Below, piece after piece: positions 1 through 64,000 of a stretch of 64,000 nucleotides of DNA. Source of the stretch: an uncultured virus (IMG/VR IMGVR_UViG_3300017730_000004) (lineage: Duplodnaviria; Heunggongvirae; Uroviricota; Caudoviricetes); IMG/VR virus record IMGVR_UViG_3300017730_000004; one strand, given 5' to 3'. The translations under genes were made by a program, and so were the position numbers. Positions within the stretch are counted from its first letter, which is position 1. Every line of letters begins with the position of its first letter. The notes beneath the pieces were generated by a model. The model did no database searches. It was not told the origin of the DNA and worked only from the letters and a program-made list of their open reading frames with translations.

Positions 1-181
1 CAGATACAGGAGTATTGTATATGAACGGAGACCTGTATTGATACGTTGAGGGTTGACGAGATTCAGCTGTATAGATAGACTGTGTCTGTCTAATGTTTGG
101 TTCTTGACCATTTACTGGAACTCTAGCATTGTACGGTTGCTGAATTTCCGTTTCTATGTTTACAAATATTTCTTCAGACAT
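1..181 (-). CDS. N-terminal part of a probable virion structural protein (runs off the window edge)
   Basis: ATG at 181 directly after the 529-aa gene stop; reads MSEEIFVNIETEIQQPYNARVP...RQPSTYQYRSPFIYNTPVS, open to the edge. Confidence 0.6.
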   Translation of the reverse strand, partial: MSEEIFVNIETEIQQPYNARVPVNGQEPNIRQTQSIYTAESRQPSTYQYRSPFIYNTPVS

Positions 182-182
182 A

Positions 183-1772
183 TCATACTACAAACCATAT
201 GTGTCCAGTCGACGTTGACCCAACACCACTAGGTGCAGTTGACACAATTGCATAATCCAATTTAACATTATCGGATTCTAATTTAATTCCTTCACTTGCG
301 TTGACAGCAAACGTTAATCGAGTGTCTGAGCCAGTCCCTGTGTATGATTCACTTAGACCAGCACCTGCTACCATTAAATCATTTACATCGGAATCCCCAT
401 ATTGAGGAGCTGCAGTAAGAATAATTTTATCATTATTATCTTGATAGTCTGCAGTTATATTTGAGTGGTCATTGTGGTCTAGTAATCCTTTAACTTTGTC
501 TTGTGCGTATTCTTGGAAAGTCTCTCCATTGAATGTTAAGTTACCATCGATGTCAACATCTCCACCAAAGTTAGTGTTACCACTAATGTCTGCATTTCCG
601 TTGATATCAAGTGAACCACCTTCTATCTCTCCAGTTGCAGTAACGTTTCTAAATCCAGTGATATCTTTATTTGAATCTACTGCAACTGCTTTACTAGCAA
701 TTACAGTTCCGTTTGTTAGGTCATCAATTTTTTCTAAATCTGTTTGGTCTATTCTTGCATTTCCGATTACGAATTCACTACCAGCAGTAATATCTCCTGT
801 TGCAGTAATGTTTCTGAATCCAGTGATATCTTTATCTGAATCTACTGCAACTGCTTTACTAGCAACAACGGTTCCTAGTGTAGTTCCGTCAAGATAGTTA
901 ATCTCTGTAGTGGATAAAGTTGCACCGTCTATTATCTCTAGTTCAGTCTCATTTACTCTTGCATTTCCGATTACGAATTCACTTCCAGCAATTATGTCTG
1001 TAGATGAAGTAATGTCTCCACCAGCAGTTACCGTTGAAGTCAGAGCTGCAGTCCCACCACTTAGGTTACCGTTGAATATTGTTGAGGTGATAGAACTAAA
1101 ACCTGTACCCACACCGCCTGTAATCGTTGCTGTTGAATCGGTGAAGGTTGGTGCAGTGATTGTATGTCCAGTATCTACTGTAAAGTCGCCATCATGGAAA
1201 GTCTTACCATACATTTCAATTGTATTTGTACCAGTAAGAGCTGTTACCCTGTTAGCATCATCTGCATAATTACCATTTAAAATTATTCCACTATCGTTAT
1301 TATTATAAATTGTGTTTTCAGATGTCTCTGTAAAGAAACCAATTGATTGACCACCGATTGTAGATGTTCCTAAGTATGAACCTGTGAAAGAATATATGAC
1401 AACCATGTCATTTGCAGCTGCAGCTGATGTTAGAGTCAATCTAAAATAGATATTTCCAGTTACTTGGGATATAGAATAGTCTGCACCCTCTAATAATAGA
1501 GTTGAATTCTTAAATACTTGGAATCTATCCTGTCTTAATCTAAGTGTATTACTAAAATCGTCTGCACCAGTGAATACTGACTGACCAGCTGTTGCAGTAT
1601 AGATAAACTCTTGGAAAAAGAATGACTTATCTTCCAAACTATTAAGTGCATCTATTACTGTTTCAGTATTTTCTGTTCTTAAGCCAGACTTATCACCAAC
1701 ATCAACAGCCAATTCGTTGTATTTGGTTCTAAACTGTTCAATAGTTGAGTATGTGTCTACTGTTTTTGCCAT
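183..1772 (-). CDS. Tail fibre / baseplate-associated structural protein with internal repeats
   Basis: G/T/S/D-rich; duplicated blocks AGSEFVIGNAR and ASKAVAVDSxKDITGFRN; located in tail module. Confidence 0.6.
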   Translation of the reverse strand: MAKTVDTYSTIEQFRTKYNELAVDVGDKSGLRTENTETVIDALNSLEDKSFFFQEFIYTATAGQSVFTGADDFSNTLRLRQDRFQVFKNSTLLLEGADYSISQVTGNIYFRLTLTSAAAANDMVVIYSFTGSYLGTSTIGGQSIGFFTETSENTIYNNNDSGIILNGNYADDANRVTALTGTNTIEMYGKTFHDGDFTVDTGHTITAPTFTDSTATITGGVGTGFSSITSTIFNGNLSGGTAALTSTVTAGGDITSSTDIIAGSEFVIGNARVNETELEIIDGATLSTTEINYLDGTTLGTVVASKAVAVDSDKDITGFRNITATGDITAGSEFVIGNARIDQTDLEKIDDLTNGTVIASKAVAVDSNKDITGFRNVTATGEIEGGSLDINGNADISGNTNFGGDVDIDGNLTFNGETFQEYAQDKVKGLLDHNDHSNITADYQDNNDKIILTAAPQYGDSDVNDLMVAGAGLSESYTGTGSDTRLTFAVNASEGIKLESDNVKLDYAIVSTAPSGVGSTSTGHIWFVV

Positions 1773-1981
1773 TATGTCCTATCCAATAATTGTTGAAGCA
1801 TCAATTTCATCTCTGATACGTCACTTTTAAGAGTATTTATCTCTTCTTTCTGAGCTAAAAATCTTTGTTTTCTAACTTTATGTAATCTATATTGTTCTAC
1901 GTCTGTATTTATGATAGCATGAGAAGTTTCTTCTCTATAAAGATGAGTATGTCCTTCGACTTTGATACCCATCTTATGCAA
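1772..1981 (-). CDS. Small coiled-coil protein downstream of the VrlC-like gene
   Basis: 69 aa, overlaps both neighbours, C-terminal heptads EINTLKSDVSEMKLMLQQLL. Confidence 0.6.
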   Translation of the reverse strand: MHKMGIKVEGHTHLYREETSHAIINTDVEQYRLHKVRKQRFLAQKEEINTLKSDVSEMKLMLQQLLDRT

Positions 1982-4900
1982 GTGCCATACATCTTAGTGC
2001 AGTTACCGCTGGCACTATTGCTGTACTTGTTCCTTGTCCCACTATCTTAACAACGAATCCACTAAACTCGGGTAAATTATCTGCAGTGAACTCATATTCT
2101 TTAAAGTTTCTTGCATCTGCTTCTGTTGTGACATCGGGTGAACCATCCGTATTGAAATATTCAAATCCGACATCATCTAATAAAGTTTCTTCGTCATTTT
2201 TGATGATTTTATACATCAATTTAAGTTCTGTTGTTGGTGGTCTATACATATCTGCAATAACTTTTAAAGATGTTGCTGGAGTTTTAAGATTCACCTTCCT
2301 TGTTACATAGACCATTGCATTATTATCACCCTCTGACTCAGTTGATGGAACGAATGTTGAACCGACTGGTAAGGATTTTGTAGTACCATTGTTTTTAGTA
2401 CCAGTTGCACTGTCTATATTGTTAATTCTGTTTGCAATTGCTAAACAACCCGCTGCTTGTATATCAATCATAGGTGATATGTTAGGGTTGAATGACATTA
2501 ATTGTAATTGTAAATTGAAAGATTTCTGTGATGACATCTCTCTAGATTCATTATCACTTGAAGCTACAATTGATGGTGTGTCAAAGAATACATTATCATT
2601 TAATGTTACAAATTTATTTGTTGAACGTCTTTGATATGCCTCTCCACTAATAATACCTTCGGGTGAATACTGAGGAGTTGTAAGAACGTTTGCACTAATA
2701 ATGGTTCCTTGCAGTTGAACTGAAGGAATCATTGTATGAATTGCATCAAAGTAATAGTTTCTTGTTGCAGTTGCATTTGCACCACCACCGATTGTTGATT
2801 CGAATGCATAAAGACTTGAGAATGAGTATCCGCTGAGAGATGGAGTAAATCTAAATGAATCTATTCCTCTATCTGCAAGAGTGCTATGTAATGTATTGAT
2901 TACTGCAATAGGACAACCACCTAAAGTATCTTCGGGTGTTCCTAATACTACACTTACATCTGCATTGGAAGTTCCAATATTTGTAATTGTAATGTTATCA
3001 CCAGCAGTATAGTTCTGTCCAACTTTTAAAATATTTACATCTGTAATTGCACCACTTGCTATGATAACTTCACACTTGATTCCACTACCTGTTCCACCAC
3101 TATGAGTATCATCTGTACAGTTGATTGTTCCATCTGCTGGTAAAGTATCAGAACCAATCTGTGAGAAACTTGATACTATCACTGCAGAATTTTTCTTGTC
3201 TCCAACAATACCAGCTATTGTTACATTATCTTTATTATTGGTGTCATCATAGAAACCATGATTATAAGAATACACTTTAAGTTTTTTATCTGCAAAAGTT
3301 TCTATCGGATTTGTTTGTAGGTTAGTGTATGGTAAAGCATCATTTTCGAAATTAACATTACCAACTTTATCAATCTCATATTTTGCAACCTTCATGTTAA
3401 ATTTAAGGTCATCTGTTTGTTCTGCAGTCCAAGTAGAAGCATTCTGTGACATGAATAATGAACCAGCATATGGTTGTCCACTTATAACTTCTGCAGTTGT
3501 TAAATCTGTTTCACCCATTCTAGAAATAAAGCACTCATACTCATTAGAGTTTGAGTATACAACGAAACAATATTCATTGTCCTGTTCTAAGTGAACTGGT
3601 GATTCGAATGTAAATGTTGTTGCAACTGAACCATCAGCTGATGTATTAATATCATCGGGGTTTTTAGTAACGTCTGAGAAAGGTAATACTATCTGGCCTG
3701 GATATCCATTTACCATGTTTCTAATTTGTACTGAACAAGGCATAAATGTATCTTTTGTTGCAAAGAATAAATCTATTGAAGTCATATCCATACCACCTTG
3801 TGCATCAACCAAGAATGATTGTGCAAGTGGGTCACCCCATCCTCTCATCTCTCCACCATTTAAAGCAAAGATTAAAGGTCTTTCTATTGTTCGTTCTACA
3901 AAATCTCTTCTATCAATTTGTGGCACTGCTACTGGTAAAGGTGGCGGTGTTGGAAGAGTTATAACTGGTGGTATAAATCTAATATCGGGTATGATGTTAG
4001 GTATTGTAATTGGAAAGTCGGGAATTATAGGTTCGGGTATATCAATTATTTGAATAGAGTTATCGACTGGTATCTCGTTTACTGGTGGGAAAATTGGGCC
4101 ATCTGCATGTACTTCAGAGTTTAATCTCTCACCTCTTCTTGAGAAGTCTCTTGTTGCTGAATGGTCTTCTCTAATTACTCTACCATTTCTTGTTGATACG
4201 ATTTCTGTTTGTGTTGCTTGTAAAATACCTTGTGCAGAGTACATTCCATTTCCCTGTGAAGCAGGGTTTGCCATATTGTAGAAACTTGAAGTAATTCTTA
4301 AGTCTCTTTGACCTGTTGGGAATCTTTGAGCTGCACTGTTAGGCAATTCAAAGTATGCTCTTAGTCTTCCATTACCATCTGTTTTACATTCTGAAGTAAC
4401 TGTTGTTCCACCGTCTTGTGAATACGTTGCATTGAAAGGTCTTACAAATTTGTTAACATTGATGTTATCAAAATAGAAGTAATGGTTTGAATTTGGTTTT
4501 AAATTTGTTGCATCAATTTCAATTGTTCTTGAACGGATAAATGGTATCAATGACATTGATACAACTCTATCGTTTCTTGTCTCTACAAAATCTTCAACTA
4601 CAGTTGTTGTTACACCAGTTCTTGTTTGAATTTCGGGTGTCTCTGTAATTTCTCTACTAACAGTTATTCCTGCTACCCACTCTCCACCTTGTAATGGGTC
4701 TCCACTCCATGAACCATTTGAAGTTGATTGAACTTCTGTTGATACAGCTGAAGGTTCTCCAACCCATGTTGTTTGCCATGAGTTCCAAACTGTTCCTAAT
4801 GAGTTTGCATTCTCAGCCATAACAGCATCAAAGTTACCTTCACGGTTAACTCTCACATCGGGTAATCTTTCTGTGTCTTGCCAGATATCTGTATCGGGTG

Positions 4901-7900
4901 TTAATTTAACATTACCGATAAATGCAAATACGTGATAAGGGTTAACATTAATTGAACGAGAAGCTTTATCTTGATTAACATAACTAACTTCACTATATGG
5001 TAAAGTAATTATATCACCAGTCTTTTTAAAGTTTGTTGATGCACCTACGTTTTGTGTAATACCAAAGAATTGAGTAAATGACTTAGGTCTTAACATACCC
5101 ATCTTGGTATCAATAGCACAGTTGTAATCGGGATGATTTACATCACCAATTTTATGACCTCTGAAGTTATCTACTAAGAAGCCTGATTTGTATCTATCAA
5201 ATCCGTCTGCATCTAAAATTTGTTTTGTTTGTGTGTCTTTTTCTAATAGAGAAAGAGATGTAATTCTTTCAAGGTTAGTAACCCTATTGTTTATCTTACC
5301 GATATCCTTCATGGTATATCGTCTATGGTCAAAACTTCTTATTTGAACATCACTTAATTTATTGGTATACGGTGGTATTCTCATTTCGAATAACTGTATA
5401 CTATCATCTAAAGCTGTAGGTTTAGTTGGAGATAATGCTGGAGTTCCTTGAGATATTTCGAACTTACCTTTCTTATGTAAGAATACTTTATCTATTCTTC
5501 CAACATAGAATTCAATATCACCTTTAAGAGATGAACCACTTACTGGAACATCTACTGCGTTAGCACCTGTATCTGTAATACCAGTTCTTGCATCAGCGAA
5601 AGAACGACCACTCTCATAACCAAATGGTGCAAATACAGCTCCACTGGTTGAGTTCGATAAATCTACTGCAGCTGCTACGTTCTGAGAAACATTAGATGAA
5701 AATGTAGTTGTCCCTAAAATTTGTCCTACTACTGGTCTAAAGTCAACACAATCTGAAAGTTCAAATGTTCCATCGGGTTCTAGTCCACCTAAGTCTACCT
5801 TGTTTGGTGAGTAAACTGGAATGTCTTTATAATCGATTGATGAATAAGAATTTACATCAAAGAAGTCTCCACCACCCGATACTGTAAAGGAATCAAACAC
5901 TAGTAAAAGTGGATTACTTGGTTTAGGTTGGCCAGGTTTTAATGTTAGTTTGGATAAGTCATAGTATCCATCTCTTTGACCATTGTCAAAGAAGTATCTG
6001 TCTTTAATGTCGGGGGAACCTGCGTTAACTCCACCACTTTCTGCAGTCGGCATTGTACCACTTGCAAGTGATGTTTGTCCTACTACAGTTTCACTTGGTA
6101 AGAATACTTCACCATCTGTTGATGTATAATACCAATATGAGAGATTACCACCACCAAAATTAATAAGACTTGCTCTTGCACCCGAAGTCTGACCAATGAT
6201 TATTTCGTGGTTAACAAATTCATCACTTGTGGTTATAATTGCATTTGGAGTAATTGGTGTCCCATCAATTCCTTCGAATACTCCAATAACTTTGTGTACG
6301 TCTGCAACACCTAATGTAATATCTTTGTCATCGTATGCAGTTCCATAGAAACCATTATCACTTCTAGGTTTTGATACTTTTAAAACTCTTGCTTTGGATA
6401 ATGATTTACCTCTTGAGGTAACACCACTAGTTTTTGTTACTGTATATGTTACATCAACAAAGGCACCATTGTTACCTGTAAGAGTCAAAGTTAATACTTC
6501 TGCGTTACCAGCAACGTTTACACTTGGGTTTAAATCTTCAACATTAAGTAAATCCCCAGCTGCATAACCACTACCTGCTTCTCTTACTGAGATTGAAAAG
6601 TTATCTGTATTTCGTGCATTGAATGTCTCATGGGCTCCAGTAGTTATACTTATCTGATTAGATGCAACTTCTTTAACTACTTGTCTTCTTACTGTTACAG
6701 ATTTTGGAGTATGACTTGCAACAAAATCTCTTGGGAATGCATGTATGTTTGCAGTCTGATTTTGGTCAAACAATTTTGCACGTCTTCTGACTGCATTACC
6801 ACTTCCAGCTGCTATTGAGTTTGCAGTCAAGACTAAAGCTGTTTCTGAGGTGACTGAAGCAACGGTATTAACATTACCTGCTTGGTCTATTATTTGGTCA
6901 CCCTCTTTTAATTCTTTTGCAAACTGAGTTGCAAAACCTGTTACAGCTGTTGAGTTTGTAGCTACAAAGGTAACTGTTCCACTTAGAACATTATCTTGTG
7001 ATAATGAAACATCTGCAGTGAAAATTTCTCTGTTAGTATTGTTAGGTTTTTGTGCAACTGCTCTTGCACGGTCAATGTTGTAAGTTCTAATTGCACTACA
7101 AGATGTAAGTGTTGCAGTGCTTCCACCACCTTCTGCTGATATATTATCAGAAGTTGTAAATGCACCTTGTACATCATGTACAAAGAGATTACTTCCCTCG
7201 ACATGGTGAACGATAGCACTTGTACCAGTTGAACTACCAGTAACTTTATCACCTGCTACGAATGTGTTTGCAATCGTACCAGTAAGTTTAGTAAACATCT
7301 TGATATCAAATAAATATAAATTCCAAAGAGCTGTGTCTGTATAGACATCACTTGAGTCGATACCTTCATGAAGGTCTACGTTTCTAATTCTACATGTTCC
7401 AATATTACCAGTTGCACTTAAGGCTCCATCTGTATCTGATATACCTAAGTCTGCTACTAGGTTATCATATAGTAATGCTGGATTATGTGGGTCAATAGTA
7501 TCTGAACCAGTTTCGTTACCGAACTCGGGTAGACCATGAGCATTAGTAACTCTTAATTTATTTCCTAATCTGATTGGTGCTGATACACCAGTCAATGATT
7601 CTGTTGTTCTTGCTTTTTGAATGTTTAGAGTAGTTGTTCCAACTTTATCAATTTCATAACCTCTAACATATGCCTTGCCCGGCGATACCATGAATACGAA
7701 TCTTCCTTCGTCTCCACCATTATTCTTCGTATAGAAACCTAAATTAGTTCCGTCATCTAAATGTTGTCTTAATGATGCAGTAAATTGTGTGACTACGAAG
7801 TCTCCGTTTGCATCGAATGTTCTTCGTGCAAGAGTGTTTTCTATTTCTGCATATTTTGTTTTGTCTATTTTAAGTGTGATAACACCTGCGTTAACTCTTG

Positions 7901-8741
7901 ATAGTTCAACGAAGGATGTACCTAATACTGAGTCTAATGTATGTTTTGCTAGTGTTAAACTGAATTTTAAACGGTCTGCTCCAGCTGCATTTTCATTTGA
8001 TGTACCCGCTGCATTATCTTCTAAAGAGTCGTCTGCAGCTGATGTTACTAAAGATTCAACAATATCTAAACCTACTCTGTATGAAGGAGCTCCACTATAT
8101 TTTTCTAATATAATAGTTTGTTTGTCTACCTTTGTAAAGAATCCTCTTGTGAATACAACACCTTCTGTTATCTCTGCAATAGATGCTCTACCTGTTGGTG
8201 TTTCGGAAGAAGGTTGTATTTCTAAATCATTTTCGGTAGATGTATCTGTAGTAACAGTACCACTTGAATTATATCCAACTAACTCTAATGTTTCTCCTGC
8301 TGAGAACATAAAGTCATTAGTAGAATTAGTACCTTGTTGTACTGGTCTAATAAACATTGTTAATTTATCTGCACTAGTTTCTGCAGTTGACGTTACTACT
8401 TTTGCAACAACACCACTTGTTTGTCCTCTGACATACTTATCATGAAAGGATGTTCTATATGATTCTACTGCACTGTTGCCTAATGGATTTGGATTGGCTG
8501 CTTTTACTTTAACAAAGTAAATATCCATATCGATGTTCGTTTGAGCACCTTGGATAATAGTACCTTCTTCAAAAAAATGGTCTCCCATTCTTTCGATTTG
8601 GTTTTGTAAAATAGATTGAGACTGTGTTAATTCCCTTGCTTGCAAAGGACGACCAGCCCTATAAAGAACTTTATGGAACTTCTTATCTTCGGAATAATCG
8701 TCGTAATAGGGTGATATATTTAAGTCTGTCTTCTCTGCCAT
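1974..8741 (-). CDS. Large virion structural protein, VrlC/DUF4815-like
   Basis: 2255 aa; N-terminus TDLNISPYYDDY...FHKVLYRAGRPLQARELTQSQSILQNQ, plus DRYKSGFLVDNF and DPLAQSF motifs. Confidence 0.85.
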   Translation of the reverse strand: MAEKTDLNISPYYDDYSEDKKFHKVLYRAGRPLQARELTQSQSILQNQIERMGDHFFEEGTIIQGAQTNIDMDIYFVKVKAANPNPLGNSAVESYRTSFHDKYVRGQTSGVVAKVVTSTAETSADKLTMFIRPVQQGTNSTNDFMFSAGETLELVGYNSSGTVTTDTSTENDLEIQPSSETPTGRASIAEITEGVVFTRGFFTKVDKQTIILEKYSGAPSYRVGLDIVESLVTSAADDSLEDNAAGTSNENAAGADRLKFSLTLAKHTLDSVLGTSFVELSRVNAGVITLKIDKTKYAEIENTLARRTFDANGDFVVTQFTASLRQHLDDGTNLGFYTKNNGGDEGRFVFMVSPGKAYVRGYEIDKVGTTTLNIQKARTTESLTGVSAPIRLGNKLRVTNAHGLPEFGNETGSDTIDPHNPALLYDNLVADLGISDTDGALSATGNIGTCRIRNVDLHEGIDSSDVYTDTALWNLYLFDIKMFTKLTGTIANTFVAGDKVTGSSTGTSAIVHHVEGSNLFVHDVQGAFTTSDNISAEGGGSTATLTSCSAIRTYNIDRARAVAQKPNNTNREIFTADVSLSQDNVLSGTVTFVATNSTAVTGFATQFAKELKEGDQIIDQAGNVNTVASVTSETALVLTANSIAAGSGNAVRRRAKLFDQNQTANIHAFPRDFVASHTPKSVTVRRQVVKEVASNQISITTGAHETFNARNTDNFSISVREAGSGYAAGDLLNVEDLNPSVNVAGNAEVLTLTLTGNNGAFVDVTYTVTKTSGVTSRGKSLSKARVLKVSKPRSDNGFYGTAYDDKDITLGVADVHKVIGVFEGIDGTPITPNAIITTSDEFVNHEIIIGQTSGARASLINFGGGNLSYWYYTSTDGEVFLPSETVVGQTSLASGTMPTAESGGVNAGSPDIKDRYFFDNGQRDGYYDLSKLTLKPGQPKPSNPLLLVFDSFTVSGGGDFFDVNSYSSIDYKDIPVYSPNKVDLGGLEPDGTFELSDCVDFRPVVGQILGTTTFSSNVSQNVAAAVDLSNSTSGAVFAPFGYESGRSFADARTGITDTGANAVDVPVSGSSLKGDIEFYVGRIDKVFLHKKGKFEISQGTPALSPTKPTALDDSIQLFEMRIPPYTNKLSDVQIRSFDHRRYTMKDIGKINNRVTNLERITSLSLLEKDTQTKQILDADGFDRYKSGFLVDNFRGHKIGDVNHPDYNCAIDTKMGMLRPKSFTQFFGITQNVGASTNFKKTGDIITLPYSEVSYVNQDKASRSINVNPYHVFAFIGNVKLTPDTDIWQDTERLPDVRVNREGNFDAVMAENANSLGTVWNSWQTTWVGEPSAVSTEVQSTSNGSWSGDPLQGGEWVAGITVSREITETPEIQTRTGVTTTVVEDFVETRNDRVVSMSLIPFIRSRTIEIDATNLKPNSNHYFYFDNINVNKFVRPFNATYSQDGGTTVTSECKTDGNGRLRAYFELPNSAAQRFPTGQRDLRITSSFYNMANPASQGNGMYSAQGILQATQTEIVSTRNGRVIREDHSATRDFSRRGERLNSEVHADGPIFPPVNEIPVDNSIQIIDIPEPIIPDFPITIPNIIPDIRFIPPVITLPTPPPLPVAVPQIDRRDFVERTIERPLIFALNGGEMRGWGDPLAQSFLVDAQGGMDMTSIDLFFATKDTFMPCSVQIRNMVNGYPGQIVLPFSDVTKNPDDINTSADGSVATTFTFESPVHLEQDNEYCFVVYSNSNEYECFISRMGETDLTTAEVISGQPYAGSLFMSQNASTWTAEQTDDLKFNMKVAKYEIDKVGNVNFENDALPYTNLQTNPIETFADKKLKVYSYNHGFYDDTNNKDNVTIAGIVGDKKNSAVIVSSFSQIGSDTLPADGTINCTDDTHSGGTGSGIKCEVIIASGAITDVNILKVGQNYTAGDNITITNIGTSNADVSVVLGTPEDTLGGCPIAVINTLHSTLADRGIDSFRFTPSLSGYSFSSLYAFESTIGGGANATATRNYYFDAIHTMIPSVQLQGTIISANVLTTPQYSPEGIISGEAYQRRSTNKFVTLNDNVFFDTPSIVASSDNESREMSSQKSFNLQLQLMSFNPNISPMIDIQAAGCLAIANRINNIDSATGTKNNGTTKSLPVGSTFVPSTESEGDNNAMVYVTRKVNLKTPATSLKVIADMYRPPTTELKLMYKIIKNDEETLLDDVGFEYFNTDGSPDVTTEADARNFKEYEFTADNLPEFSGFVVKIVGQGTSTAIVPAVTALRCMALA

Positions 8742-8763
8742 AGTCTTTTAGCCTTTTAAAAAT

Positions 8764-8782
8764 GTAAAGGGGATTTCTCCCC
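8764..8782 (-). terminator. Terminator-like hairpin between gp8 and the VrlC-like gene
   Basis: Minus strand GGGGA-GAAA-TCCCC followed by TTTACATTTTT. Confidence 0.5.
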
Positions 8783-8786
8783 GATA

Positions 8787-10256
8787 TTACATTTCAATAA
8801 TTAATTTAATGTCTTCGATTTGGTCTGCAGCTCTAGAAACAGCACCACGGTTCTCAATGTACATGATGTTGCCTGAGTAGTGTTCCACTTCGGGATGTGA
8901 AGCATCTACTGCTGATACAGTTCCAATATTTGCACCTGCTTTGTAAACTACATCTGCAGCTGCAAAGTTGGCATAACCACCTTCACTATTTGCGACTGGT
9001 ATATGAGAAATTACTGTTCCGTTTACAGAAACAATTCTTGATACTGCAACACCAACACCGTCTGAACTTGCATCCATGATGATGTCGTCGGGAGCAAGAC
9101 CACTTGCACCCGATAATGTCATTTGTGAATATGCAGTCATAGACGTTGCAGAACCAACTGCTGTAGTTCCTTTTGCAAATGGGTCTTGACATAAACCTAT
9201 TCTTCTGAAATCGTTATCTGTTGGGAAGTCTCCACCACCTTCACCGAACTCAAATCTTGAGTTGATGATAATGTAGTTTCCACCTAATTCTTCTACTGGG
9301 TCTGCACCGTGTCCAATAATTGGTGATAGGATAGGTTTAATTACACTACCACTTCCACCAAGTCCACTGATTCCTGCTGTGTCTATAGAAGCTCTTCTAT
9401 AACCAGAGCCTGGAGTTGTAACTGTTACGTGAGTGATAACACCACCCGATACGTGTACTGAACAAACACCACCTGTACCATCTCCATCGATTGCAACGTT
9501 TTCGTATGTACCATCTCCGTTTGAATGTCCACTTCCGCCTGCAGTTACTACAATATGATTAATTGAACCATCAACTGCATCGTTTTCAACGTCCCACTGT
9601 GCAGTAGTATCGTTGGTTGCAGCTGTACCTAATCCACCGTTAGTACCATTACCAAATATTTCTGTTTGAGCACCAATTGTTTTGACTGGAATAAAGTCAT
9701 TAGTTACGAATTTGATTACATCTGAAGCTGAGATTGAGTACATATATTTCCATATGTATCCTCTACCTGTTCCCACTCCAGCATCAGCAGTTTCAATAAG
9801 TGTAGTTGAAGATGTACCAACTGGTTTAACGGAAGAAGCGACGACAGCACCGTTTCCATCTCTTCCTGTTCTGATACATTTGTATACGTTATACTCTTCT
9901 GTCATCACATAAAATCTAGAATCGTAAATATTTGAAGAACTAGTTGCCGTTGAAGTGTTTGATGCACTTACATCGTGTTGATATTCATCATAGACTACAT
10001 TTTCTGTCCAGTTGTATCTAACTAGACCATGAGTTACGTCGCCAGTAGGCACTTTCTTTAGTGCAATCATATCTGACCATGCGTCTAACTCTTCACCAAC
10101 TGAGTTTGCTGGTGCAGTAGGAACTGCATCGTTTGGCCATGCAAATGACCTTCCTATGAATATATAAGTTGAAGAAGCTCCTTCTGATGCTGAGAAGTCT
10201 TCTTTAAATTGTTTCGCGTTATGTGTACGAAACTTCTCTGTAATTATTGCTGCCAT
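8787..10256 (-). CDS. gp8: Baseplate wedge subunit gp8
   Basis: MAAIITEKFR start, YIFIGR, FYVMTEEYNVYKCI, GYIWKYMY, C-terminal EDIKLIIE. Confidence 0.9.
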   Translation of the reverse strand: MAAIITEKFRTHNAKQFKEDFSASEGASSTYIFIGRSFAWPNDAVPTAPANSVGEELDAWSDMIALKKVPTGDVTHGLVRYNWTENVVYDEYQHDVSASNTSTATSSSNIYDSRFYVMTEEYNVYKCIRTGRDGNGAVVASSVKPVGTSSTTLIETADAGVGTGRGYIWKYMYSISASDVIKFVTNDFIPVKTIGAQTEIFGNGTNGGLGTAATNDTTAQWDVENDAVDGSINHIVVTAGGSGHSNGDGTYENVAIDGDGTGGVCSVHVSGGVITHVTVTTPGSGYRRASIDTAGISGLGGSGSVIKPILSPIIGHGADPVEELGGNYIIINSRFEFGEGGGDFPTDNDFRRIGLCQDPFAKGTTAVGSATSMTAYSQMTLSGASGLAPDDIIMDASSDGVGVAVSRIVSVNGTVISHIPVANSEGGYANFAAADVVYKAGANIGTVSAVDASHPEVEHYSGNIMYIENRGAVSRAADQIEDIKLIIEM

Positions 10257-10286
10257 TTTTATTTCTCTCCCGAAATTATATAATAC

Positions 10287-10294
10287 TATTTATA
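10287..10294 (-). promoter_or_regulatory. T4-type late promoter TATAAATA (gp8)
   Basis: Exact TATAAATA on minus strand 30 nt upstream of the gp8 ATG, followed by GGAG SD. Confidence 0.75.
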
Positions 10295-10297
10295 ACA

Positions 10298-13200
10298 CTA
10301 ACCCGACCTAACGTAAGCGGAATATGTTAAATTTGTTCGTTTGTTTGCAAAACTCTTCTCATATTCATCTGTATATCGATGTGGGAAGTAGTTTTCGAAT
10401 TCTGATATTCTCAGTCCTTCATATTTAGGTGTTTCTAACATTACATTTCCTACACCATTCTCTAAAACTATACCATCATGTCCTTCAAAAGTTAAAGCTT
10501 TACTTGTTATCGTAATTGCATGACTCAAAGTGATTTGAGTACTACTAACTATGGTTGCAATTGTAGGAGCGGTATCTAAATTAGTTCCTAACACCTCGTC
10601 TCCAACTTCAATCCTTGAACTGATTGCTGAACTAAAGTTTACAGTGGTAGAATTGTTTACTGCATTTGCAGTTTCTTGTATCACTGCATCATTATTACTA
10701 GTTGAGTCACGATGACCTTCACCTTTCATATAGTAAGATATATCATAAGTCTCTTGACTTGATAACATATTTAGTCGTCTTAATGTTGTTCCAAAACCAT
10801 AATTTTGTTCTGCTCTTGCATATGATTGACTTCTTTCTGTTACAAAATATTCTTCTTCTCTAACTATGGTTGCGTCTTCTATATGCATAGCTTCATTACC
10901 TATTGATACTGGTGAACCATCTACCAAGACTTCAGTTGCAGCTTCAAATTGAACGAAGTCTCCTTCCTCTGCATTTGTATTTTGTGTATGAGTAGGTTCC
11001 ATTCTCATGAAGTTATCAACTTGTTCTTGTACAATCTTATGACCAGTTTCTAATAATAGTCCTTCGTCATTAAGTGTTTGTACTGAAGTCTGTACTTTAC
11101 CATCCATAGAAGTTCTTGTTGGTAATGGTATAAGATTTGGTGGTGATGATTGGTCTAAAATAGATTCTGTTCCGTTACCACCAATGCCTGAAATTTCTAC
11201 ATGGTCTCCATACTGGTCTGTTGGATATAATGATAATACAGTATCAAAGGATGGAACAATTTTAGCTGCTCTTCCACCCATTCCAGCATGTAGTGTACAA
11301 TAATAGTAAAGAGTAGAAGGTGTTGAACCATCTACAATTAACTGAGTCAAGTTATATAAATCAGCTGAATTATTATGATTGTAGTTTATAACACCAGTTG
11401 TATAGATAGTTCCACCACCGTGAGTTCCATCTGCAGTGGTTGAGAATTTTAATATATGTGCTTTAGGCACTGAGAAGAAGTATTGATATCCTTGTTGAAC
11501 TTCTATTGTTCCAGCTCCGTCTGCAATTCCCATTACAAACTTACCATTTGAAACTGTTACAGGAACAGCAACCTTCTTCGGATTACCATCTGTTCTAGTT
11601 GTTTTTCTTTCTATTGGTTCTGCTTTAGAAACAATTCTTTGAATATTTACGTGTCTTGATTGTAATCTAGTAGATTTTTGTACTGGGTCTGTTATGACTA
11701 TTGCTTCTGAATCGTCACTACCATCACCGTCACTATCTTGGATTGCTGTAACTCTAAGTGATTCTGTATCAAAAACCCCATCTGAGGTTGGTGAACCAGC
11801 ATCTTTATAGAATGTTATTGGTGCATTAACCCTAGCAGCTGGGATGAATCTTTCATCGTTAATCTTACTCTCGGGTCTCGATAATTCATGGAGAACCTTA
11901 GTGCCGTCTTCAAATAGTATGTGATGGTCTTCGTAAATCTTACCATCTACTTTACTCTCAAGAACCATATAGTCTGTAAGATATGTCTGTATAATTCTTT
12001 GTGTTTCTTTAGAAGTATGTGCAAAATTATCTCTAGAGTTTTCATTCTCTAGTAGATGTATGTTTGTTGTTGAGTATAAGTCATGGTCAATTGCAAAACC
12101 ATCTTCTAATGCTAAGTGGTCTTCTTGATTTCTATCTGAGGTTTCTAACAATACATTATCTGTAGGATGTAATTGCATGATAACCATCGGTACCATTGAC
12201 ACAGCATTATCGGATGATGCATCTACTTCTGATTTGATTGCAACTTCACCAAAGAATATATGACCAGCTGGATGTAGCAAGTCTTTGACTATACTTCTCC
12301 ATTTATTAATAGACTCACCAACTCTAACTACATAAGAGTGAGATTGATATCTATAACTATCATGTATGTTGGCTGCTGTTGCATCTAACCAAGACTTGTC
12401 TCCTAGGAATTGTTCTTGTATTACACCTTCACCACCAAACGTACCACGACCATTATAAGGGTCATCGAACATTACGGTAAATGAATCTATGTTTTCATAT
12501 GCAACTCTTTCGTCCTGTAAAAAAGAACCTTTTAAATTTGTGTATTTAAGGATGTGTCTGTCTTGGTCATAATTAACTACGGTTGCAGTTGCACCCGAAA
12601 TATCACCAACAATTTTTGTTCCACTGTTTAGTGATGATGTTGGAGTTGTAATCAACATAGGGAAAATAGATGTAGGACTTACGACTGCATCTGAGGTGAA
12701 TCTATTACCTTGGTCTAGAATGTTTAATTCTTGAACTGCACCGATATCAGCTGAGTATACAAATAATTTTGCTCCAGCTCCAGTTGCAACATTGTTATTC
12801 AGAATAGTTGCAGTTACTAAAGAGTCATTACCTTTAATTAATTTACCGTTACCAAATATACCTGTATGTGTACTGTTTCTTAAAACTGTGATTCTATTTA
12901 ATCTTTTATCTATTTCTAAAATTGTTGCGTTTGCAGTTGTACTACCACTCTCTCTTTGTTCTAATAATTCACCTTCTACAAAACCTGTAACATCTTTAAC
13001 AAAAATATGTCCGCCTGGATAACATTTAGGAAGAGTGTGATAACCAGCACCACCGTCTGTGATTAAGACTTCTCTGATTCTTCCATCGGTAGAATTATAG
13101 TTTATAACTCTGCCATCTTCATAAACTATTCTGTAGTATTCTATAACAATCTCAATTACATCACCAGCACTACATGGTTCTGTGAATACTACTCTATCAT

Positions 13201-14872
13201 TTTTATGTGAATAGTCATGAACTGTATGTGAAGTATTAGCTTTTCTTTCTATACCATTCTTAAATACTGTGATTGAGTTATCATTAAAGAAAAGACTCTT
13301 TCCATGAATGTCATCACCACTGAAAAGTGTTTGATTTGCAGTTGCAATATATTCATACTGACCAAATGTCTCATGGTTTTCTTGGATGACCTCGTCACCT
13401 ACTGAACCTAGAATACCAGCTGCACCCGAACCACCAGTGGCAAAGTTATCAAAGACAACCATCTCTCCACCTTCATAATTGGTTCCACCAGTTTCAATAA
13501 ATACTTTTTGAACACCACCTAAAGATAAACCACTTATCGTGGATACTGCTTCTATAGTGTCGAGATTGTCCTTTGCACCTGTAAAATTAATTCTATCAGC
13601 AAAACTGTACATAGAACCAGCATTACCACCTTCGAGTAGAACACCACCACCATCTTCAAATAGTAGGTCGAACTCTACAGCTTCTTGTAGTATAAATCCA
13701 CCGCCAGACGCATCTTCTAATAATGTTTTATTTCCATCTTCTAATGATATCATACCATCTTCAGAATCTACACCAACATAGGTTGCAGATGCATCATGGT
13801 TTATAGAATGTACTAGACCTTGGATAGTTGCAGTCTCGGTTGTTATACCATCTCTATCAATTAAAAATACTGTACCACCTTGAGTAAAGGTACCTTTGTG
13901 ATTGTCTGTAATCTCTAATGAGTATTCGTCTTTGTTTAAATCTGTAACAAAGACTGCTTCAACAACTGATTCAGCTAGAACCTGTACTTTTGAAGAGTCT
14001 GTATATTGAATTAATTTATCTGTGGCAAGCGGTAGACTACCAACCTTTGTCATCTTTACATTTACTCTTCTCTTCTGAGAGTAATTAGAATCGGATGCAA
14101 ATATTGTTTCGTTGTAAGGGTAACGCACCTCTGCATCTTGACCATAGATAAGTCTCATTAAGAACTTTAATGATTCTTCTGTACCCTTTTGTTGATATAG
14201 GTCTTTGATGTTTTTGATTGTAAGTCTCTTGTTCATTGTGAGACCTAAATCGAAAGCTGGTGCTAAATCTGTTTGGAAGTAATTTAAAAACTCTTCCGTT
14301 GTATGGTCGATATCAGAATAATCTAATAGTCGATTGTTTGCGAGAATTGTATTCTCTTTATAGGACTTTACTGTGGCTGTTTGCCTTCCTTCTCGTCCAG
14401 TGATAGTTTCGCCTTTTGCAAAACCAGTTCCCGATATTGTCTTAAGATATAAACATCTACCACTAGGTTTATTGTTTATAACTGTAATTTCTGCAACCGT
14501 TTTACTATTTGTTCCAACAATATACTCACCAACCTTTAAAGGTTGTGCAGTAATAACATTATCGTTTGAATCTAAAAGTGATTGTGAATCAAGAGGGTTG
14601 GAATCTGTTCTTTCATATTTTATGAATGAATTTTCTTCGTCGGGTGATGGCGAGATGGTAGCAGGTTCCAATAACATGGAGCCTGTACCATCTTCATTTA
14701 AAATACCATCTATGTCACTCTCTACATCGAGAACTAAGATTTCTGCTTCTAGATATTCAAAGTATGCATTGAGGAAAGCCTCAAACATCGGAGATTCATC
14801 TTTCAAGTACTCGGGAAGTAATGAAGGAAGTCTCTGACTTAACTTATCTATAGTATAATCTTGGTGTGACAT
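10298..14872 (-). CDS. gp7: Baseplate wedge initiator gp7-like
   Basis: FLNAYFEYLE, IKNIKDLYQQKGTEESLKFLMRLIYG, YRYQSHSYVVR...VKDLLHPAGHIFFGE motifs; sits between gp6 and gp8. Confidence 0.8.
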   Translation of the reverse strand: MSHQDYTIDKLSQRLPSLLPEYLKDESPMFEAFLNAYFEYLEAEILVLDVESDIDGILNEDGTGSMLLEPATISPSPDEENSFIKYERTDSNPLDSQSLLDSNDNVITAQPLKVGEYIVGTNSKTVAEITVINNKPSGRCLYLKTISGTGFAKGETITGREGRQTATVKSYKENTILANNRLLDYSDIDHTTEEFLNYFQTDLAPAFDLGLTMNKRLTIKNIKDLYQQKGTEESLKFLMRLIYGQDAEVRYPYNETIFASDSNYSQKRRVNVKMTKVGSLPLATDKLIQYTDSSKVQVLAESVVEAVFVTDLNKDEYSLEITDNHKGTFTQGGTVFLIDRDGITTETATIQGLVHSINHDASATYVGVDSEDGMISLEDGNKTLLEDASGGGFILQEAVEFDLLFEDGGGVLLEGGNAGSMYSFADRINFTGAKDNLDTIEAVSTISGLSLGGVQKVFIETGGTNYEGGEMVVFDNFATGGSGAAGILGSVGDEVIQENHETFGQYEYIATANQTLFSGDDIHGKSLFFNDNSITVFKNGIERKANTSHTVHDYSHKNDRVVFTEPCSAGDVIEIVIEYYRIVYEDGRVINYNSTDGRIREVLITDGGAGYHTLPKCYPGGHIFVKDVTGFVEGELLEQRESGSTTANATILEIDKRLNRITVLRNSTHTGIFGNGKLIKGNDSLVTATILNNNVATGAGAKLFVYSADIGAVQELNILDQGNRFTSDAVVSPTSIFPMLITTPTSSLNSGTKIVGDISGATATVVNYDQDRHILKYTNLKGSFLQDERVAYENIDSFTVMFDDPYNGRGTFGGEGVIQEQFLGDKSWLDATAANIHDSYRYQSHSYVVRVGESINKWRSIVKDLLHPAGHIFFGEVAIKSEVDASSDNAVSMVPMVIMQLHPTDNVLLETSDRNQEDHLALEDGFAIDHDLYSTTNIHLLENENSRDNFAHTSKETQRIIQTYLTDYMVLESKVDGKIYEDHHILFEDGTKVLHELSRPESKINDERFIPAARVNAPITFYKDAGSPTSDGVFDTESLRVTAIQDSDGDGSDDSEAIVITDPVQKSTRLQSRHVNIQRIVSKAEPIERKTTRTDGNPKKVAVPVTVSNGKFVMGIADGAGTIEVQQGYQYFFSVPKAHILKFSTTADGTHGGGTIYTTGVINYNHNNSADLYNLTQLIVDGSTPSTLYYYCTLHAGMGGRAAKIVPSFDTVLSLYPTDQYGDHVEISGIGGNGTESILDQSSPPNLIPLPTRTSMDGKVQTSVQTLNDEGLLLETGHKIVQEQVDNFMRMEPTHTQNTNAEEGDFVQFEAATEVLVDGSPVSIGNEAMHIEDATIVREEEYFVTERSQSYARAEQNYGFGTTLRRLNMLSSQETYDISYYMKGEGHRDSTSNNDAVIQETANAVNNSTTVNFSSAISSRIEVGDEVLGTNLDTAPTIATIVSSTQITLSHAITITSKALTFEGHDGIVLENGVGNVMLETPKYEGLRISEFENYFPHRYTDEYEKSFANKRTNLTYSAYVRSG

Positions 14873-14886
14873 ATATTAGTTTAACC

Positions 14887-15360
14887 TTAACTTAAAGTTG
14901 CACCAGTATTTGCAACGACATACCATTTGGTACCGTTCCATATTAACACTACTGCTTCACCAATAGTATCCAACTTAATTTGCTCTGTACTGTCAGCTGA
15001 GAAACCCCAGTTTGATACAGTAATATTAGCTTTATGAGTTGAAGCTGGTTCAGTTGAAGCAAGGATAATTTTTAACTGACCTACGTCTGTTCCGTTATCC
15101 AAAGTGAATGCAACATCACCACCAAATGAACTTCCATCAATGAACGTTGCAAAAGTTGATGCAAGGTTTGATGCTGAAGCTGTCAATGTAGCAATATCAT
15201 CTACTGCTAAGTGAGTTGGAATGTTTTCAAACATCTGACCAATGGTCATCTTTTTGTTTACAGGAGTTCCGCCTGGGTTGTCTACAATGTGCAATAAATC
15301 ATCAGCACCGATTTCTGAATCAGCAACTGCTGTTAAAGCTGTTATTTTCTTATCTGCCAT
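14887..15360 (-). CDS. Hypothetical virion protein
   Basis: MADKKITALT...DDLLHIVD N-terminus and beta-rich C-terminus (LIWNGTKWYVV) typical of fibre-like proteins; AGGAG SD. Confidence 0.6.
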   Translation of the reverse strand: MADKKITALTAVADSEIGADDLLHIVDNPGGTPVNKKMTIGQMFENIPTHLAVDDIATLTASASNLASTFATFIDGSSFGGDVAFTLDNGTDVGQLKIILASTEPASTHKANITVSNWGFSADSTEQIKLDTIGEAVVLIWNGTKWYVVANTGATLS

Positions 15361-15392
15361 TTTTATTTCTCCTAAAATTGACTAATTTAATT

Positions 15393-15457
15393 AAAACCCC
15401 TTTCGAGGAATGCTACTCTAAGCACTGAACCTACAGTCTTAGACCACTCTATGCATA
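15393..15457 (-). ncRNA. Candidate structured RNA element plus terminator-like hairpin between gp6 and the 157-aa gene
   Basis: Stem UCUAAG-ACUG/CAGU-G-CUUAGA closed by AUGC/GCAU, then CCUC-GAAA-GGGG-UUUU. Confidence 0.4.
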
Positions 15458-15458
15458 A

Positions 15459-17330
15459 TTAATATGACGAGGTTGATGTTGATGAATAACCAACTCCAGC
15501 ACTCGACTCACCACTTGCAATGGTGTCTACTTCACCTGTTACCTTAACATCTAGAGGGTCAATGTCAACTAAGTTACCTAAGTTTGCGACCACATCATTA
15601 CCTGCTGGGATAACTGTGAAATCAATCGTTGAATCAGTATTACTCGTTGAAGTAATATTGATGGCATTGATTGTTATTTTCCCATTTGTATAATCCACTA
15701 AACCAGCTGTATTATCCAAATAAACTCTGGCACCACTTGATAAGTAGTACCTTCTTAGAATACCGTTACCATCATCATCGAAATAATGAAGGTTAGTTGC
15801 ATCCCCTTGAGTATAGAAACCTGTTGTTTGGGTGATACCACCACCCGCTGCATTATATCCAATGTTTGGATTATAAAATGCATTACCAAAAGAACTTGTA
15901 TAACCTGTTTCTTGTCCAGTCTTTATAGTAGTTCTTTTTCTTAATCTGATATTACATGTGTTAGATAGAATTGCACTATCTGTTTCATCGATTGCCTTAA
16001 CAAGATTTGAATGTCTGAATACTGCATCAAAGTTTGCAAGGTTAGTATTATCGAATGTATTGATTGAACTTGTTACTAATGTCACCAATTCTCCGTTAGA
16101 GTATTGTGTTGCATTCTCATTGTATTTGAACACACATGTTATTAAAATTTTAACTATGTCTGCATCTATAATGGTAGGTCTTACTGTCATCATATTTAAT
16201 GCATTTAGTTTTGTTTGTACTGCAGCCTTTTCTGTATCTGATAGATAGTCTGAGTTCTTAGGTTTTAGCGCAATGAACACCTTTCCATATTCAGGCGGGT
16301 CATTGTCTTCACCACCCCATACTGCAACTGCATCTGCGTTCGGGTAATACTCACTGACCTTTGCTTTGTAGTCATTCAGTGTTACCAGTCTGTTCTGAGA
16401 TGTATAGAACTTTGTTGCTTTAAATTTGATTGAGTCTATTGATTCTTTTTCTGCACCACCTGTGGATGCAATAACTCTTGTAGTTCTTATGTCTGAGAAT
16501 CCATTGATACTTCCCACCATTGAGAATTGATTAGCTCCATCTGCATGATTTTCATCTACCACAATATAGGTTACTGAAATTGAATCACCGTCTTTAAGAG
16601 CTGCACCAAGAACACCATCACCAAAATACAATTCAACATATCCTTCTTCATTCTCTTGTGTATAATATACTTTAGAGGTTGTATTAATTGATGAAATGTT
16701 TGTTGACAATGCATATGTGTCTGTAATACCATTTGATGTAACTGTAACACTTACCTTAGATTTGTCAACCCTTGGATTTGATAATACGAATTTTGGATTT
16801 GCAATTTGAGAATCAAAGATGTATATGTCTGTTGCATAAGTTCCTTGTACAAGGTTTACGTCCGTGTAATTGTAAGTAGTTCCATTCTGACTAGGTCTTA
16901 CTGTTGATGTCACTACATAATTATAATTAGTTCCATCATATACTGTCTGAAATACTGTTCCTCTTAACAATTGCATTTCTGCAGTTGTAGGAGATGTTCC
17001 ATTTGCATTAATTACATTAGAACATGCAACATCGATTGTTGCTTCAGAAGCTGATTCAGACGCTGGAATGAATCCTAAATCCTTTGCACGAGATACTACA
17101 TTCTTTCTCATTTGTGCAGAGTCTAGGAATAATTCCGAAGCTGCTATGTTTGTATTGATTGCACCAATGTGTGATGAGTATGCAAGAAGGTCAATCAAGA
17201 CCGACATATTTGACCCTTCAAAATCATAATCTTTAAATTGGTTTTGACCCTTTAAATAATTTTTTAGATTTTCTGCAATTGAATCAAAGTCTAAATCTGT
17301 GACGTTTATTTGTGAACTATTTGTTGCCAT
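15459..17330 (-). CDS. gp6: Baseplate wedge subunit gp6
   Basis: DLDFDSIAENLKNYLKGQNQFKDYDFEGSNMSVLIDLLAY; QNRLVTLNDY; WGGEDNDPPEYGKVFI. Confidence 0.95.
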   Translation of the reverse strand: MATNSSQINVTDLDFDSIAENLKNYLKGQNQFKDYDFEGSNMSVLIDLLAYSSHIGAINTNIAASELFLDSAQMRKNVVSRAKDLGFIPASESASEATIDVACSNVINANGTSPTTAEMQLLRGTVFQTVYDGTNYNYVVTSTVRPSQNGTTYNYTDVNLVQGTYATDIYIFDSQIANPKFVLSNPRVDKSKVSVTVTSNGITDTYALSTNISSINTTSKVYYTQENEEGYVELYFGDGVLGAALKDGDSISVTYIVVDENHADGANQFSMVGSINGFSDIRTTRVIASTGGAEKESIDSIKFKATKFYTSQNRLVTLNDYKAKVSEYYPNADAVAVWGGEDNDPPEYGKVFIALKPKNSDYLSDTEKAAVQTKLNALNMMTVRPTIIDADIVKILITCVFKYNENATQYSNGELVTLVTSSINTFDNTNLANFDAVFRHSNLVKAIDETDSAILSNTCNIRLRKRTTIKTGQETGYTSSFGNAFYNPNIGYNAAGGGITQTTGFYTQGDATNLHYFDDDGNGILRRYYLSSGARVYLDNTAGLVDYTNGKITINAINITSTSNTDSTIDFTVIPAGNDVVANLGNLVDIDPLDVKVTGEVDTIASGESSAGVGYSSTSTSSY

Positions 17331-17331
17331 C

Positions 17332-17751
17332 TTATCTTGCCCTCGTTACGGTGAATGTTAAATCTTGGTTTTTTACACCGTCGGTTATGTTATAAAAGAT
17401 GGTTACGTCCATCTCGTTTCTCTCAACCTCGCCAAACAATACTACAACATTTTTGACTCTTGGTTCGAAAGTCTCTATTACTTTTTTCATAGTAGACTTC
17501 ATTCTGTTTACCTTTCTATCTGTGTCCAATTCAAACAACATATTTCTAATAGAACCACCAAAGTTTGGCTTGAAAGGTCTTTCATATTTGTTGGTAAGAA
17601 CTATATTTCTTACTGCTCTACGAATTGCATCTGTATCTGTTTTGGTTGTAATGTCACCAGTAACAGGATGTGGTTTCATTGTAATATCCATATCGGCATA
17701 GATATTTTTTGTTGCAACTGTTTTTCCGTTATTTATTAGTGTCTTTGCCAT
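17332..17751 (-). CDS. gp25: Baseplate wedge subunit gp25
   Basis: AIRRAVRNIVLTNKYERPFKPNFG, FEPRV. Confidence 0.92.
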   Translation of the reverse strand: MAKTLINNGKTVATKNIYADMDITMKPHPVTGDITTKTDTDAIRRAVRNIVLTNKYERPFKPNFGGSIRNMLFELDTDRKVNRMKSTMKKVIETFEPRVKNVVVLFGEVERNEMDVTIFYNITDGVKNQDLTFTVTRAR

Positions 17752-17756
17752 GTATC

Positions 17757-17764
17757 TATTTATA
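17757..17764 (-). promoter_or_regulatory. Late promoter TATAAATA, 5 nt before the gp25 ATG
   Basis: TATAAATA-GATAC-ATG. Confidence 0.75.
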
Positions 17765-17779
17765 CTCGCTTACTTATTA

Positions 17780-19078
17780 CTAACTTGGTTTAACGGAACT
17801 ATATGTTCCCGAACTAGAACCACCACTCACAGTTGTTTTATGTGTATGAGATGAAAGCTTAGGTTTATTACCTTTCTTAGTTTGTATCTCGCCATCTGCA
17901 ACTATAGATTTCTTATTAGTCTGAGCTCCAGTGATATGAACCGTACCGTCAACTGTTAGATTTGTAGTCATTTTTGTAGTTGGTGAAGTGAATGTAGTGT
18001 TACCCACTACGTCTGCGTTTAGTGTTCCACCAATCTGTGCATCTACGTTACCTTCGGTCACATCTAGATTGACATTACCTTTTGATACTGTTGTAAGAAC
18101 ATTTCCTTCTGATACTGTTGTGGTCATATCACCCTTCAATATGTTTGTTGTTACATTACCTGTATTGACATTGATAGTTACGTTACCTTTCTCTACGGTT
18201 ACATCTGCATTACCAGCTATGTAAATCTTGTCATCCTTACATACTACTTGATAGTGGTCATTAACTATTCTAGAAACTTCTGAACCATCGGGATGTATCT
18301 CATGAAACGTTCCCGACCTATGATGTAAATTAATTCTTTCTTTAGTTGGAGTGTCATCTAATTCTATTAAATGACCCGACTCTGTTTGAGTAACTTTATT
18401 GTATGGATAGACTGGTTCCTCTGCACTGTCTAGGAATCCCTCTAGATTGTCTGATAATTTATGGTCATATAAAGTTCCAGTTTTGAGTGTTCCTCTTGCA
18501 AAGGTTGACAAATCGGATTGGTCGGTGTATAATGGATAGAAGGGTAAATCACTTTCAGTAAGTTCTGTCTCTGTAATCTTAGAACCAGTTGCATCATACA
18601 TGACTGTAATTTCTTTTGGTGTTTTTGGTGCAGTATCTAATGCAGTTGTTATTCCGAATCCTCGTCTAACATCTTGTTTTGGATTAGGCCCATCGGGTGT
18701 ATCATTATAATCTGCAACGGTTAATTTTCTTGGGTCATTGAAACCTCTTTCAACTGACCTACTAACCTGTTCATCGGTTACAGTTTCTTTATAACCTTTT
18801 TGTGGAATACCTGCTGACGTTCCAAGAATGATAGGGTCTTGTTTTAAATCACCATCTCTGTAATATCCAAATACTGTACAACCTTCTATAAGTCCATGTT
18901 GAGTTCCTATACCCGAGAGTCCAGCTGCAGTTGTAGGCAGAATTACTTGACACCAAGGTAAGTCGGGTGTTGCAATCCATTGTTTATTATCAGTGTGGAT
19001 TCCATGTATACGTACACGTACTCGACCTATCTTTAAAGGGTCTTGTCTATCTTCAACTATACCATAAAAGTAATCCAT
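17780..19078 (-). CDS. gp5: Baseplate hub / central spike gp5 (no lysozyme domain)
   Basis: OB-fold GIVEDRQDPLKIGRVRVRIHG; YPYNKVTQTESGHLIELDDTP; beta-helix repeats; C-terminal SHTH. Confidence 0.9.
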   Translation of the reverse strand: MDYFYGIVEDRQDPLKIGRVRVRIHGIHTDNKQWIATPDLPWCQVILPTTAAGLSGIGTQHGLIEGCTVFGYYRDGDLKQDPIILGTSAGIPQKGYKETVTDEQVSRSVERGFNDPRKLTVADYNDTPDGPNPKQDVRRGFGITTALDTAPKTPKEITVMYDATGSKITETELTESDLPFYPLYTDQSDLSTFARGTLKTGTLYDHKLSDNLEGFLDSAEEPVYPYNKVTQTESGHLIELDDTPTKERINLHHRSGTFHEIHPDGSEVSRIVNDHYQVVCKDDKIYIAGNADVTVEKGNVTINVNTGNVTTNILKGDMTTTVSEGNVLTTVSKGNVNLDVTEGNVDAQIGGTLNADVVGNTTFTSPTTKMTTNLTVDGTVHITGAQTNKKSIVADGEIQTKKGNKPKLSSHTHKTTVSGGSSSGTYSSVKPS

Positions 19079-20529
19079 TATATCTCCTTCGGTGATTTAT
19101 CACTATCTGCTAAACCTGGCGCATCCACAACCTTCATTGTGTAACTTTCTTTTGCACACTCTAAATGCATTACCCCTGTTGCAGTACCTATGTCTATGTT
19201 GCAACTAAGGTCGGTTATTAGATATCTATCATCATTCAACGTGTCACTAACGTTACCATCTATTGTTTCTGCATTTGGAATGTTTAATTTAATAACTGTC
19301 CCTACTGAGATATCTGTTCTTAATGGTATCGTTACAATTATTTTATGTTGTTCTAAAATTTCTAGTAAAGCACTTCTTTCTAATCTTGCATTGTCTTTGT
19401 TTTTACTTCCACTAAAAATTTCATCGGTTGAAATATCATCTGCATTATCAAAGGAGTGGTTTGACGTGTATCCATATTCCACTTTAGTTTCAAATGCTTT
19501 GTTCATTGCAAGGTCTACATCAAGTTCAATTATACTTGGTGCTTCCCTTTCGTCCATCTGATTGTTAGCAGATAACATAACTTCTTCATCATCTGTTATT
19601 ATCAATGGAAAGCCTGAGACATGTTTCTGACCTTTAGACATTGATTCTTGATAATCGTAAATAATGTCTTCTTCTAGTTTTCTAACTGGGTCATATATTT
19701 TCATAGATGAACCATATGCACCACCAATCAATCCAGCAAGTGTATCAAACTCTTGGGGTTTATAGTAATTGAGTATAACACTATTGAGACCGCCTGGAGC
19801 ATTCAAATCAGTTTGGTCTGTTTCCAAATTACTCTGAGTCGGTTTAAAGGTAAACTCAATTGGGAATTCTCTTTGCATCATTCCTTCTACTGAACCAAAT
19901 CTAAATCCACCATTAAGAGTCTGATAGAAAAACATTGAGTTTTTCCATCCTTCACTTACTTCTGAGTTTGCAGTGTTGACAACGTAATCCATAAATCTAT
20001 TCACTGACCAATTGGGACAAATGAATTGATGATTTGTTGTTTCAGTACCTTCCCATAAATCAAATTCTTCGGGTTGGAAGTTTGCTTCGTCTAATAATGC
20101 ATCCTGTAACATTTGACCTTTAGAACCTCTGAAAACTCTACTAAGTCTTTTCTTATTAACATAGAATTGTCTAGGGTCAACAAATTTTACTACATAAGAC
20201 ATAGTAGACTCTTTGGGTCTTTGAGTGTTTTCTACTTTGTATATTCTGAAAGTCTTATCAATAGTAAACTCTTTTGCAGCTTCTTCATCAAATCCTTCTT
20301 TTTGTTTTACAGATATACGAATAAACTCTTGTCCAGTAAAACGATAATTTTTAAGTAATCCTACCCCATCGATAAATGATGCTTGGCCCGAACAGAATTT
20401 ACTGAAGATTGATTCATATAAAGTTATACCAATACATACAGCATCAACCACGACTGTCTCACCGTGTTGATTTATAATTGTAAGTGCTTCGATGGAAAAA
20501 CCACCAGCAGTAAAATTGCCTTGGGCCAT
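19078..20529 (-). CDS. Probable baseplate hub protein (gp27-like)
   Basis: 483 aa between gp53 and gp5; LYESIF, MFFYQTLNGGFRF, ISVGTVIKLNIP...RYLITDL pattern. Confidence 0.6.
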   Translation of the reverse strand: MAQGNFTAGGFSIEALTIINQHGETVVVDAVCIGITLYESIFSKFCSGQASFIDGVGLLKNYRFTGQEFIRISVKQKEGFDEEAAKEFTIDKTFRIYKVENTQRPKESTMSYVVKFVDPRQFYVNKKRLSRVFRGSKGQMLQDALLDEANFQPEEFDLWEGTETTNHQFICPNWSVNRFMDYVVNTANSEVSEGWKNSMFFYQTLNGGFRFGSVEGMMQREFPIEFTFKPTQSNLETDQTDLNAPGGLNSVILNYYKPQEFDTLAGLIGGAYGSSMKIYDPVRKLEEDIIYDYQESMSKGQKHVSGFPLIITDDEEVMLSANNQMDEREAPSIIELDVDLAMNKAFETKVEYGYTSNHSFDNADDISTDEIFSGSKNKDNARLERSALLEILEQHKIIVTIPLRTDISVGTVIKLNIPNAETIDGNVSDTLNDDRYLITDLSCNIDIGTATGVMHLECAKESYTMKVVDAPGLADSDKSPKEI

Positions 20530-21245
20530 TATGAACTCATTATTCTATCAAACTCTTGCACTACTTTTCTTATGTACGTTGGTCTAATAATTTTTATTAA
20601 TCTTTTCTTATCGTTTATATCAAACTCATCTTGCCATAGTGATACTGAAGTATATCCATTTTCAAAATGATTTTTTCTTAATCCGTTACTATCTTTATAA
20701 TATGCAATACCATCTATTTGATTAACTGCATTTAGAATTGTGGAAGTCTTATTAGAGATATCACCAGTAATAGTATCTCCACCATCAAAACCTAGTTTAC
20801 CTTCTACTCCAATTCTATTATATGTAGGTTGCACTTTAATGATGTGTGCTTCGTTACCATCGTTGGCCACAATCTTTTCCCCCAATAGAAACTTTGAAGT
20901 TTGGTCTATCATATCAGAGGTATTATTGAAAGTCAACCATTGGCCTGGGTATTTTTGTTTCAAATATATTTCAAATGTTTGTGTGTCTTTATGCCAATCA
21001 TAATATGATTGCATTTGGTTAACTAATAACAGAGTCCAATGCAAGTCACCATTACCATAAAGCTTTGTTGCAACGACATCGGGTCTTTCACCATCTTCTA
21101 ATTCGTAGTACTCATAATCAACAATACTGTTAACTGCATTTTGTTCTATTGTAGACTTTCTAAAGAAGTCTTTAATTGTAATCCATTTACCATTTGATAA
21201 TTTATAATTGGTTGTAGGAAAGTTCTTGAAAAATTCATTTGCCAT
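20529..21245 (-). CDS. gp53: Baseplate wedge subunit gp53
   Basis: DGERPDVVATKLYGNGDLHWTLLLVN; NDKKRLIKIIRP. Confidence 0.9.
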   Translation of the reverse strand: MANEFFKNFPTTNYKLSNGKWITIKDFFRKSTIEQNAVNSIVDYEYYELEDGERPDVVATKLYGNGDLHWTLLLVNQMQSYYDWHKDTQTFEIYLKQKYPGQWLTFNNTSDMIDQTSKFLLGEKIVANDGNEAHIIKVQPTYNRIGVEGKLGFDGGDTITGDISNKTSTILNAVNQIDGIAYYKDSNGLRKNHFENGYTSVSLWQDEFDINDKKRLIKIIRPTYIRKVVQEFDRIMSS

Positions 21246-21247
21246 TA

Positions 21248-22387
21248 TTAACCACCATCTCCACTAGACGCTGCATTCGTAGCTGCAACTGTTTCTGACC
21301 TTCTCATTGCAAGGGATTTATTACCACTACCGATAGTCTTATCTGCTTTAGAAGATTTAGATATCTGTTGATAATTTTCTTGAGTGAGTATTTTAATTTC
21401 TGTAAATGATAAGGACATTGTTGAAGACACAGGGTATCCATCTTCAAATAATTTAGTTGAATGTTTAGCAGATACACTTGTACAAACCATAGGTAAGAAG
21501 TCATCAAACTGTTCTGCGATTGGGCCTTCCCAATATGCCTTAAAAATATTTGGATAGTTGAAGTAGTTCTCTACTGCAGTGTCCCCTTCTGCATTACTAT
21601 ATGTATCGGGTAACATTGCTGTTTTAAAAGCCCATATGATATCTTGAACTTCTTGTGATTCATATTTATTTCTAGGATAAAACTCGTAATCAAAACTAAA
21701 GTCTCTGAATCCTACTCCTTGAAACATTTGTTCTTCCATAGGATTCACTGCTCTTCCAGCAAGGAAATTACTTGAATCACCAACTATCATTGTTGCAAGA
21801 GAATCTAAACCTGTTTGTATTGCATTTTCTAATGCAGTTCCAACAGCCTGTAATGTTGACCCATCCATCTTACCATTGAAAGAATCTTTTATTTCTAATG
21901 CACTTCTAATACCTTTACCAACTCCAGTTGCTGAGTATTCTGCTTTAACATCATCTCCAACTTCACTTGGAACATATAATGCTATCTCTATGGTTTCAGA
22001 TGATAGTAAGTTTTTATTGTTTTCTCCTTCTCTTGCAACCCTTGGTAATGTTTCAAAAATAATAAAATTTTCTACCCCATCCCCAATTGGATATTGTAAC
22101 TCTCTCACCTTTGTTTCGGGGGAGGCCTTTGCATATTTTTTTGATTTCACTGATTGACGAGACTTTTCTAGACTTGCACGTCTATTGTTTAGTGTATTTT
22201 CAGCTTCTAATTTTTGTTGTGCTAATTTATCTGCAACACCACCAAGAGCAGACCCTTCAATGCCTTGGGTCACCATGTCTTTTAGGTCATAACCTGTTCC
22301 ACTGATTTTTGCTTGTATTCCTTTAAGAGATTTAACTGCTTGTTTCCCTTGGTTTACTTTGTTTAGTATTTTGTTGATATTCGGCAT
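21248..22387 (-). CDS. gp48: Baseplate tail-tube cap gp48
   Basis: NPMEEQMFQGVGFRDFSFDYEFYPRNKYES; FNYPNIF; LSFTEIKILT. Confidence 0.85.
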   Translation of the reverse strand: MPNINKILNKVNQGKQAVKSLKGIQAKISGTGYDLKDMVTQGIEGSALGGVADKLAQQKLEAENTLNNRRASLEKSRQSVKSKKYAKASPETKVRELQYPIGDGVENFIIFETLPRVAREGENNKNLLSSETIEIALYVPSEVGDDVKAEYSATGVGKGIRSALEIKDSFNGKMDGSTLQAVGTALENAIQTGLDSLATMIVGDSSNFLAGRAVNPMEEQMFQGVGFRDFSFDYEFYPRNKYESQEVQDIIWAFKTAMLPDTYSNAEGDTAVENYFNYPNIFKAYWEGPIAEQFDDFLPMVCTSVSAKHSTKLFEDGYPVSSTMSLSFTEIKILTQENYQQISKSSKADKTIGSGNKSLAMRRSETVAATNAASSGDGG

Positions 22388-22397
22388 TCAGAATCCC

Positions 22398-22437
22398 TAT
22401 AAATAGTTCTTGTTAATTATGGTTACTGTTATTTATG
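22398..22437. promoter_or_regulatory. Overlapping late promoters on opposite strands: TATAAATA (+, gp4) and CATAAATA (-, gp48)
   Basis: TATAAATA at 22398-22405; TATTTATG at 22430-22437; at the strand switch of the structural genes. Confidence 0.65.
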
Positions 22438-22884
22438 GCATATTCGGGTAAGTTCAAACCAAAGAACTACAAAAAATACAAAGGAGACCCCACTAAAATC
22501 TATTATAGGTCTTTATGGGAGCGTAGATTTATGGTTTACTGTGATGAAAACACCAATATCTTAGAATGGGGTAGTGAAGAAATCATTATACCCTACATTT
22601 CACCCCTAGACAAGAGACCACATAGATACTTTCCCGACTTTTACATAAAATATAAGAATGCATCGGGTCAAATACTCCGTGAAATCATTGAAGTCAAGCC
22701 TAAGAAACAAACTAAACCCCCAAAACAACCAAAACGTAAGACACAACGTTACTACAAAGAGGTTGCAACCTATGTTATCAACGAAGCAAAGTTTAAAGCT
22801 GCAGAAAGTTTCTGCAAAGATAGAAAATTGGGATTCCGTATACTAACTGAAGACCATTTACTCCCAAAAAAGGTAAAGAAATGA
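22435..22884 (+). CDS. gp4: Head completion nuclease gp4
   Basis: YSGKFKPKNYKKYKGDPTKIYYRSLWERRFM, HRYFPDF, IEVKP. Confidence 0.93.
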   Translation: MAYSGKFKPKNYKKYKGDPTKIYYRSLWERRFMVYCDENTNILEWGSEEIIIPYISPLDKRPHRYFPDFYIKYKNASGQILREIIEVKPKKQTKPPKQPKRKTQRYYKEVATYVINEAKFKAAESFCKDRKLGFRILTEDHLLPKKVKK

Positions 22885-23462
22885 AAAAATTATATGTGTT
22901 TGATTTAGATGGAGTCTTAATTGATTCCAAAAAGAACATGGAAACAGCATTCAACTCCTTAGAGACTGGTATGCCATTTGAAGATTACTTCAAACATATT
23001 GGTAAACCATTCAAAGACATCTTAACTGAGATGGGTATACTTACTGACCAAGATGAGTTGATGAAAATGTACAACAAAGCATCTGAAGAAAATGGAGACA
23101 TGATAAAATTCTACAAGGGTGTAGAAAAACACCTTCAACATTTACAAGCTGAAGGTAAAAAATTAGCCGTGGTAACTTCGAAGTCACATCACCGAGCTCA
23201 TGCTATTCTGCTTGAACTTGATGTTGAATTTGAAATTATATGCTGTCCGAATGAACGGTTTAGAGGGAAACCATCTCCCGACCAATTACTATATACACTT
23301 GCAGAATGTAATGTAGACCCAAAAGATGCAGTCTATGTGGGTGACATGCAAGTAGATATGGATTGTGCAGACAGAGCTGGTGTTGATTTTATTTACGCAG
23401 AATATGGATATGGAGATATAGAATGTTGTTGGAACAGAGCAAGTTCAATCGAGTCGGTTTAA
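22881..23462 (+). CDS. HAD-superfamily phosphatase (Gph-like)
   Basis: Motif I FDLDGVLIDS, VVTSK, KPSPD, YVGDMQVD. Confidence 0.85.
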   Translation: MKKLYVFDLDGVLIDSKKNMETAFNSLETGMPFEDYFKHIGKPFKDILTEMGILTDQDELMKMYNKASEENGDMIKFYKGVEKHLQHLQAEGKKLAVVTSKSHHRAHAILLELDVEFEIICCPNERFRGKPSPDQLLYTLAECNVDPKDAVYVGDMQVDMDCADRAGVDFIYAEYGYGDIECCWNRASSIESV

Positions 23463-24163
23463 TACCTGCCCGTTGGGGTTCATCTAGATTTGAGGGTAAA
23501 CCCCTTGCATTAATCTGTGGTGAATCTATGATTAAGAGAACCTATGACCGTGCATCGGCTTCGAAGAAACTAGACAAGGTCTACGTGGTTACGGATGATA
23601 ATAGAATTGAATACCATTGTGAGATATTCAACATACCTGTAATAAGAGTTGACGATGATTGTGAGACTGGAACAGATAGGTGTGCAATTGCATCCGAACA
23701 AATAGATGCAGATATCTATGTTAACATCCAAGGTGACGAACCTTTGATTGACCCCGAAGCAATTGATAGACTATGTGATTATTTTAATCCTAATCTTGGT
23801 GTTGCAAATGCATACGTTACAGTCGAAGAACCTTACAAGGTCATGGACAACGATGTAGTAAAGGTTGTGTTTGATTCACATCATTGTGCAATGTATTACT
23901 CACGTCTTGGTATACCTTTCCCACGAGGTGAGGATGCAAGGGTACATCAACAACTTGGTTTATATGCATTCACTAAAGAACGTCTACAAGAGTTCTCTAA
24001 GTTGCCTATGCAAACTTTAGAGTTTGCAGAACGAATAGAAATGTTGAGATTCTTAGAACATGGATATAAAGTTCTAATGGTTCATGTAGAAGATGATGGT
24101 CTATCAGTAGACACACCTAAAGATATCAAACTAGTAGAGGATAGAATAAATGCATATAACTGA
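23423..24163 (+). CDS. kdsB: 3-deoxy-manno-octulosonate cytidylyltransferase (CMP-Kdo synthetase family)
   Basis: IPARWGSSRFEGKPLA, TGTDRC, VNIQGDEPLI, AMYYSR, VDTPKD. Confidence 0.88.
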   Translation: MLLEQSKFNRVGLIPARWGSSRFEGKPLALICGESMIKRTYDRASASKKLDKVYVVTDDNRIEYHCEIFNIPVIRVDDDCETGTDRCAIASEQIDADIYVNIQGDEPLIDPEAIDRLCDYFNPNLGVANAYVTVEEPYKVMDNDVVKVVFDSHHCAMYYSRLGIPFPRGEDARVHQQLGLYAFTKERLQEFSKLPMQTLEFAERIEMLRFLEHGYKVLMVHVEDDGLSVDTPKDIKLVEDRINAYN

Positions 24164-24866
24164 AGACCGCCTACGAGAAGCCTTTGAAAATAAATCTAAG
24201 GTATCAATACCAAAGATAGCGACTCTAGCCGAATGTAAACATTGGCATCCATATCACCCTAAGACATATGGAAAGAACTTATTAAAGTATATTCATCACA
24301 TCAATGTTGCAGAGAATAAGACCGACGATGATTCACTGAGAAACGAAGCACAGAAACTAGTTTGGTTAATAGACCAATACAAAACAGTAGGGTTTTATTC
24401 TACACCACAAGCATGGATTAAACCAAACGATAGATGGAGAGTTCACCCAGGCTCTGTTCGTGTAAATGCTCTGATACAATGTAAAGCTTATGAAACAAAA
24501 TTTGTTGTTTGGGATGACTCTAATTACTTACCTAACAATAAACAAATCACTTACGATGATTGGATAAATGAATTTCCAATCCCCGAAGGTAGAAATGCAG
24601 TGTTCTTTGATGTTGAAGGTATGATTGAGTTTCATATATCTGAAGACCGTCCCGAAATGTATGAGTACTACTATAGACTTAGAGAATTATATGAGGGTAA
24701 GAAACCTAGACTCATAGGAACCTGTGATGAAAGTATAAAACATCTATTCGGAAATGGTAGAGTTACCGTTACTGGTCATATCACTGAAGAAGACCTCGGG
24801 TCATTCCTAGAAATAAATCCATCTAATCGAGAAGTTATAGAAACTAATTTTAGTATTGTAGCCTAA
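24150..24866 (+). CDS. Hypothetical protein (weak ParB/Srx-like segment)
   Basis: 238-aa ORF overlapping kdsB; RVHPGSVRVNAL loosely resembles the ParB GxxR motif. Confidence 0.5.
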   Translation: MHITEDRLREAFENKSKVSIPKIATLAECKHWHPYHPKTYGKNLLKYIHHINVAENKTDDDSLRNEAQKLVWLIDQYKTVGFYSTPQAWIKPNDRWRVHPGSVRVNALIQCKAYETKFVVWDDSNYLPNNKQITYDDWINEFPIPEGRNAVFFDVEGMIEFHISEDRPEMYEYYYRLRELYEGKKPRLIGTCDESIKHLFGNGRVTVTGHITEEDLGSFLEINPSNREVIETNFSIVA

Positions 24867-24870
24867 AATA

Positions 24871-24878
24871 CATAAATA
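24871..24878 (+). promoter_or_regulatory. Late promoter variant CATAAATA, 5 nt before the gp2 ATG
   Basis: CATAAATA-GTTCT-ATG. Confidence 0.65.
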
Positions 24879-24883
24879 GTTCT

Positions 24884-25471
24884 ATGGTATCAAGAGTCTT
24901 ATTGTCAGCAGTAGCAAAAATGTTACCCGAAGATGTAGAGTCGGGAACTGAAGATAGTCTTGAATGGTTTAGAAATAACGTAAGAGATATTAAACTAAGA
25001 CCCGATAGAGTAATGGGTGGACTGAGTTCGGTTACATCTAGTGGTTTGAAACAAGGTAAAGTATACATGTTTCACTACGATGCTAAATGGCAAGATGAAT
25101 TACCTTACTGGGATAAGTACCCAATAGTGATACCAATAGAACAATATAAAGATGGGTTCTTAGGTATTAATACACATTACATTGCACCTAGACATAGAAC
25201 TGCATTACTCAGACCCTTATTAGAAGAGCTAAGAGGCAATACAATAGAGGGTGATGGAGATACTAGAATGGAAGTTGATTACAACATCATTCAGTACAAT
25301 AATGATTTAAGGTTTGCAAAACCTTGTATCAAAAGATATTTAACAACACACATAGGTGCAAGAATAGTGGAAGTACCTTATCAACAATGGGAAGCAATAT
25401 TGATGTTACCACTTGCAAAATTTAACGTCAACGCAAATACTGTGTATGCAGAGAGTCAAAGGAAATTCTAA
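24884..25471 (+). CDS. gp2: DNA end protector gp2
   Basis: GKVYMFHYDAKWQDELPYWDKYP, GFLGINTHY, KPCIKRYL. Confidence 0.9.
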   Translation: MVSRVLLSAVAKMLPEDVESGTEDSLEWFRNNVRDIKLRPDRVMGGLSSVTSSGLKQGKVYMFHYDAKWQDELPYWDKYPIVIPIEQYKDGFLGINTHYIAPRHRTALLRPLLEELRGNTIEGDGDTRMEVDYNIIQYNNDLRFAKPCIKRYLTTHIGARIVEVPYQQWEAILMLPLAKFNVNANTVYAESQRKF

Positions 25472-26280
25472 TGAGTATAACAATAGATACGTTTAAAGCA
25501 AATTTTGATGTAGGTGCAAGAGGAGACCTTTATGATGTTGCTATTCTAGCTCCTGCTGGATTAGGATTTCAGTTTTCTGCAGAAGACATGCTTAGATGTA
25601 GAAGTGTAGATATGGAAGGTTCATCTTTAGGAACTAATACAAGAGACCAATACAATTCGGGATATGAAATCCCCGACGGAACTGTAGACCAAGGTGGGTT
25701 TGTTGACTTAACCTTTATATGTGACCAATCATTTCATGACCGTGCATTAATTGAAGCATGGCATCGATGGATTTACGAAGCATCATACACAGGTGGTGCT
25801 GGTGGAACTCAAGGTTCTGCACAAATACCAGTCATGAAATATCTTGATGATTACATCGGACAACTTGAAGTGTATGCACTGAGAAAGGACGAAACTAAGT
25901 CTTTAAAATATACTTACCATGATGTATATCCATCATCATTCGATACTCAAAGTTTTGGTGCAGACTCAAGTGGTATACTAGAAATTAGTATGTCATTCCA
26001 ATACAGACATTACGATACAGAATACATGGTAGAAGATAGGAAGCCAAATAGAAATTACACTGAGATATATGATGATATGGTATCAAGACAACCAAAACTT
26101 CCCGAAGCTTCTGCACTAAATACTGGAAGAAAGATTTTAGATTCTACTTTAGACGTATTAAAAGTCGGAAGTAGATTTAACGATAAAGTTGGTGGTTACC
26201 TTAATAAGTTATCATCACTTGACACCGCTGCCACTAAGTACAAAAACCTAGGAATAGGAAAGTTACTAGGTGGTGGTTAA
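25471..26280 (+). CDS. gp54: Tail tube initiator gp54 / gp19-like
   Basis: Tube-fold motifs (DLTFICD, YLDDYIGQL, DVYPSS, FQYRHY); synteny gp2-gp54-gp26. Confidence 0.65.
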   Translation: MSITIDTFKANFDVGARGDLYDVAILAPAGLGFQFSAEDMLRCRSVDMEGSSLGTNTRDQYNSGYEIPDGTVDQGGFVDLTFICDQSFHDRALIEAWHRWIYEASYTGGAGGTQGSAQIPVMKYLDDYIGQLEVYALRKDETKSLKYTYHDVYPSSFDTQSFGADSSGILEISMSFQYRHYDTEYMVEDRKPNRNYTEIYDDMVSRQPKLPEASALNTGRKILDSTLDVLKVGSRFNDKVGGYLNKLSSLDTAATKYKNLGIGKLLGGG

Positions 26281-26299
26281 TTAATTATGGAGTATAATT

Positions 26300-27004
26300 A
26301 TGGCCTTACCAATTCAGGCAACCCCCACATACACATGTGAACTGCCCTCAACTGGTACTGAAGTAAAATTCAGACCGTTCCTAGTAAAGGAACAAAAGAT
26401 TCTTGTCATTGCACAAGAAAGTGAAGACCCGAAAACTACACTTAGTGCAGTTAAGGATTTGATTAATAATGTGACGTTTGAGAAAGTCAATGCAAATGAA
26501 TTGACTATGTTTGACCTAGAGTACTTGTTCTGTAAAATCAGAGCAGTATCAGTAGGTGAAACAATTCCATTAAAGTTGGCTTGCATGGCAACTGACTGTA
26601 ATGGAACTGGTGAAACAGTAGTTAACTTAGATGACCTAACAGTAACAGAAGATACTGGTGGTGACCCTAAGATAATGATATCAGATGACGTTGGTATTAT
26701 ATTAAGATATCCAAAGGTTAAAGATATGGAACAAATTACTACTGCTTCTGAAGACCAACAATCGATAGAAGTTCTTAAGGCATCAATCACACAAATTTTT
26801 GATGCAGAGAATGTCTACGATGAGGCTGATATGTCAGCTGACGATAAATCAGAGTTTGTAGAAAGTTTAACCTTTCCACAGATTGAGAAGTTGAGTGCAT
26901 TCTTTAACGGTATGCCCAAACTTCAAGGTAAGATTGAATACAAGTGTAACACTTGTGGTAAGTTGAATGAGAGATTATTGGAAGGACTACAAAGTTTTTT
27001 TTAA
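26300..27004 (+). CDS. gp26: Baseplate hub assembly protein gp26
   Basis: MALP...ELPSTGTEVKFRPFLVKEQKIL, DLEYLFCKIRAVSVGE, C-terminal LEGLQSFF. Confidence 0.92.
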   Translation: MALPIQATPTYTCELPSTGTEVKFRPFLVKEQKILVIAQESEDPKTTLSAVKDLINNVTFEKVNANELTMFDLEYLFCKIRAVSVGETIPLKLACMATDCNGTGETVVNLDDLTVTEDTGGDPKIMISDDVGIILRYPKVKDMEQITTASEDQQSIEVLKASITQIFDAENVYDEADMSADDKSEFVESLTFPQIEKLSAFFNGMPKLQGKIEYKCNTCGKLNERLLEGLQSFF

Positions 27005-27198
27005 TAACCCTTTCTCATGAGTCGGTGTTTAATTTTTATAGCACCAACTTTCAACTAATGCAACACCACAAATACTCGTTAGACGAATTAGATTCAATGA
27101 TACCTTGGGAAAGGGAAATCTATATTAAATTGCTCATGCAACATCTAGAAGAAGAAAAAGAACGTCAGAAGGCAGAACAAGCCAAAATGAGAAGATAA
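26995..27198 (+). CDS. gp51: Baseplate hub assembly chaperone gp51 (in the -1 frame of gp26; first ATG at 27058; absent from the ORF track)
   Basis: Translated by hand: FFLITLSHESVFNFYSTNFQLMQHHKYSLDELDSMIPWEREIYIKLLMQHLEEEKERQKAEQAKMRR*. Confidence 0.8.
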   Translation, partial: FFLITLSHESVFNFYSTNFQLMQHHKYSLDELDSMIPWEREIYIKLLMQHLEEEKERQKAEQAKMRR

Positions 27199-27226
27199 CG
27201 TTTAATTAAAACTAGAGGATACAACA

Positions 27227-27607
27227 ATGAGCGATATGGATAAATTTCAAGGCGACATGAGTCGTAACGAAGTAGAAATTGACTTGAAAAAGTTTATGAG
27301 TATGGTTTCTGAAATCGGTGATTTGAAACAGGAAATCTTTGAACTAACTCAAGAAGATAGAAAGAACCCTTGGCAGAAATGGATATTTGCAGCCAAGACA
27401 ATTGATGCATGGAGAATTATACCTCGTGCATTCCTAGGTATTTATATGTACCTATTATATTATGCGACCTTTTGGTTTATGGACTTGGCAGACCCAACCC
27501 TTGAACAGTCGGGATTAATTTCCGTACTAGTGGGTGCTGGAGCTGCATGGTTTGGTCTATACACTTCAAGTGCAGCGAAAGAACACGGTGACCAAAACCC
27601 CAATTAG
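27227..27607 (+). CDS. Small two-TM membrane protein (holin-like?)
   Basis: N-terminal coiled coil then two hydrophobic helices (AWRIIPRAFLGIYMYLLYY; GLISVLVGAGAAWFGLY). Confidence 0.5.
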   Translation: MSDMDKFQGDMSRNEVEIDLKKFMSMVSEIGDLKQEIFELTQEDRKNPWQKWIFAAKTIDAWRIIPRAFLGIYMYLLYYATFWFMDLADPTLEQSGLISVLVGAGAAWFGLYTSSAAKEHGDQNPN

Positions 27608-27618
27608 GAAAATCATAA

Positions 27619-29871
27619 ATGGCTGAGACCAACGCAGATATAAAGAATTTTACAGAAGGTTTAATTGGAAGCTTGAACAGGGTAACAACTGGTCTTGCTT
27701 TCAAGCAGTCTGCTGAAATAATTAAAGCAAACGAAAGAATGAAAGAGTCTCAAGAAAGACTCGCTCGTAGGCAAGAAACACATCAAGGAAAGGTCGAAGC
27801 ACAACAAGAAAAATTCGATAAGTCTCGTGAGAAGATTATGCAAAAACACGCAAATAATCAAACTCAACGAGACATAGAATTATACAAACTAGACAATAGA
27901 AGAAATGATGCAACTAAAGAATTGGTTGACGATTTTGATAAGTTTAAAAAATCATTAAGTGAAGGTAACGACTTAGAGAAAGACCACATCGAAAACCTTA
28001 AATCTCAAGGTAGTATGAATACTGGTATAGACGGAATGTCTTCTGGCATTGATGATATGGTTAAAGGTATTGAAGGTTTGACATTTGGTCTAGTAGACTT
28101 AAGTGGTAGTTCTAATAAACTAACTAATTTCTTTAAAGGGATTGTTAGTTTAGGTGTTGGTTTAATAAGTTTCTTAGGAAGTCTAGGTGAGACTGTTGTA
28201 CTATTAACAGACCACTTAAAAGTCTTTGATAGAAAAATAAAAATTACTAGAACAGGGGGAGCGCCAGGTACAGTACCTAGTGGTATCACTGGCATGGGTG
28301 AAGATTTTGTTGGCCCTGTTAACCCCAATGCAGCTACATCATCAGAAGATATTATTGAATCATCGGTTGTTGATTTTGCAACCCCATTAGGTAAGAAAGC
28401 AGGCAGTTTCTTTAAAGGCATCAAAGATGGAATCGGTGGTGTCCTTGATACAGTAAGTCCACAAAACATCAAAAAGCAATTTGATGTTGCAACCAAGACA
28501 TTTGCTAAAGGAGCAAGCATTGTTGCAAATGTAACACCTACTGAAAGTGAAGAACGAAGACCTCTCCAAGAAACATTGCCGGGCATGGAGAAATCACCCC
28601 AAGATAAATCAGCTGAGTTCCTATCTACATACAAAAGTGATTCTGTTCCAATAGAAGCAGCTGGTGCAATATCTGATATGTTAAATGGAATTAAAAATTC
28701 TCTTAGAAGTTCATTTTCGTTTGGTGATACAGACAAACAAGCAGAAGCTGGTGAGATGATGGAAGAAAATTTCTCACAGATGAAAGGTCATGCTGAAAAC
28801 TTTAGAGGCTTAGTGTTTGGTGAAGGTTCTATGTTTGCTAAAATTACTGGTGGATTTGGAGATGCATTAAATTTCTATGGTGAGAGTGTTAATAAGGTAG
28901 GCAATACGGTTATTGGATTTGGGAAATCAGTTGGCCAGTTCTTCAGTAGTGGAGAAAATATGAAAGCTGGGGTGGCGTCTTTCGCTGCATCTTCATGGTC
29001 ATTTCTTAAATCTGCATTAAAGTTTGTTCCTGCTGTATTAGGATTCGTTGTTGCAACCACTATGTTTGTGGGTTCAATGATTGTTGCATCCTTACCATTC
29101 ATTGCAATGGGATTATTAATTGCAGTTGGAGTTGCTTTACTCGTTGGAGCTGTAGTTGCAGTATTTAATAAGTTCCCTATCATAGGTGAGACTTTATCTA
29201 CAGTATTTGGTTTTGTATTTGATACCATTAGTGGTATAGTCAATGTTATTATGGATGTCTTCAGCAATATATGGGGAGCCATAACAGACATCTTCGGTGG
29301 ATTCATCGATATGTTTAGCGCTGCATTCAGTGGTGATTTTGGTGGTATTTTTGATGGTCTAATGAAGATAATAGGTGGAGTCTTTGATTTATTCTTAGCA
29401 CCATTTAGAGCAATCTTCGATGGTATAGCAGGATTTGTTAATTCACTATTACCCGATTGGGCAAAAGACATGTTAGGGGGTGATACTGCTTCTGCAGAAG
29501 AGAGTGGTCTCTACGATAAAAACAGAATAGGTAAATCTACTGTAGATGCATCTATGATATCTGGCGCTCCAACTAAAGACTTAATGGCCATTGTTTCACA
29601 CAATGATTTATCTGAAGAAGACATGGCACTAGTTAAGGCAGAACTTGATTCAAGGAATATAGGTCTTGAAGGTACTCCTATGACTGGTGAAGAATTAAAA
29701 GAACAAAGAGAAGCATCTAAAGCTGCAATGGATGGTGGAACACAAAACAACACTGCAGTTGCACAACAAAACACTAATAACAATGTAACTAATAATGCAT
29801 TCTCACAATCACCTAATCCTAGACCAACTGATTCTACAATTGGAAGAACTGCAGCTGTAAATCTAAATTAA
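27619..29871 (+). CDS. Tail tape measure protein (gp29-like)
   Basis: 750 aa; coiled coil, amphipathic G/F repeats, hydrophobic segments, C-terminal N-rich NNNVTNN; follows gp26/gp51. Confidence 0.7.
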   Translation: MAETNADIKNFTEGLIGSLNRVTTGLAFKQSAEIIKANERMKESQERLARRQETHQGKVEAQQEKFDKSREKIMQKHANNQTQRDIELYKLDNRRNDATKELVDDFDKFKKSLSEGNDLEKDHIENLKSQGSMNTGIDGMSSGIDDMVKGIEGLTFGLVDLSGSSNKLTNFFKGIVSLGVGLISFLGSLGETVVLLTDHLKVFDRKIKITRTGGAPGTVPSGITGMGEDFVGPVNPNAATSSEDIIESSVVDFATPLGKKAGSFFKGIKDGIGGVLDTVSPQNIKKQFDVATKTFAKGASIVANVTPTESEERRPLQETLPGMEKSPQDKSAEFLSTYKSDSVPIEAAGAISDMLNGIKNSLRSSFSFGDTDKQAEAGEMMEENFSQMKGHAENFRGLVFGEGSMFAKITGGFGDALNFYGESVNKVGNTVIGFGKSVGQFFSSGENMKAGVASFAASSWSFLKSALKFVPAVLGFVVATTMFVGSMIVASLPFIAMGLLIAVGVALLVGAVVAVFNKFPIIGETLSTVFGFVFDTISGIVNVIMDVFSNIWGAITDIFGGFIDMFSAAFSGDFGGIFDGLMKIIGGVFDLFLAPFRAIFDGIAGFVNSLLPDWAKDMLGGDTASAEESGLYDKNRIGKSTVDASMISGAPTKDLMAIVSHNDLSEEDMALVKAELDSRNIGLEGTPMTGEELKEQREASKAAMDGGTQNNTAVAQQNTNNNVTNNAFSQSPNPRPTDSTIGRTAAVNLN

Positions 29872-30084
29872 TTCAGGCCCTTTAAGCATATCTGCTTTAG
29901 TCATTGCCTTTCTGTTATATTTTGTTTTATCTTTTTGAACTTGAGTAAGTCCATGTGAAGGTGTAACCTTTCTAACCTTTACTTCAGTTTTTTTACCAAA
30001 GATAGTATCCCAGTTATCTGAGTATAATTTCTCGTTAGAATTCCTACGTTGTGAACCCTTGCCACCGTGCCATTGTTTTGCCAT
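29863..30084 (-). CDS. Small basic protein downstream of bS21
   Basis: 73 aa, K/R-rich: GGKGSQRR...NWDTIFGKK...VQKDKTKYNRK. Confidence 0.6.
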   Translation of the reverse strand: MAKQWHGGKGSQRRNSNEKLYSDNWDTIFGKKTEVKVRKVTPSHGLTQVQKDKTKYNRKAMTKADMLKGPELI

Positions 30085-30088
30085 GTCA

Positions 30089-30334
30089 TCAACCTAACGG
30101 CCCTCTAAATCCACGTCGTCCCATTGATGCTCTTTTTGCATCTAACTTCTTACGTCTCTTCAAGTCTTGGTTTCTTTGATTCCTAATTGTATTAGGTTTG
30201 ATGTGATACTTTCTATCACGACATTCTTGAACTATACCTGCTTTCTCACAATCCTTTTTGAATCTGCGAAGTAGTTGGTCGAACCCTTCTACGTTCCGAT
30301 TCTTTGGATTTATTTTAGGTGTTACACTAGGCAT
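30089..30334 (-). CDS. rpsU: 30S ribosomal protein bS21 (phage-encoded)
   Basis: MPSV...[32 protein letters not shown] aligns with proteobacterial [32 protein letters not shown]. Confidence 0.88.
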
Positions 30335-30349
30335 AATTATTCTCTAATA

Positions 30350-30512
30350 GATGTGAAGTCACCCCACGCTTTACAGCAACCCGTTCTTCACCGACCAATC
30401 CGCTATATGCTATTGACCTTTCCCTTACTGAGTACCCCCAATCATTTTCCACGGTCTCAGTGTGTAGTCGTCTTATTTTCAAGGACACATTTTGAATAAA
30501 CACGACTACCCC
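30350..30512 (-). ncRNA. Candidate four-hairpin structured RNA between gp32 and bS21
   Basis: Stems GUAGUCGU/ACGACUAC, ACUGAG/CUCAGU, GGUCAAU/AUUGGUC (G-U pairs on minus strand), GUGAAG/CUUCAC in a ~200-nt GC-richer gap. Confidence 0.6.
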
Positions 30513-30531
30513 ATTGTAAGAAACTCAACTA

Positions 30532-31431
30532 CTAACTATCAGCAGCCAGTTTCTTAAAGTAGTCCATCGCATCATCTTCTTCCACTTGGGGAGCAGATTC
30601 TGCTGATGCAACTACAGGTTCTTCTGCAACTGGAGACGTGTTAACATCTGACCATGGAAGTTCTTCCATATCATCTGCAACTGACTCAGCTGTAGAGTTA
30701 GTTACTGCACCTGTTAATCCAAGAACTCTATCGAGTTTCTCTTTTAACTCTTCGTAAGATTTAAACTCACTTGGTGCAATAATTCCACTTAAGCTATGTA
30801 GGTTGTTTACCACATCTACAAGCTTTTGCTCATCATCAAATAAAGGTGCTTGTGAATCGAACTCTGATTTATCATAGTTCCAGTATCCGTCAACTTTTCT
30901 GATTTTAATCTTGAAGTTGGCACCTTCGTCTCTGAGGTCAAAAGGATTGATTGCTTTCTCATCTTCAAATGCTGGTGAGATTGCTTCCTTGAGTGCTTCA
31001 AAGATTTTTTTACCATATCTGTACTTAAACACTTTACCTTCGTTAGCAGGATTTTTAGGGTCTGAGATAACAAGGATGTTAGACACATAATGTAAACGTC
31101 TTTTCTGTTTACGTGCTTGGTCTTTGTTTGCCTCAACACCAGTATTCCATAACTGAGTATTGTATTCAGACACAGGGTCTTGTTTATTAAGAGTCGTTAA
31201 AGACTTCTCAATATACCATCCACCTGGCCCTTGGAAACCGTGGTCGAAGTATGATACCCATGGCATCTCTTCACCCTCGGGGGTAGGTAAGAAACGAACT
31301 ACAGCGTAACCGTTACCACTCTTATCGAGTTCGGGTTTCCACATAGTGTCGTCTGAGTAGGATTTTTTTTCTCCGCCTGTTGGGGAAGCTGATTCCATTG
31401 CAGCTCTTAGTTTATCTAAACTACTTGACAT
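30532..31431 (-). CDS. gp32: Single-stranded DNA-binding protein gp32
   Basis: WKPELDKSGNGYAVVRFLP, HGFQGPGGWYIEKSLTT, acidic tail DAMDYFKKLA. Confidence 0.96.
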   Translation of the reverse strand: MSSSLDKLRAAMESASPTGGEKKSYSDDTMWKPELDKSGNGYAVVRFLPTPEGEEMPWVSYFDHGFQGPGGWYIEKSLTTLNKQDPVSEYNTQLWNTGVEANKDQARKQKRRLHYVSNILVISDPKNPANEGKVFKYRYGKKIFEALKEAISPAFEDEKAINPFDLRDEGANFKIKIRKVDGYWNYDKSEFDSQAPLFDDEQKLVDVVNNLHSLSGIIAPSEFKSYEELKEKLDRVLGLTGAVTNSTAESVADDMEELPWSDVNTSPVAEEPVVASAESAPQVEEDDAMDYFKKLAADS

Positions 31432-31479
31432 TGTATTCTCCTATTTTATTACAATTGTATCGCATTTTATCGCATATTA

Positions 31480-32211
31480 TCAAGATACTTCAGATGGGTG
31501 TCCCACCCCAAGTATCCACTTTTCACTATTTTCATAGTTAAGTTCATTATACTCTACTTTCACAAAACCTTCAAGAGGCTTTTTCCAATAGACATTAATG
31601 TTTTCATACTCCTTTAATAGAGCAAGAAACTGTTGTTGTTGAGTATGGAAGACTCTATCGTCTTCTGAATAATCAACCTTGTATTTATACAAGCCAGACT
31701 CAGCAAATATATTACTGGGGTCATTATGTTCAAGTGCATCGAATCCTATTAGACATATGTCTTTGTAACCGTTTTCGATTGCATATCCTAATGCACTCAT
31801 TCCACCAAATAGATTCTTAAGCTTAGGATTATTATACATAACTATGTTATTCCCATAGTCCCCGCTAATACCTATAAAGAAACATTCCTTTCCGTCGTAA
31901 CTTCCTTGGACTGAAAACTCCGTATCTCCGTCCTTCCTAATCTCATAGAAGTTATCATATTCACCAATACCCATCTTCATCATATCCCACATTTCAATCG
32001 GGACGGTCTCGAACTCGGCAAATGCAACTTTGTTTGTTTTATAGTATTCTTCGTCTACAATTTTTGCTTGAACTTCTATATCAATTGCAAATAGTAAGTC
32101 GGGTTTAACAATATTATTTGATACTGCATTAAAACCCCACCACTCTTTATCTTTGAATTCTTCCCAGTCTACATTCTTCTGACTAGGGCCATTCCCTATT
32201 AAGTAGAGCAT
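31480..32211 (-). CDS. Maf/DUF115/GT42-like (CMP-sugar transferase fold) protein
   Basis: YLIGNGPS, PDLLFAID, GMSALGYAIENGYKDICLIGFD. Confidence 0.5.
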   Translation of the reverse strand: MLYLIGNGPSQKNVDWEEFKDKEWWGFNAVSNNIVKPDLLFAIDIEVQAKIVDEEYYKTNKVAFAEFETVPIEMWDMMKMGIGEYDNFYEIRKDGDTEFSVQGSYDGKECFFIGISGDYGNNIVMYNNPKLKNLFGGMSALGYAIENGYKDICLIGFDALEHNDPSNIFAESGLYKYKVDYSEDDRVFHTQQQQFLALLKEYENINVYWKKPLEGFVKVEYNELNYENSEKWILGVGHPSEVS

Positions 32212-32795
32212 ATTTCTAGAAGCTTCTTTTTGTATTTCTGTTGGTCATATGATATGAATGACTTGTACTTGTTAATTCTAATGTGTAAGTCGGGATACAC
32301 TACCTTCTCTGAGATAAGTGCTTCCCAATCTTTAGTGAAACCAATTATTTCATCCATGATGCAAATGGTTTCTAAACTTACATCCTTACTCATGTAAGCT
32401 TTAAGTAATCTAGGGTGTTGACCGTCGACTACTTTAAGTTGTGTCTGAATCTTGAACTTTCGTATCAAGTCATTCACTTCTGTTTCAAACATATAACCTA
32501 ATTTCTGATTACGTTTCTTCCATTCACGATATCTCTTATCACATTCTTTATCTAGAAGGTCACCCGCCCAGAAATCTTTATATGATAGATTTGCAATATA
32601 GAAATCTTGTAATTCTTGTTTATATGTTCGGTACAGTTTACCAAAATGGTATTTATCTTTACGTTTAAGAAATGACTTGATGTCTGACTTCACTTTTCCG
32701 TTATACTTAACGAAGTCATAATCCTTGGAATGAAAATGTAACTTTATCCCAAGGTATAACGTGTATGCATCATAGCCTTCTCTAGAAGTCATCAA
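32199..32795 (-). CDS. gp59: Helicase loader gp59
   Basis: YLGIKLHFHSKDYDFVKYNGK...FLKRKDKYHF; SLETICI. Confidence 0.88.
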   Translation of the reverse strand: MMTSREGYDAYTLYLGIKLHFHSKDYDFVKYNGKVKSDIKSFLKRKDKYHFGKLYRTYKQELQDFYIANLSYKDFWAGDLLDKECDKRYREWKKRNQKLGYMFETEVNDLIRKFKIQTQLKVVDGQHPRLLKAYMSKDVSLETICIMDEIIGFTKDWEALISEKVVYPDLHIRINKYKSFISYDQQKYKKKLLEICST

Positions 32796-33100
32796 GTAAT
32801 AATCTTTTTCTCTGCTGGGACTTCAACTCTTGGAGCTTCTTTTTGTCCTGTTGCAATAAGATATGCATTTTGAACACCTTCGTTAGATTCGGTTGCAAAA
32901 ACATAATTATTAAATGTAATGACTGCTGGATTTTCGTCTCCAGTTACAGCCACACCTCTAGCAAAACCCATTCCACCTTCGGGATTGGATACTATCATTT
33001 TTGGTTGAGTTAATGTAATGGTTGTATCTAACTGACTGTCAAATGTTCCAACATACTCTCCACTGATTGCCACTACTGTGACGATATCACCTTTTTTCAT
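32792..33100 (-). CDS. Hypothetical protein (small beta-rich, Sm-like)
   Basis: 102 aa between gp33 and gp59. Confidence 0.55.
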   Translation of the reverse strand: MKKGDIVTVVAISGEYVGTFDSQLDTTITLTQPKMIVSNPEGGMGFARGVAVTGDENPAVITFNNYVFATESNEGVQNAYLIATGQKEAPRVEVPAEKKIIT

Positions 33101-33106
33101 AATTAC

Positions 33107-33343
33107 CTACTTGTTAAAGAAACCTGTAATGGTTCCTTGTGCTGATGAACCCCTGTTTATCATTTTCAAACCAGTTGCTTCCGCTTCTAGCTTTTCTTTG
33201 AGAGGTTGGGATATTAACCTCTTTGCTGATTCGGGTTCTACTTTGTTATCATCACAAACTTTTATGATTGCTCCCATAACATCCGTTTTACCACCTATCA
33301 ATAGTTTTTCAACTTGTTCTGTAAATTCTTTTTTACTAATCAC
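33107..33343 (-). CDS. gp33: Late transcription coactivator gp33
   Basis: VEPESAKRLISQPLKEKLEAEA. Confidence 0.88.
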   Translation of the reverse strand: MISKKEFTEQVEKLLIGGKTDVMGAIIKVCDDNKVEPESAKRLISQPLKEKLEAEATGLKMINRGSSAQGTITGFFNK

Positions 33344-33345
33344 AT

Positions 33346-34011
33346 TTATACTCCATGTAAGTTTGAATACTGTTCTCTCAATTTATACAACTCGTCAACA
33401 TATTCGCATGGGTCTGCAGAAAATAATTGAAAGTTACCATTTTCAAGACTTACTATTGCAGTAATTTCTTCAATGGGTGTTCCTGTTAGTTCTTCTACCA
33501 TGATTGCATATGCAGTCATCTGTAAGAACCAAGGTTTAGCCATATAATCTTCTTTGAATGAAGAAGATGTCTTAAAATCTATAATAGATAATGCATCTTC
33601 AAATATTCCAATGCAATCTACTCGTCCAGCCATTTGCAACTTGTTACTTAACATAGGTGCTTCTAAACATATCGGTACTATTTCATCTAGTACTGGTTGG
33701 ACTCCTCTGAATCTATTCTCTTCTATAAGGTCTTGGAATACTACTTCCTTTTCTTGCCTTAGATAGTCTTCTACGACTTGGTGGAATGATGTACCACGTT
33801 TGGCTGCACCAGTTGAAATACGATTGGCCTCTTCTTCACCAACTCGTTCTCTCCACAATTTGATATGTTCTCTATTGAGTAAACCGACAACCGTTGTTAC
33901 ACTTGGATAGTGAAATGATTCTTCTCCATCTGTGTAAAATCTTTTACCATTCTTCTGAACAGTTTTTAAATCTAAATGTTCTAGTTCCCACAGTTCTAAT
34001 AATTTACTCAT
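33346..34011 (-). CDS. PD-(D/E)XK exonuclease
   Basis: YPSVTTV, RGTSFH, AGRVDCI, IIDFKTS, QMTAYA. Confidence 0.85.
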   Translation of the reverse strand: MSKLLELWELEHLDLKTVQKNGKRFYTDGEESFHYPSVTTVVGLLNREHIKLWRERVGEEEANRISTGAAKRGTSFHQVVEDYLRQEKEVVFQDLIEENRFRGVQPVLDEIVPICLEAPMLSNKLQMAGRVDCIGIFEDALSIIDFKTSSSFKEDYMAKPWFLQMTAYAIMVEELTGTPIEEITAIVSLENGNFQLFSADPCEYVDELYKLREQYSNLHGV

Positions 34012-34020
34012 AAGTCTATT

Positions 34021-34329
34021 CTACTTCTTTCTTGATTGAATGTCTAGATGCTTTTTAACTATTTCTTTAGTCTTAACTTCTTTGGTTCCACGTTGTCTAT
34101 GTCTGTCCATAGGTGAGCCTGGGTTTGCAGAAGAAATTTTATTGAGGACTTCTTTGAATCCATCATCTGTTTTTACTCTATCTCCATGTCCACCTACGGT
34201 CATGGGAGCGTCAAGTATTACTTGTTTTAGATGTGGGTTGTTTTCTTTGAATTGGTCAAGTTTTGTATAAGACATATTATGCTCTTCTACTTCACCAGTT
34301 TCATTATTTAAAAAATCATATAGAGGCAT
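34021..34329 (-). CDS. FmdB-like small regulatory protein (no Zn cysteines)
   Basis: MPLYDFLNNETGE...NPHLKQVI...DDGFKEVLNKI. Confidence 0.55.
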   Translation of the reverse strand: MPLYDFLNNETGEVEEHNMSYTKLDQFKENNPHLKQVILDAPMTVGGHGDRVKTDDGFKEVLNKISSANPGSPMDRHRQRGTKEVKTKEIVKKHLDIQSRKK

Positions 34330-34852
34330 TCATAAACTCGGGTGTTGGTCTTGCAGTCCATACTGCAAAATCTTTTTTGTATTTGTTATAGTATTTATGG
34401 TAACCATCTATACTCGATTTCATTTTGACATCGTCTGGCATACACTGGGGTGGTTCTCTCCATGCACAGAGGTCAATATTGTTCGGTAACTGGTTTAGTA
34501 AATCTAGTAGTTTTGTCTCTGTTAAATGGGCCCTGGCATAACGATAGGTGTATTCCTTACATAACGCTGCAAATAGGTCATATACGAATTGATAGTGTAC
34601 TGCATTCTCTCTAGTCCATATTGCAGACGGATGATTGACGTGTGAAGCCTTGTATAAATTGTCCATATCACCTTCAAGTCTCCATCTTTGAATTCTACGT
34701 CCACTTGAATCGTCAATATAATGTTTACCATCTAACATTCTATGTGCAGTTGATAAAAGCTGAGCATATTCTATAATCATTTTGACCACATGTTTGTCAC
34801 AATGCAATTCTGCAGCGACTTCGGGTTCTTCATGTAAATAGAATATGTTCAT
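34316..34852 (-). CDS. Pyrimidine-dimer DNA glycosylase-like (DenV family)
   Basis: MNIFYLH...HCDKHVVKMIIEYAQLLSTAH, HVNHPSAIW, EYTYRY, PPQCMPD. Confidence 0.7.
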   Translation of the reverse strand: MNIFYLHEEPEVAAELHCDKHVVKMIIEYAQLLSTAHRMLDGKHYIDDSSGRRIQRWRLEGDMDNLYKASHVNHPSAIWTRENAVHYQFVYDLFAALCKEYTYRYARAHLTETKLLDLLNQLPNNIDLCAWREPPQCMPDDVKMKSSIDGYHKYYNKYKKDFAVWTARPTPEFMNASI

Positions 34853-35004
34853 TGTTTAATCTCCCTTAACCAATCTCTGTAAGGGACTGGATTGTCTGTT
34901 GTTGTTAAATACTTTTTGTATTCCTCTTTATTTTCTTTTGATTTTGTCATGGTATCAACCCAACCAGTGGATGAGTCTTGCCATCTTTTAGAATTCTCTG
35001 TCAT
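34849..35004 (-). CDS. Small hypothetical protein (51 aa, not in ORF track)
   Basis: MTENSKRWQDSSTGWV..., ATGA overlaps at both ends. Confidence 0.5.
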   Translation of the reverse strand: MTENSKRWQDSSTGWVDTMTKSKENKEEYKKYLTTTDNPVPYRDWLREIKQ

Positions 35005-35525
35005 TTATAAAATAAATGATTATTAATAACTACAGTCTCATTCAATGAGTCTGCCCAATAAGGATTTACACTGTCACTATGGTAATGTGTGGCACCTTCA
35101 GTGATATCTTTGTACTCACCCCATGCAACTGCCTGTGCAACCTCGAGTGAAGCCAACCAAGTTGCACTATCTACAGGTTCGTCTGACTTACCATCACAAA
35201 ACCATGAAAATTGACACATATTTCTAACTGGTACTGGATTACCTTGCCAGTTTGTTTTCCATTTGGACTGATAAATCACTCCACAAATATTATCGGGGTA
35301 ATCTCGGTTTGCAACGCGATTCATCACGACTTGTGCAACCGCTATTTTACCTGCCAGAGGCTGATTTCCAGCTTCGAAGTAAATATTTTTTGCCATACAG
35401 ACATTTTCACCATTTGGGTCGGATGCAAAAGCCTTCTGAACGAAAATAACACCAATAAGGGTCAAAGTCATCAACCCCATGTGCATAGGAATGAACCATT
35501 TAGATTCTGAATTTGGTATTTTCAT
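35001..35525 (-). CDS. Cell wall hydrolase, SleB/Hydrolase_2 family, with N-terminal signal/TM
   Basis: CMAKNIYFEAGNQ, AVAQVVMNRV, CQFSWFCDG, GATHYH, NHLFY. Confidence 0.9.
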   Translation of the reverse strand: MKIPNSESKWFIPMHMGLMTLTLIGVIFVQKAFASDPNGENVCMAKNIYFEAGNQPLAGKIAVAQVVMNRVANRDYPDNICGVIYQSKWKTNWQGNPVPVRNMCQFSWFCDGKSDEPVDSATWLASLEVAQAVAWGEYKDITEGATHYHSDSVNPYWADSLNETVVINNHLFYK

Positions 35526-35728
35526 GATTTATACTCCACCCAAGCCTTAAAAATTGTATTTGCTTGGTCTCTGTTAAAACCAAAGTTTTCTCTTAACCAT
35601 CTTGGAGCTCCAAACATGTTAATTTCACCACTTTCTTGTAATAAGTCTAATTCGGGAAACCACTCAGCTGGTTCAAAAGGCAAATCTGCCCTACTTAACT
35701 GATTTTGGTTTAAATGATAATTACTCAT
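35522..35728 (-). CDS. Hypothetical early protein
   Basis: LQESGEINMFGAPRWL motif; coupled to neighbours. Confidence 0.55.
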   Translation of the reverse strand: MSNYHLNQNQLSRADLPFEPAEWFPELDLLQESGEINMFGAPRWLRENFGFNRDQANTIFKAWVEYKS

Positions 35729-35964
35729 AATTGTTCTATCTCCTTCAGAGTGCTTTTTACGTCTGCATCTGATAAATAACCTATAACATCATTTGTTATA
35801 TGTGTATTATAACACAATTCTCCTTCTTTGAGAACTGCCATTTCCCATAAACCGTCTTTACCGCCATATGAGTAGTCGTGTTTAACTACACTTGCACCAT
35901 AACCGTTAGGAAATTCGTGTACAACCTGTACACCATTGGCATATTCTTTAGTTTCTATAATCAT
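35725..35964 (-). CDS. Hypothetical early protein
   Basis: FPNGYGASVVKH...GLWEMAVL...DVIGYLS, a common phage small-protein pattern; start moved to MIIETK. Confidence 0.6.
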   Translation of the reverse strand: MIIETKEYANGVQVVHEFPNGYGASVVKHDYSYGGKDGLWEMAVLKEGELCYNTHITNDVIGYLSDADVKSTLKEIEQL

Positions 35965-36045
35965 CGTCATCATCCATAAGCATTTTGGCAACGGCTAAGC
36001 ACATTACACACATAAACCCTACCACTACTGTTAAACCTATATCCA

Positions 36046-36258
36046 TTAGTAACCGCTCGTTGTATGAGCATACTCATCTTCACAAGCTTCTTCACCACAG
36101 ACACATATGTTCTCATCTAAATCCAATTCACCTTGAAAAGGATTCATATCTTGAGCATTAGTTGTTCCATAAGTTGCAAGATTGTAAACATCATCTGCTG
36201 ATAGTTTACCATCGGTACATGATGCAATTAGTTTTGCACTTTCGTAATCAAGCTGCAT
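36046..36258 (-). CDS. Hypothetical early protein with Cys/His tail
   Basis: Likely start MQLDY; ends CVCGEEACEDEYAHTTSGY. Confidence 0.5.
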   Translation of the reverse strand: MQLDYESAKLIASCTDGKLSADDVYNLATYGTTNAQDMNPFQGELDLDENICVCGEEACEDEYAHTTSGY

Positions 36259-36640
36259 AATTTCTTTCTCCGTTCCAGTTCTCACCGTTTCTATTATAGT
36301 TGTCAACAATCATGTCAACAACATCACCTGCCCAAAAGGACGTACCACCAATATTCCACTGACACTCTTCAGTAGGAATGTATCCATACTTCCAAGCATA
36401 AATGGTAACAGTCTCATACTCCCAATCATCGTAATCAATCTCATCGACATTGTTTGCATCATACCACTTGGCATCAATAACCCACTCACATGACACTTTG
36501 TCATCGGGGTTAGCACTAGTAAATGTTGGGGGCCCCAACACTTCACACAACCTTGAATAGGTTGTAGTTTTATATCCCTTAAGGGATGTCCCGCCCGAAC
36601 ACATATCGGGGGAAAGGACTTCATAATCTTTAATTATCAT
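36248..36640 (-). CDS. Hypothetical early protein
   Basis: TSLKGY...LGPP...DKVSCEW...TIYAWK...WNIGG. Confidence 0.55.
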   Translation of the reverse strand: MIIKDYEVLSPDMCSGGTSLKGYKTTTYSRLCEVLGPPTFTSANPDDKVSCEWVIDAKWYDANNVDEIDYDDWEYETVTIYAWKYGYIPTEECQWNIGGTSFWAGDVVDMIVDNYNRNGENWNGERNYAA

Positions 36641-36990
36641 ATTGCATTTACCTCACTAATTAATTCTGTTACATCACCCACCCATGTAGGATTGTCGATT
36701 TCATCAGAACGAAAATCTCCTTCTTGCACTTCAATCGAAGTGATGTAATCGAATGACCCTCTCAGGCCATTGTACCTGTTGACATGTTTCATGACCAATG
36801 CAGCTGCACTAGCCTCAGTCAAACTAGGTGAATGGTAGTAAGAGTGTTCACCCTCACCATATGCGTTCTCCTCATACACGAGGGTCTCCACATCGAAACC
36901 GATGACATAATCCGACCCACCTTTGAACTTATGGAAGTTATCTCCATACTCTTCAAGATTTTGGGTGGTGATTACATATTGGTTTCTCAT
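36637..36990 (-). CDS. Hypothetical early protein
   Basis: TQNLEEYG...KFKGGSDY; downstream of a sigma70-like promoter. Confidence 0.55.
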   Translation of the reverse strand: MRNQYVITTQNLEEYGDNFHKFKGGSDYVIGFDVETLVYEENAYGEGEHSYYHSPSLTEASAAALVMKHVNRYNGLRGSFDYITSIEVQEGDFRSDEIDNPTWVGDVTELISEVNAI

Positions 36991-37020
36991 AATTTTTTCC
37001 TATTAATTTATTACTCTACT

Positions 37021-37054
37021 AGTATATCAAAAAGCCAGAGCCATTGTCAAGGCA
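37021..37054 (-). promoter_or_regulatory. Early sigma70-type promoter
   Basis: GCC-TTGACA-N18-TATACT. Confidence 0.75.
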
Positions 37055-37290
37055 TTCTTAATTAAGAATAGTAGACCTACTGCATTAAGTAATATCAATG
37101 CCCTATCGTTCCATAAGAATGATACCCATAACCAAAGTGCAATTCCAACCATGGAAAGACCTAAGTCATAATGTGCCATACCATCGATACCTCTTAGAGA
37201 CATCGCTGCAAGAACGAATACACATGCCAACCACTTAACATACCAATCCGTGGTATGTTTTGGGGTTACACTTTTTTTTGAATATTTCAT
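37027..37290 (-). CDS. Small membrane protein (3 TM)
   Basis: DWYVKWLA...WLWVSFLWNDRALILLN. Confidence 0.55.
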   Translation of the reverse strand: MKYSKKSVTPKHTTDWYVKWLACVFVLAAMSLRGIDGMAHYDLGLSMVGIALWLWVSFLWNDRALILLNAVGLLFLIKNALTMALAF

Positions 37291-37691
37291 ATTAGATAAT
37301 CCGGCCCGTATTTTCTCATGCCAGTGATTTGATATCCACCTTCCATGAAGAGGTTTCCTCTAGGAGCGTTAAGAGCAGGAGTTGCCCATCCAGCAGACAT
37401 TAGAACATCACCACATTTGAAAGTGATTCCACTTGATTTAGTCCACTCTGCTTTATTAATGAAACCCCAAACTGAACGTTGACTTCCACTATTAGTGATA
37501 ATCTTAATATACTTCCTAGACACTTTATACTCGTAAGAGTAATCCGTTAGTGTTGGATACTGTTTTAAGTGTTCGATTAATAAATCGTCACACAGTTTAT
37601 CACAAAGTTGTAAGAGTTCTTGCTCTTGGTTAACCTCGTTTACTAGTTCTGAAAGTTTCATATTGTCTCCTTGATTTTTCATTATATACAT
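37287..37691 (-). CDS. Hypothetical early protein
   Basis: RKYIKII...SVWGFI...GDVLMSAGWATPALNAPRGN; true start probably MKLSE after AAGGAG. Confidence 0.6.
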   Translation of the reverse strand: MYIMKNQGDNMKLSELVNEVNQEQELLQLCDKLCDDLLIEHLKQYPTLTDYSYEYKVSRKYIKIITNSGSQRSVWGFINKAEWTKSSGITFKCGDVLMSAGWATPALNAPRGNLFMEGGYQITGMRKYGPDYLI

Positions 37692-37725
37692 AGTATAACA
37701 AAAAGCTTAGGCTGCTGTCAAGGCC
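37692..37725 (-). promoter_or_regulatory. Early sigma70-type promoter
   Basis: GGCC-TTGACA-N18-TATACT. Confidence 0.75.
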
Positions 37726-37979
37726 TCTTTGGCTAGTAGAAATTCTTGTACTGCTATCTGTTCAGTTTTAGTTAAGTCGGATATTCCATTGAACCTAGAA
37801 TAGGTTAATCCTATTGTGGTCATCTTGTTTCCAGCAGTGACCGCTGCATTCCATAGTCTTAGAGAATCTTCATCATTCCCAGCGTGTAGTTCTCCCATTT
37901 CACATGCCGTGATAATTTCACGTCCAAGTTTTACAATCTTCATTTGAGATTCGGGTGATGTGTAAATACTGTTTTCCAT
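37707..37979 (-). CDS. Hypothetical early protein
   Basis: 90 aa with AAGGAG SD. Confidence 0.55.
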   Translation of the reverse strand: MENSIYTSPESQMKIVKLGREIITACEMGELHAGNDEDSLRLWNAAVTAGNKMTTIGLTYSRFNGISDLTKTEQIAVQEFLLAKEALTAA

Positions 37980-38009
37980 TATAAACTCCTTTATTGTTTA
38001 ATGGATACC

Positions 38010-38039
38010 AGTATATCAAAAAGCTGGGGGTGCTGTAAA
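38010..38039 (-). promoter_or_regulatory. Early sigma70-type promoter
   Basis: TTTACA-N18-TATACT with the shared GCTTTTTG spacer. Confidence 0.65.
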
Positions 38040-38045
38040 GACCTT

Positions 38046-38291
38046 TTAGAGATTTTTTTGTATCTCGTCTAATTCTTTTAATTTCTTATTGATGATGTCT
38101 ACTCTATTGGGCCAATAGATATAATCCTTGTCTGAATCTTTTGCAAGATTCTCTAGAAGGGGTCTGACAAAATTATCGAGTTTGTTGATTACATCCGTTG
38201 CAGTTGTAGTCTTCTCAATAATCTTAGTATCAATGGCTGCAAGTTCATCTGCATCCATCGCTGTAAATCCGAAATCGTTATAGTCTGTCAT
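38046..38291 (-). CDS. Conserved T4-like hypothetical late protein
   Basis: DFGFTA...PLLENLAKDSDKDYIYWPNR; TATAAATA at 38297-38304. Confidence 0.65.
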   Translation of the reverse strand: MTDYNDFGFTAMDADELAAIDTKIIEKTTTATDVINKLDNFVRPLLENLAKDSDKDYIYWPNRVDIINKKLKELDEIQKNL

Positions 38292-38299
38292 AGTAGTAT

Positions 38300-38920
38300 T
38301 TATAACGTATCGTCGTGAAGATGGTAAAAAGTTTCCATATCTTTATACATCTGTTTGTCACTCTGTACATCTTGATAGTTTGCAAATGCTTGTATGGTTG
38401 CTTCGGGAATCTCTATATCGGGATAACTAGTAATTAAATAATACACTAGACCCGAAACACTTTGCCATGTAAGACTAGGTAAGTCTTCATGATTTAACAG
38501 TCCTAGATTGAGTGTAGTAAGTTTGTATTGTCTTTCTGAGTTGTATGTAAGGTTACTACTTAAATGATTTAGAGAAGCTTTCTCAGCTGCATACATGTGA
38601 CCCTTGGAGATGTTTGGTTGAGATGCACGAGATGAAAAGTTAATGATGAACTTAGTTTTATCTTCTTTCCATGCACGGTGAGCTATCTCTAGAACTTTAG
38701 TTTGGTCAAAGTCTCTATGTGCAAAGTTAATTAACACGTCAATATGATTAGGGTTCTCATAATCAAATCCGAACCAGTTAACGTCATTCATTAGTATGTC
38801 GTCTAGTCTAGGTGTAGACACTTTAATATCATCACCTTGATATGGTGTTGCTTCTAGTGTATCTTTAATGTTCTTTGCGAGACCACTACTTCCTGTTATT
38901 GCTACCTTCATAATATTCAC
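38300..38920 (-). CDS. Short-chain dehydrogenase/Rossmann-like protein
   Basis: KVAITGSSGLA, IDVLINFA, IINFSS, YxxxK (YAAEK). Confidence 0.65.
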   Translation of the reverse strand: MNIMKVAITGSSGLAKNIKDTLEATPYQGDDIKVSTPRLDDILMNDVNWFGFDYENPNHIDVLINFAHRDFDQTKVLEIAHRAWKEDKTKFIINFSSRASQPNISKGHMYAAEKASLNHLSSNLTYNSERQYKLTTLNLGLLNHEDLPSLTWQSVSGLVYYLITSYPDIEIPEATIQAFANYQDVQSDKQMYKDMETFYHLHDDTL

Positions 38921-39839
38921 TCACTATGTCGAACGATTGTTTACCAAATAAGCTACCATCGACACTGCACTTATTACATGGGGACATATCTCTGTTCCCC
39001 TTTATTAATTTTTTTCTAATCTTATTCATGGGTTTAGAGAACCATACATTATGTAGGGTCTCTGATAATAAGTTACCTACAACATGCTCTCTACCCCAGT
39101 CATTGGAACAGAATAAAACATCACCATTCCAATCAACAAACATTTTATAAAAAGGATAATGACACGGCTTACCTTTAAGTGCTTCAATTGTAGACTCCTC
39201 TATTCCTACCCAATCCATTACACCACTTCGATTGTTTAGTATCAATCCATGTGTTACGAAATCTCCCCAATGCATTCTGTACTTGTATCTTTCTTCGGGA
39301 ATGTATTTCATCACTTCATCAAAGTGTTCTATCTGTTCTACTCCGTCATAAAGATTAATGTAGAGTAAATCTAATCCACTAAACTCAAACAACTCTTCTG
39401 CATACTCTCTAGTAAGTTTATCTCCGTTAGTGTTACACTCTAATGTTGCATTCGGAACACTGTGTCTAAACGTATGCACAATTTCTTGGAACCTAGGATT
39501 AAGTAAATTTTCTCCGTATCCACTTAACGATATCTTACCACTAAATCCATTCTTATGTAATTCGTCTCCAATAGTCTTTGCAGCCTTGGGTGTCATATGT
39601 AAGTTTCTATTTGGAAACACTTCGGGATTTGCACGTGGACAAAATGAACATGTCCTGTTGCACAACTCTGTAGTGTTAACTTCGACTGTGAGAATAGAAC
39701 TAAGTTCTGTCAACTCTCCTTGTCGACTCCAATGTTTCTCTTCTTGCTTCCTACGGTGTTCTAGAAAATCATACTGGTCAACTGCAGTGATTGGAATATT
39801 ACGTGACACGTTTAACTCTGATTTGTCTTTCTTGTTCAT
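38886..39839 (-). CDS. Radical SAM protein with SPASM/twitch domain
   Basis: CNRTCSFC; NTNGD; C-terminal CHYPF...FCSND...PCNKC; start moved to MNKKD. Confidence 0.88.
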   Translation of the reverse strand: MNKKDKSELNVSRNIPITAVDQYDFLEHRRKQEEKHWSRQGELTELSSILTVEVNTTELCNRTCSFCPRANPEVFPNRNLHMTPKAAKTIGDELHKNGFSGKISLSGYGENLLNPRFQEIVHTFRHSVPNATLECNTNGDKLTREYAEELFEFSGLDLLYINLYDGVEQIEHFDEVMKYIPEERYKYRMHWGDFVTHGLILNNRSGVMDWVGIEESTIEALKGKPCHYPFYKMFVDWNGDVLFCSNDWGREHVVGNLLSETLHNVWFSKPMNKIRKKLIKGNRDMSPCNKCSVDGSLFGKQSFDIVSEYYEGSNNRK

Positions 39840-40248
39840 CCAAAATCTGTTCGTGGTAAGAAAACTCAATTGAGTCGCCAATGTTAAACTCTCCTTCTGT
39901 AAAGTATTTGGGGATGATAAAAAACTGTGATGATTTGTCTTCGTTGATTTTACAACTTCTTGGGTCACCATGTCTATTGTAAAGATATGGTCTAACGTGT
40001 AATCCGTCTTTGTTTAAATCGTGTGCTGAGAAAATCAGCTCATTGTCTTCTAGATAAAGATTAACGAATGGGGTATCGTATTGGATACCTAAACGGATTG
40101 TGTATTCGGTAGGGAAATTAAAACGAAGAACGTCATCCTCTATTTCAGAAAAACGTTCTACGTATCTTGGACTAACTTTGTTTAAATCAAGGGGTAATAC
40201 TTCTGATAACTTAGAAGTATCCACCGTCTCGCACAGTATCATCGTCAT
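39799..40248 (-). CDS. Hypothetical protein
   Basis: 149-aa ORF overlapping both neighbours. Confidence 0.5.
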   Translation of the reverse strand: MTMILCETVDTSKLSEVLPLDLNKVSPRYVERFSEIEDDVLRFNFPTEYTIRLGIQYDTPFVNLYLEDNELIFSAHDLNKDGLHVRPYLYNRHGDPRSCKINEDKSSQFFIIPKYFTEGEFNIGDSIEFSYHEQILDEQERQIRVKRVT

Positions 40249-41758
40249 TGTCTTTGTCTCCGTCGCTATCTACAGCTGAAACAAATGAACCGTCATCTTG
40301 TAATGATTGGATTAACTCATCTGTTTGGTCTTGGAATGACTCAATCATTTGTGCTTTTGTATCTGAAGTATTGACTGTAAAATCTAATCCTTCAGCTGCT
40401 TTCTTAATACCAGTCTTGGTCATTGCATCTAGTTCTGCACTTGATGGAATTGTAATCTCGTCATAAGACTCTTCTTCTTCAACATCTGTTTGTGCATCAA
40501 TTTTTGCTTGTGCAGCTGCAAGTAATTCTTCTTCAGTATCATAAGAAGGAATTGTTTTTTCCGTTACTGGTGCTGATACTTCATCACCATCCTGTAAAGT
40601 TTCTGCTCTTGGTTTAAAGTTACCACCAGTGATTACTGGTTTTGCAAATTCAGATTCAGTTCTTACATCTTCTTCCTGTACTTGAAACTCTGAACCTAGA
40701 GGTTGTACTTCGTCTGATAATTCAAAACCTGTATCTTCTTCAACTGTGTCTTCAGTAACATTATCATTTGCATCAACCCATTCTTGGAATGATTGTTTTG
40801 TTTCTTCTATCTTGTCATTGAAAGCTTCGTCTGTAGATAAAGGTTTGTCTTCGATTATCTCATCTGCTTGTGCAACTTCATCTACTCTCTCAACTTCATC
40901 CAAGAAGGATTCTGTTGTAGTTCCACTTGGTTGGAATATTGGAGTCTCTACTGCTGGAGAATCAAATACTTCTTCTGCTGGTTGAATAGTTTCTTGTGTT
41001 TCTTCTGTTGGTGTATCCCATCCACCATCAGCAGGATGTGTTGGTGCTGGGTTAGGTGTGTCTACTTTAGTATGAGACTGTGGTGTATCCAACGGTATGT
41101 AAGGTTCTTCTTCTACACCTTCGGGAGCTGGATTCATTGCACGTGCAAGTCCGAATGCTCCTGTAGCACTCTTCTTAGGTGCAAGAGGTGTTTGTGGGGG
41201 TGGAGTAGGAAGTTCGTATCCATGTTGTTTTGCAAGGACACCAATCTCTTCTGCTGACAACTGTACGAATCCTTCAGAGTTTAATTCACCCTGTTTAACT
41301 CCGATGACTCCATCGTTGTTTAAGTCCATGTTGATTCCATGAGAAGCAAGTACTGCTTCTAACTGTGCAATCTTCAAGTCTGCTTCTTTTCTTTTGATTC
41401 TTTCAGAACTTAATCTATCGTCTTGTTCTCTTTGACGTTGTGCAAAGAGTTCTTGTTTTGCAAGATTGTCTGCAGCGATTAATTCTTCTGCTCTACGTTG
41501 TGCATTTTGAACCATGGTATTATATTCTTCTTGACCAGCAGCGTACTCTCTAGTAACTGCATCAAGAGGAATTAATTCACCTTGGGTAACGTTTCCACTT
41601 TTAAGATGTGATTGAACAAGTGCATTGACTACGCCAGCACTGTTAATTGTAAACCCGATTTTAAAATCAGCAATCCTCTTTTGGATTCTTTCCAATTCAG
41701 TTGGTTCGGGTGCGTCTTGTGCAAACTGAGATACAGTTTGGTTTTCATTTGTTGCCAT
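40211..41758 (-). CDS. Acidic, largely disordered protein with coiled coil, EF-hand-like loop and C-terminal HeH/Rho-N-like motif
   Basis: DLNNDGVIG; long E/D/P/T tract; ELDAMTKTGIKKAAEGLDF...TKAQMIE. Confidence 0.55.
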   Translation of the reverse strand: MATNENQTVSQFAQDAPEPTELERIQKRIADFKIGFTINSAGVVNALVQSHLKSGNVTQGELIPLDAVTREYAAGQEEYNTMVQNAQRRAEELIAADNLAKQELFAQRQREQDDRLSSERIKRKEADLKIAQLEAVLASHGINMDLNNDGVIGVKQGELNSEGFVQLSAEEIGVLAKQHGYELPTPPPQTPLAPKKSATGAFGLARAMNPAPEGVEEEPYIPLDTPQSHTKVDTPNPAPTHPADGGWDTPTEETQETIQPAEEVFDSPAVETPIFQPSGTTTESFLDEVERVDEVAQADEIIEDKPLSTDEAFNDKIEETKQSFQEWVDANDNVTEDTVEEDTGFELSDEVQPLGSEFQVQEEDVRTESEFAKPVITGGNFKPRAETLQDGDEVSAPVTEKTIPSYDTEEELLAAAQAKIDAQTDVEEEESYDEITIPSSAELDAMTKTGIKKAAEGLDFTVNTSDTKAQMIESFQDQTDELIQSLQDDGSFVSAVDSDGDKDNDDDTVRDGGYF

Positions 41759-41765
41759 AATTTAA

Positions 41766-41865
41766 TTTACTCCATGGAGCAGAACTAGACTAGAAAGTTG
41801 TTTACTGAAGTTAAATCTAACTTCCCTTTTTAATATGTATAGTCTCGGTCTACTCTTATATTTAG
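41766..41865 (-). ncRNA. Structured 5' leader behind late promoter CTAAATA
   Basis: GAGUAGA/UCUGCUC and AGACUA/UAGUCU enclosing GAAGUUA-GAUU-UAACUUC. Confidence 0.5.
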
Positions 41866-42381
41866 TTATCGTGAAATCTCGGGAAAGGCTGAAACTGCAA
41901 TTTCCTTAGTAATATTTGGGAATGCCCAAACGCCATCCTTGAGAAGGTCTAACAGTTCTGCTTCTTCTTTAGGGATACCTTCTAGTAATCCAATCCATAG
42001 TGCTTCTCTTTTTGTAGTAGGCACTTGTTCGGTTACAAAATATTTGAATTGTTTATGTTCAAATCTTAGACTTGTTTCTGTAAGGTCTGTTGCTGGTGCA
42101 GCGTTTCTTCCATAAGGTGTTTTACCTTCGGGTAATGTTGAATTAATATTGTCATCAAATGCCCATTGAAGTATTGGTTTGATTGCACCATTTCTATCGT
42201 TGAATACTTTTAGACCTTGAACTGCTAATTCGGGTTCCTTCTCTGCAACGATGTTTGCTTGACATAGTATTTCATATGCATCTGCATTGTTTTGAAGTTC
42301 TTTCCTTTCGGTAATCAACTTCATCTTCGGTTTATTGGGAGCTCCTTTCGGTCTTCCTCTTCCTCTTTTTTTCTCTGTCAT
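41866..42381 (-). CDS. Conserved T4-like hypothetical protein
   Basis: LQWAFD...LPEGKTPY...KREALWIGLLEGIPKEEAELL; N-terminal AT-hook-like KRGRGRPKG. Confidence 0.65.
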   Translation of the reverse strand: MTEKKRGRGRPKGAPNKPKMKLITERKELQNNADAYEILCQANIVAEKEPELAVQGLKVFNDRNGAIKPILQWAFDDNINSTLPEGKTPYGRNAAPATDLTETSLRFEHKQFKYFVTEQVPTTKREALWIGLLEGIPKEEAELLDLLKDGVWAFPNITKEIAVSAFPEISR

Positions 42382-43214
42382 AATGTAAAATCCTCTACAT
42401 GATTTAACAACTGGTCTAGTCTATGTGTTCTTAGATAGTCAAACACTTTACCTCTTACAGGTTCAGTCTTGTCAAACTCTTCTAAGATATTCTTTTCTAT
42501 CTCAGCTGGTATAAACTCTAAGTCAATTAAAGTTTGGTTTCTTAAATAGTTACGATAGTATTTATCGTCACTCTCAATTGTAATTCTTAAGTACTTATCT
42601 TTGATAGGTTTCCTTAAGGGTGTCTGTCTAATACCTAGGTCTAAACAATCATCATTAGATAGAATGTTTGGAACTCCATCTGACTTATCACCAGTAAGGA
42701 TATGTTCTCTCAAAAATAAATCGGGGTCTTGACAATCTATCATCTTATTTAGATTGGGACTCCATTGAGTTACATATGGGTATTTATGCAATTGCTGAAA
42801 GTCTTTATCTCCACTGACAATGAGTACATCTTCCTTTGCATGTTTAGTTAACACTGCAATGATGTCATCAGCTTCACACTTCTCAACATACATGTAACGG
42901 TATGGAAAGTTCTCTTTGATTTCCATCTTAACTTTGTGAAGGGTATCGAATATCATACCCCAATCTTTATCGTCAGCCTCTCTAGACTTTTTACGATTTG
43001 CTTTGTACTGTGGGTAGAAGTCACGTCTCCACGGATTGGCTGCATCCGTGCAAAGAGTTATCTCACCATAGTCGCCTGAGTATTTCTTTTGATAGTTTCT
43101 GACTGAGTTAAGTATCATGTGTCTCAACATGTCCTCACTCATTTCACCACCATTCATTTTAAGTTGAGCCATTAGACCAGCAATGATGGTCTGAGTAAAG
43201 TCTATAAGAATCAT
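42378..43214 (-). CDS. rnh: T4-type RNase H (5'-3' exonuclease)
   Basis: WRRDFYPQYKANR, EADDIIA, SGDKDFQQL, GDKSDGVPNILS. Confidence 0.95.
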   Translation of the reverse strand: MILIDFTQTIIAGLMAQLKMNGGEMSEDMLRHMILNSVRNYQKKYSGDYGEITLCTDAANPWRRDFYPQYKANRKKSREADDKDWGMIFDTLHKVKMEIKENFPYRYMYVEKCEADDIIAVLTKHAKEDVLIVSGDKDFQQLHKYPYVTQWSPNLNKMIDCQDPDLFLREHILTGDKSDGVPNILSNDDCLDLGIRQTPLRKPIKDKYLRITIESDDKYYRNYLRNQTLIDLEFIPAEIEKNILEEFDKTEPVRGKVFDYLRTHRLDQLLNHVEDFTL

Positions 43215-43924
43215 TTAATCACTTTTAATAATAATGTATTTTTGGTCATCATGTCGTTTCCGTCTTTCAACTTCGACCTAGGAATCTCATCCATAAATCC
43301 ACGAGCAATAATATTACCACCTCTTACTAGTCTATCAAGCAACTTGGAATCTGTCAAGGTCTTTTCTTTGCATGAATCGTATCCAGTAATTCTAGAACCT
43401 TTGACTGCAAGATTACCACTGAAGTGTGTAAACTTTTTAGATGCAGTGTTGTACGTGAATAAATCATATGCACGTGGTATCTCTATTGGTTCTATTGATT
43501 TGTAATCTTCCCACTCTGCAAGGAAAGGAAGTTTCCTTACCATACGAGCTGGGGTCATAGGTTTGACTCTACGGATTGGTTTGTATTCATCACAATATTT
43601 TCCAATATCGGATTCAATACTCTCTAGAAATTTAATGTATTTTTTCTTTTGTGTCTTGGTAAGGAAATTAAAAGCTTCCTCTAACTGTTCACATCCTTCT
43701 TCGTTCTTAACTTCAACCAATGCTGGTTCGGTATGACCTTTCATAAATGTAACAACCTTTCCACTGTACTCAAGTTGTTTTAAATACTTATACATTGAGA
43801 AATCAGATTTCTTATTATCCATCCAACAATCTATTTGATATTCTACTTCGGCATAAGCATCCATTGCCTTCTCACGCATCCTCTCTTGAATGTTTATTTT
43901 TTTGGGTTCAGTTTTCATAATCAT
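43211..43924 (-). CDS. Conserved T4-like hypothetical protein
   Basis: NIQERMREK start, LFTYNT...VKGSRI, C-terminal NTLLLKV. Confidence 0.6.
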   Translation of the reverse strand: MIMKTEPKKINIQERMREKAMDAYAEVEYQIDCWMDNKKSDFSMYKYLKQLEYSGKVVTFMKGHTEPALVEVKNEEGCEQLEEAFNFLTKTQKKKYIKFLESIESDIGKYCDEYKPIRRVKPMTPARMVRKLPFLAEWEDYKSIEPIEIPRAYDLFTYNTASKKFTHFSGNLAVKGSRITGYDSCKEKTLTDSKLLDRLVRGGNIIARGFMDEIPRSKLKDGNDMMTKNTLLLKVIK

Positions 43925-43930
43925 GTGAGC

Positions 43931-43960
43931 AGTATATAATAAAGCTTAGTGCATTGTCAA
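43931..43960 (-). promoter_or_regulatory. Early sigma70-type promoter, ATG 6 nt after -10
   Basis: TTGACA-N18-TATACT-GCTCAC-ATG. Confidence 0.75.
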
Positions 43961-43970
43961 GTATGTTTAT

Positions 43971-45353
43971 TTAACTATCGTCTTTTTCGTCTCTCTTGTT
44001 CGTAATCATAAACTTACGTGCTGGATTTATCATTAAGTTTGCACGTTGCATTAAGTCACGATTTGCAAGAAAAGGAATGACACCTCTACTATCTAAACTA
44101 ACTTCTTGTTCGTATATAGTGTTTAGAAAATTTAATTCAAGTTCTACGACTGGTCTGTCTTCAGCTGGTTTTAATAAAGTAACCATTCTCTTTAATGGTT
44201 TCTTATACTTAACACCCTCTGTTGTCCATGTAACTATCTTACCGTTGACCTTTAAATCTTCTGCATGAAGTGAACAAGCTGTAACTGAATTACCTGTGTC
44301 TAACTTCACTGTCATTTCTTGACCTTCGACTTCGATGGTTTCTAATACACCACACTCTGTTGGTGACTTCTTCCATATGTCTCTGTCTCTGTAAATCTTA
44401 AGAACCATCTTAACAATGTCCTCACCGATAACCTTAGAGATTCCTTCAGTGCCTGGCGAATGATTTACTTCCAATAGGTATGGTGGTTCAGTCTTTCTGT
44501 TTTTGCTAGGAATAAAGTCTACACCACACCATTGTCCGTTGACGGCTTTGCTAGCTCTTAGACAAACATCTTTTTCTAACTCTGTCAATGTAACTGATTG
44601 TGCATCTGCACCTTGGGATACATTACTTCTAAAGTCATCTGTAATTTTGTTTCGTCTCATTGCACCAACAATTTCTCTGTTGACAATGACAACACGTACA
44701 TCGTAATCTGATTCGATATACTCTTGTAATAGAATATCACAGTAGGGGTCAATCTTATAAATCAAGCTGACCTGTGATTGTAGTGACCGTTCTGTTTCGA
44801 TGAGTAGAACACCTACACCTTTAGAACCCTGTAATGTTTTGAGTACCATCGGGAAATTATTATCTAATGCTTCGTGAGCTCTATCTACGGTCTCGGGTTC
44901 ATCGTTTGGAATCAATACGGTACGTGGTTGGTTTAGACCTATCTCTTGCAGTCTCAGATACGTTCTAAACTTGTCTGAACAAACTTCGATACATTCCCTA
45001 GGGTTGCATGTTGCAATACCGTAGCGTTCAATCTGAGAGATTAAATCAAGGTAGGAATCCTTAGTTGTTACTGCACCACGAATCATAACTAATGTGTCTG
45101 CATCAATCTCGAATCCTTTCTCATCGTCTGCATTGTGAATAGAGATAACGCCAGACTCATCATCACGTTCTAGGTATGCACCATTGACACGAACGTTGTA
45201 AACATCCATACCTAACTTTTCTGCAACACCAACTATCTTACCACTGGTAGATTTCTTAGATTGTTTCTTAGGACGTTCTGCGATAACAACAAGACGATAA
45301 GGGTCTGATTTCTTAACGTCTTCTTCTACTATTAATTCTTGAAATGATTTCAT
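43971..45353 (-). CDS. rimK: RimK-family ATP-grasp glutamate ligase fused to a C-terminal RimB-like (retropepsin-type) protease
   Basis: DKFRT, FPMVLKTLQGSKGVGV, LLQEYI, DVRVVIV, FRSNVSQG, GVDFI, LEVNHSPG; then KLDTGNSVTACSLHA and RPVVEL. Confidence 0.85.
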   Translation of the reverse strand: MKSFQELIVEEDVKKSDPYRLVVIAERPKKQSKKSTSGKIVGVAEKLGMDVYNVRVNGAYLERDDESGVISIHNADDEKGFEIDADTLVMIRGAVTTKDSYLDLISQIERYGIATCNPRECIEVCSDKFRTYLRLQEIGLNQPRTVLIPNDEPETVDRAHEALDNNFPMVLKTLQGSKGVGVLLIETERSLQSQVSLIYKIDPYCDILLQEYIESDYDVRVVIVNREIVGAMRRNKITDDFRSNVSQGADAQSVTLTELEKDVCLRASKAVNGQWCGVDFIPSKNRKTEPPYLLEVNHSPGTEGISKVIGEDIVKMVLKIYRDRDIWKKSPTECGVLETIEVEGQEMTVKLDTGNSVTACSLHAEDLKVNGKIVTWTTEGVKYKKPLKRMVTLLKPAEDRPVVELELNFLNTIYEQEVSLDSRGVIPFLANRDLMQRANLMINPARKFMITNKRDEKDDS

Positions 45354-45733
45354 TTCTTTTTTAATCCCACCTGTATGGCTTGTTCTTCTAATGGGGTTAA
45401 TGGTTTCTTATGCAACTCTACAAAGTATTCTGCATCCACCAACACCAATGGTTTATGTCTGTTTCTTTTAATTACAACAATAGGTTCGTACTTACCACAA
45501 TTGCTTTCTGCTTGTGTGTATGCATTCCACACGTTAACTGCTTCTTGGTTCTTACACTCTACACTGTATGGAAATAATCTTCGGGACTCTGTACCTAGGA
45601 TAATATCCTCACCTTGAGAACCCATAGGTCTAGACTCTGAATCTTCGGGGTCTAACTCTAACTTCTCTACTAGAAGATTACGAAACCACTGTTGTAGTTT
45701 ACGTCCTTTAGCTTTTGCTGATGATGTCTTCAT
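45350..45733 (-). CDS. Holliday-junction-resolvase-like PD-(D/E)XK nuclease
   Basis: SAKAKGRKLQQW, GSQGEDI, SVECKNQE, EPIVVIKRN. Confidence 0.7.
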   Translation of the reverse strand: MKTSSAKAKGRKLQQWFRNLLVEKLELDPEDSESRPMGSQGEDIILGTESRRLFPYSVECKNQEAVNVWNAYTQAESNCGKYEPIVVIKRNRHKPLVLVDAEYFVELHKKPLTPLEEQAIQVGLKKK

Positions 45734-46034
45734 TAAAAGTAATACTCACTCCACAACCACAACTGGCTTCTTCATTAGGATTCTGAAACGTGAACGTTTC
45801 ATTTAATCCCTGTTGTTCATAATCTAAAGTCATACCATTTAAAAACGGTTGACTCATTGTATCTATTAAAAATTTAAACTTACCGTAATCTATTTCTAGG
45901 TCACCGTCTTGATATTCGTCACGGATGAAAACATATTCGTATCCACTGCAACCACCACCTGTAACTCCTAGTCTAACTTTGTCTACTTGTTTTTCTATAA
46001 GTTTTGCTATGGCAATGTCTGTAACTTCTATCAT
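45708..46034 (-). CDS. Fe-S cluster assembly A-type carrier (HesB/IscA family)
   Basis: GGGCSGYEY, FQNPNEEASCGCGVS; TATAAATA at 46040-46047. Confidence 0.92.
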   Translation of the reverse strand: MIEVTDIAIAKLIEKQVDKVRLGVTGGGCSGYEYVFIRDEYQDGDLEIDYGKFKFLIDTMSQPFLNGMTLDYEQQGLNETFTFQNPNEEASCGCGVSITFNEDIISKS

Positions 46035-46042
46035 AGAAGTAT

Positions 46043-46681
46043 TTATACTTCAGACTCCCATACGCCGTGGTCATTAGCGTCGTTATCATGTTTATCTTTT
46101 TTAGGTTTAAATAATTCATAAGGAATATCTCCAGTTTGGTCTTCGGGTACATAGAGATAATTAATATCTGAACGGTTACATGTATCAATTGCATCGAAGA
46201 TAGTTTCCACTAAAGCTTCACCACCTAAATTAAATGATGTATTAAATATAATAGGGGTGCCATTCTTTTCACCTAATGCTTTAATTAAATTATAATAATT
46301 TTTATTTTGTTCTTCTGTAACTGTTTGAATTCTACATGTACCATCTGCATGAACAATAGCAGGAATCTCTTCGTATGCTTTCTTCTTACATTGAATTGCA
46401 AACGACATATAAGGAGACTCTTCTAACTGCAACATTTTAAAATATTCATGTGCATGTTCTTTTAATACAGTACCAGCAAATGGTCTATAATATTCTCTCT
46501 TCTTAATTGTATTAACAATTTGTTTTGCATTTGGATTAGTAGGGTCAAATAATATTGAACGATTACCTAATGCACGTGGGCCCCATTCGGAACCGTTTTG
46601 AAACATACCAATAACCTGTTGTTTATCTGTAAGTAATTCGATTACTTGGTCTTGGTCTCTTATGACTTCTGCTTTAATCAT
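46043..46681 (-). CDS. Carbamoyltransferase C-terminal (YrdC-like) domain protein
   Basis: SEWGPRALGNRSIL, KKREYYRPFA, HADGTCRIQTV, NTSFN; start moved to MIKAE after AGGAG. Confidence 0.9.
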   Translation of the reverse strand: MIKAEVIRDQDQVIELLTDKQQVIGMFQNGSEWGPRALGNRSILFDPTNPNAKQIVNTIKKREYYRPFAGTVLKEHAHEYFKMLQLEESPYMSFAIQCKKKAYEEIPAIVHADGTCRIQTVTEEQNKNYYNLIKALGEKNGTPIIFNTSFNLGGEALVETIFDAIDTCNRSDINYLYVPEDQTGDIPYELFKPKKDKHDNDANDHGVWESEV

Positions 46682-47873
46682 TTGTAGTCTCCTGTTGTTT
46701 CTGATTATAATAATGCAACCAGTATGCAGCTCCAAGTGCAGTACCACCATCATGGGGTACAGGGTCAACAAATATATTTAATTCGGGGAACTCTTGTAGG
46801 TATCTATAATTGTTTGTACAATTTAATGAGAACCCACCACTGAGTACTAGGTTCTTACAATCGGGATTTAATTCCATTGCACGTCTTATAACAATACATG
46901 CATTCTTAAATGATTCTTCCTCACACATTTGTGCAACGATATGTCTATCAAATCTATCGGGTCTATCTTCATATAGTCTTCCGTATGATGCCATACCCAT
47001 TACCTTACCCGCTGCACGTCCATGAGCATCTGCACCGAAGGCATAACTCATGTTACTGAAGTTCATACCGCTAGAAGGGAAGCTAGTGAACACTGTAGGG
47101 ATATTATTAGTAGAGTCATCGTTGACTACCTTATCCTGTAAACAGTGTGCTGAATCATAGTACATGTTAGGGAAATACTTACTTGCAAGTGAACCTAACT
47201 CACGGTGATTAGACATCTTCTTCCACTGGGGTAGAATCTCTTTCTTCTCAAAGTTACAAGACCAAATAGATTCAATCTCTTGGTAGTTCGGATACTCTTT
47301 GTGCAAACACTTTGCACCGCCACCGTCCCATGCGATAGCCATTGCATCCTCACCCTTCTCATAGAAAGGACTTAGGAAGTAACCACTGTATGCATGATAC
47401 ATATGATGTTCGATATCAAAATGATATTCTTCTACCTCATGAAACTGTTTACACATTGCATCGTGTATAGCTTCATCCATATCTTCGTGCCAGTCGAACT
47501 TTAGTCCGAGTTTAGGAAACTCTTCTGATATTTCTTCTAGTCTTTTAAGACTGAGTTGTTCTTTTGAAAATGCAACTGCTACTTCTTCTGCAATTAATCT
47601 ATTCTCCATAAGATATTCTTTGTCCATGTCTATCTGACATACACGTCTATCGAAAGAAGCAAAGATAAGTTCACCACATGGGGTACCATCTTCGTTGATT
47701 AATGCATCTGCAACTCCTTTAGAGTCTACTACATGTAATTCGGGGTTGTTTATATTCGGTGAATAGTACTTATCTCGACGTTCTCTCTCTTCTTCAAAGA
47801 GTTCTTTGACTTCACCGTCTTCCATGATACACAAAGAAGTGTCATGGCTGGAATTGATTCCAATTATTCTCAT
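46674..47873 (-). CDS. Carbamoyltransferase N-terminal (Kae1-like) domain protein
   Basis: GINSSHDTS, EHHMYHA, DGGG, AGKVMGMASYG, LSGGFSLNC, HDGGTALGAA. Confidence 0.88.
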   Translation of the reverse strand: MRIIGINSSHDTSLCIMEDGEVKELFEEERERRDKYYSPNINNPELHVVDSKGVADALINEDGTPCGELIFASFDRRVCQIDMDKEYLMENRLIAEEVAVAFSKEQLSLKRLEEISEEFPKLGLKFDWHEDMDEAIHDAMCKQFHEVEEYHFDIEHHMYHAYSGYFLSPFYEKGEDAMAIAWDGGGAKCLHKEYPNYQEIESIWSCNFEKKEILPQWKKMSNHRELGSLASKYFPNMYYDSAHCLQDKVVNDDSTNNIPTVFTSFPSSGMNFSNMSYAFGADAHGRAAGKVMGMASYGRLYEDRPDRFDRHIVAQMCEEESFKNACIVIRRAMELNPDCKNLVLSGGFSLNCTNNYRYLQEFPELNIFVDPVPHDGGTALGAAYWLHYYNQKQQETTND

Positions 47874-47891
47874 AATATAATCCTGTTATTT

Positions 47892-48068
47892 CTATTCTGA
47901 CTCTTTATTAGCCTTATAGAATGTTATTATGTCCTTTGGTAGGACGAGTTTATCTTCAATGAGTTGATTTACCATCTCTTCTCTACCTGCTCGGAGACCA
48001 TTACGGTACACTGACCACACAAGAGCTACGATAAAACCTATATGTATTAATATTAATTCAGTACTCAT
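47892..48068 (-). CDS. Small membrane protein (58 aa, not in ORF track)
   Basis: MSTELILIHIGFIVALVWSVYRNG...; CTAAATA 5 nt upstream. Confidence 0.5.
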   Translation of the reverse strand: MSTELILIHIGFIVALVWSVYRNGLRAGREEMVNQLIEDKLVLPKDIITFYKANKESE

Positions 48069-48076
48069 GGTTTTAT

Positions 48077-48268
48077 TTAGGTTCCTTTATTATGTTCTAA
48101 ATTATTTAGTTGTGATTCGACAAGTTCTCTGACTTTTTTCTCTGAATACCATAATCCACTGTACATTGAAGACCTTCCGTCTCTCCAATCCACATGATAT
48201 CTCTTATATCCGAAGGGTCTATCAGAAAATATTCTTACTTCTCCGTAACTTTCTACTAATACTCTCAT
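48077..48268 (-). CDS. Hypothetical protein
   Basis: 63-aa ORF in a tightly packed minus-strand run. Confidence 0.5.
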   Translation of the reverse strand: MRVLVESYGEVRIFSDRPFGYKRYHVDWRDGRSSMYSGLWYSEKKVRELVESQLNNLEHNKGT

Positions 48269-48270
48269 AA

Positions 48271-48471
48271 TTATACTCTCTCGTCGACAATATTACCTTT
48301 AGAAGGCTTGTCTGCACCAATTTCATTTATGTAGGGGACTTTATTACGGTCATACATTGCTTCAAACTCTTTAAGATTCCGTGAATTGATTTTATCTGCA
48401 GTACGTTGAAAGGAACGTTCGAGAAATCTCTCTAGTTCTTTGTTTATTTTTCTTATTATCCAACTTAACAC
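48271..48471 (-). CDS. Hypothetical protein
   Basis: 66 aa, AGGAG SD. Confidence 0.45.
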   Translation of the reverse strand: MLSWIIRKINKELERFLERSFQRTADKINSRNLKEFEAMYDRNKVPYINEIGADKPSKGNIVDERV

Positions 48472-48473
48472 AG

Positions 48474-48785
48474 TTATCTCCCTATATGTTTCACCTCATT
48501 TCGAGGTATAACTTGGTATGCACCCTTATTGTAGGACGGTGCAACGGTATACTCGGACGAGATACGTTGCCTCTCTTCTTTACTTAGGGTATTTGAAGGT
48601 TCATAACCTTTATCACAAGTCATCGACGGATAGTATACACTCTCACGCACGTAAGGAGCTGGTGGTTTTATTCTAACGTCCCAATTATAATCAGAAGCCT
48701 TCTTAGTCTTGACTTTCCATGCATTGGTCTTACGTTTCTTACCACTGAAGGAATGAGTCATAGAACCATATCTCATACGACACAC
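48474..48785 (-). CDS. Conserved T4-like hypothetical protein
   Basis: YTVAPSYNKGAYQVI motif. Confidence 0.6.
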   Translation of the reverse strand: MCRMRYGSMTHSFSGKKRKTNAWKVKTKKASDYNWDVRIKPPAPYVRESVYYPSMTCDKGYEPSNTLSKEERQRISSEYTVAPSYNKGAYQVIPRNEVKHIGR

Positions 48786-48973
48786 TCACATATGCACATC
48801 TGCCATTGTTCTACTGTGTCTAACTCTAATAACCACTCACATCTTTCCCAATTGGTAGGGTAATCGATGTAATCATTATAAGGGTCGTTAATAATTTCTT
48901 CTATTTCAATAGCTGTCTCTATCATAGAACAACTACTGAGTAGAAATGTAAGGGGTATTAAATATTTTATCAT
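48773..48973 (-). CDS. Putative small lipoprotein
   Basis: Lipobox-like LLSSC after a hydrophobic stretch; TATAAT 6 nt before ATG. Confidence 0.5.
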   Translation of the reverse strand: MIKYLIPLTFLLSSCSMIETAIEIEEIINDPYNDYIDYPTNWERCEWLLELDTVEQWQMCICECVV

Positions 48974-49087
48974 AAGTCTATTATACCATAAAACTGGGGG
49001 GATGGGAATACGGTTTCACGCATGTCGTGTAAGTATTTGTGGACTTGGTGATGTTCGATTCCCTGTCCCCTTCCCGAGTGAGTGCAA

Positions 49088-49315
49088 TTATGCACCACCC
49101 CTATTATAAAAATGTCTACGTATGATATACACACGTGTGTAAGCTACACCTGTCATCCATGCAGTAATGGTAGTACCTATGGTGAACGAATCAGTCCATT
49201 CTAATAGGTCTATACATATCCACAAACCTATTAGATTCAATGGATAGTTAATTAACAGTCCTGTGAAGACTGTGGTAAAGGTTTCTTTGTGTATCTTACG
49301 TGACTTAATACTCAT
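49088..49315 (-). CDS. Small membrane protein
   Basis: Two hydrophobic helices, ends RVYIIRRHF. Confidence 0.55.
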   Translation of the reverse strand: MSIKSRKIHKETFTTVFTGLLINYPLNLIGLWICIDLLEWTDSFTIGTTITAWMTGVAYTRVYIIRRHFYNRGGA

Positions 49316-49707
49316 GCTTCTCTATCTATATCCCATAGTATACGGACACCATTGTTAGTACGATTCAGAAACAGTTTAAACTTAGACTGTTCACGTCTCC
49401 ACTCTTCATGCCACTTATGTCCGTCTCTCTCTGCATCCACAAAGACTGCATTCGTAACGAGTATAGGGATAAGGACACCTGCGTGTATGAATATACTGGT
49501 AACAATAGAATAACCATACCATCCTAGGTAGAATGTGCAAAGGAATCCGAAGAATCCACTCCACATAGTAAAGAGTACTAACATGAAGTATGCTTGTAGA
49601 CTAGGGTCGGGAACGTATTTAAGAGGATTGTATCTCACATCCATTACTAGTTTCCAACTGTCTACCACCCATAGGATGAATCGTCTGTGTAATTTTGGTT
49701 TTATCAT
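49312..49707 (-). CDS. Membrane protein
   Basis: VMDVRYNPLKYVPD...MLVLFTMWS, 2-3 TM. Confidence 0.6.
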   Translation of the reverse strand: MIKPKLHRRFILWVVDSWKLVMDVRYNPLKYVPDPSLQAYFMLVLFTMWSGFFGFLCTFYLGWYGYSIVTSIFIHAGVLIPILVTNAVFVDAERDGHKWHEEWRREQSKFKLFLNRTNNGVRILWDIDREA

Positions 49708-49844
49708 AATATAATATTTCCTATTTAACTCAAAAATTTACCCGAAAAAAAAATTCTCGGTAGTAGTATATAATGCTTCACAGAGCTATTAGGTAGGGGG
49801 GTTGAGTTGCTGCCCACAATACCTAGGAGTCCCGTAGCACTGTT

Positions 49845-50018
49845 CTAAGACGCTCTACGTAACTCGACTACGTGTTTGTACCTCTCTAGCTCTGCACAGA
49901 TGCTGAGACCCTCTGAGAGGCTCACAGGTTTCTCTGTGCGCTTGAGCAACGTATGACTACCATCAATCTTAACGACTTTGGTATCAATACTGTATACGTG
50001 TACAGTATTCCATTTCAT
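49845..50018 (-). CDS. Small early protein
   Basis: Start MKWNTV after AGGAG, behind TTGACA-N17-TATAAT (50032-50060). Confidence 0.5.
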   Translation of the reverse strand: MKWNTVHVYSIDTKVVKIDGSHTLLKRTEKPVSLSEGLSICAELERYKHVVELRRAS

Positions 50019-50069
50019 AGATGTATCTCCTATTATAACATAAGCGTATGCTTTTGTCAAGGCCACTCG

Positions 50070-50205
50070 GAAACGCCGTAGTAGCAAGGCATACAGAGGT
50101 GGCGCTTCTCATCACCACACGCGCTTTCGGTTACGACCCACTGAGACTTAACTCAAAGCAATCCACAGTACAATTCTCAGTTCAACTCCTGTAAATATAA
50201 AGTAT
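50070..50205 (-). ncRNA. Candidate stand-alone structured small RNA
   Basis: Own promoter TTGCAA-N17-TATAAT (50212-50240); stems UACAG(G)AG/CUCUGUA, ACUGAGA/UCUCAGU, GGU-CGUA-ACC, GUGGUG/CGCCAC; no credible ORF. Confidence 0.45.
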
Positions 50206-50220
50206 AACTCTATTATATCA

Positions 50221-50445
50221 TTAATGGAACGGTCTTGCAACCCCCTTTATGATGATTTCGTTTAATTCTATCTGACCAATAATCTCGATACCCAGGCGCT
50301 CATACACCATCGCACACATATACTCCCATGAAGCGTTAGAGCTAACAGGGTTATTATCACATGCATACGACATCTCTACGTCATTGAGTTCTATAGAGAC
50401 AGGTATATTAGAAGCGATATGAATACCTTCTAGTCCATTCATCAT
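50221..50445 (-). CDS. Hypothetical early protein
   Basis: 74-aa ORF, preceded by a ~33-aa ORF starting at 50543. Confidence 0.5.
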   Translation of the reverse strand: MMNGLEGIHIASNIPVSIELNDVEMSYACDNNPVSSNASWEYMCAMVYERLGIEIIGQIELNEIIIKGVARPFH

Positions 50446-50551
50446 CCGCCAAGCACCTTTAATAGTATAGGGAGTATGAACAGAGGGAGTGCTTGAATGA
50501 AATCAGCATCCAACAATCCGTTTTTCTTTATTATCTTTATCATATACAGCT

Positions 50552-50636
50552 AGTATACCACTAAAGCCATACCACTGTCAAGGCCTCTCGCCGAAGGTCT
50601 GCGTGCCTTGACACTACGGGCTTTCTGTGATATACT
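50552..50636. promoter_or_regulatory. Back-to-back divergent sigma70-type promoters
   Basis: Minus TTGACA-N18-TATACT (50552-50581); plus TTGACA-N17-TATACT (50608-50636). Confidence 0.75.
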
Positions 50637-50718
50637 TAGAGTACCACTGCACCCCTCTGAGGGCCATTGACTCCAAACTAAATATGTGATTAACCTCTCC
50701 GAACAACAGCACCTAACC

Positions 50719-50791
50719 CCACTTTATTCCACTTCCCACCACTCCGTATAAATACCATTATTATTACACACTTTGACACACTACTACACAC
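50719..50791 (+). repeat. Two triplets of 10-bp phased direct repeats flanking a TATAAATA late promoter
   Basis: CCACT at 50719/50729/50739; TATAAATA at 50747-50754; ACACAC at 50766/50776/50786. Confidence 0.7.
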
Positions 50792-50809
50792 AATATATTA
50801 GAGTCCACC

Positions 50810-51412
50810 ATGATACCCTTTGAATTATATTCAATCACCCCCGATGTAGATGATTATGGACACATATTCCGTATTCCTAACTACTACACCCCCTCTGAAT
50901 TGGACTTTCTGCAGTCTAGAATACCTACTATACCCATATCTCCCGAGGTGTATCCATCCTGTAGAGTAAACCTACCTAGACCTAATCACACTCCCTCAAA
51001 GTTTATTGGAGAAAAGACTCAATGGTTTCTTGATAACTGGGATGAAGTATGTGAACTCACTCATATAGAAGGTGTTGATAAGAGGTTCTATCATGATAAC
51101 CCACCCACATATACGGATGAATCTCTACGTGGTTCTCCCCCTAACTCTAAGTTGTATCCCATGCATACTGATAAGGGTAGTAAGAAGCTGTTAACTATAC
51201 TTGTTCCTATGAGTGATATGGGTAATCCTACGATGTTTCATGGAGCGTCTCGGTCTCGTGTATGGTGTCATGAATGGGCGGTCAATGATGCATATATGTT
51301 TAGACCTTCTGATAGGTCTGTGCATTCATATCAGAATAATATGGATGTCAATCGTTGGATTATGAATGTGAATGTATGTGGTACGGTTGGTTGGATGGAG
51401 AAGTCTAACTAA
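50810..51412 (+). CDS. 2OG-Fe(II) oxygenase-like protein
   Basis: HxD (MHTD), distal H (VHSY) and R (NRWI). Confidence 0.6.
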   Translation: MIPFELYSITPDVDDYGHIFRIPNYYTPSELDFLQSRIPTIPISPEVYPSCRVNLPRPNHTPSKFIGEKTQWFLDNWDEVCELTHIEGVDKRFYHDNPPTYTDESLRGSPPNSKLYPMHTDKGSKKLLTILVPMSDMGNPTMFHGASRSRVWCHEWAVNDAYMFRPSDRSVHSYQNNMDVNRWIMNVNVCGTVGWMEKSN

Positions 51413-52112
51413 TCTCTACGTGTACGAAGTTGTCTCTACCGTCTCCACTATTGTATATTGATATAGGGTCTAGGTGAATGCCACAGACGTGTCCGTCTAT
51501 ATGGATGTCGAATGCCTGACTCATTCTAGGCTCTTGTCTCGTGTTAGAGTCTACGGAATGCACGATAAGTGGACTGAATAAATGTAAGTCTCCTCGGATA
51601 TTCTCTATCCAACCCTTATGTTGATACCATGTACCGTATTCTCTGTGGTCGTTATGACTAAGGAATATATTACCGCTAATCATGTGATTCCTAGCCATGT
51701 CCTCGTAAGGTGTGTGTTCCCTAATCGTCGCATATTCATTCTTACCAATTGTCTCGTATTCTAGGGCTGCATGTCTATGTGGTTGTATACCCTTTCCAGT
51801 TGTCCATAGATTGCACCATGACTTGATGAATATATCTTGGGTGTCTTTGGTGTCTATCTCATGCATGAGACGTTCGAGTAGGTTGATACCTAACTCATCT
51901 TCTATGAAGGGTATCCAGTTATAGGATGAATGCAGTGAAGTGAGTCCTTCGTATAGATTGTATTCTACATGTGAAGAATCCTTAATACCATATTCTGATA
52001 TTAAGGACTCGTGATTTTTTAGTATAAGGTCACAGACGTGGTCACATTCCTCGTCTGTATAGAACTTAGGGATTACTACGTGATAATCTTCTGATTGTCT
52101 TATAGAACCCAT
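51405..52112 (-). CDS. 2OG-Fe(II) oxygenase-like protein (TIGR02466-type)
   Basis: SWCN...PHRH, ISGNIFL, GDLHLFS...HSV, RMSQAFD. Confidence 0.7.
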   Translation of the reverse strand: MGSIRQSEDYHVVIPKFYTDEECDHVCDLILKNHESLISEYGIKDSSHVEYNLYEGLTSLHSSYNWIPFIEDELGINLLERLMHEIDTKDTQDIFIKSWCNLWTTGKGIQPHRHAALEYETIGKNEYATIREHTPYEDMARNHMISGNIFLSHNDHREYGTWYQHKGWIENIRGDLHLFSPLIVHSVDSNTRQEPRMSQAFDIHIDGHVCGIHLDPISIYNSGDGRDNFVHVEIS

Positions 52113-52975
52113 AGTTCGAGATACCTATCCGATTTCGGGTCTGCATCTCCTTTTAGGTGTACGAATGAACATTGTTGAGTAATAGTTCTATACTCATGGT
52201 CAAAGTGAATGAACTTAGCTTGTTGGTCACCACCTAATCCTCTCCACTCTCCGTCATTGTCAAATGATGGTCTGCATTTCTCTTCATACAGTCTATTGAG
52301 TTCAAGGTTTGCAAACTCATCACCGATATGATATTGTCCTATCATACCATGCATAGTGTTAAGTACCATACCTTTATGTTCTGCAATCTTATCTTCGATA
52401 TATTGCTGTACGTTGGTACCGTATTTCTCTTGAACACCAGCTGGGTCTGCAAGGAAGTCGTTTACAAGATACATTGCGTCACCTTGTACGAATCCACAGA
52501 AGTGTGGGAAATATTGAGTATCTCCTTCTTCCATCCAGTTTCTTTCTTGATATAAGAATGATGTTTCATTCGCTTCGATTGATGCAGTTTCTTCATCTGT
52601 GAATTCGAAATTACATTCTGAGGTTGTACCTTTATTAGGTAGTCCTTCGTATATGATAGAGGTACACATGTTACGTGCAACAACTCTTGCATTTACATAG
52701 GTACATTTAGACTCTTCTCTGAGTCCTTTCATATCACCATCCCATAAAAGAATTTGATACCATTCGGGATGAATGATTCTCTCGTCTTTTAGTAGTGGGA
52801 TAACTCTGATTCCTTCATCGAGACCTGTAGGGTCATCGGTATAACAAGATAATCTTGCAATGGACATTCCATCATTGTTTAGACTTCTTTGTCTATCTAA
52901 TGACAGCTTTAATCTGTTAACATCCTCAGATGTAACACCTAGACCATCGGTCTTAATCGTAATCACTTCAAACAT
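52100..52975 (-). CDS. Glycosyltransferase-like protein
   Basis: DVNRLKLSLDR...SCYTDDPTGLDEGIRVIPL; FVHLKG. Confidence 0.45.
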   Translation of the reverse strand: MFEVITIKTDGLGVTSEDVNRLKLSLDRQRSLNNDGMSIARLSCYTDDPTGLDEGIRVIPLLKDERIIHPEWYQILLWDGDMKGLREESKCTYVNARVVARNMCTSIIYEGLPNKGTTSECNFEFTDEETASIEANETSFLYQERNWMEEGDTQYFPHFCGFVQGDAMYLVNDFLADPAGVQEKYGTNVQQYIEDKIAEHKGMVLNTMHGMIGQYHIGDEFANLELNRLYEEKCRPSFDNDGEWRGLGGDQQAKFIHFDHEYRTITQQCSFVHLKGDADPKSDRYLELWVL

Positions 52976-53086
52976 TTATAACTCCTAATAATATAATAAT
53001 AATGTTTTGTTTAATTTATTTAGGGATATAAAAAACCCTTCATATTCCTATTATAAGACAATAAAGGGTTTCTTTCAAGAGGCTAT

Positions 53087-53197
53087 TTACATAAAAGTAT
53101 TACATACTTTATTTAAACGACCACTCTTCATCATCCTATGAAATCGTCTGCCTTGTGTCCTTAGATACTCGGTAGACAATGATGCTATATATTGCAT
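53087..53197 (-). CDS. 36-aa basic peptide (not in ORF track)
   Basis: AGGAG SD; MQYIASLSTEYLRTQGRRFHRMMKSGRLNKVCNTFM*. Confidence 0.55.
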   Translation of the reverse strand: MQYIASLSTEYLRTQGRRFHRMMKSGRLNKVCNTFM

Positions 53198-53262
53198 TTT
53201 TATCTCCTATGTTGGTGTGTCTTTCGATAACGTCGGTGACTTCGGATATACCTACTTACTCT

Positions 53263-53301
53263 TGTTACGTACTTGTCACGATAATGTGACACTCATGTGC
53301 C
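53263..53301. repeat. Four 11-bp phased TGTNAC-like repeats (PhoB/OmpR-box-like)
   Basis: TGTTAC 53263, TGTCAC 53274, TGTGAC 53285, TGTGCC 53296. Confidence 0.55.
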
Positions 53302-53318
53302 ACATTATATTTAGGGGA

Positions 53319-53933
53319 TTAGTAGGTGTAAAGTATGCCTACTGAAAAACTATCTGCAACTTGGTCTTCAAAAACATCTTGACCAATAATACCATTCAAT
53401 GACCAGCTGTCGTTAAATGAATAACTAACATCTAACTGACCAAAGGTTTCTTCACTGTCATATAGACCACCAACCAATGTCACATCCAATACTGGAATGA
53501 ACCATAAGTTGTAACCAACCTCTGCATAGTTATCATTTGTATCAATATCTTGATAGTATGATAATGAGAGGTCACCTATGTCTGCAATGACATATAACTC
53601 TTCAAAAGATGCAACCGTACCATCGTATGTGTATCTAATGTACCCTACGTTGAGATTGATTGTATCTGATACTGGTAGAATTATTCCACCATAAAAGTCT
53701 GTCTCTGAAGTTGCATCATCAAACTCAACGTCTGAATTCCATACTCCAGCATATAGTCCAGTTGTATTGTGTACAACGGTACCACCTATAGAAAATGCTG
53801 GTTGATTGCCTTGTGAGACACCTCTCCATACATAATCTGAATCATAACCTATTTCACCTGTAAAGTCGAATGACTGAGCTGAAACTCCTAAACTCATTAT
53901 TGAAAACAATAATGTACATAATATATTTCTCAT
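53319..53933 (-). CDS. Outer-membrane beta-barrel protein, TorF/TIGR02001-like
   Basis: Signal peptide; SDYVWRGVSQ, GLYAGVWNSDV, ETDFYGG, VGYIRYTY; C-terminal aromatic beta-signal. Confidence 0.85.
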   Translation of the reverse strand: MRNILCTLLFSIMSLGVSAQSFDFTGEIGYDSDYVWRGVSQGNQPAFSIGGTVVHNTTGLYAGVWNSDVEFDDATSETDFYGGIILPVSDTINLNVGYIRYTYDGTVASFEELYVIADIGDLSLSYYQDIDTNDNYAEVGYNLWFIPVLDVTLVGGLYDSEETFGQLDVSYSFNDSWSLNGIIGQDVFEDQVADSFSVGILYTY

Positions 53934-53959
53934 ATATTTCTCCTGTTGTGGATAGAGAC

Positions 53960-54035
53960 TGGTGGAGCTGACAGGGGTCGAACCTGCGACCTACTACGTG
54001 CAAGGCAGTCGCTCTCCCAACTGAGCTACAGCCCC
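53960..54035 (-). tRNA. tRNA-Ala(UGC)
   Basis: 76-nt cloverleaf GGGGCTG...CAGCTCC-A-CCA, G3:U70 pair, anticodon loop CTTGCAC, TTCGA T-loop. Confidence 0.97.
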
Positions 54036-54042
54036 AAAAATC

Positions 54043-54225
54043 TTATCCGTTATTATCTATACTGGGTTTGTAAGATTTCTTCTTGGTTCTACTCTTATAA
54101 ACTCTCTTCTTAGATTCATCAACATCGGGTGTTGATTTATCATCTGCAACGTAACGACCTTTTGAGTCTCTTGCTCTGACAGTTTCGAAACCAAGGAAAT
54201 CTGTAAATTTTGTCCAAAATCCCAT
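54043..54225 (-). CDS. Small late protein
   Basis: RARDSKGRYVADDKSTPDVDE motif; TATAAATA at 54241-54248. Confidence 0.6.
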   Translation of the reverse strand: MGFWTKFTDFLGFETVRARDSKGRYVADDKSTPDVDESKKRVYKSRTKKKSYKPSIDNNG

Positions 54226-54239
54226 AATTTATCCTCTCA

Positions 54240-54860
54240 CTATTTATAGTGTATATTACCAGCCACCGATATCCTTTCACCTTTAGGGTCATGGAATGGA
54301 TAGACTGAATGATTTAACCACGATGGGAAGATAAGTATATCTCCCTTCTCGGGGTAATGTGACATGGAAGTCCAATTCATAAAATTGTTCTCTCCATAAT
54401 GTAAGTCTATATGACCAGCTAGTGGTTTAGACTCTGTGTTGATATTACTATCGAATTCATTGTCGATTGCAGTATCACGTAAAATTGTGTTTTTTGTGTA
54501 GAATACAAAACTAAACAAACCATCATGTGCATGGATAGGATTATACTCAAACTCTTTTTGTAGATTGACCCAAAGGTTGTCTATTTGCAGCTGTTCATTG
54601 ACAACTTCCATACCAGTCCCTTGGGCCCATGTCACTGCATGGTCTAGAATATGGTTCTTTGTCGTATCAGACATCACATCTACAATAGATATCTGAGAGT
54701 GGACTCTACCAGCAAGTAAGTTGGAACCTATTTTATGTTCTTTACTGTACCTGCGTGATTCTATCTGTTCATTGACTTCATCAATAACAGACATGTCCAT
54801 CTTTCCAACCCATACTGGTGGGCCAAAAGGTGTAATTAGATTACCATCAACCATTTTCAC
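54240..54860 (-). CDS. 2OG-Fe(II) oxygenase-like protein (TIGR02466-type)
   Basis: WVN...YNPIHAH, GDILIFPSWLNHSVYP, RISVAGN. Confidence 0.8.
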   Translation of the reverse strand: MKMVDGNLITPFGPPVWVGKMDMSVIDEVNEQIESRRYSKEHKIGSNLLAGRVHSQISIVDVMSDTTKNHILDHAVTWAQGTGMEVVNEQLQIDNLWVNLQKEFEYNPIHAHDGLFSFVFYTKNTILRDTAIDNEFDSNINTESKPLAGHIDLHYGENNFMNWTSMSHYPEKGDILIFPSWLNHSVYPFHDPKGERISVAGNIHYK

Positions 54861-55086
54861 TTACTGGTTCTCTAAAGATTGCATATGGCAATCCTTTCTT
54901 TTTTCTTCGTGCAAACTCATTAGATATTTTTTGCCTTAATTTCCCTTTACCCTTGGTACTTTTAATTTTGTTGTACTCATCAATCAGTTCTTGTAATGGT
55001 GTTGACTTGATATAGTAATGAGTTGTGGTTACTACTTTTGTTCCACGTGCAACAGTTTTTTGGGTTGGTTTAAATTTTATCGGCAT
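54847..55086 (-). CDS. Small basic hypothetical protein
   Basis: Likely start MPIKF; K-rich. Confidence 0.5.
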   Translation of the reverse strand: MPIKFKPTQKTVARGTKVVTTTHYYIKSTPLQELIDEYNKIKSTKGKGKLRQKISNEFARRKKKGLPYAIFREPVSENG

Positions 55087-55246
55087 TTCTCTCCTTGGTT
55101 CGGGGTTTATTTCTAACATGCCAGTCGTGACTACAATATGCATCACAAAAGACATGCACTGGTGACTGTTTAGGATTTGTGTGGTATTTGATTTTTTCCA
55201 TTTCTAATTCTTTATCACATTCACTGCATTTAAGTTTCGTTGTCAT
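55070..55246 (-). CDS. Small zinc-finger protein
   Basis: CSEC...FCDAYCS. Confidence 0.55.
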   Translation of the reverse strand: MTTKLKCSECDKELEMEKIKYHTNPKQSPVHVFCDAYCSHDWHVRNKPRTKERNADKI

Positions 55247-55868
55247 GGGTTTGGTCTTCCTCTGCCCTTTTAAACCATATTGCAAAAACGTATCTCTCGC
55301 CTGCAAATATGGGTTCTACACTATGCCATCTCTCCGTTGAGTTGTTAAATGCTACCATAGTGCCTCTTCTTGGTAGTATTGTATGTCCTTCAACATTCAA
55401 CCTACCCCCTTCGTATTCTTCATTCAACATGAAGATACAAGTTCCTGTGTCTTGCATATCAGCTGAGTCTTTATGCCAATTAAACATAGTATCCTTTGGA
55501 TACTGCATTATAGTTGCATATGTAACCTCACCAAAATCTCTGTTCTTTGGCATATAAGGTTCTACTAACTGCATCACTATTTCAAACTGTGATGTTCCCT
55601 GTTCTAAAACTGCAACATCATGACCAGTCTGTGGATGTGTATATCTCCAAGACCTATCCAATGCAGATAAATCATCGGGACATATCTGTCCGTTCTCTTC
55701 TTGTTGTACATTCTCTACTGGTAATAAAGACAACTGTTCTATTATAACATCACATGTGTCTATCGTCAATACACTATCTGCAATCATTAAGATATTAGAA
55801 CTAGATTCAGTTTCTTCGACTGCATCCTTTTCTTGTTGAGATTGTACTACTATCTTTCTTTTAGGCAT
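55230..55868 (-). CDS. 2OG-Fe(II) oxygenase (prolyl-4-hydroxylase-like)
   Basis: WHKD, LNEEYEGG, HSVEPI, GERY. Confidence 0.85.
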   Translation of the reverse strand: MPKRKIVVQSQQEKDAVEETESSSNILMIADSVLTIDTCDVIIEQLSLLPVENVQQEENGQICPDDLSALDRSWRYTHPQTGHDVAVLEQGTSQFEIVMQLVEPYMPKNRDFGEVTYATIMQYPKDTMFNWHKDSADMQDTGTCIFMLNEEYEGGRLNVEGHTILPRRGTMVAFNNSTERWHSVEPIFAGERYVFAIWFKRAEEDQTHDNET

Positions 55869-56562
55869 TGTTACGTCTATCGTTATTAGGATGGAAGAAT
55901 CTTACATATGAGTATCTCCATGAGTCCTCACAATATTTCTTGTAGTCATCTATCCATGCACCATGTAGTTTGTTACCTGTAAAGATAACACATGTATTGA
56001 ATTTGGCTGGTATTATATAGTCTATCTCGAAGTCTTTCTCTACTTCATAGAGAACACCCATATGTTCCATGTTAGTAATCCATTCACCTTTATATACTGC
56101 AGTCCCGCCAGACTCTTCTTTGTCCATATAGACTAACATATTCAGTGTAGATTTATCGTCGGGTGTAATGAATGCACTATCAATGTGTGGATAGTGTTGC
56201 ATCTTTGGGTCAAACTCTGTTATGGTTTGGAAACAATTGAACTCATGAATCTGTTGATAGTCATAATCACCTTTCCACCAATATCGTCTACAGATGTCCA
56301 GTATTCTCTCGTTCTCATTGATACCTATTCTAGTAGGATGTCCTATCTTGTCTGTAATACGGCAGTCATTGTATACAGTACCATTAGGTGAATCTCTCTC
56401 TGTAGAATATTTCCACATAGGATATTGTCTACTAGATATGTGTTCGTATAGGTCTTCGGGGTTTTCAAAGAAATCGTGTATAGTAATAACACCATTCTCA
56501 TATGTGTGTTCAAGCTTAGGGTTTATTGCATAAAGTTCATCTAGTGCGTATGTCTTTTTCAT
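55861..56562 (-). CDS. DUF6445-like / 2OG-Fe(II) oxygenase-like protein
   Basis: IHDFFENP, PHID, GGTAVY, KFNTCVIF...LHG, R; start moved to MKKTY. Confidence 0.65.
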   Translation of the reverse strand: MKKTYALDELYAINPKLEHTYENGVITIHDFFENPEDLYEHISSRQYPMWKYSTERDSPNGTVYNDCRITDKIGHPTRIGINENERILDICRRYWWKGDYDYQQIHEFNCFQTITEFDPKMQHYPHIDSAFITPDDKSTLNMLVYMDKEESGGTAVYKGEWITNMEHMGVLYEVEKDFEIDYIIPAKFNTCVIFTGNKLHGAWIDDYKKYCEDSWRYSYVRFFHPNNDRRNNA

Positions 56563-56720
56563 AACCAATCCATTATAATGTTTACCATAATTAGAAGACC
56601 ACATAGGATGTTAATTCCTACTATGATTGTTCTGATTATCGCAATCTTGTTCTCGTTTTGAGGGTTGTATCCATCCTCTTCGTCAAATGCTCCAAGAGCA
56701 TGTTTCCATATCTCCCACAT
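56559..56720 (-). CDS. Small membrane protein (53 aa, not in ORF track)
   Basis: MWEIWKHALGAF...NKIAIIRTII. Confidence 0.55.
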   Translation of the reverse strand: MWEIWKHALGAFDEEDGYNPQNENKIAIIRTIIVGINILCGLLIMVNIIMDWL

Positions 56721-56722
56721 AT

Positions 56723-57475
56723 TTATTCACCAAATACATCACTATAATATAGTGCATCCCCTGTTTCATTGTCATTAAGTTCTTGTCTATGTTTTAAGTT
56801 AAATGACACGGAATATCTGAGTTCTTCCTGTTCGCTATTTCCAGTGGGCGGAACCGAGTGCATCAAATAAGACGGCCAAAGTAAGAAATCACCAGCCGAT
56901 GGTTCAAACATCATTTCTGATTGAAACCCTTGACAACCTGTGAATCCCATATTAGGTAAATCATCAAACTTAATCATATCTTCAGTACCATTATGTGCAT
57001 ATTGAGCTGCCATGTTTGGATTCCAAAACTTGATTGGTCTATCCGAATTGTTTACATAGTAGGTTCCACTGATATGTGAGTCAACATGATTGTGGACTTG
57101 ATGGTCATGTTCTGCATCATATCTATTAATCCATGCAAACAGATGTATATCCTTTCTAGATAGATGTCTAACCTCTGTGTTGAATTGTGTACGTATGAAT
57201 TCAATATAGGTATCTTTCATGATGTTAGCAAAGTCATTAAACCATGGTAACTTATGTGTCATTTCTCTTATATCATTATCAAAATAAGATGTGTAGTTAC
57301 AGAGTTTGTCTTTGTTATCTTTGTCTGCAACCATATCAATGAGTCTATCTATATCTCTGATAATTTGGTCAGGCGGAAATCCTATGTGACCTCTTAGAAA
57401 TGGTGTTGGGAATAATTGTAATATTCTATGTTGTGCAGGCTGATAAAAAGACTGCTTGTATGTCGCTGGTTTCAT
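56723..57475 (-). CDS. 2OG-Fe(II) oxygenase-like protein (TIGR02466-type)
   Basis: LFPTP, AWIN...HNH, ISGTYYV, LLWPSYLMHSV, RYSVSFN. Confidence 0.82.
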   Translation of the reverse strand: MKPATYKQSFYQPAQHRILQLFPTPFLRGHIGFPPDQIIRDIDRLIDMVADKDNKDKLCNYTSYFDNDIREMTHKLPWFNDFANIMKDTYIEFIRTQFNTEVRHLSRKDIHLFAWINRYDAEHDHQVHNHVDSHISGTYYVNNSDRPIKFWNPNMAAQYAHNGTEDMIKFDDLPNMGFTGCQGFQSEMMFEPSAGDFLLWPSYLMHSVPPTGNSEQEELRYSVSFNLKHRQELNDNETGDALYYSDVFGE

Positions 57476-57669
57476 AATTTAATTGCCAATAGTAAAAGTA
57501 TTGCAATGAGAATGACGTTTGACATGAAGATACCTATTGCAAGAATAGTGTGATACCATATCCATCTTGTCTTGTATGCATTATCTACTGTAATGTCATC
57601 GGGGTCAGGCCCATGGTCAATATCAGTCTTGGGATTCTGTTTCCAAAGTATCTCCCACCACTTAGTCAT
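57472..57669 (-). CDS. Small membrane protein
   Basis: C-terminal TM helix. Confidence 0.55.
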   Translation of the reverse strand: MTKWWEILWKQNPKTDIDHGPDPDDITVDNAYKTRWIWYHTILAIGIFMSNVILIAILLLLAIKL

Positions 57670-58255
57670 TCTTTTTCTCTATCTGTACTGCAACCCCCTT
57701 TTCGTTACCCTTGGGTGTTTTGATAGTTACGTCTCTGTAGTATACAACTACTTCTCCTAACTGTTTGATGTATCGTTTGAGTTCTTGCATATTTGCACTC
57801 ATGACTTGATAATCACCTATAGTCGTTGCAACAAATACAACCTCACCACCATTCTGTTCTTTCATTTCATCTAAGAAATAGTCAAGATGTGAGTAATCGA
57901 CTGGCCACTCGGGATTGTCTCTGTCCTCAAGGTTACATGTCTTAGGACGTTTAAGTTTTTCTACTTGTACTCCGTCTTTCTCTTCGAATCTTTTAGGGTC
58001 ATACGATAATGTTGCAACACATAGATTGTCTTTCTTTGCCTCAGATACGACATACCAATTAGGTGATGTCATTTCAATAGGTCTTGGAAGTGTAGGTTGA
58101 ATTATATCTATTTCTAATGGTTTAGATACTATCTCTACTTGTTTCGTTCCAATTAACGAGCATCCACTAATCGTTATCAGTGCGATTAGACTCATCAAGG
58201 TTATATATTTCCTTTGTATCATCTTCGATTCCCTCAAATACTCTATCCGTTGCAC
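57662..58255 (-). CDS. Putative o-spanin (Rz1-like lipoprotein); start uncertain
   Basis: Lipobox ISGC, Pro-rich segment, overlaps the end of the i-spanin gene. Confidence 0.65.
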   Translation of the reverse strand: MQRIEYLRESKMIQRKYITLMSLIALITISGCSLIGTKQVEIVSKPLEIDIIQPTLPRPIEMTSPNWYVVSEAKKDNLCVATLSYDPKRFEEKDGVQVEKLKRPKTCNLEDRDNPEWPVDYSHLDYFLDEMKEQNGGEVVFVATTIGDYQVMSANMQELKRYIKQLGEVVVYYRDVTIKTPKGNEKGVAVQIEKKND

Positions 58256-58556
58256 GATTGACCTTTCCTGTCATTATGCCAGGCTTTGCAACTGCAAGAG
58301 CGCTTAAATTATGTCTTTGGAATATTTGTAGATACTCCGCCTTTTCTGCTTCAATCGATGCATTTTTACGACTCATGTTCTGCAATGCTTTCCCTTGTTT
58401 TTCAAAGTTCTCTTTCATCACTTCCATGGCACGTTGTTGTTCTTCTACTGCAGCTTCTAACTTAATGTTATTTTGTGTAAGTGTTTGATTCTCATTATAC
58501 AAAAAGAAACAAAACAATCCCACTGCTACTAGAAGACCCATAGTTAACTGATTCAT
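58167..58556 (-). CDS. Putative i-spanin (Rz-like)
   Basis: N-terminal TM followed by a long coiled coil. Confidence 0.65.
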   Translation of the reverse strand: MNQLTMGLLVAVGLFCFFLYNENQTLTQNNIKLEAAVEEQQRAMEVMKENFEKQGKALQNMSRKNASIEAEKAEYLQIFQRHNLSALAVAKPGIMTGKVNRATDRVFEGIEDDTKEIYNLDESNRTDND

Positions 58557-58828
58557 TAATCTATCTCCTCAATTTTTACTTCAAGTCCTAGAACTGAACG
58601 TATTTCTATAACGTTCTTAGTTTCATAGTCTTTGAATTTTAAATGTTTCGGTCTATTTACCATGATATTTCTTGACATATATTCCGACTTGTACATGTTA
58701 CCACCCTCAGATTGTCTGTAAATGGTAATCTTGTATTCTGCTTTAAAGAGATGTTTAATCCATGTCCAAATGAACCAAAAAAATCTCTTCAGTAATTCTT
58801 TTATCTTATTCCATAGTTTGTTAAGCAT
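58556..58828 (-). CDS. Hypothetical protein
   Basis: 90 aa, coupled to neighbours. Confidence 0.5.
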   Translation of the reverse strand: MLNKLWNKIKELLKRFFWFIWTWIKHLFKAEYKITIYRQSEGGNMYKSEYMSRNIMVNRPKHLKFKDYETKNVIEIRSVLGLEVKIEEID

Positions 58829-59456
58829 AGTCTATCCATCCTGTTACTATATATTTCTCTCCTTTGAGAGGTGGATTACCTCTATGCATATGAGTGAAAC
58901 CAGCAGGCCACAATACTATGTCACCTTTTTTGGGTTTGATACGTAATGATTGGTATAGGAATTCTAACTCTCCACCTTCCTCAACGTCATTAAGGAAGAT
59001 TGCCCATGCAAGTAGGGATTTAGAACTAGATGGACAATTACAGTGTTCACAATGCCAGATATGATATCCTTGTTGTGGTAATGTCTTTTGAATTTTTGCA
59101 CCACTGACCATAAGACCTCTGTAGTTATCTTGGACTGGGTACTTTTGAAACCACTCATCGATAACACCATCGGGTTCTTCAAAGATAGATAGTATTCTAT
59201 TCATCTGACTACCGAAGTATGACTCGGGTACTGAAGTCATGCTGATTGCGTCATCACTCTTTTTTGTTATTAAAGTTGTGTCGTAATGAGCTCTTGGAAG
59301 TGTTAAACCTCTGGCTTCACATTTTTTGTATATTCCCATGACATAGTCTATGAACTCGTCGTCTGTCCAACCACGATAAAGGAGAACATGTTCTCCAAGG
59401 TCTTCTATGTGTCTATCTTCTGCAAATCTATTTTGTGTTTCCATAATATATACCAA
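58821..59456 (-). CDS. 2OG-Fe(II) oxygenase (prolyl-4-hydroxylase-like)
   Basis: GYHIWHCE, FLNDVEEGGELEF, WPAGFTHMHRG, KYIVTGW. Confidence 0.88.
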   Translation of the reverse strand: MVYIMETQNRFAEDRHIEDLGEHVLLYRGWTDDEFIDYVMGIYKKCEARGLTLPRAHYDTTLITKKSDDAISMTSVPESYFGSQMNRILSIFEEPDGVIDEWFQKYPVQDNYRGLMVSGAKIQKTLPQQGYHIWHCEHCNCPSSSKSLLAWAIFLNDVEEGGELEFLYQSLRIKPKKGDIVLWPAGFTHMHRGNPPLKGEKYIVTGWIDYA

Positions 59457-59502
59457 AAAGTAAGGATTATTCCTTACTCTTATTTAGTGTGTTTAGAAAT
59501 GG

Positions 59503-59579
59503 TGGCGGGACTGATAGGAATCGAACCTATAACCTACTGCTTAGAAGGCAGTTGCTCTATCCGATTGAGCTACAACCCC
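59503..59579 (-). tRNA. tRNA-Arg(UCU)
   Basis: Cloverleaf GGGGTTG...CAGTCCC-G-CCA, anticodon loop CTTCTAA, TTCGA T-loop. Confidence 0.95.
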
Positions 59580-60089
59580 TTAGTCACCATTTCTTAATAC
59601 TTTAAGTTGTGCAATTGTATCAGCTGCACTAGTGTGTAGTATTCCAATACCACCATGTTCTACCCATGCATCAAGGTTCTTTTGTCTGTCATCAATAAGG
59701 ACACTTCCTTTGATTGCAAACATACCTTTCTGACTACCAGTCATAGTACAAGTAACAACAACAGTAGGACTAACATGTTCTTTAATCCACTCGTTCTTAT
59801 CATACACAACCAACTCTCTGTTTATAACACCAGCTGCAGTGAGTATTTCCCACGGTAGTTTAGTGTGTCTAACGTAACCAACCAATTCATGCATATCAGG
59901 CATAGGTGGTAACATTCTGAACAGTCTTTTGTTTGTTAACTCTTCCTTCCTTAAGTCATAGTCATTATGACCTTGGTCGGTGTTAGGGAATTCTCTCCCT
60001 GTTAGTTTTTCAACACCAGTGTTGAAATCGGCTAATACTCCATCCATATCGATGAAGATTCTTTTTATCTTTACTCTCTTATTTTCCAT
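59580..60089 (-). CDS. HAD 5'(3')-deoxyribonucleotidase-like protein
   Basis: FIDMDGVLADF, ILTA, K, LIDD, W...GGIGILH; start moved to MENK. Confidence 0.8.
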   Translation of the reverse strand: MENKRVKIKRIFIDMDGVLADFNTGVEKLTGREFPNTDQGHNDYDLRKEELTNKRLFRMLPPMPDMHELVGYVRHTKLPWEILTAAGVINRELVVYDKNEWIKEHVSPTVVVTCTMTGSQKGMFAIKGSVLIDDRQKNLDAWVEHGGIGILHTSAADTIAQLKVLRNGD

Positions 60090-60095
60090 ACGTAT

Positions 60096-60128
60096 AGTAT
60101 AACACTCTTTCGGCCCTGTTGTCAAGGC
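60096..60128 (-). promoter_or_regulatory. Early sigma70-type promoter, ATG 6 nt after -10
   Basis: GCC-TTGACA-N18-TATACT-ATACGT-ATG. Confidence 0.75.
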
Positions 60129-60137
60129 ATTTCGGGC

Positions 60138-60581
60138 TTATTCCCAAAATATTTTATACAGTTTTTCTTCCTTTGCGTAGGCTTCTCGCTCCCAAGGTTG
60201 ACGGCTATATGGTGCCTTAGAGTAGTCCTTTTTCTTCCATTTTTGACGAACTGGACTGAGTTGTCCAGTTAAGAATTGTTTTGCATGAACTAATTCATGT
60301 GCAAGATTCAACATTTGGTCTTCTAGAGTGAATTCTAGTCCATTACTACCACGTGCAATCTCTATAATGACCTCATCACGGTCACCCCAACATAAAGCAT
60401 AGTGATTATTCTCACATCTAGTTATAACATTTAGTTCTATGGTTATATCCCTACGTAATTTAGGGGAAAGATAGGCAATACAGGACTTCACAAAGGTACG
60501 AATTCGACGTTTTTGTGCAATTTGACCATTTATTTGAATGTCAATCAAGGGGTAATGTTCCTTTCTTCTCAGTTGTGTCAT
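60138..60581 (-). CDS. Zincin-like metallopeptidase
   Basis: LAHELVHAKQ, PWEREAY. Confidence 0.75.
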   Translation of the reverse strand: MTQLRRKEHYPLIDIQINGQIAQKRRIRTFVKSCIAYLSPKLRRDITIELNVITRCENNHYALCWGDRDEVIIEIARGSNGLEFTLEDQMLNLAHELVHAKQFLTGQLSPVRQKWKKKDYSKAPYSRQPWEREAYAKEEKLYKIFWE

Positions 60582-60615
60582 ATTATATCAAAAAATCTAC
60601 CCTGTAGTCAAGGCC
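60582..60615 (-). promoter_or_regulatory. Early sigma70-type promoter
   Basis: GGCC-TTGACT-N18-TATAAT. Confidence 0.7.
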
Positions 60616-60768
60616 CTAATCGTCGTATTCAAATACCTCTTCTATTGTATCTTCATCCATTTGTGCGCCACAAAATGGACAATGTTCGATTCCATACTGG
60701 TGTGAATCCATTTCATGTTCTACTATGCACTCTGATTTACAGTCGTTGCAGTGTAATCTAATCTTCAA
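60616..60768 (-). CDS. Small zinc-ribbon protein (50 aa, TTG start, not in ORF track)
   Basis: AGGAG SD; CNDC...CPFCG and acidic tail. Confidence 0.6.
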   Translation of the reverse strand: MKIRLHCNDCKSECIVEHEMDSHQYGIEHCPFCGAQMDEDTIEEVFEYDD

Positions 60769-61009
60769 CTTTATCTCCTACGATTTCCTTGAAAAAGTTA
60801 TCATTTGATTTAGCTTTACCATCAATCATTCCGAATGGTAGTGGTCTATCAATATCTTTTTTAAAGAAATCTTCCCCACACGTGTAAATTCTAATCTCTA
60901 CTAAATCTTTATCAAGTGTTCTTGCAATATGCTCAAGTCTTAAATCTATAGCTGTCTGGCTATGTTTTACATTGAGATATACATGAACTTGTTTCATTAG
61001 TCTTCCCAA
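60758..61009 (-). CDS. Hypothetical protein (degenerate thioredoxin-like?)
   Basis: Follows glutaredoxin; LPFGMIDG. Confidence 0.45.
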   Translation of the reverse strand: MGRLMKQVHVYLNVKHSQTAIDLRLEHIARTLDKDLVEIRIYTCGEDFFKKDIDRPLPFGMIDGKAKSNDNFFKEIVGDKVED

Positions 61010-61251
61010 ACGTCTCCGTGTTTTACGAACTCTGCAAGTTTGTCATATCCACCTATGTAAGTCCAAGTATTTTCTGTTTCTCTGACTCTGATTTGTGGAA
61101 AGGTTCTTGCAGTTGGAAACTCTTCAAAGAGTTCTTCTCTTGTGAAGTCTGTGTCCAACTGTTTGTAAGTGTATTCTAGTCCTTCTTTCTCACATAAAGC
61201 TTTTGCTTTATCACAGAATGGACATTGTGTTTTTCCAAATATTTCTATCAT
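60997..61251 (-). CDS. nrdC: Glutaredoxin
   Basis: CPFC, TFPQI, IGGYD. Confidence 0.92.
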   Translation of the reverse strand: MIEIFGKTQCPFCDKAKALCEKEGLEYTYKQLDTDFTREELFEEFPTARTFPQIRVRETENTWTYIGGYDKLAEFVKHGDVWED

Positions 61252-61252
61252 A

Positions 61253-61864
61253 TTAAAATCCCGATATTTTTGTTAAATGTTTATATTCCAAGCATTTGTC
61301 ACATTCACCACATTGGTTTGGGTAACCTAATGCACATGAATTGACGTATTGTCTTATATCCACTGGTATTGATGACCACTGTTCCATCTTGGTCATTCCA
61401 CCAAGAGGTGGATAAAGTCTGTAGTTGTGATTCTTGTTCATCAACCTTGCATAGAATTCAAATACTATTTGAAACTCCCATGCACGTGGCACCCATGGCC
61501 AATCAGAATAGTGTTTATGGTCATCTGCATAGTTTATCATCCCACTGTTCACACCCCAATAGTATTCTTCTATATGTGGGAACTGAGTCAATGCACTTAA
61601 ACATGCAATTGACCAATGTCTAGCAGAATGAAAGTATTCTTCTGACCTTTCATCATGGTCATATTTAGGATGCTCATGAGTAATCAAATCTACATCCAAC
61701 ATATCACATATCTGTGTAATATTACTATGTAGTTGATTTGCTGTTGTGATGGGGTTGTCCCATAGTGAATGTAGTGCAATAGGTTTCTTACCTTTCTCTA
61801 CACACCAGTTTAATAAAGCAGTAGATTCAACCCCACCACTGAACATGACAACACAATCGTGCAT
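61253..61864 (-). CDS. QueC-like PP-loop ATPase
   Basis: FSGGVEST PP-loop; SC...CGECDKC Zn motif. Confidence 0.65.
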   Translation of the reverse strand: MHDCVVMFSGGVESTALLNWCVEKGKKPIALHSLWDNPITTANQLHSNITQICDMLDVDLITHEHPKYDHDERSEEYFHSARHWSIACLSALTQFPHIEEYYWGVNSGMINYADDHKHYSDWPWVPRAWEFQIVFEFYARLMNKNHNYRLYPPLGGMTKMEQWSSIPVDIRQYVNSCALGYPNQCGECDKCLEYKHLTKISGF

Positions 61865-62961
61865 TACAACTCAAAGCCTTCAAACGTATCGTCGTCTACG
61901 TCCTGTTTTATACCCCCAATTAGATAGGATTCTATTTCCGTCTCTTGTGGTGCATTCTGTAATCCTCTACTGTTGAACCAATGTGATGTCCAAGGTAAAG
62001 GGTTGTTTGTTGAAGAGATATCAAACAATGGATTCAGACCCAATGCACGTAATCTTTTGTTTGCTGTGTACTCTACGTATTGTCCAAGTAATGCAGTAGA
62101 TAGTCCAATCATAGAACCATCCTTAAATAAGAAGTCTGCCCAATCCTTTTCTTGTTGGACTGCATCACGATACATATCATATACTTCCTCTTCACATTCT
62201 TTCATGATTTTTAACATCATTTTGTCGTTCTCTTGTTTCTTATAAGCTTTAAGAATGTGTTGTGTGATTGCAAGATGTTGTGCTTCGTCTCTTGCAATAA
62301 GAGATATGATTTTTGCACTTCCTTCCATCTGTTTTAACTCACCAAATGCAAAAGAACATGCAAAGGATACGAAGAAACGAACTCCTTCTAAGATGTTAAC
62401 TGATACCAATGCAAGGTATAATGCTTTCTTAAGCTCGTAATCATCAACTTTAAGACCTAGTAATCTACGTCTTCCTAGTTGTATAAACTTATCATACTTT
62501 TCTGTTACCTGTTCTGCTCTAGCTACAATTGCTGGTTCGTCTAGGATTGTGTCAAATATCTCACTAGGGTCACTATAAACATTCTTTATAATATGAGTAT
62601 AACTTCGTGAATGAATAGTCTCCATGAAATCCCATGTGATAATACAAGACTCAAGTTCAGGCAGGCTCACAAACGGTAAGAATGCTATGGATGGAGCTCT
62701 TCCTTGAACTGAGTCGAGTAAAGTTTGATACCTCAAGTTAGAGGTAAAGATGTGTTTCTGTGCGTCAGAAAGTGTTTGGTAATCACCTCTATCTTTCTGT
62801 AGGGATACCTCTTCGGGTCTCCAAAAGAATGATAGTTGTGTCTGTGTTAGTTTGTCAAATATAGGATACTTGAATGTGTCAAATCTTTGCGTGTTTAATT
62901 CCTCACCGAAGAACATGGACTCTTTTGTAAAATCTACATTTTTTTTGTTAAATACTGTCAT
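61864..62961 (-). CDS. nrdB: Ribonucleotide reductase class Ia beta subunit
   Basis: FWRPEEV, METIHSRSY, LEGVRFFVSF, ARDEAQH, APQETEIESY. Confidence 0.97.
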   Translation of the reverse strand: MTVFNKKNVDFTKESMFFGEELNTQRFDTFKYPIFDKLTQTQLSFFWRPEEVSLQKDRGDYQTLSDAQKHIFTSNLRYQTLLDSVQGRAPSIAFLPFVSLPELESCIITWDFMETIHSRSYTHIIKNVYSDPSEIFDTILDEPAIVARAEQVTEKYDKFIQLGRRRLLGLKVDDYELKKALYLALVSVNILEGVRFFVSFACSFAFGELKQMEGSAKIISLIARDEAQHLAITQHILKAYKKQENDKMMLKIMKECEEEVYDMYRDAVQQEKDWADFLFKDGSMIGLSTALLGQYVEYTANKRLRALGLNPLFDISSTNNPLPWTSHWFNSRGLQNAPQETEIESYLIGGIKQDVDDDTFEGFEL

Positions 62962-63950
62962 TCCTTCACGGCCCTCTTTTTTCTTGTGTCTAATTCAAAA
63001 TCATCATAATTATTTGCAAAGTTAGCTTTCTTATCTACTACGTTATGATATATGTTTGCAAACTCTTTAAACCTTTTTTTGGTTTTACCTGTTTCTGCAT
63101 CATTATATACACCAGTTTCAACATTGTATGTCTCATCTGCATATCTATGTGGTCTTCCATCAAACGATAGTGCAAAATGGTCTTCCATATCTGTATGCAT
63201 TTTGTCTATGTTCAACAACTTACTATCTTCATTGAAGAAGTGTAAGAAGATGTGATACGAGTAGTCACCTACTAAGTAATCTCTCCAGTGTATTACATTA
63301 GGCCCTTGATATAATAAAACATCACCAGGCTCTAAACTTATTGGAATACCTCTTCTATTTCTATGTGATATCCCTTGAGATATATCATACACTTCATCCA
63401 TGCAACCCATGTCGACATAGTTATCATCATTCTGTACCCATATCTTCCATGGTGCATTATCATCTGTTTTATAATCTAAACAGATTGTTGCACTTATTTC
63501 ACATGATGGTCTATCAGTGTGAGCTCTTAGATATGCACCTCTTTCATATTTCCGAGTGTAAGAGTATGTTTCTCTTAACCCCATATCAATTACGTTATCT
63601 AATTTTTCCTTTAGCCATCTATGTAGGGAAACTGCCATCGGAGTGCAGTAATTAGCTTTAGATTTTCCTAAAGAATCTTTAGGTGAGTTTTGAGTGATTT
63701 CATGTTCTCTTTTGAATATTGCTTCATCCCATGCACCATTGTGTTCAATAGTCTTCCATGTATCTAATGATAAGTTAATAATATCTTTAGGAATGAAATT
63801 ACGTAAGACAACAAACCTGTCTTTCATTAAGTCCCAAGTTAGTTGATTGGTTCTACCACTTATTCTTAAATGGTTCTCTCCATCCTTATCCATTCTCTCG
63901 TCGTCGGGATACGTATATATTACAGTCTTTTCATCATATGGCACAGGCAT
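62958..63950 (-). CDS. 2OG-Fe(II) oxygenase
   Basis: TYSYTRKY, HTDRPSCEISAT, GDVLLYQG...HWR, FLHF. Confidence 0.8.
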   Translation of the reverse strand: MPVPYDEKTVIYTYPDDERMDKDGENHLRISGRTNQLTWDLMKDRFVVLRNFIPKDIINLSLDTWKTIEHNGAWDEAIFKREHEITQNSPKDSLGKSKANYCTPMAVSLHRWLKEKLDNVIDMGLRETYSYTRKYERGAYLRAHTDRPSCEISATICLDYKTDDNAPWKIWVQNDDNYVDMGCMDEVYDISQGISHRNRRGIPISLEPGDVLLYQGPNVIHWRDYLVGDYSYHIFLHFFNEDSKLLNIDKMHTDMEDHFALSFDGRPHRYADETYNVETGVYNDAETGKTKKRFKEFANIYHNVVDKKANFANNYDDFELDTRKKRAVKE

Positions 63951-64000
63951 CGCAATCTTCCTCATCTTCACTTGGTGCAGAATGCATCATTGGTGGTATG
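63934..64000 (-). CDS. nrdA: Ribonucleotide reductase alpha subunit, C-terminal end (partial)
   Basis: Hand translation ...SAPSEDEEDCDACAI*, the terminal CxxC of class Ia NrdA, upstream of nrdB. Confidence 0.8.
   Translation of the reverse strand, partial: IPPMMHSAPSEDEEDCDACAI

Follow-up and report, generated by a model that had tools for sequence, protein, structure and literature searches.

A strongly conserved folded RNA directly behind gene 32 of uncultured marine T4-like phages

What occupies the space between a phage gene for a replication protein, gp32, and a phage-borne gene for ribosomal protein bS21, and does it belong to one of these neighbors or to neither? The question is raised by an uncultured member of the Caudoviricetes (IMG/VR record IMGVR_UViG_3300017730_000004), from which a stretch of 64,000 nucleotides, hereafter the window, was analyzed. 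All genes around the gap lie on the minus strand, in the order gp59-like helicase loader, 243-aa ORF, gp32, gap, bS21, and a 73-aa basic protein (Table 1). A preliminary description, made from the letters alone, had reported a gap of about 200 nt, richer in G+C than its surroundings and tiled by four hairpins, and had proposed a ribosomal-protein leader, an rRNA mimic, or an independent noncoding RNA (ncRNA). The gap separating the gp32 stop (30532) and the bS21 ATG (30334) is 197 nt long, and its G+C content does exceed that of the immediate flanks (0.42-0.45 over 30325-30549 vs 0.35-0.41 immediately beside), but the contrast is modest, with parts of gp32 reaching 0.49.

Table 1. Features of the gp32–bS21 region in the window, listed in minus-strand order
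Feature	Coordinates	Strand	Details
gp32 single-stranded-DNA-binding protein gene	30532..31431	-	Pfam gp32, E 1.5e-37; final codons form the 5' arm of P0
P0, hairpin around the gp32 stop codon	30517..30557	-	In the MFE fold; arm-swap duplex test; 5' arm 30557-30540, loop 30539-30535, 3' arm 30534-30517, beginning at the stop codon (30534-30532)
P1, hairpin, 8 bp, variable loop	30464..30509	-	30509-30502 with 30471-30464
P2, bulged A 30433	30427..30461	-	30461-30453 with 30436-30427
J2/3, single-stranded purine-rich joiner	30419..30426	-	GGG tract 2 at 30424-30422, invariant
P3, hairpin, 7 bp	30393..30418	-	30418-30412 with 30399-30393
P4, 6-bp outer stem plus 2 inner pairs	30353..30391	-	30391-30383 with 30362-30353
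A/U-rich tail, P4 to bS21 ATG	30335..30352	-	Fewer U in the window than in most relatives
Phage ribosomal protein bS21 gene	30089..30334	-	Pfam Ribosomal_S21, E 8.1e-13; PHROG 21469
Small basic protein, 73 aa, GGKGS..RR motif	29863..30084	-	PHROG 2701 (function unknown), weak match; Pfam search without match

The gap holds a folded RNA that is real and strongly conserved, the whole element extending over approximately 30353-30557. The four stems first described, P1 to P4, were recovered both by single-sequence folding and by RNAalifold on 100 relatives, and a fifth hairpin, P0, which the preliminary description had missed, reaches back into the coding sequence of gp32. The 216-nt element has a minimum free energy (MFE) of -64.9 kcal/mol (z = -3.69), a value equaled in none of 200 shuffles. 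At its other end, P4 closes 18 nt before the bS21 ATG, close to the 16 nt or so first estimated, and, as had also been remarked, the start codon has no strong Shine-Dalgarno (SD) sequence: AGGA, GGAG and GAGG are all absent from the stretch preceding it, whereas 28 of the 72 window ORFs of at least 100 aa do carry one of the three upstream.

Relatives of the element were collected from IMG/VR in steps, beginning with a bS21 protein search that yielded 44 loci. The RNA is present in all 44 loci of this bS21 subfamily, right upstream of bS21 in 40, where the stretches are visibly conserved with compensatory changes, and further upstream, behind an inserted gene, in the other four. Two pattern scans built from the conserved letters then gave 79 loci and, subsequently, at least 120 stretches; in all, the motif occurs in at least 244 sources, corresponding to at least 104 distinct 260-nt variants, 100 of which have full flanks and are referred to here as the main clade. 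A covariance model, R1 (113 positions, 27 pairs), finds a single copy in the window at 120.6 bits and a single copy in the nearest virus record, which served as a positive control. The carriers are uncultured marine T4-like (Kyanoviridae-like) phages related to pelagimyophages.

The comparison with homologous stretches, which the preliminary description had proposed, bears the fold out, as the element is conserved and covaries in related phages. For pair statistics we used 86 distinct P2-P4 cores and a structure written by hand from the RNAalifold result. Standard pairs fill 95.9% of 2,322 pair cells, a share that falls to 78.5% in 500 column shuffles and to 30-42% if the partners are displaced by 1-3 columns, and both-sided changes occur at 18 of the 27 pairs, in 381 cells. 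In the RNAalifold structure of the 100 variants, 23 of the 31 pairs in P1-P4 show compensatory changes. The P0 duplex was assessed by exchanging arms between variants: own arms reach a mean of -9.3 kcal/mol vs -5.6 for swapped arms, and the own combination is the better one in 91 of 100 variants. The suggestion that G-U pairs favor the minus strand also holds, with 155 G.U cells against 23 A.C cells, and the minus strand is therefore the folded one. When every pair of columns of the 86-core alignment was examined, no convincing covarying pair, and hence no additional pseudoknot, appeared outside the known helices. Coding potential was considered and rejected, 66 of 100 variants having no open frame across the element and lengths modulo 3 being spread 38/30/32.

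The individual helices are supported in different degrees. RNAalifold finds compensatory changes at all eight pairs of P1, in 13-51 sequences each; its loop is of the AUGUGUCC type in many variants, the window included, and in some variants only, its 5' strand can pair alternatively with the D-Y-F-K codons of gp32. P2 encloses an inner loop composed of GUGGA (30452-30448) and the unpaired GGG tract 1 (30439-30437), with five of nine pairs changed on both sides and 95.1% of cells paired. All seven pairs of P3 show both-sided changes (99.0% of cells paired), and its loop carries a conserved GCGG at the 3' side. In P4, six of eight pairs are changed on both sides (98.1% of cells paired), and GGG tracts 3 (30382-30380) and 4 (30365-30363) face each other unpaired below a tip hairpin (30377-30368) with a GUAA loop, whose helix displays one-sided changes only and is paired in 85.3% of cells. 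The tips of P1, P2 and P3 differ in length among variants, and in the alignment some relatives carry extra hairpins inserted at the P2 tip.

Loops and joiners, rather than the helices, hold the majority of the 33 columns that are invariant in 100 of 100 variants. This set comprises ACU at the base of P2, the GUGGA-type string and the facing unpaired GGG within P2, the joiner AGUA.GGG.AA between P2 and P3 (invariant in the 100 rows and in 86 of 86 cores), GCGG in the P3 loop, the two facing GGG of P4, and the GCU-GUAA-RGC tip of P4. GGG tract 1 is G in 85 of 86 cores, and tracts 3 and 4 are kept in 86 of 86. With 28.5% G and 13.4% C, the RNA is rich in G and poor in C, so that the GGG tracts have no conserved pyrimidine partners within it.

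The position of the RNA is fixed on one side and free on the other. The C-terminal coding tail of gp32 lies directly upstream in 100 of 100 variants, and all 51 IMG/VR loci with a gp32 at least 74% identical to that of the window carry the RNA, at 73-124 bits. Behind P4, on the other hand, bS21 begins after 16-57 nt in 67 of 100 variants, a 295-aa DNA methyltransferase (PHROG) begins after 11-18 nt in 20, a promoter-like site followed by bS21 is found in 12, and another, unidentified ORF follows in one. In the methylase group, bS21 comes after the methylase wherever the locus extends far enough. In the promoter group, P4 and a U run precede TTGACA or TAGACA, a spacer of 17-18 nt, and TATAAT or TATACT, a sigma-70-like arrangement lying 4-8 nt before the bS21 ATG; a transcript from this site would exclude the RNA and be nearly leaderless for bS21. 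A bS21 motif lies somewhere downstream in 92 of 100 variants, and the GGKGS..RR protein also accompanies the module, with its motif downstream in 68 of 100, a count taken over loci of which many end too early. In the main clade, gp32, the RNA and bS21 travel together, and a looser functional link to bS21 is possible.

Outside the main clade, R1 gave weak matches at six of 29 loci whose gp32 is 57-62% identical to that of the window (13.7-29.9 bits, E 2e-4 to 0.76), all of them directly behind gp32. Read by eye, the 3' half of these stretches keeps the order of elements, a purine-rich joiner being followed by a P3 whose loop is of the GCGG type and by a P4 in which two GGG tracts face each other, whereas the 5' half is unlike that of the main clade. 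A pattern derived from them located 76 loci with 51 distinct full-flank variants. The weak R1 scores, the same position, and the order of elements as read by eye make it probable that these distant subtypes are homologous to the main clade. All 51 carry TATAAATA, which we take to be the T4 late-promoter consensus, between the gp32 stop and the RNA, vs none of the 100 main-clade variants, and in none of the 51 does bS21 adjoin the RNA. Downstream of the 27 type-B variants no ORF starts within 160 nt, and of the 26 type-B loci with sufficient sequence, 21 have a convergent ORF that ends within 80 nt; in the 24 variants of type C, the GGKGS..RR protein comes directly after the RNA. The type-B structure is well supported in its own right: of its 42 predicted pairs, 20 show compensatory change, and 97.5% of cells are paired. 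Type C is poorly resolved by RNAalifold (17 pairs, three compensatory).

Beyond these groups, the place behind gp32 is occupied differently. Judged by gp32, the closest phages in culture are Pelagibacter phage Mosig and Methylophilales phage Melnitz, at about 55% protein identity; in both, bS21 lies at another place in the genome and closely abuts the upstream feature, leaving no room for a leader, and searches with R1 over the whole records gave no match in either phage, in the viral single-cell record AG-345-L05, or in cyanophage P-RSM1. Several more distant gp32 relatives have, as seen by eye, a G+C-rich inverted repeat (hairpin) and a T run behind gp32, and Melnitz and a few contigs carry a different conserved-looking element there. 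In cellular genomes, scans of one-genome-per-species contigs with two patterns, both of which require the main-clade core and would let distant cellular relatives escape, returned 0 and 22 matches, of which the model confirms only one, on a phage-like contig of 121 kb that was binned with a Sphingobacteriales MAG and has the same gene order.

The element matches no family in Rfam, the check on which the preliminary description had made its novelty depend. At the gathering threshold, Rfam 15 finds two tRNAs in the whole window, both elsewhere, and ARAGORN reports the same number and no more, likewise elsewhere, so a tRNA or tmRNA was discarded as a candidate. Searches with E up to 10 over 30200-30650, which included the rRNA/SSU, riboswitch and OLE models, returned no match, nor did searches with E up to 1 of 18 diverse family members. 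BLASTN of the RNA against 50,697 phage records gave only short matches at chance level (E >= 2), and full-text literature searches turned up, among the entries listed, no relevant report of a structured RNA downstream of gp32 or upstream of phage bS21. The available text of a pelagimyophage survey names S21 as a core gene and states that Riboswitch Scanner found no riboswitches (PMC7029224), and the bS21 peptides listed for HTVC008M in the accessible part of another study differ from the bS21 of the window (PMC6375957). A precedent is a catalogue of 8,495 candidate structured RNAs mined from the same source, the intergenic regions of IMG/VR; in the portion available it contains no model longer than 151 nt, and S21 is not entered in its supplementary files 3, 5 and 6, among them the table of models that lie at most 25 bp upstream of genes with a protein domain, but part of the present RNA may be among its unnamed DNAVirus_X models (PMC10690425).

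The borders of the RNA suggest how it may be made. After P4, 99 of 100 variants have 4-8 U in the first 10 nt; P4 is an interrupted stem, the window is U-poor here, and a scan of 29700-31700 for a simple terminator consensus found no site. Between gp32 and the RNA, the window's clade shows no conserved promoter box; a sigma-70 promoter of the window's own (a 9-of-12 match at 30542-30513) was set aside, its letters not being conserved in relatives. RNA-library contigs, which may hold DNA, bridge gp32 and the RNA (X3 record 26) as well as the RNA and bS21 (X1 record 1), both with no differences, and all three parts occur together in X18 record 17; assembled contigs of this kind cannot show ends, strand or level. 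Contig depth over gp32 plus the RNA differs about tenfold from that over bS21 in two runs and is flat in two others, and such depth cannot rank genes.

Taken together, we favor, with confidence that is limited but leans to the affirmative, a previously undescribed ncRNA family at the 3' end of the gp32 unit, putatively ending at P4 and its U-tract and acting through its G-rich loops, and not a leader specific to bS21. Among the three readings first offered, this corresponds to the independent ncRNA; the other two find no support, given the varied downstream gene in one case and the rarity of the rRNA-like string (3 of 86 cores) in the other. In the window's clade, the RNA would be made as the tail of the gp32 mRNA, because no conserved promoter box separates the two and P0 spans the stop codon; speculatively, the transcript could be processed at P0, or P0 could link folding to the translation of gp32. 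The late-promoter box of the distant subtypes would allow the RNA to be made additionally on its own. In all subtypes the RNA would end at P4 and the U-rich tract, terminating or attenuating transcription, and bS21, the methylase or the small basic protein would be reached by read-through or from a promoter of their own. The RNA may act in its own right, its invariant G-rich loops (four GGG, GUGGA, GCGG, and the GUAA tip) forming a partner-binding core; the partner is most likely a protein, with bS21 and the GGKGS..RR protein as first candidates.

Some observations speak against the ncRNA reading. In 87 of 100 main-clade variants the next gene begins 11-57 nt after P4 and is not preceded by a promoter-like site of its own, an arrangement that suits a cis-acting leader or attenuator too. 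The RNA-library contigs continue into bS21 in two runs, and in the window itself the tail is poor in U and the terminator scan empty.

Complex RNA folds conserved this strongly are usually riboswitches, ribozymes or ribonucleoprotein scaffolds. An attenuator or riboswitch-like element, in which a small molecule or protein bound by the conserved core would stabilize or destabilize P4 and, through P4 and its U-tract, set read-through from gp32 into the genes behind, is unlikely in our judgement but deserves serious consideration. Its build is aptamer-like, with invariant nucleotides in junctions and internal loops, covarying stems, and peripheral loops of variable length, and it could draw both on the U-rich tract behind P4 in 99 of 100 variants and on the closely following gene, free of an intervening promoter-like site, in 87. 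The genes behind it, however, have no common function (bS21, DNA methylase, small basic protein), the RNA is followed by a promoter-like site in 12 of the 100 main-clade variants, and no Rfam riboswitch model matches. Moreover, 27 of the 51 distant variants lack any ORF that begins within 160 nt downstream and so offer no evident target of regulation, yet the RNA is equally conserved there.

A natural assumption, an autoregulatory leader through which bS21 made in excess would bind the RNA and repress its own production, is quite improbable. It would account for the 67 of 100 variants in which bS21 begins 16-57 nt behind P4, for the RNA in all 44 loci of this bS21 subfamily, and for the bS21 motif downstream in 92 of 100, and bS21 can bind a non-ribosomal RNA, OLE, according to the available portion of a recent report (PMC12054373). 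Yet a leader should adjoin bS21 in all members, and the RNA is not adjacent to it in 33 of 100 main-clade variants, 12 of which have a separate promoter-like site, while bS21 stands beside the RNA in none of the 51 distant ones; Mosig and Melnitz, conversely, have a bS21 without a leader and without this RNA. Nor is there support for occlusion of the ribosome-binding site (RBS) or start codon. P4 ends 16-57 nt before the ATG, and an RBS-sequestering outer helix, formed by the segment behind the gp32 stop and the purine-rich stretch before the next ATG, was rejected since its true pairs are no better than swapped ones (-3.0 vs -3.2 kcal/mol; true better in 37 of 88). Mimicry of the rRNA site that bS21 binds finds no support at the level of sequence, the helix-16-like string being rare, the CCUCC of an anti-SD mimic occurring in 0 of 100 and 0 of 51 variants, and no SSU model matching; a three-dimensional mimic of bS21's rRNA binding site is possible.

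A bolder version of the ncRNA reading, which we regard as distinctly improbable, would make the RNA the scaffold of a phage ribonucleoprotein that acts on host translation. Here the four GGG tracts would form a G-quadruplex-like core joining P2 and P4, and the RNA would bind bS21 and/or the GGKGS..RR protein, or the 3' end of 16S rRNA, and retune initiation on phage messages. A core of this kind would be unusual for a natural RNA and, if this reading were true, some of the most abundant myoviruses of the ocean would possess a phage equivalent of the OLE-bS21 partnership.

It is also very unlikely that the RNA is a 3' UTR element centered on gp32, protecting the mRNA from 3' exonucleases or serving gp32 regulation, with no role in trans. 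Its constant place directly behind gp32, the pairing of P0 with gp32 codons and the stop codon, and the plain terminators or other structured elements at the same place in other clades would all agree with such a function. Against it, the 33 invariant loop and joiner nucleotides far exceed the need of a protective hairpin, the TATAAATA late-promoter box, which all 51 distant variants carry between gp32 and the RNA, would yield the RNA without gp32, and gp32 binds unstructured single strands and is not known to prefer folded RNA.

Mimicry of 16S rRNA helix 16 (h16), or of another rRNA site, is hardly credible: the window does resemble the h16 string, but the string opens with the 5' strand of P4, which covaries with its partner and exists in 15 versions, the window's being present in 28 of 86 cores, the full string is found in only 3 of 86, so that the likeness is not a conserved feature, no Rfam SSU model matches at E up to 10, and bS21 is, to our knowledge, not located at h16 in the ribosome.

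The RNA is widespread, with at least 100 distinct main-clade variants and 51 distant ones in IMG/VR. The new family is now represented by an alignment, a structure and a covariance model, and the assumption of a bS21 leader is probably wrong. Should the G-tract core or the bS21 partnership be real, it would bear on how phages reprogram host ribosomes.

Several known systems invite comparison. Small RNAs derived from 3' UTRs, or sharing a terminator with an mRNA, are a known class in bacteria and are typically seed-pairing. The phage RNA resembles them in lying directly behind a coding gene, in its putative end at a hairpin with a U-tract, and in its possible origin by release from the mRNA or from an internal promoter (TATAAATA, in 51 of 51 distant variants); unlike typical seed-pairing sRNAs, it is much larger, with five helices and 33 invariant nucleotides. 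With the autoregulatory leaders of ribosomal proteins it shares the placement of a structured RNA just upstream of a ribosomal-protein gene in 67 of 100 variants, but its position is fixed to gp32 and not to bS21, neither an RBS-hiding helix nor rRNA mimicry is supported, and it is absent in other phages with bS21.

OLE RNA, too, is a complex, conserved, non-ribosomal RNA linked with bS21, a link that in the phages is one of gene neighborhood only. As described in the accessible parts of two reports, OLE is about 600 nt long, belongs to Bacillota, and is bound by bS21 at a duplex that mimics the SD/anti-SD pairing and includes a CCUCCU strand (PMC12054373; bioRxiv 10.1101/2024.12.08.627333); in contrast, CCUCC is absent from all 100 main-clade and all 51 distant variants of the phage RNA. 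The translational operator of T4 gene 32, finally, is likewise a structured RNA on the transcription unit of a T4-like gene 32. That operator, as summarized in the available text of the catalogue, lies 5' of gene 32 and consists of a small pseudoknot and an unstructured tract (PMC10690425), whereas the element described here lies 3' of gp32 and is built of five hairpins.

Directly after the structured RNA that lies between gp32 and bS21, 12 of the 100 distinct main-clade variants (L047, L048, L069, L075, L124, L146, L152, L169, L171, L177, L178 and L181) carry a sigma-70-like promoter match of bS21's own, consisting of TTGACA or TAGACA, a spacer of 17-18 nt, and TATAAT or TATACT. The match ends 4-8 nt before the bS21 ATG, the gap being 6 nt in seven of the twelve, such that a bS21 message started from this promoter-like site would, judging from the sequence, be nearly leaderless. 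Such a message would be notable because bS21 is itself a protein linked to SD-dependent initiation.

The RNA and bS21 are separated in 20 of the 100 main-clade variants by a gene for a 295-aa protein of the PHROG DNA methyltransferase families. The phage-like contig L251 (121,087 bases) also presents the gene order gp59, gp32, RNA, methylase and bS21, and is included in a Sphingobacteriales MAG, a placement that is due to faulty binning or else hints at the host. In the window, SD-like cores precede 28 of the 72 ORFs.

Another gene often found beside the RNA encodes a small basic protein, 56-79 aa long, that carries a GGKGS..RR motif close to the N terminus and belongs to no Pfam family; the motif is present in 68 of the 100 main-clade loci. 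The 750-aa ORF convergent with the bS21 module is rich in glycine and hydrophobic residues and has no Pfam match.

Features in the window and in the relative contig L251
Feature	Sequence	Coordinates	Strand	Remark
Small basic protein gene	window	29863-30084	-	also after bS21 or RNA in relatives
750-aa ORF	window	27619-29871	+	convergent with bS21 module
tRNA-Ala(TGC) gene	window	53960-54035	-	
tRNA-Arg(TCT) gene	window	59503-59579	-	
DNA methyltransferase gene	L251	2620-3507		PHROG DNA methyltransferase families

Within the RNA, the 5' strand of hairpin P1 (window ~30509-30500) is complementary over 10-12 bp to the gp32 D-Y-F-K codons near 30570, making an alternative pairing between the two possible on sequence grounds. 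This complementarity occurs in the window and some relatives, and is missing where the P1 sequence differs.

The RNAs directly behind gp32 in L356-L431 (e.g., L360 and L366) and L327-L338 probably constitute a distant subfamily of the same element. All 51 distant variants have a TATAAATA box upstream of the RNA, which is followed by a convergent gene in 27 (type B) and immediately by the GGKGS..RR protein gene in 24 (type C). Just 3' of gp32, Melnitz (L002, 1984-2190) and some contigs (L340, L344 and L354) contain a different conserved-looking element, which ends in a strong terminator. The presence of structured RNA downstream of gp32 may be a wider theme.
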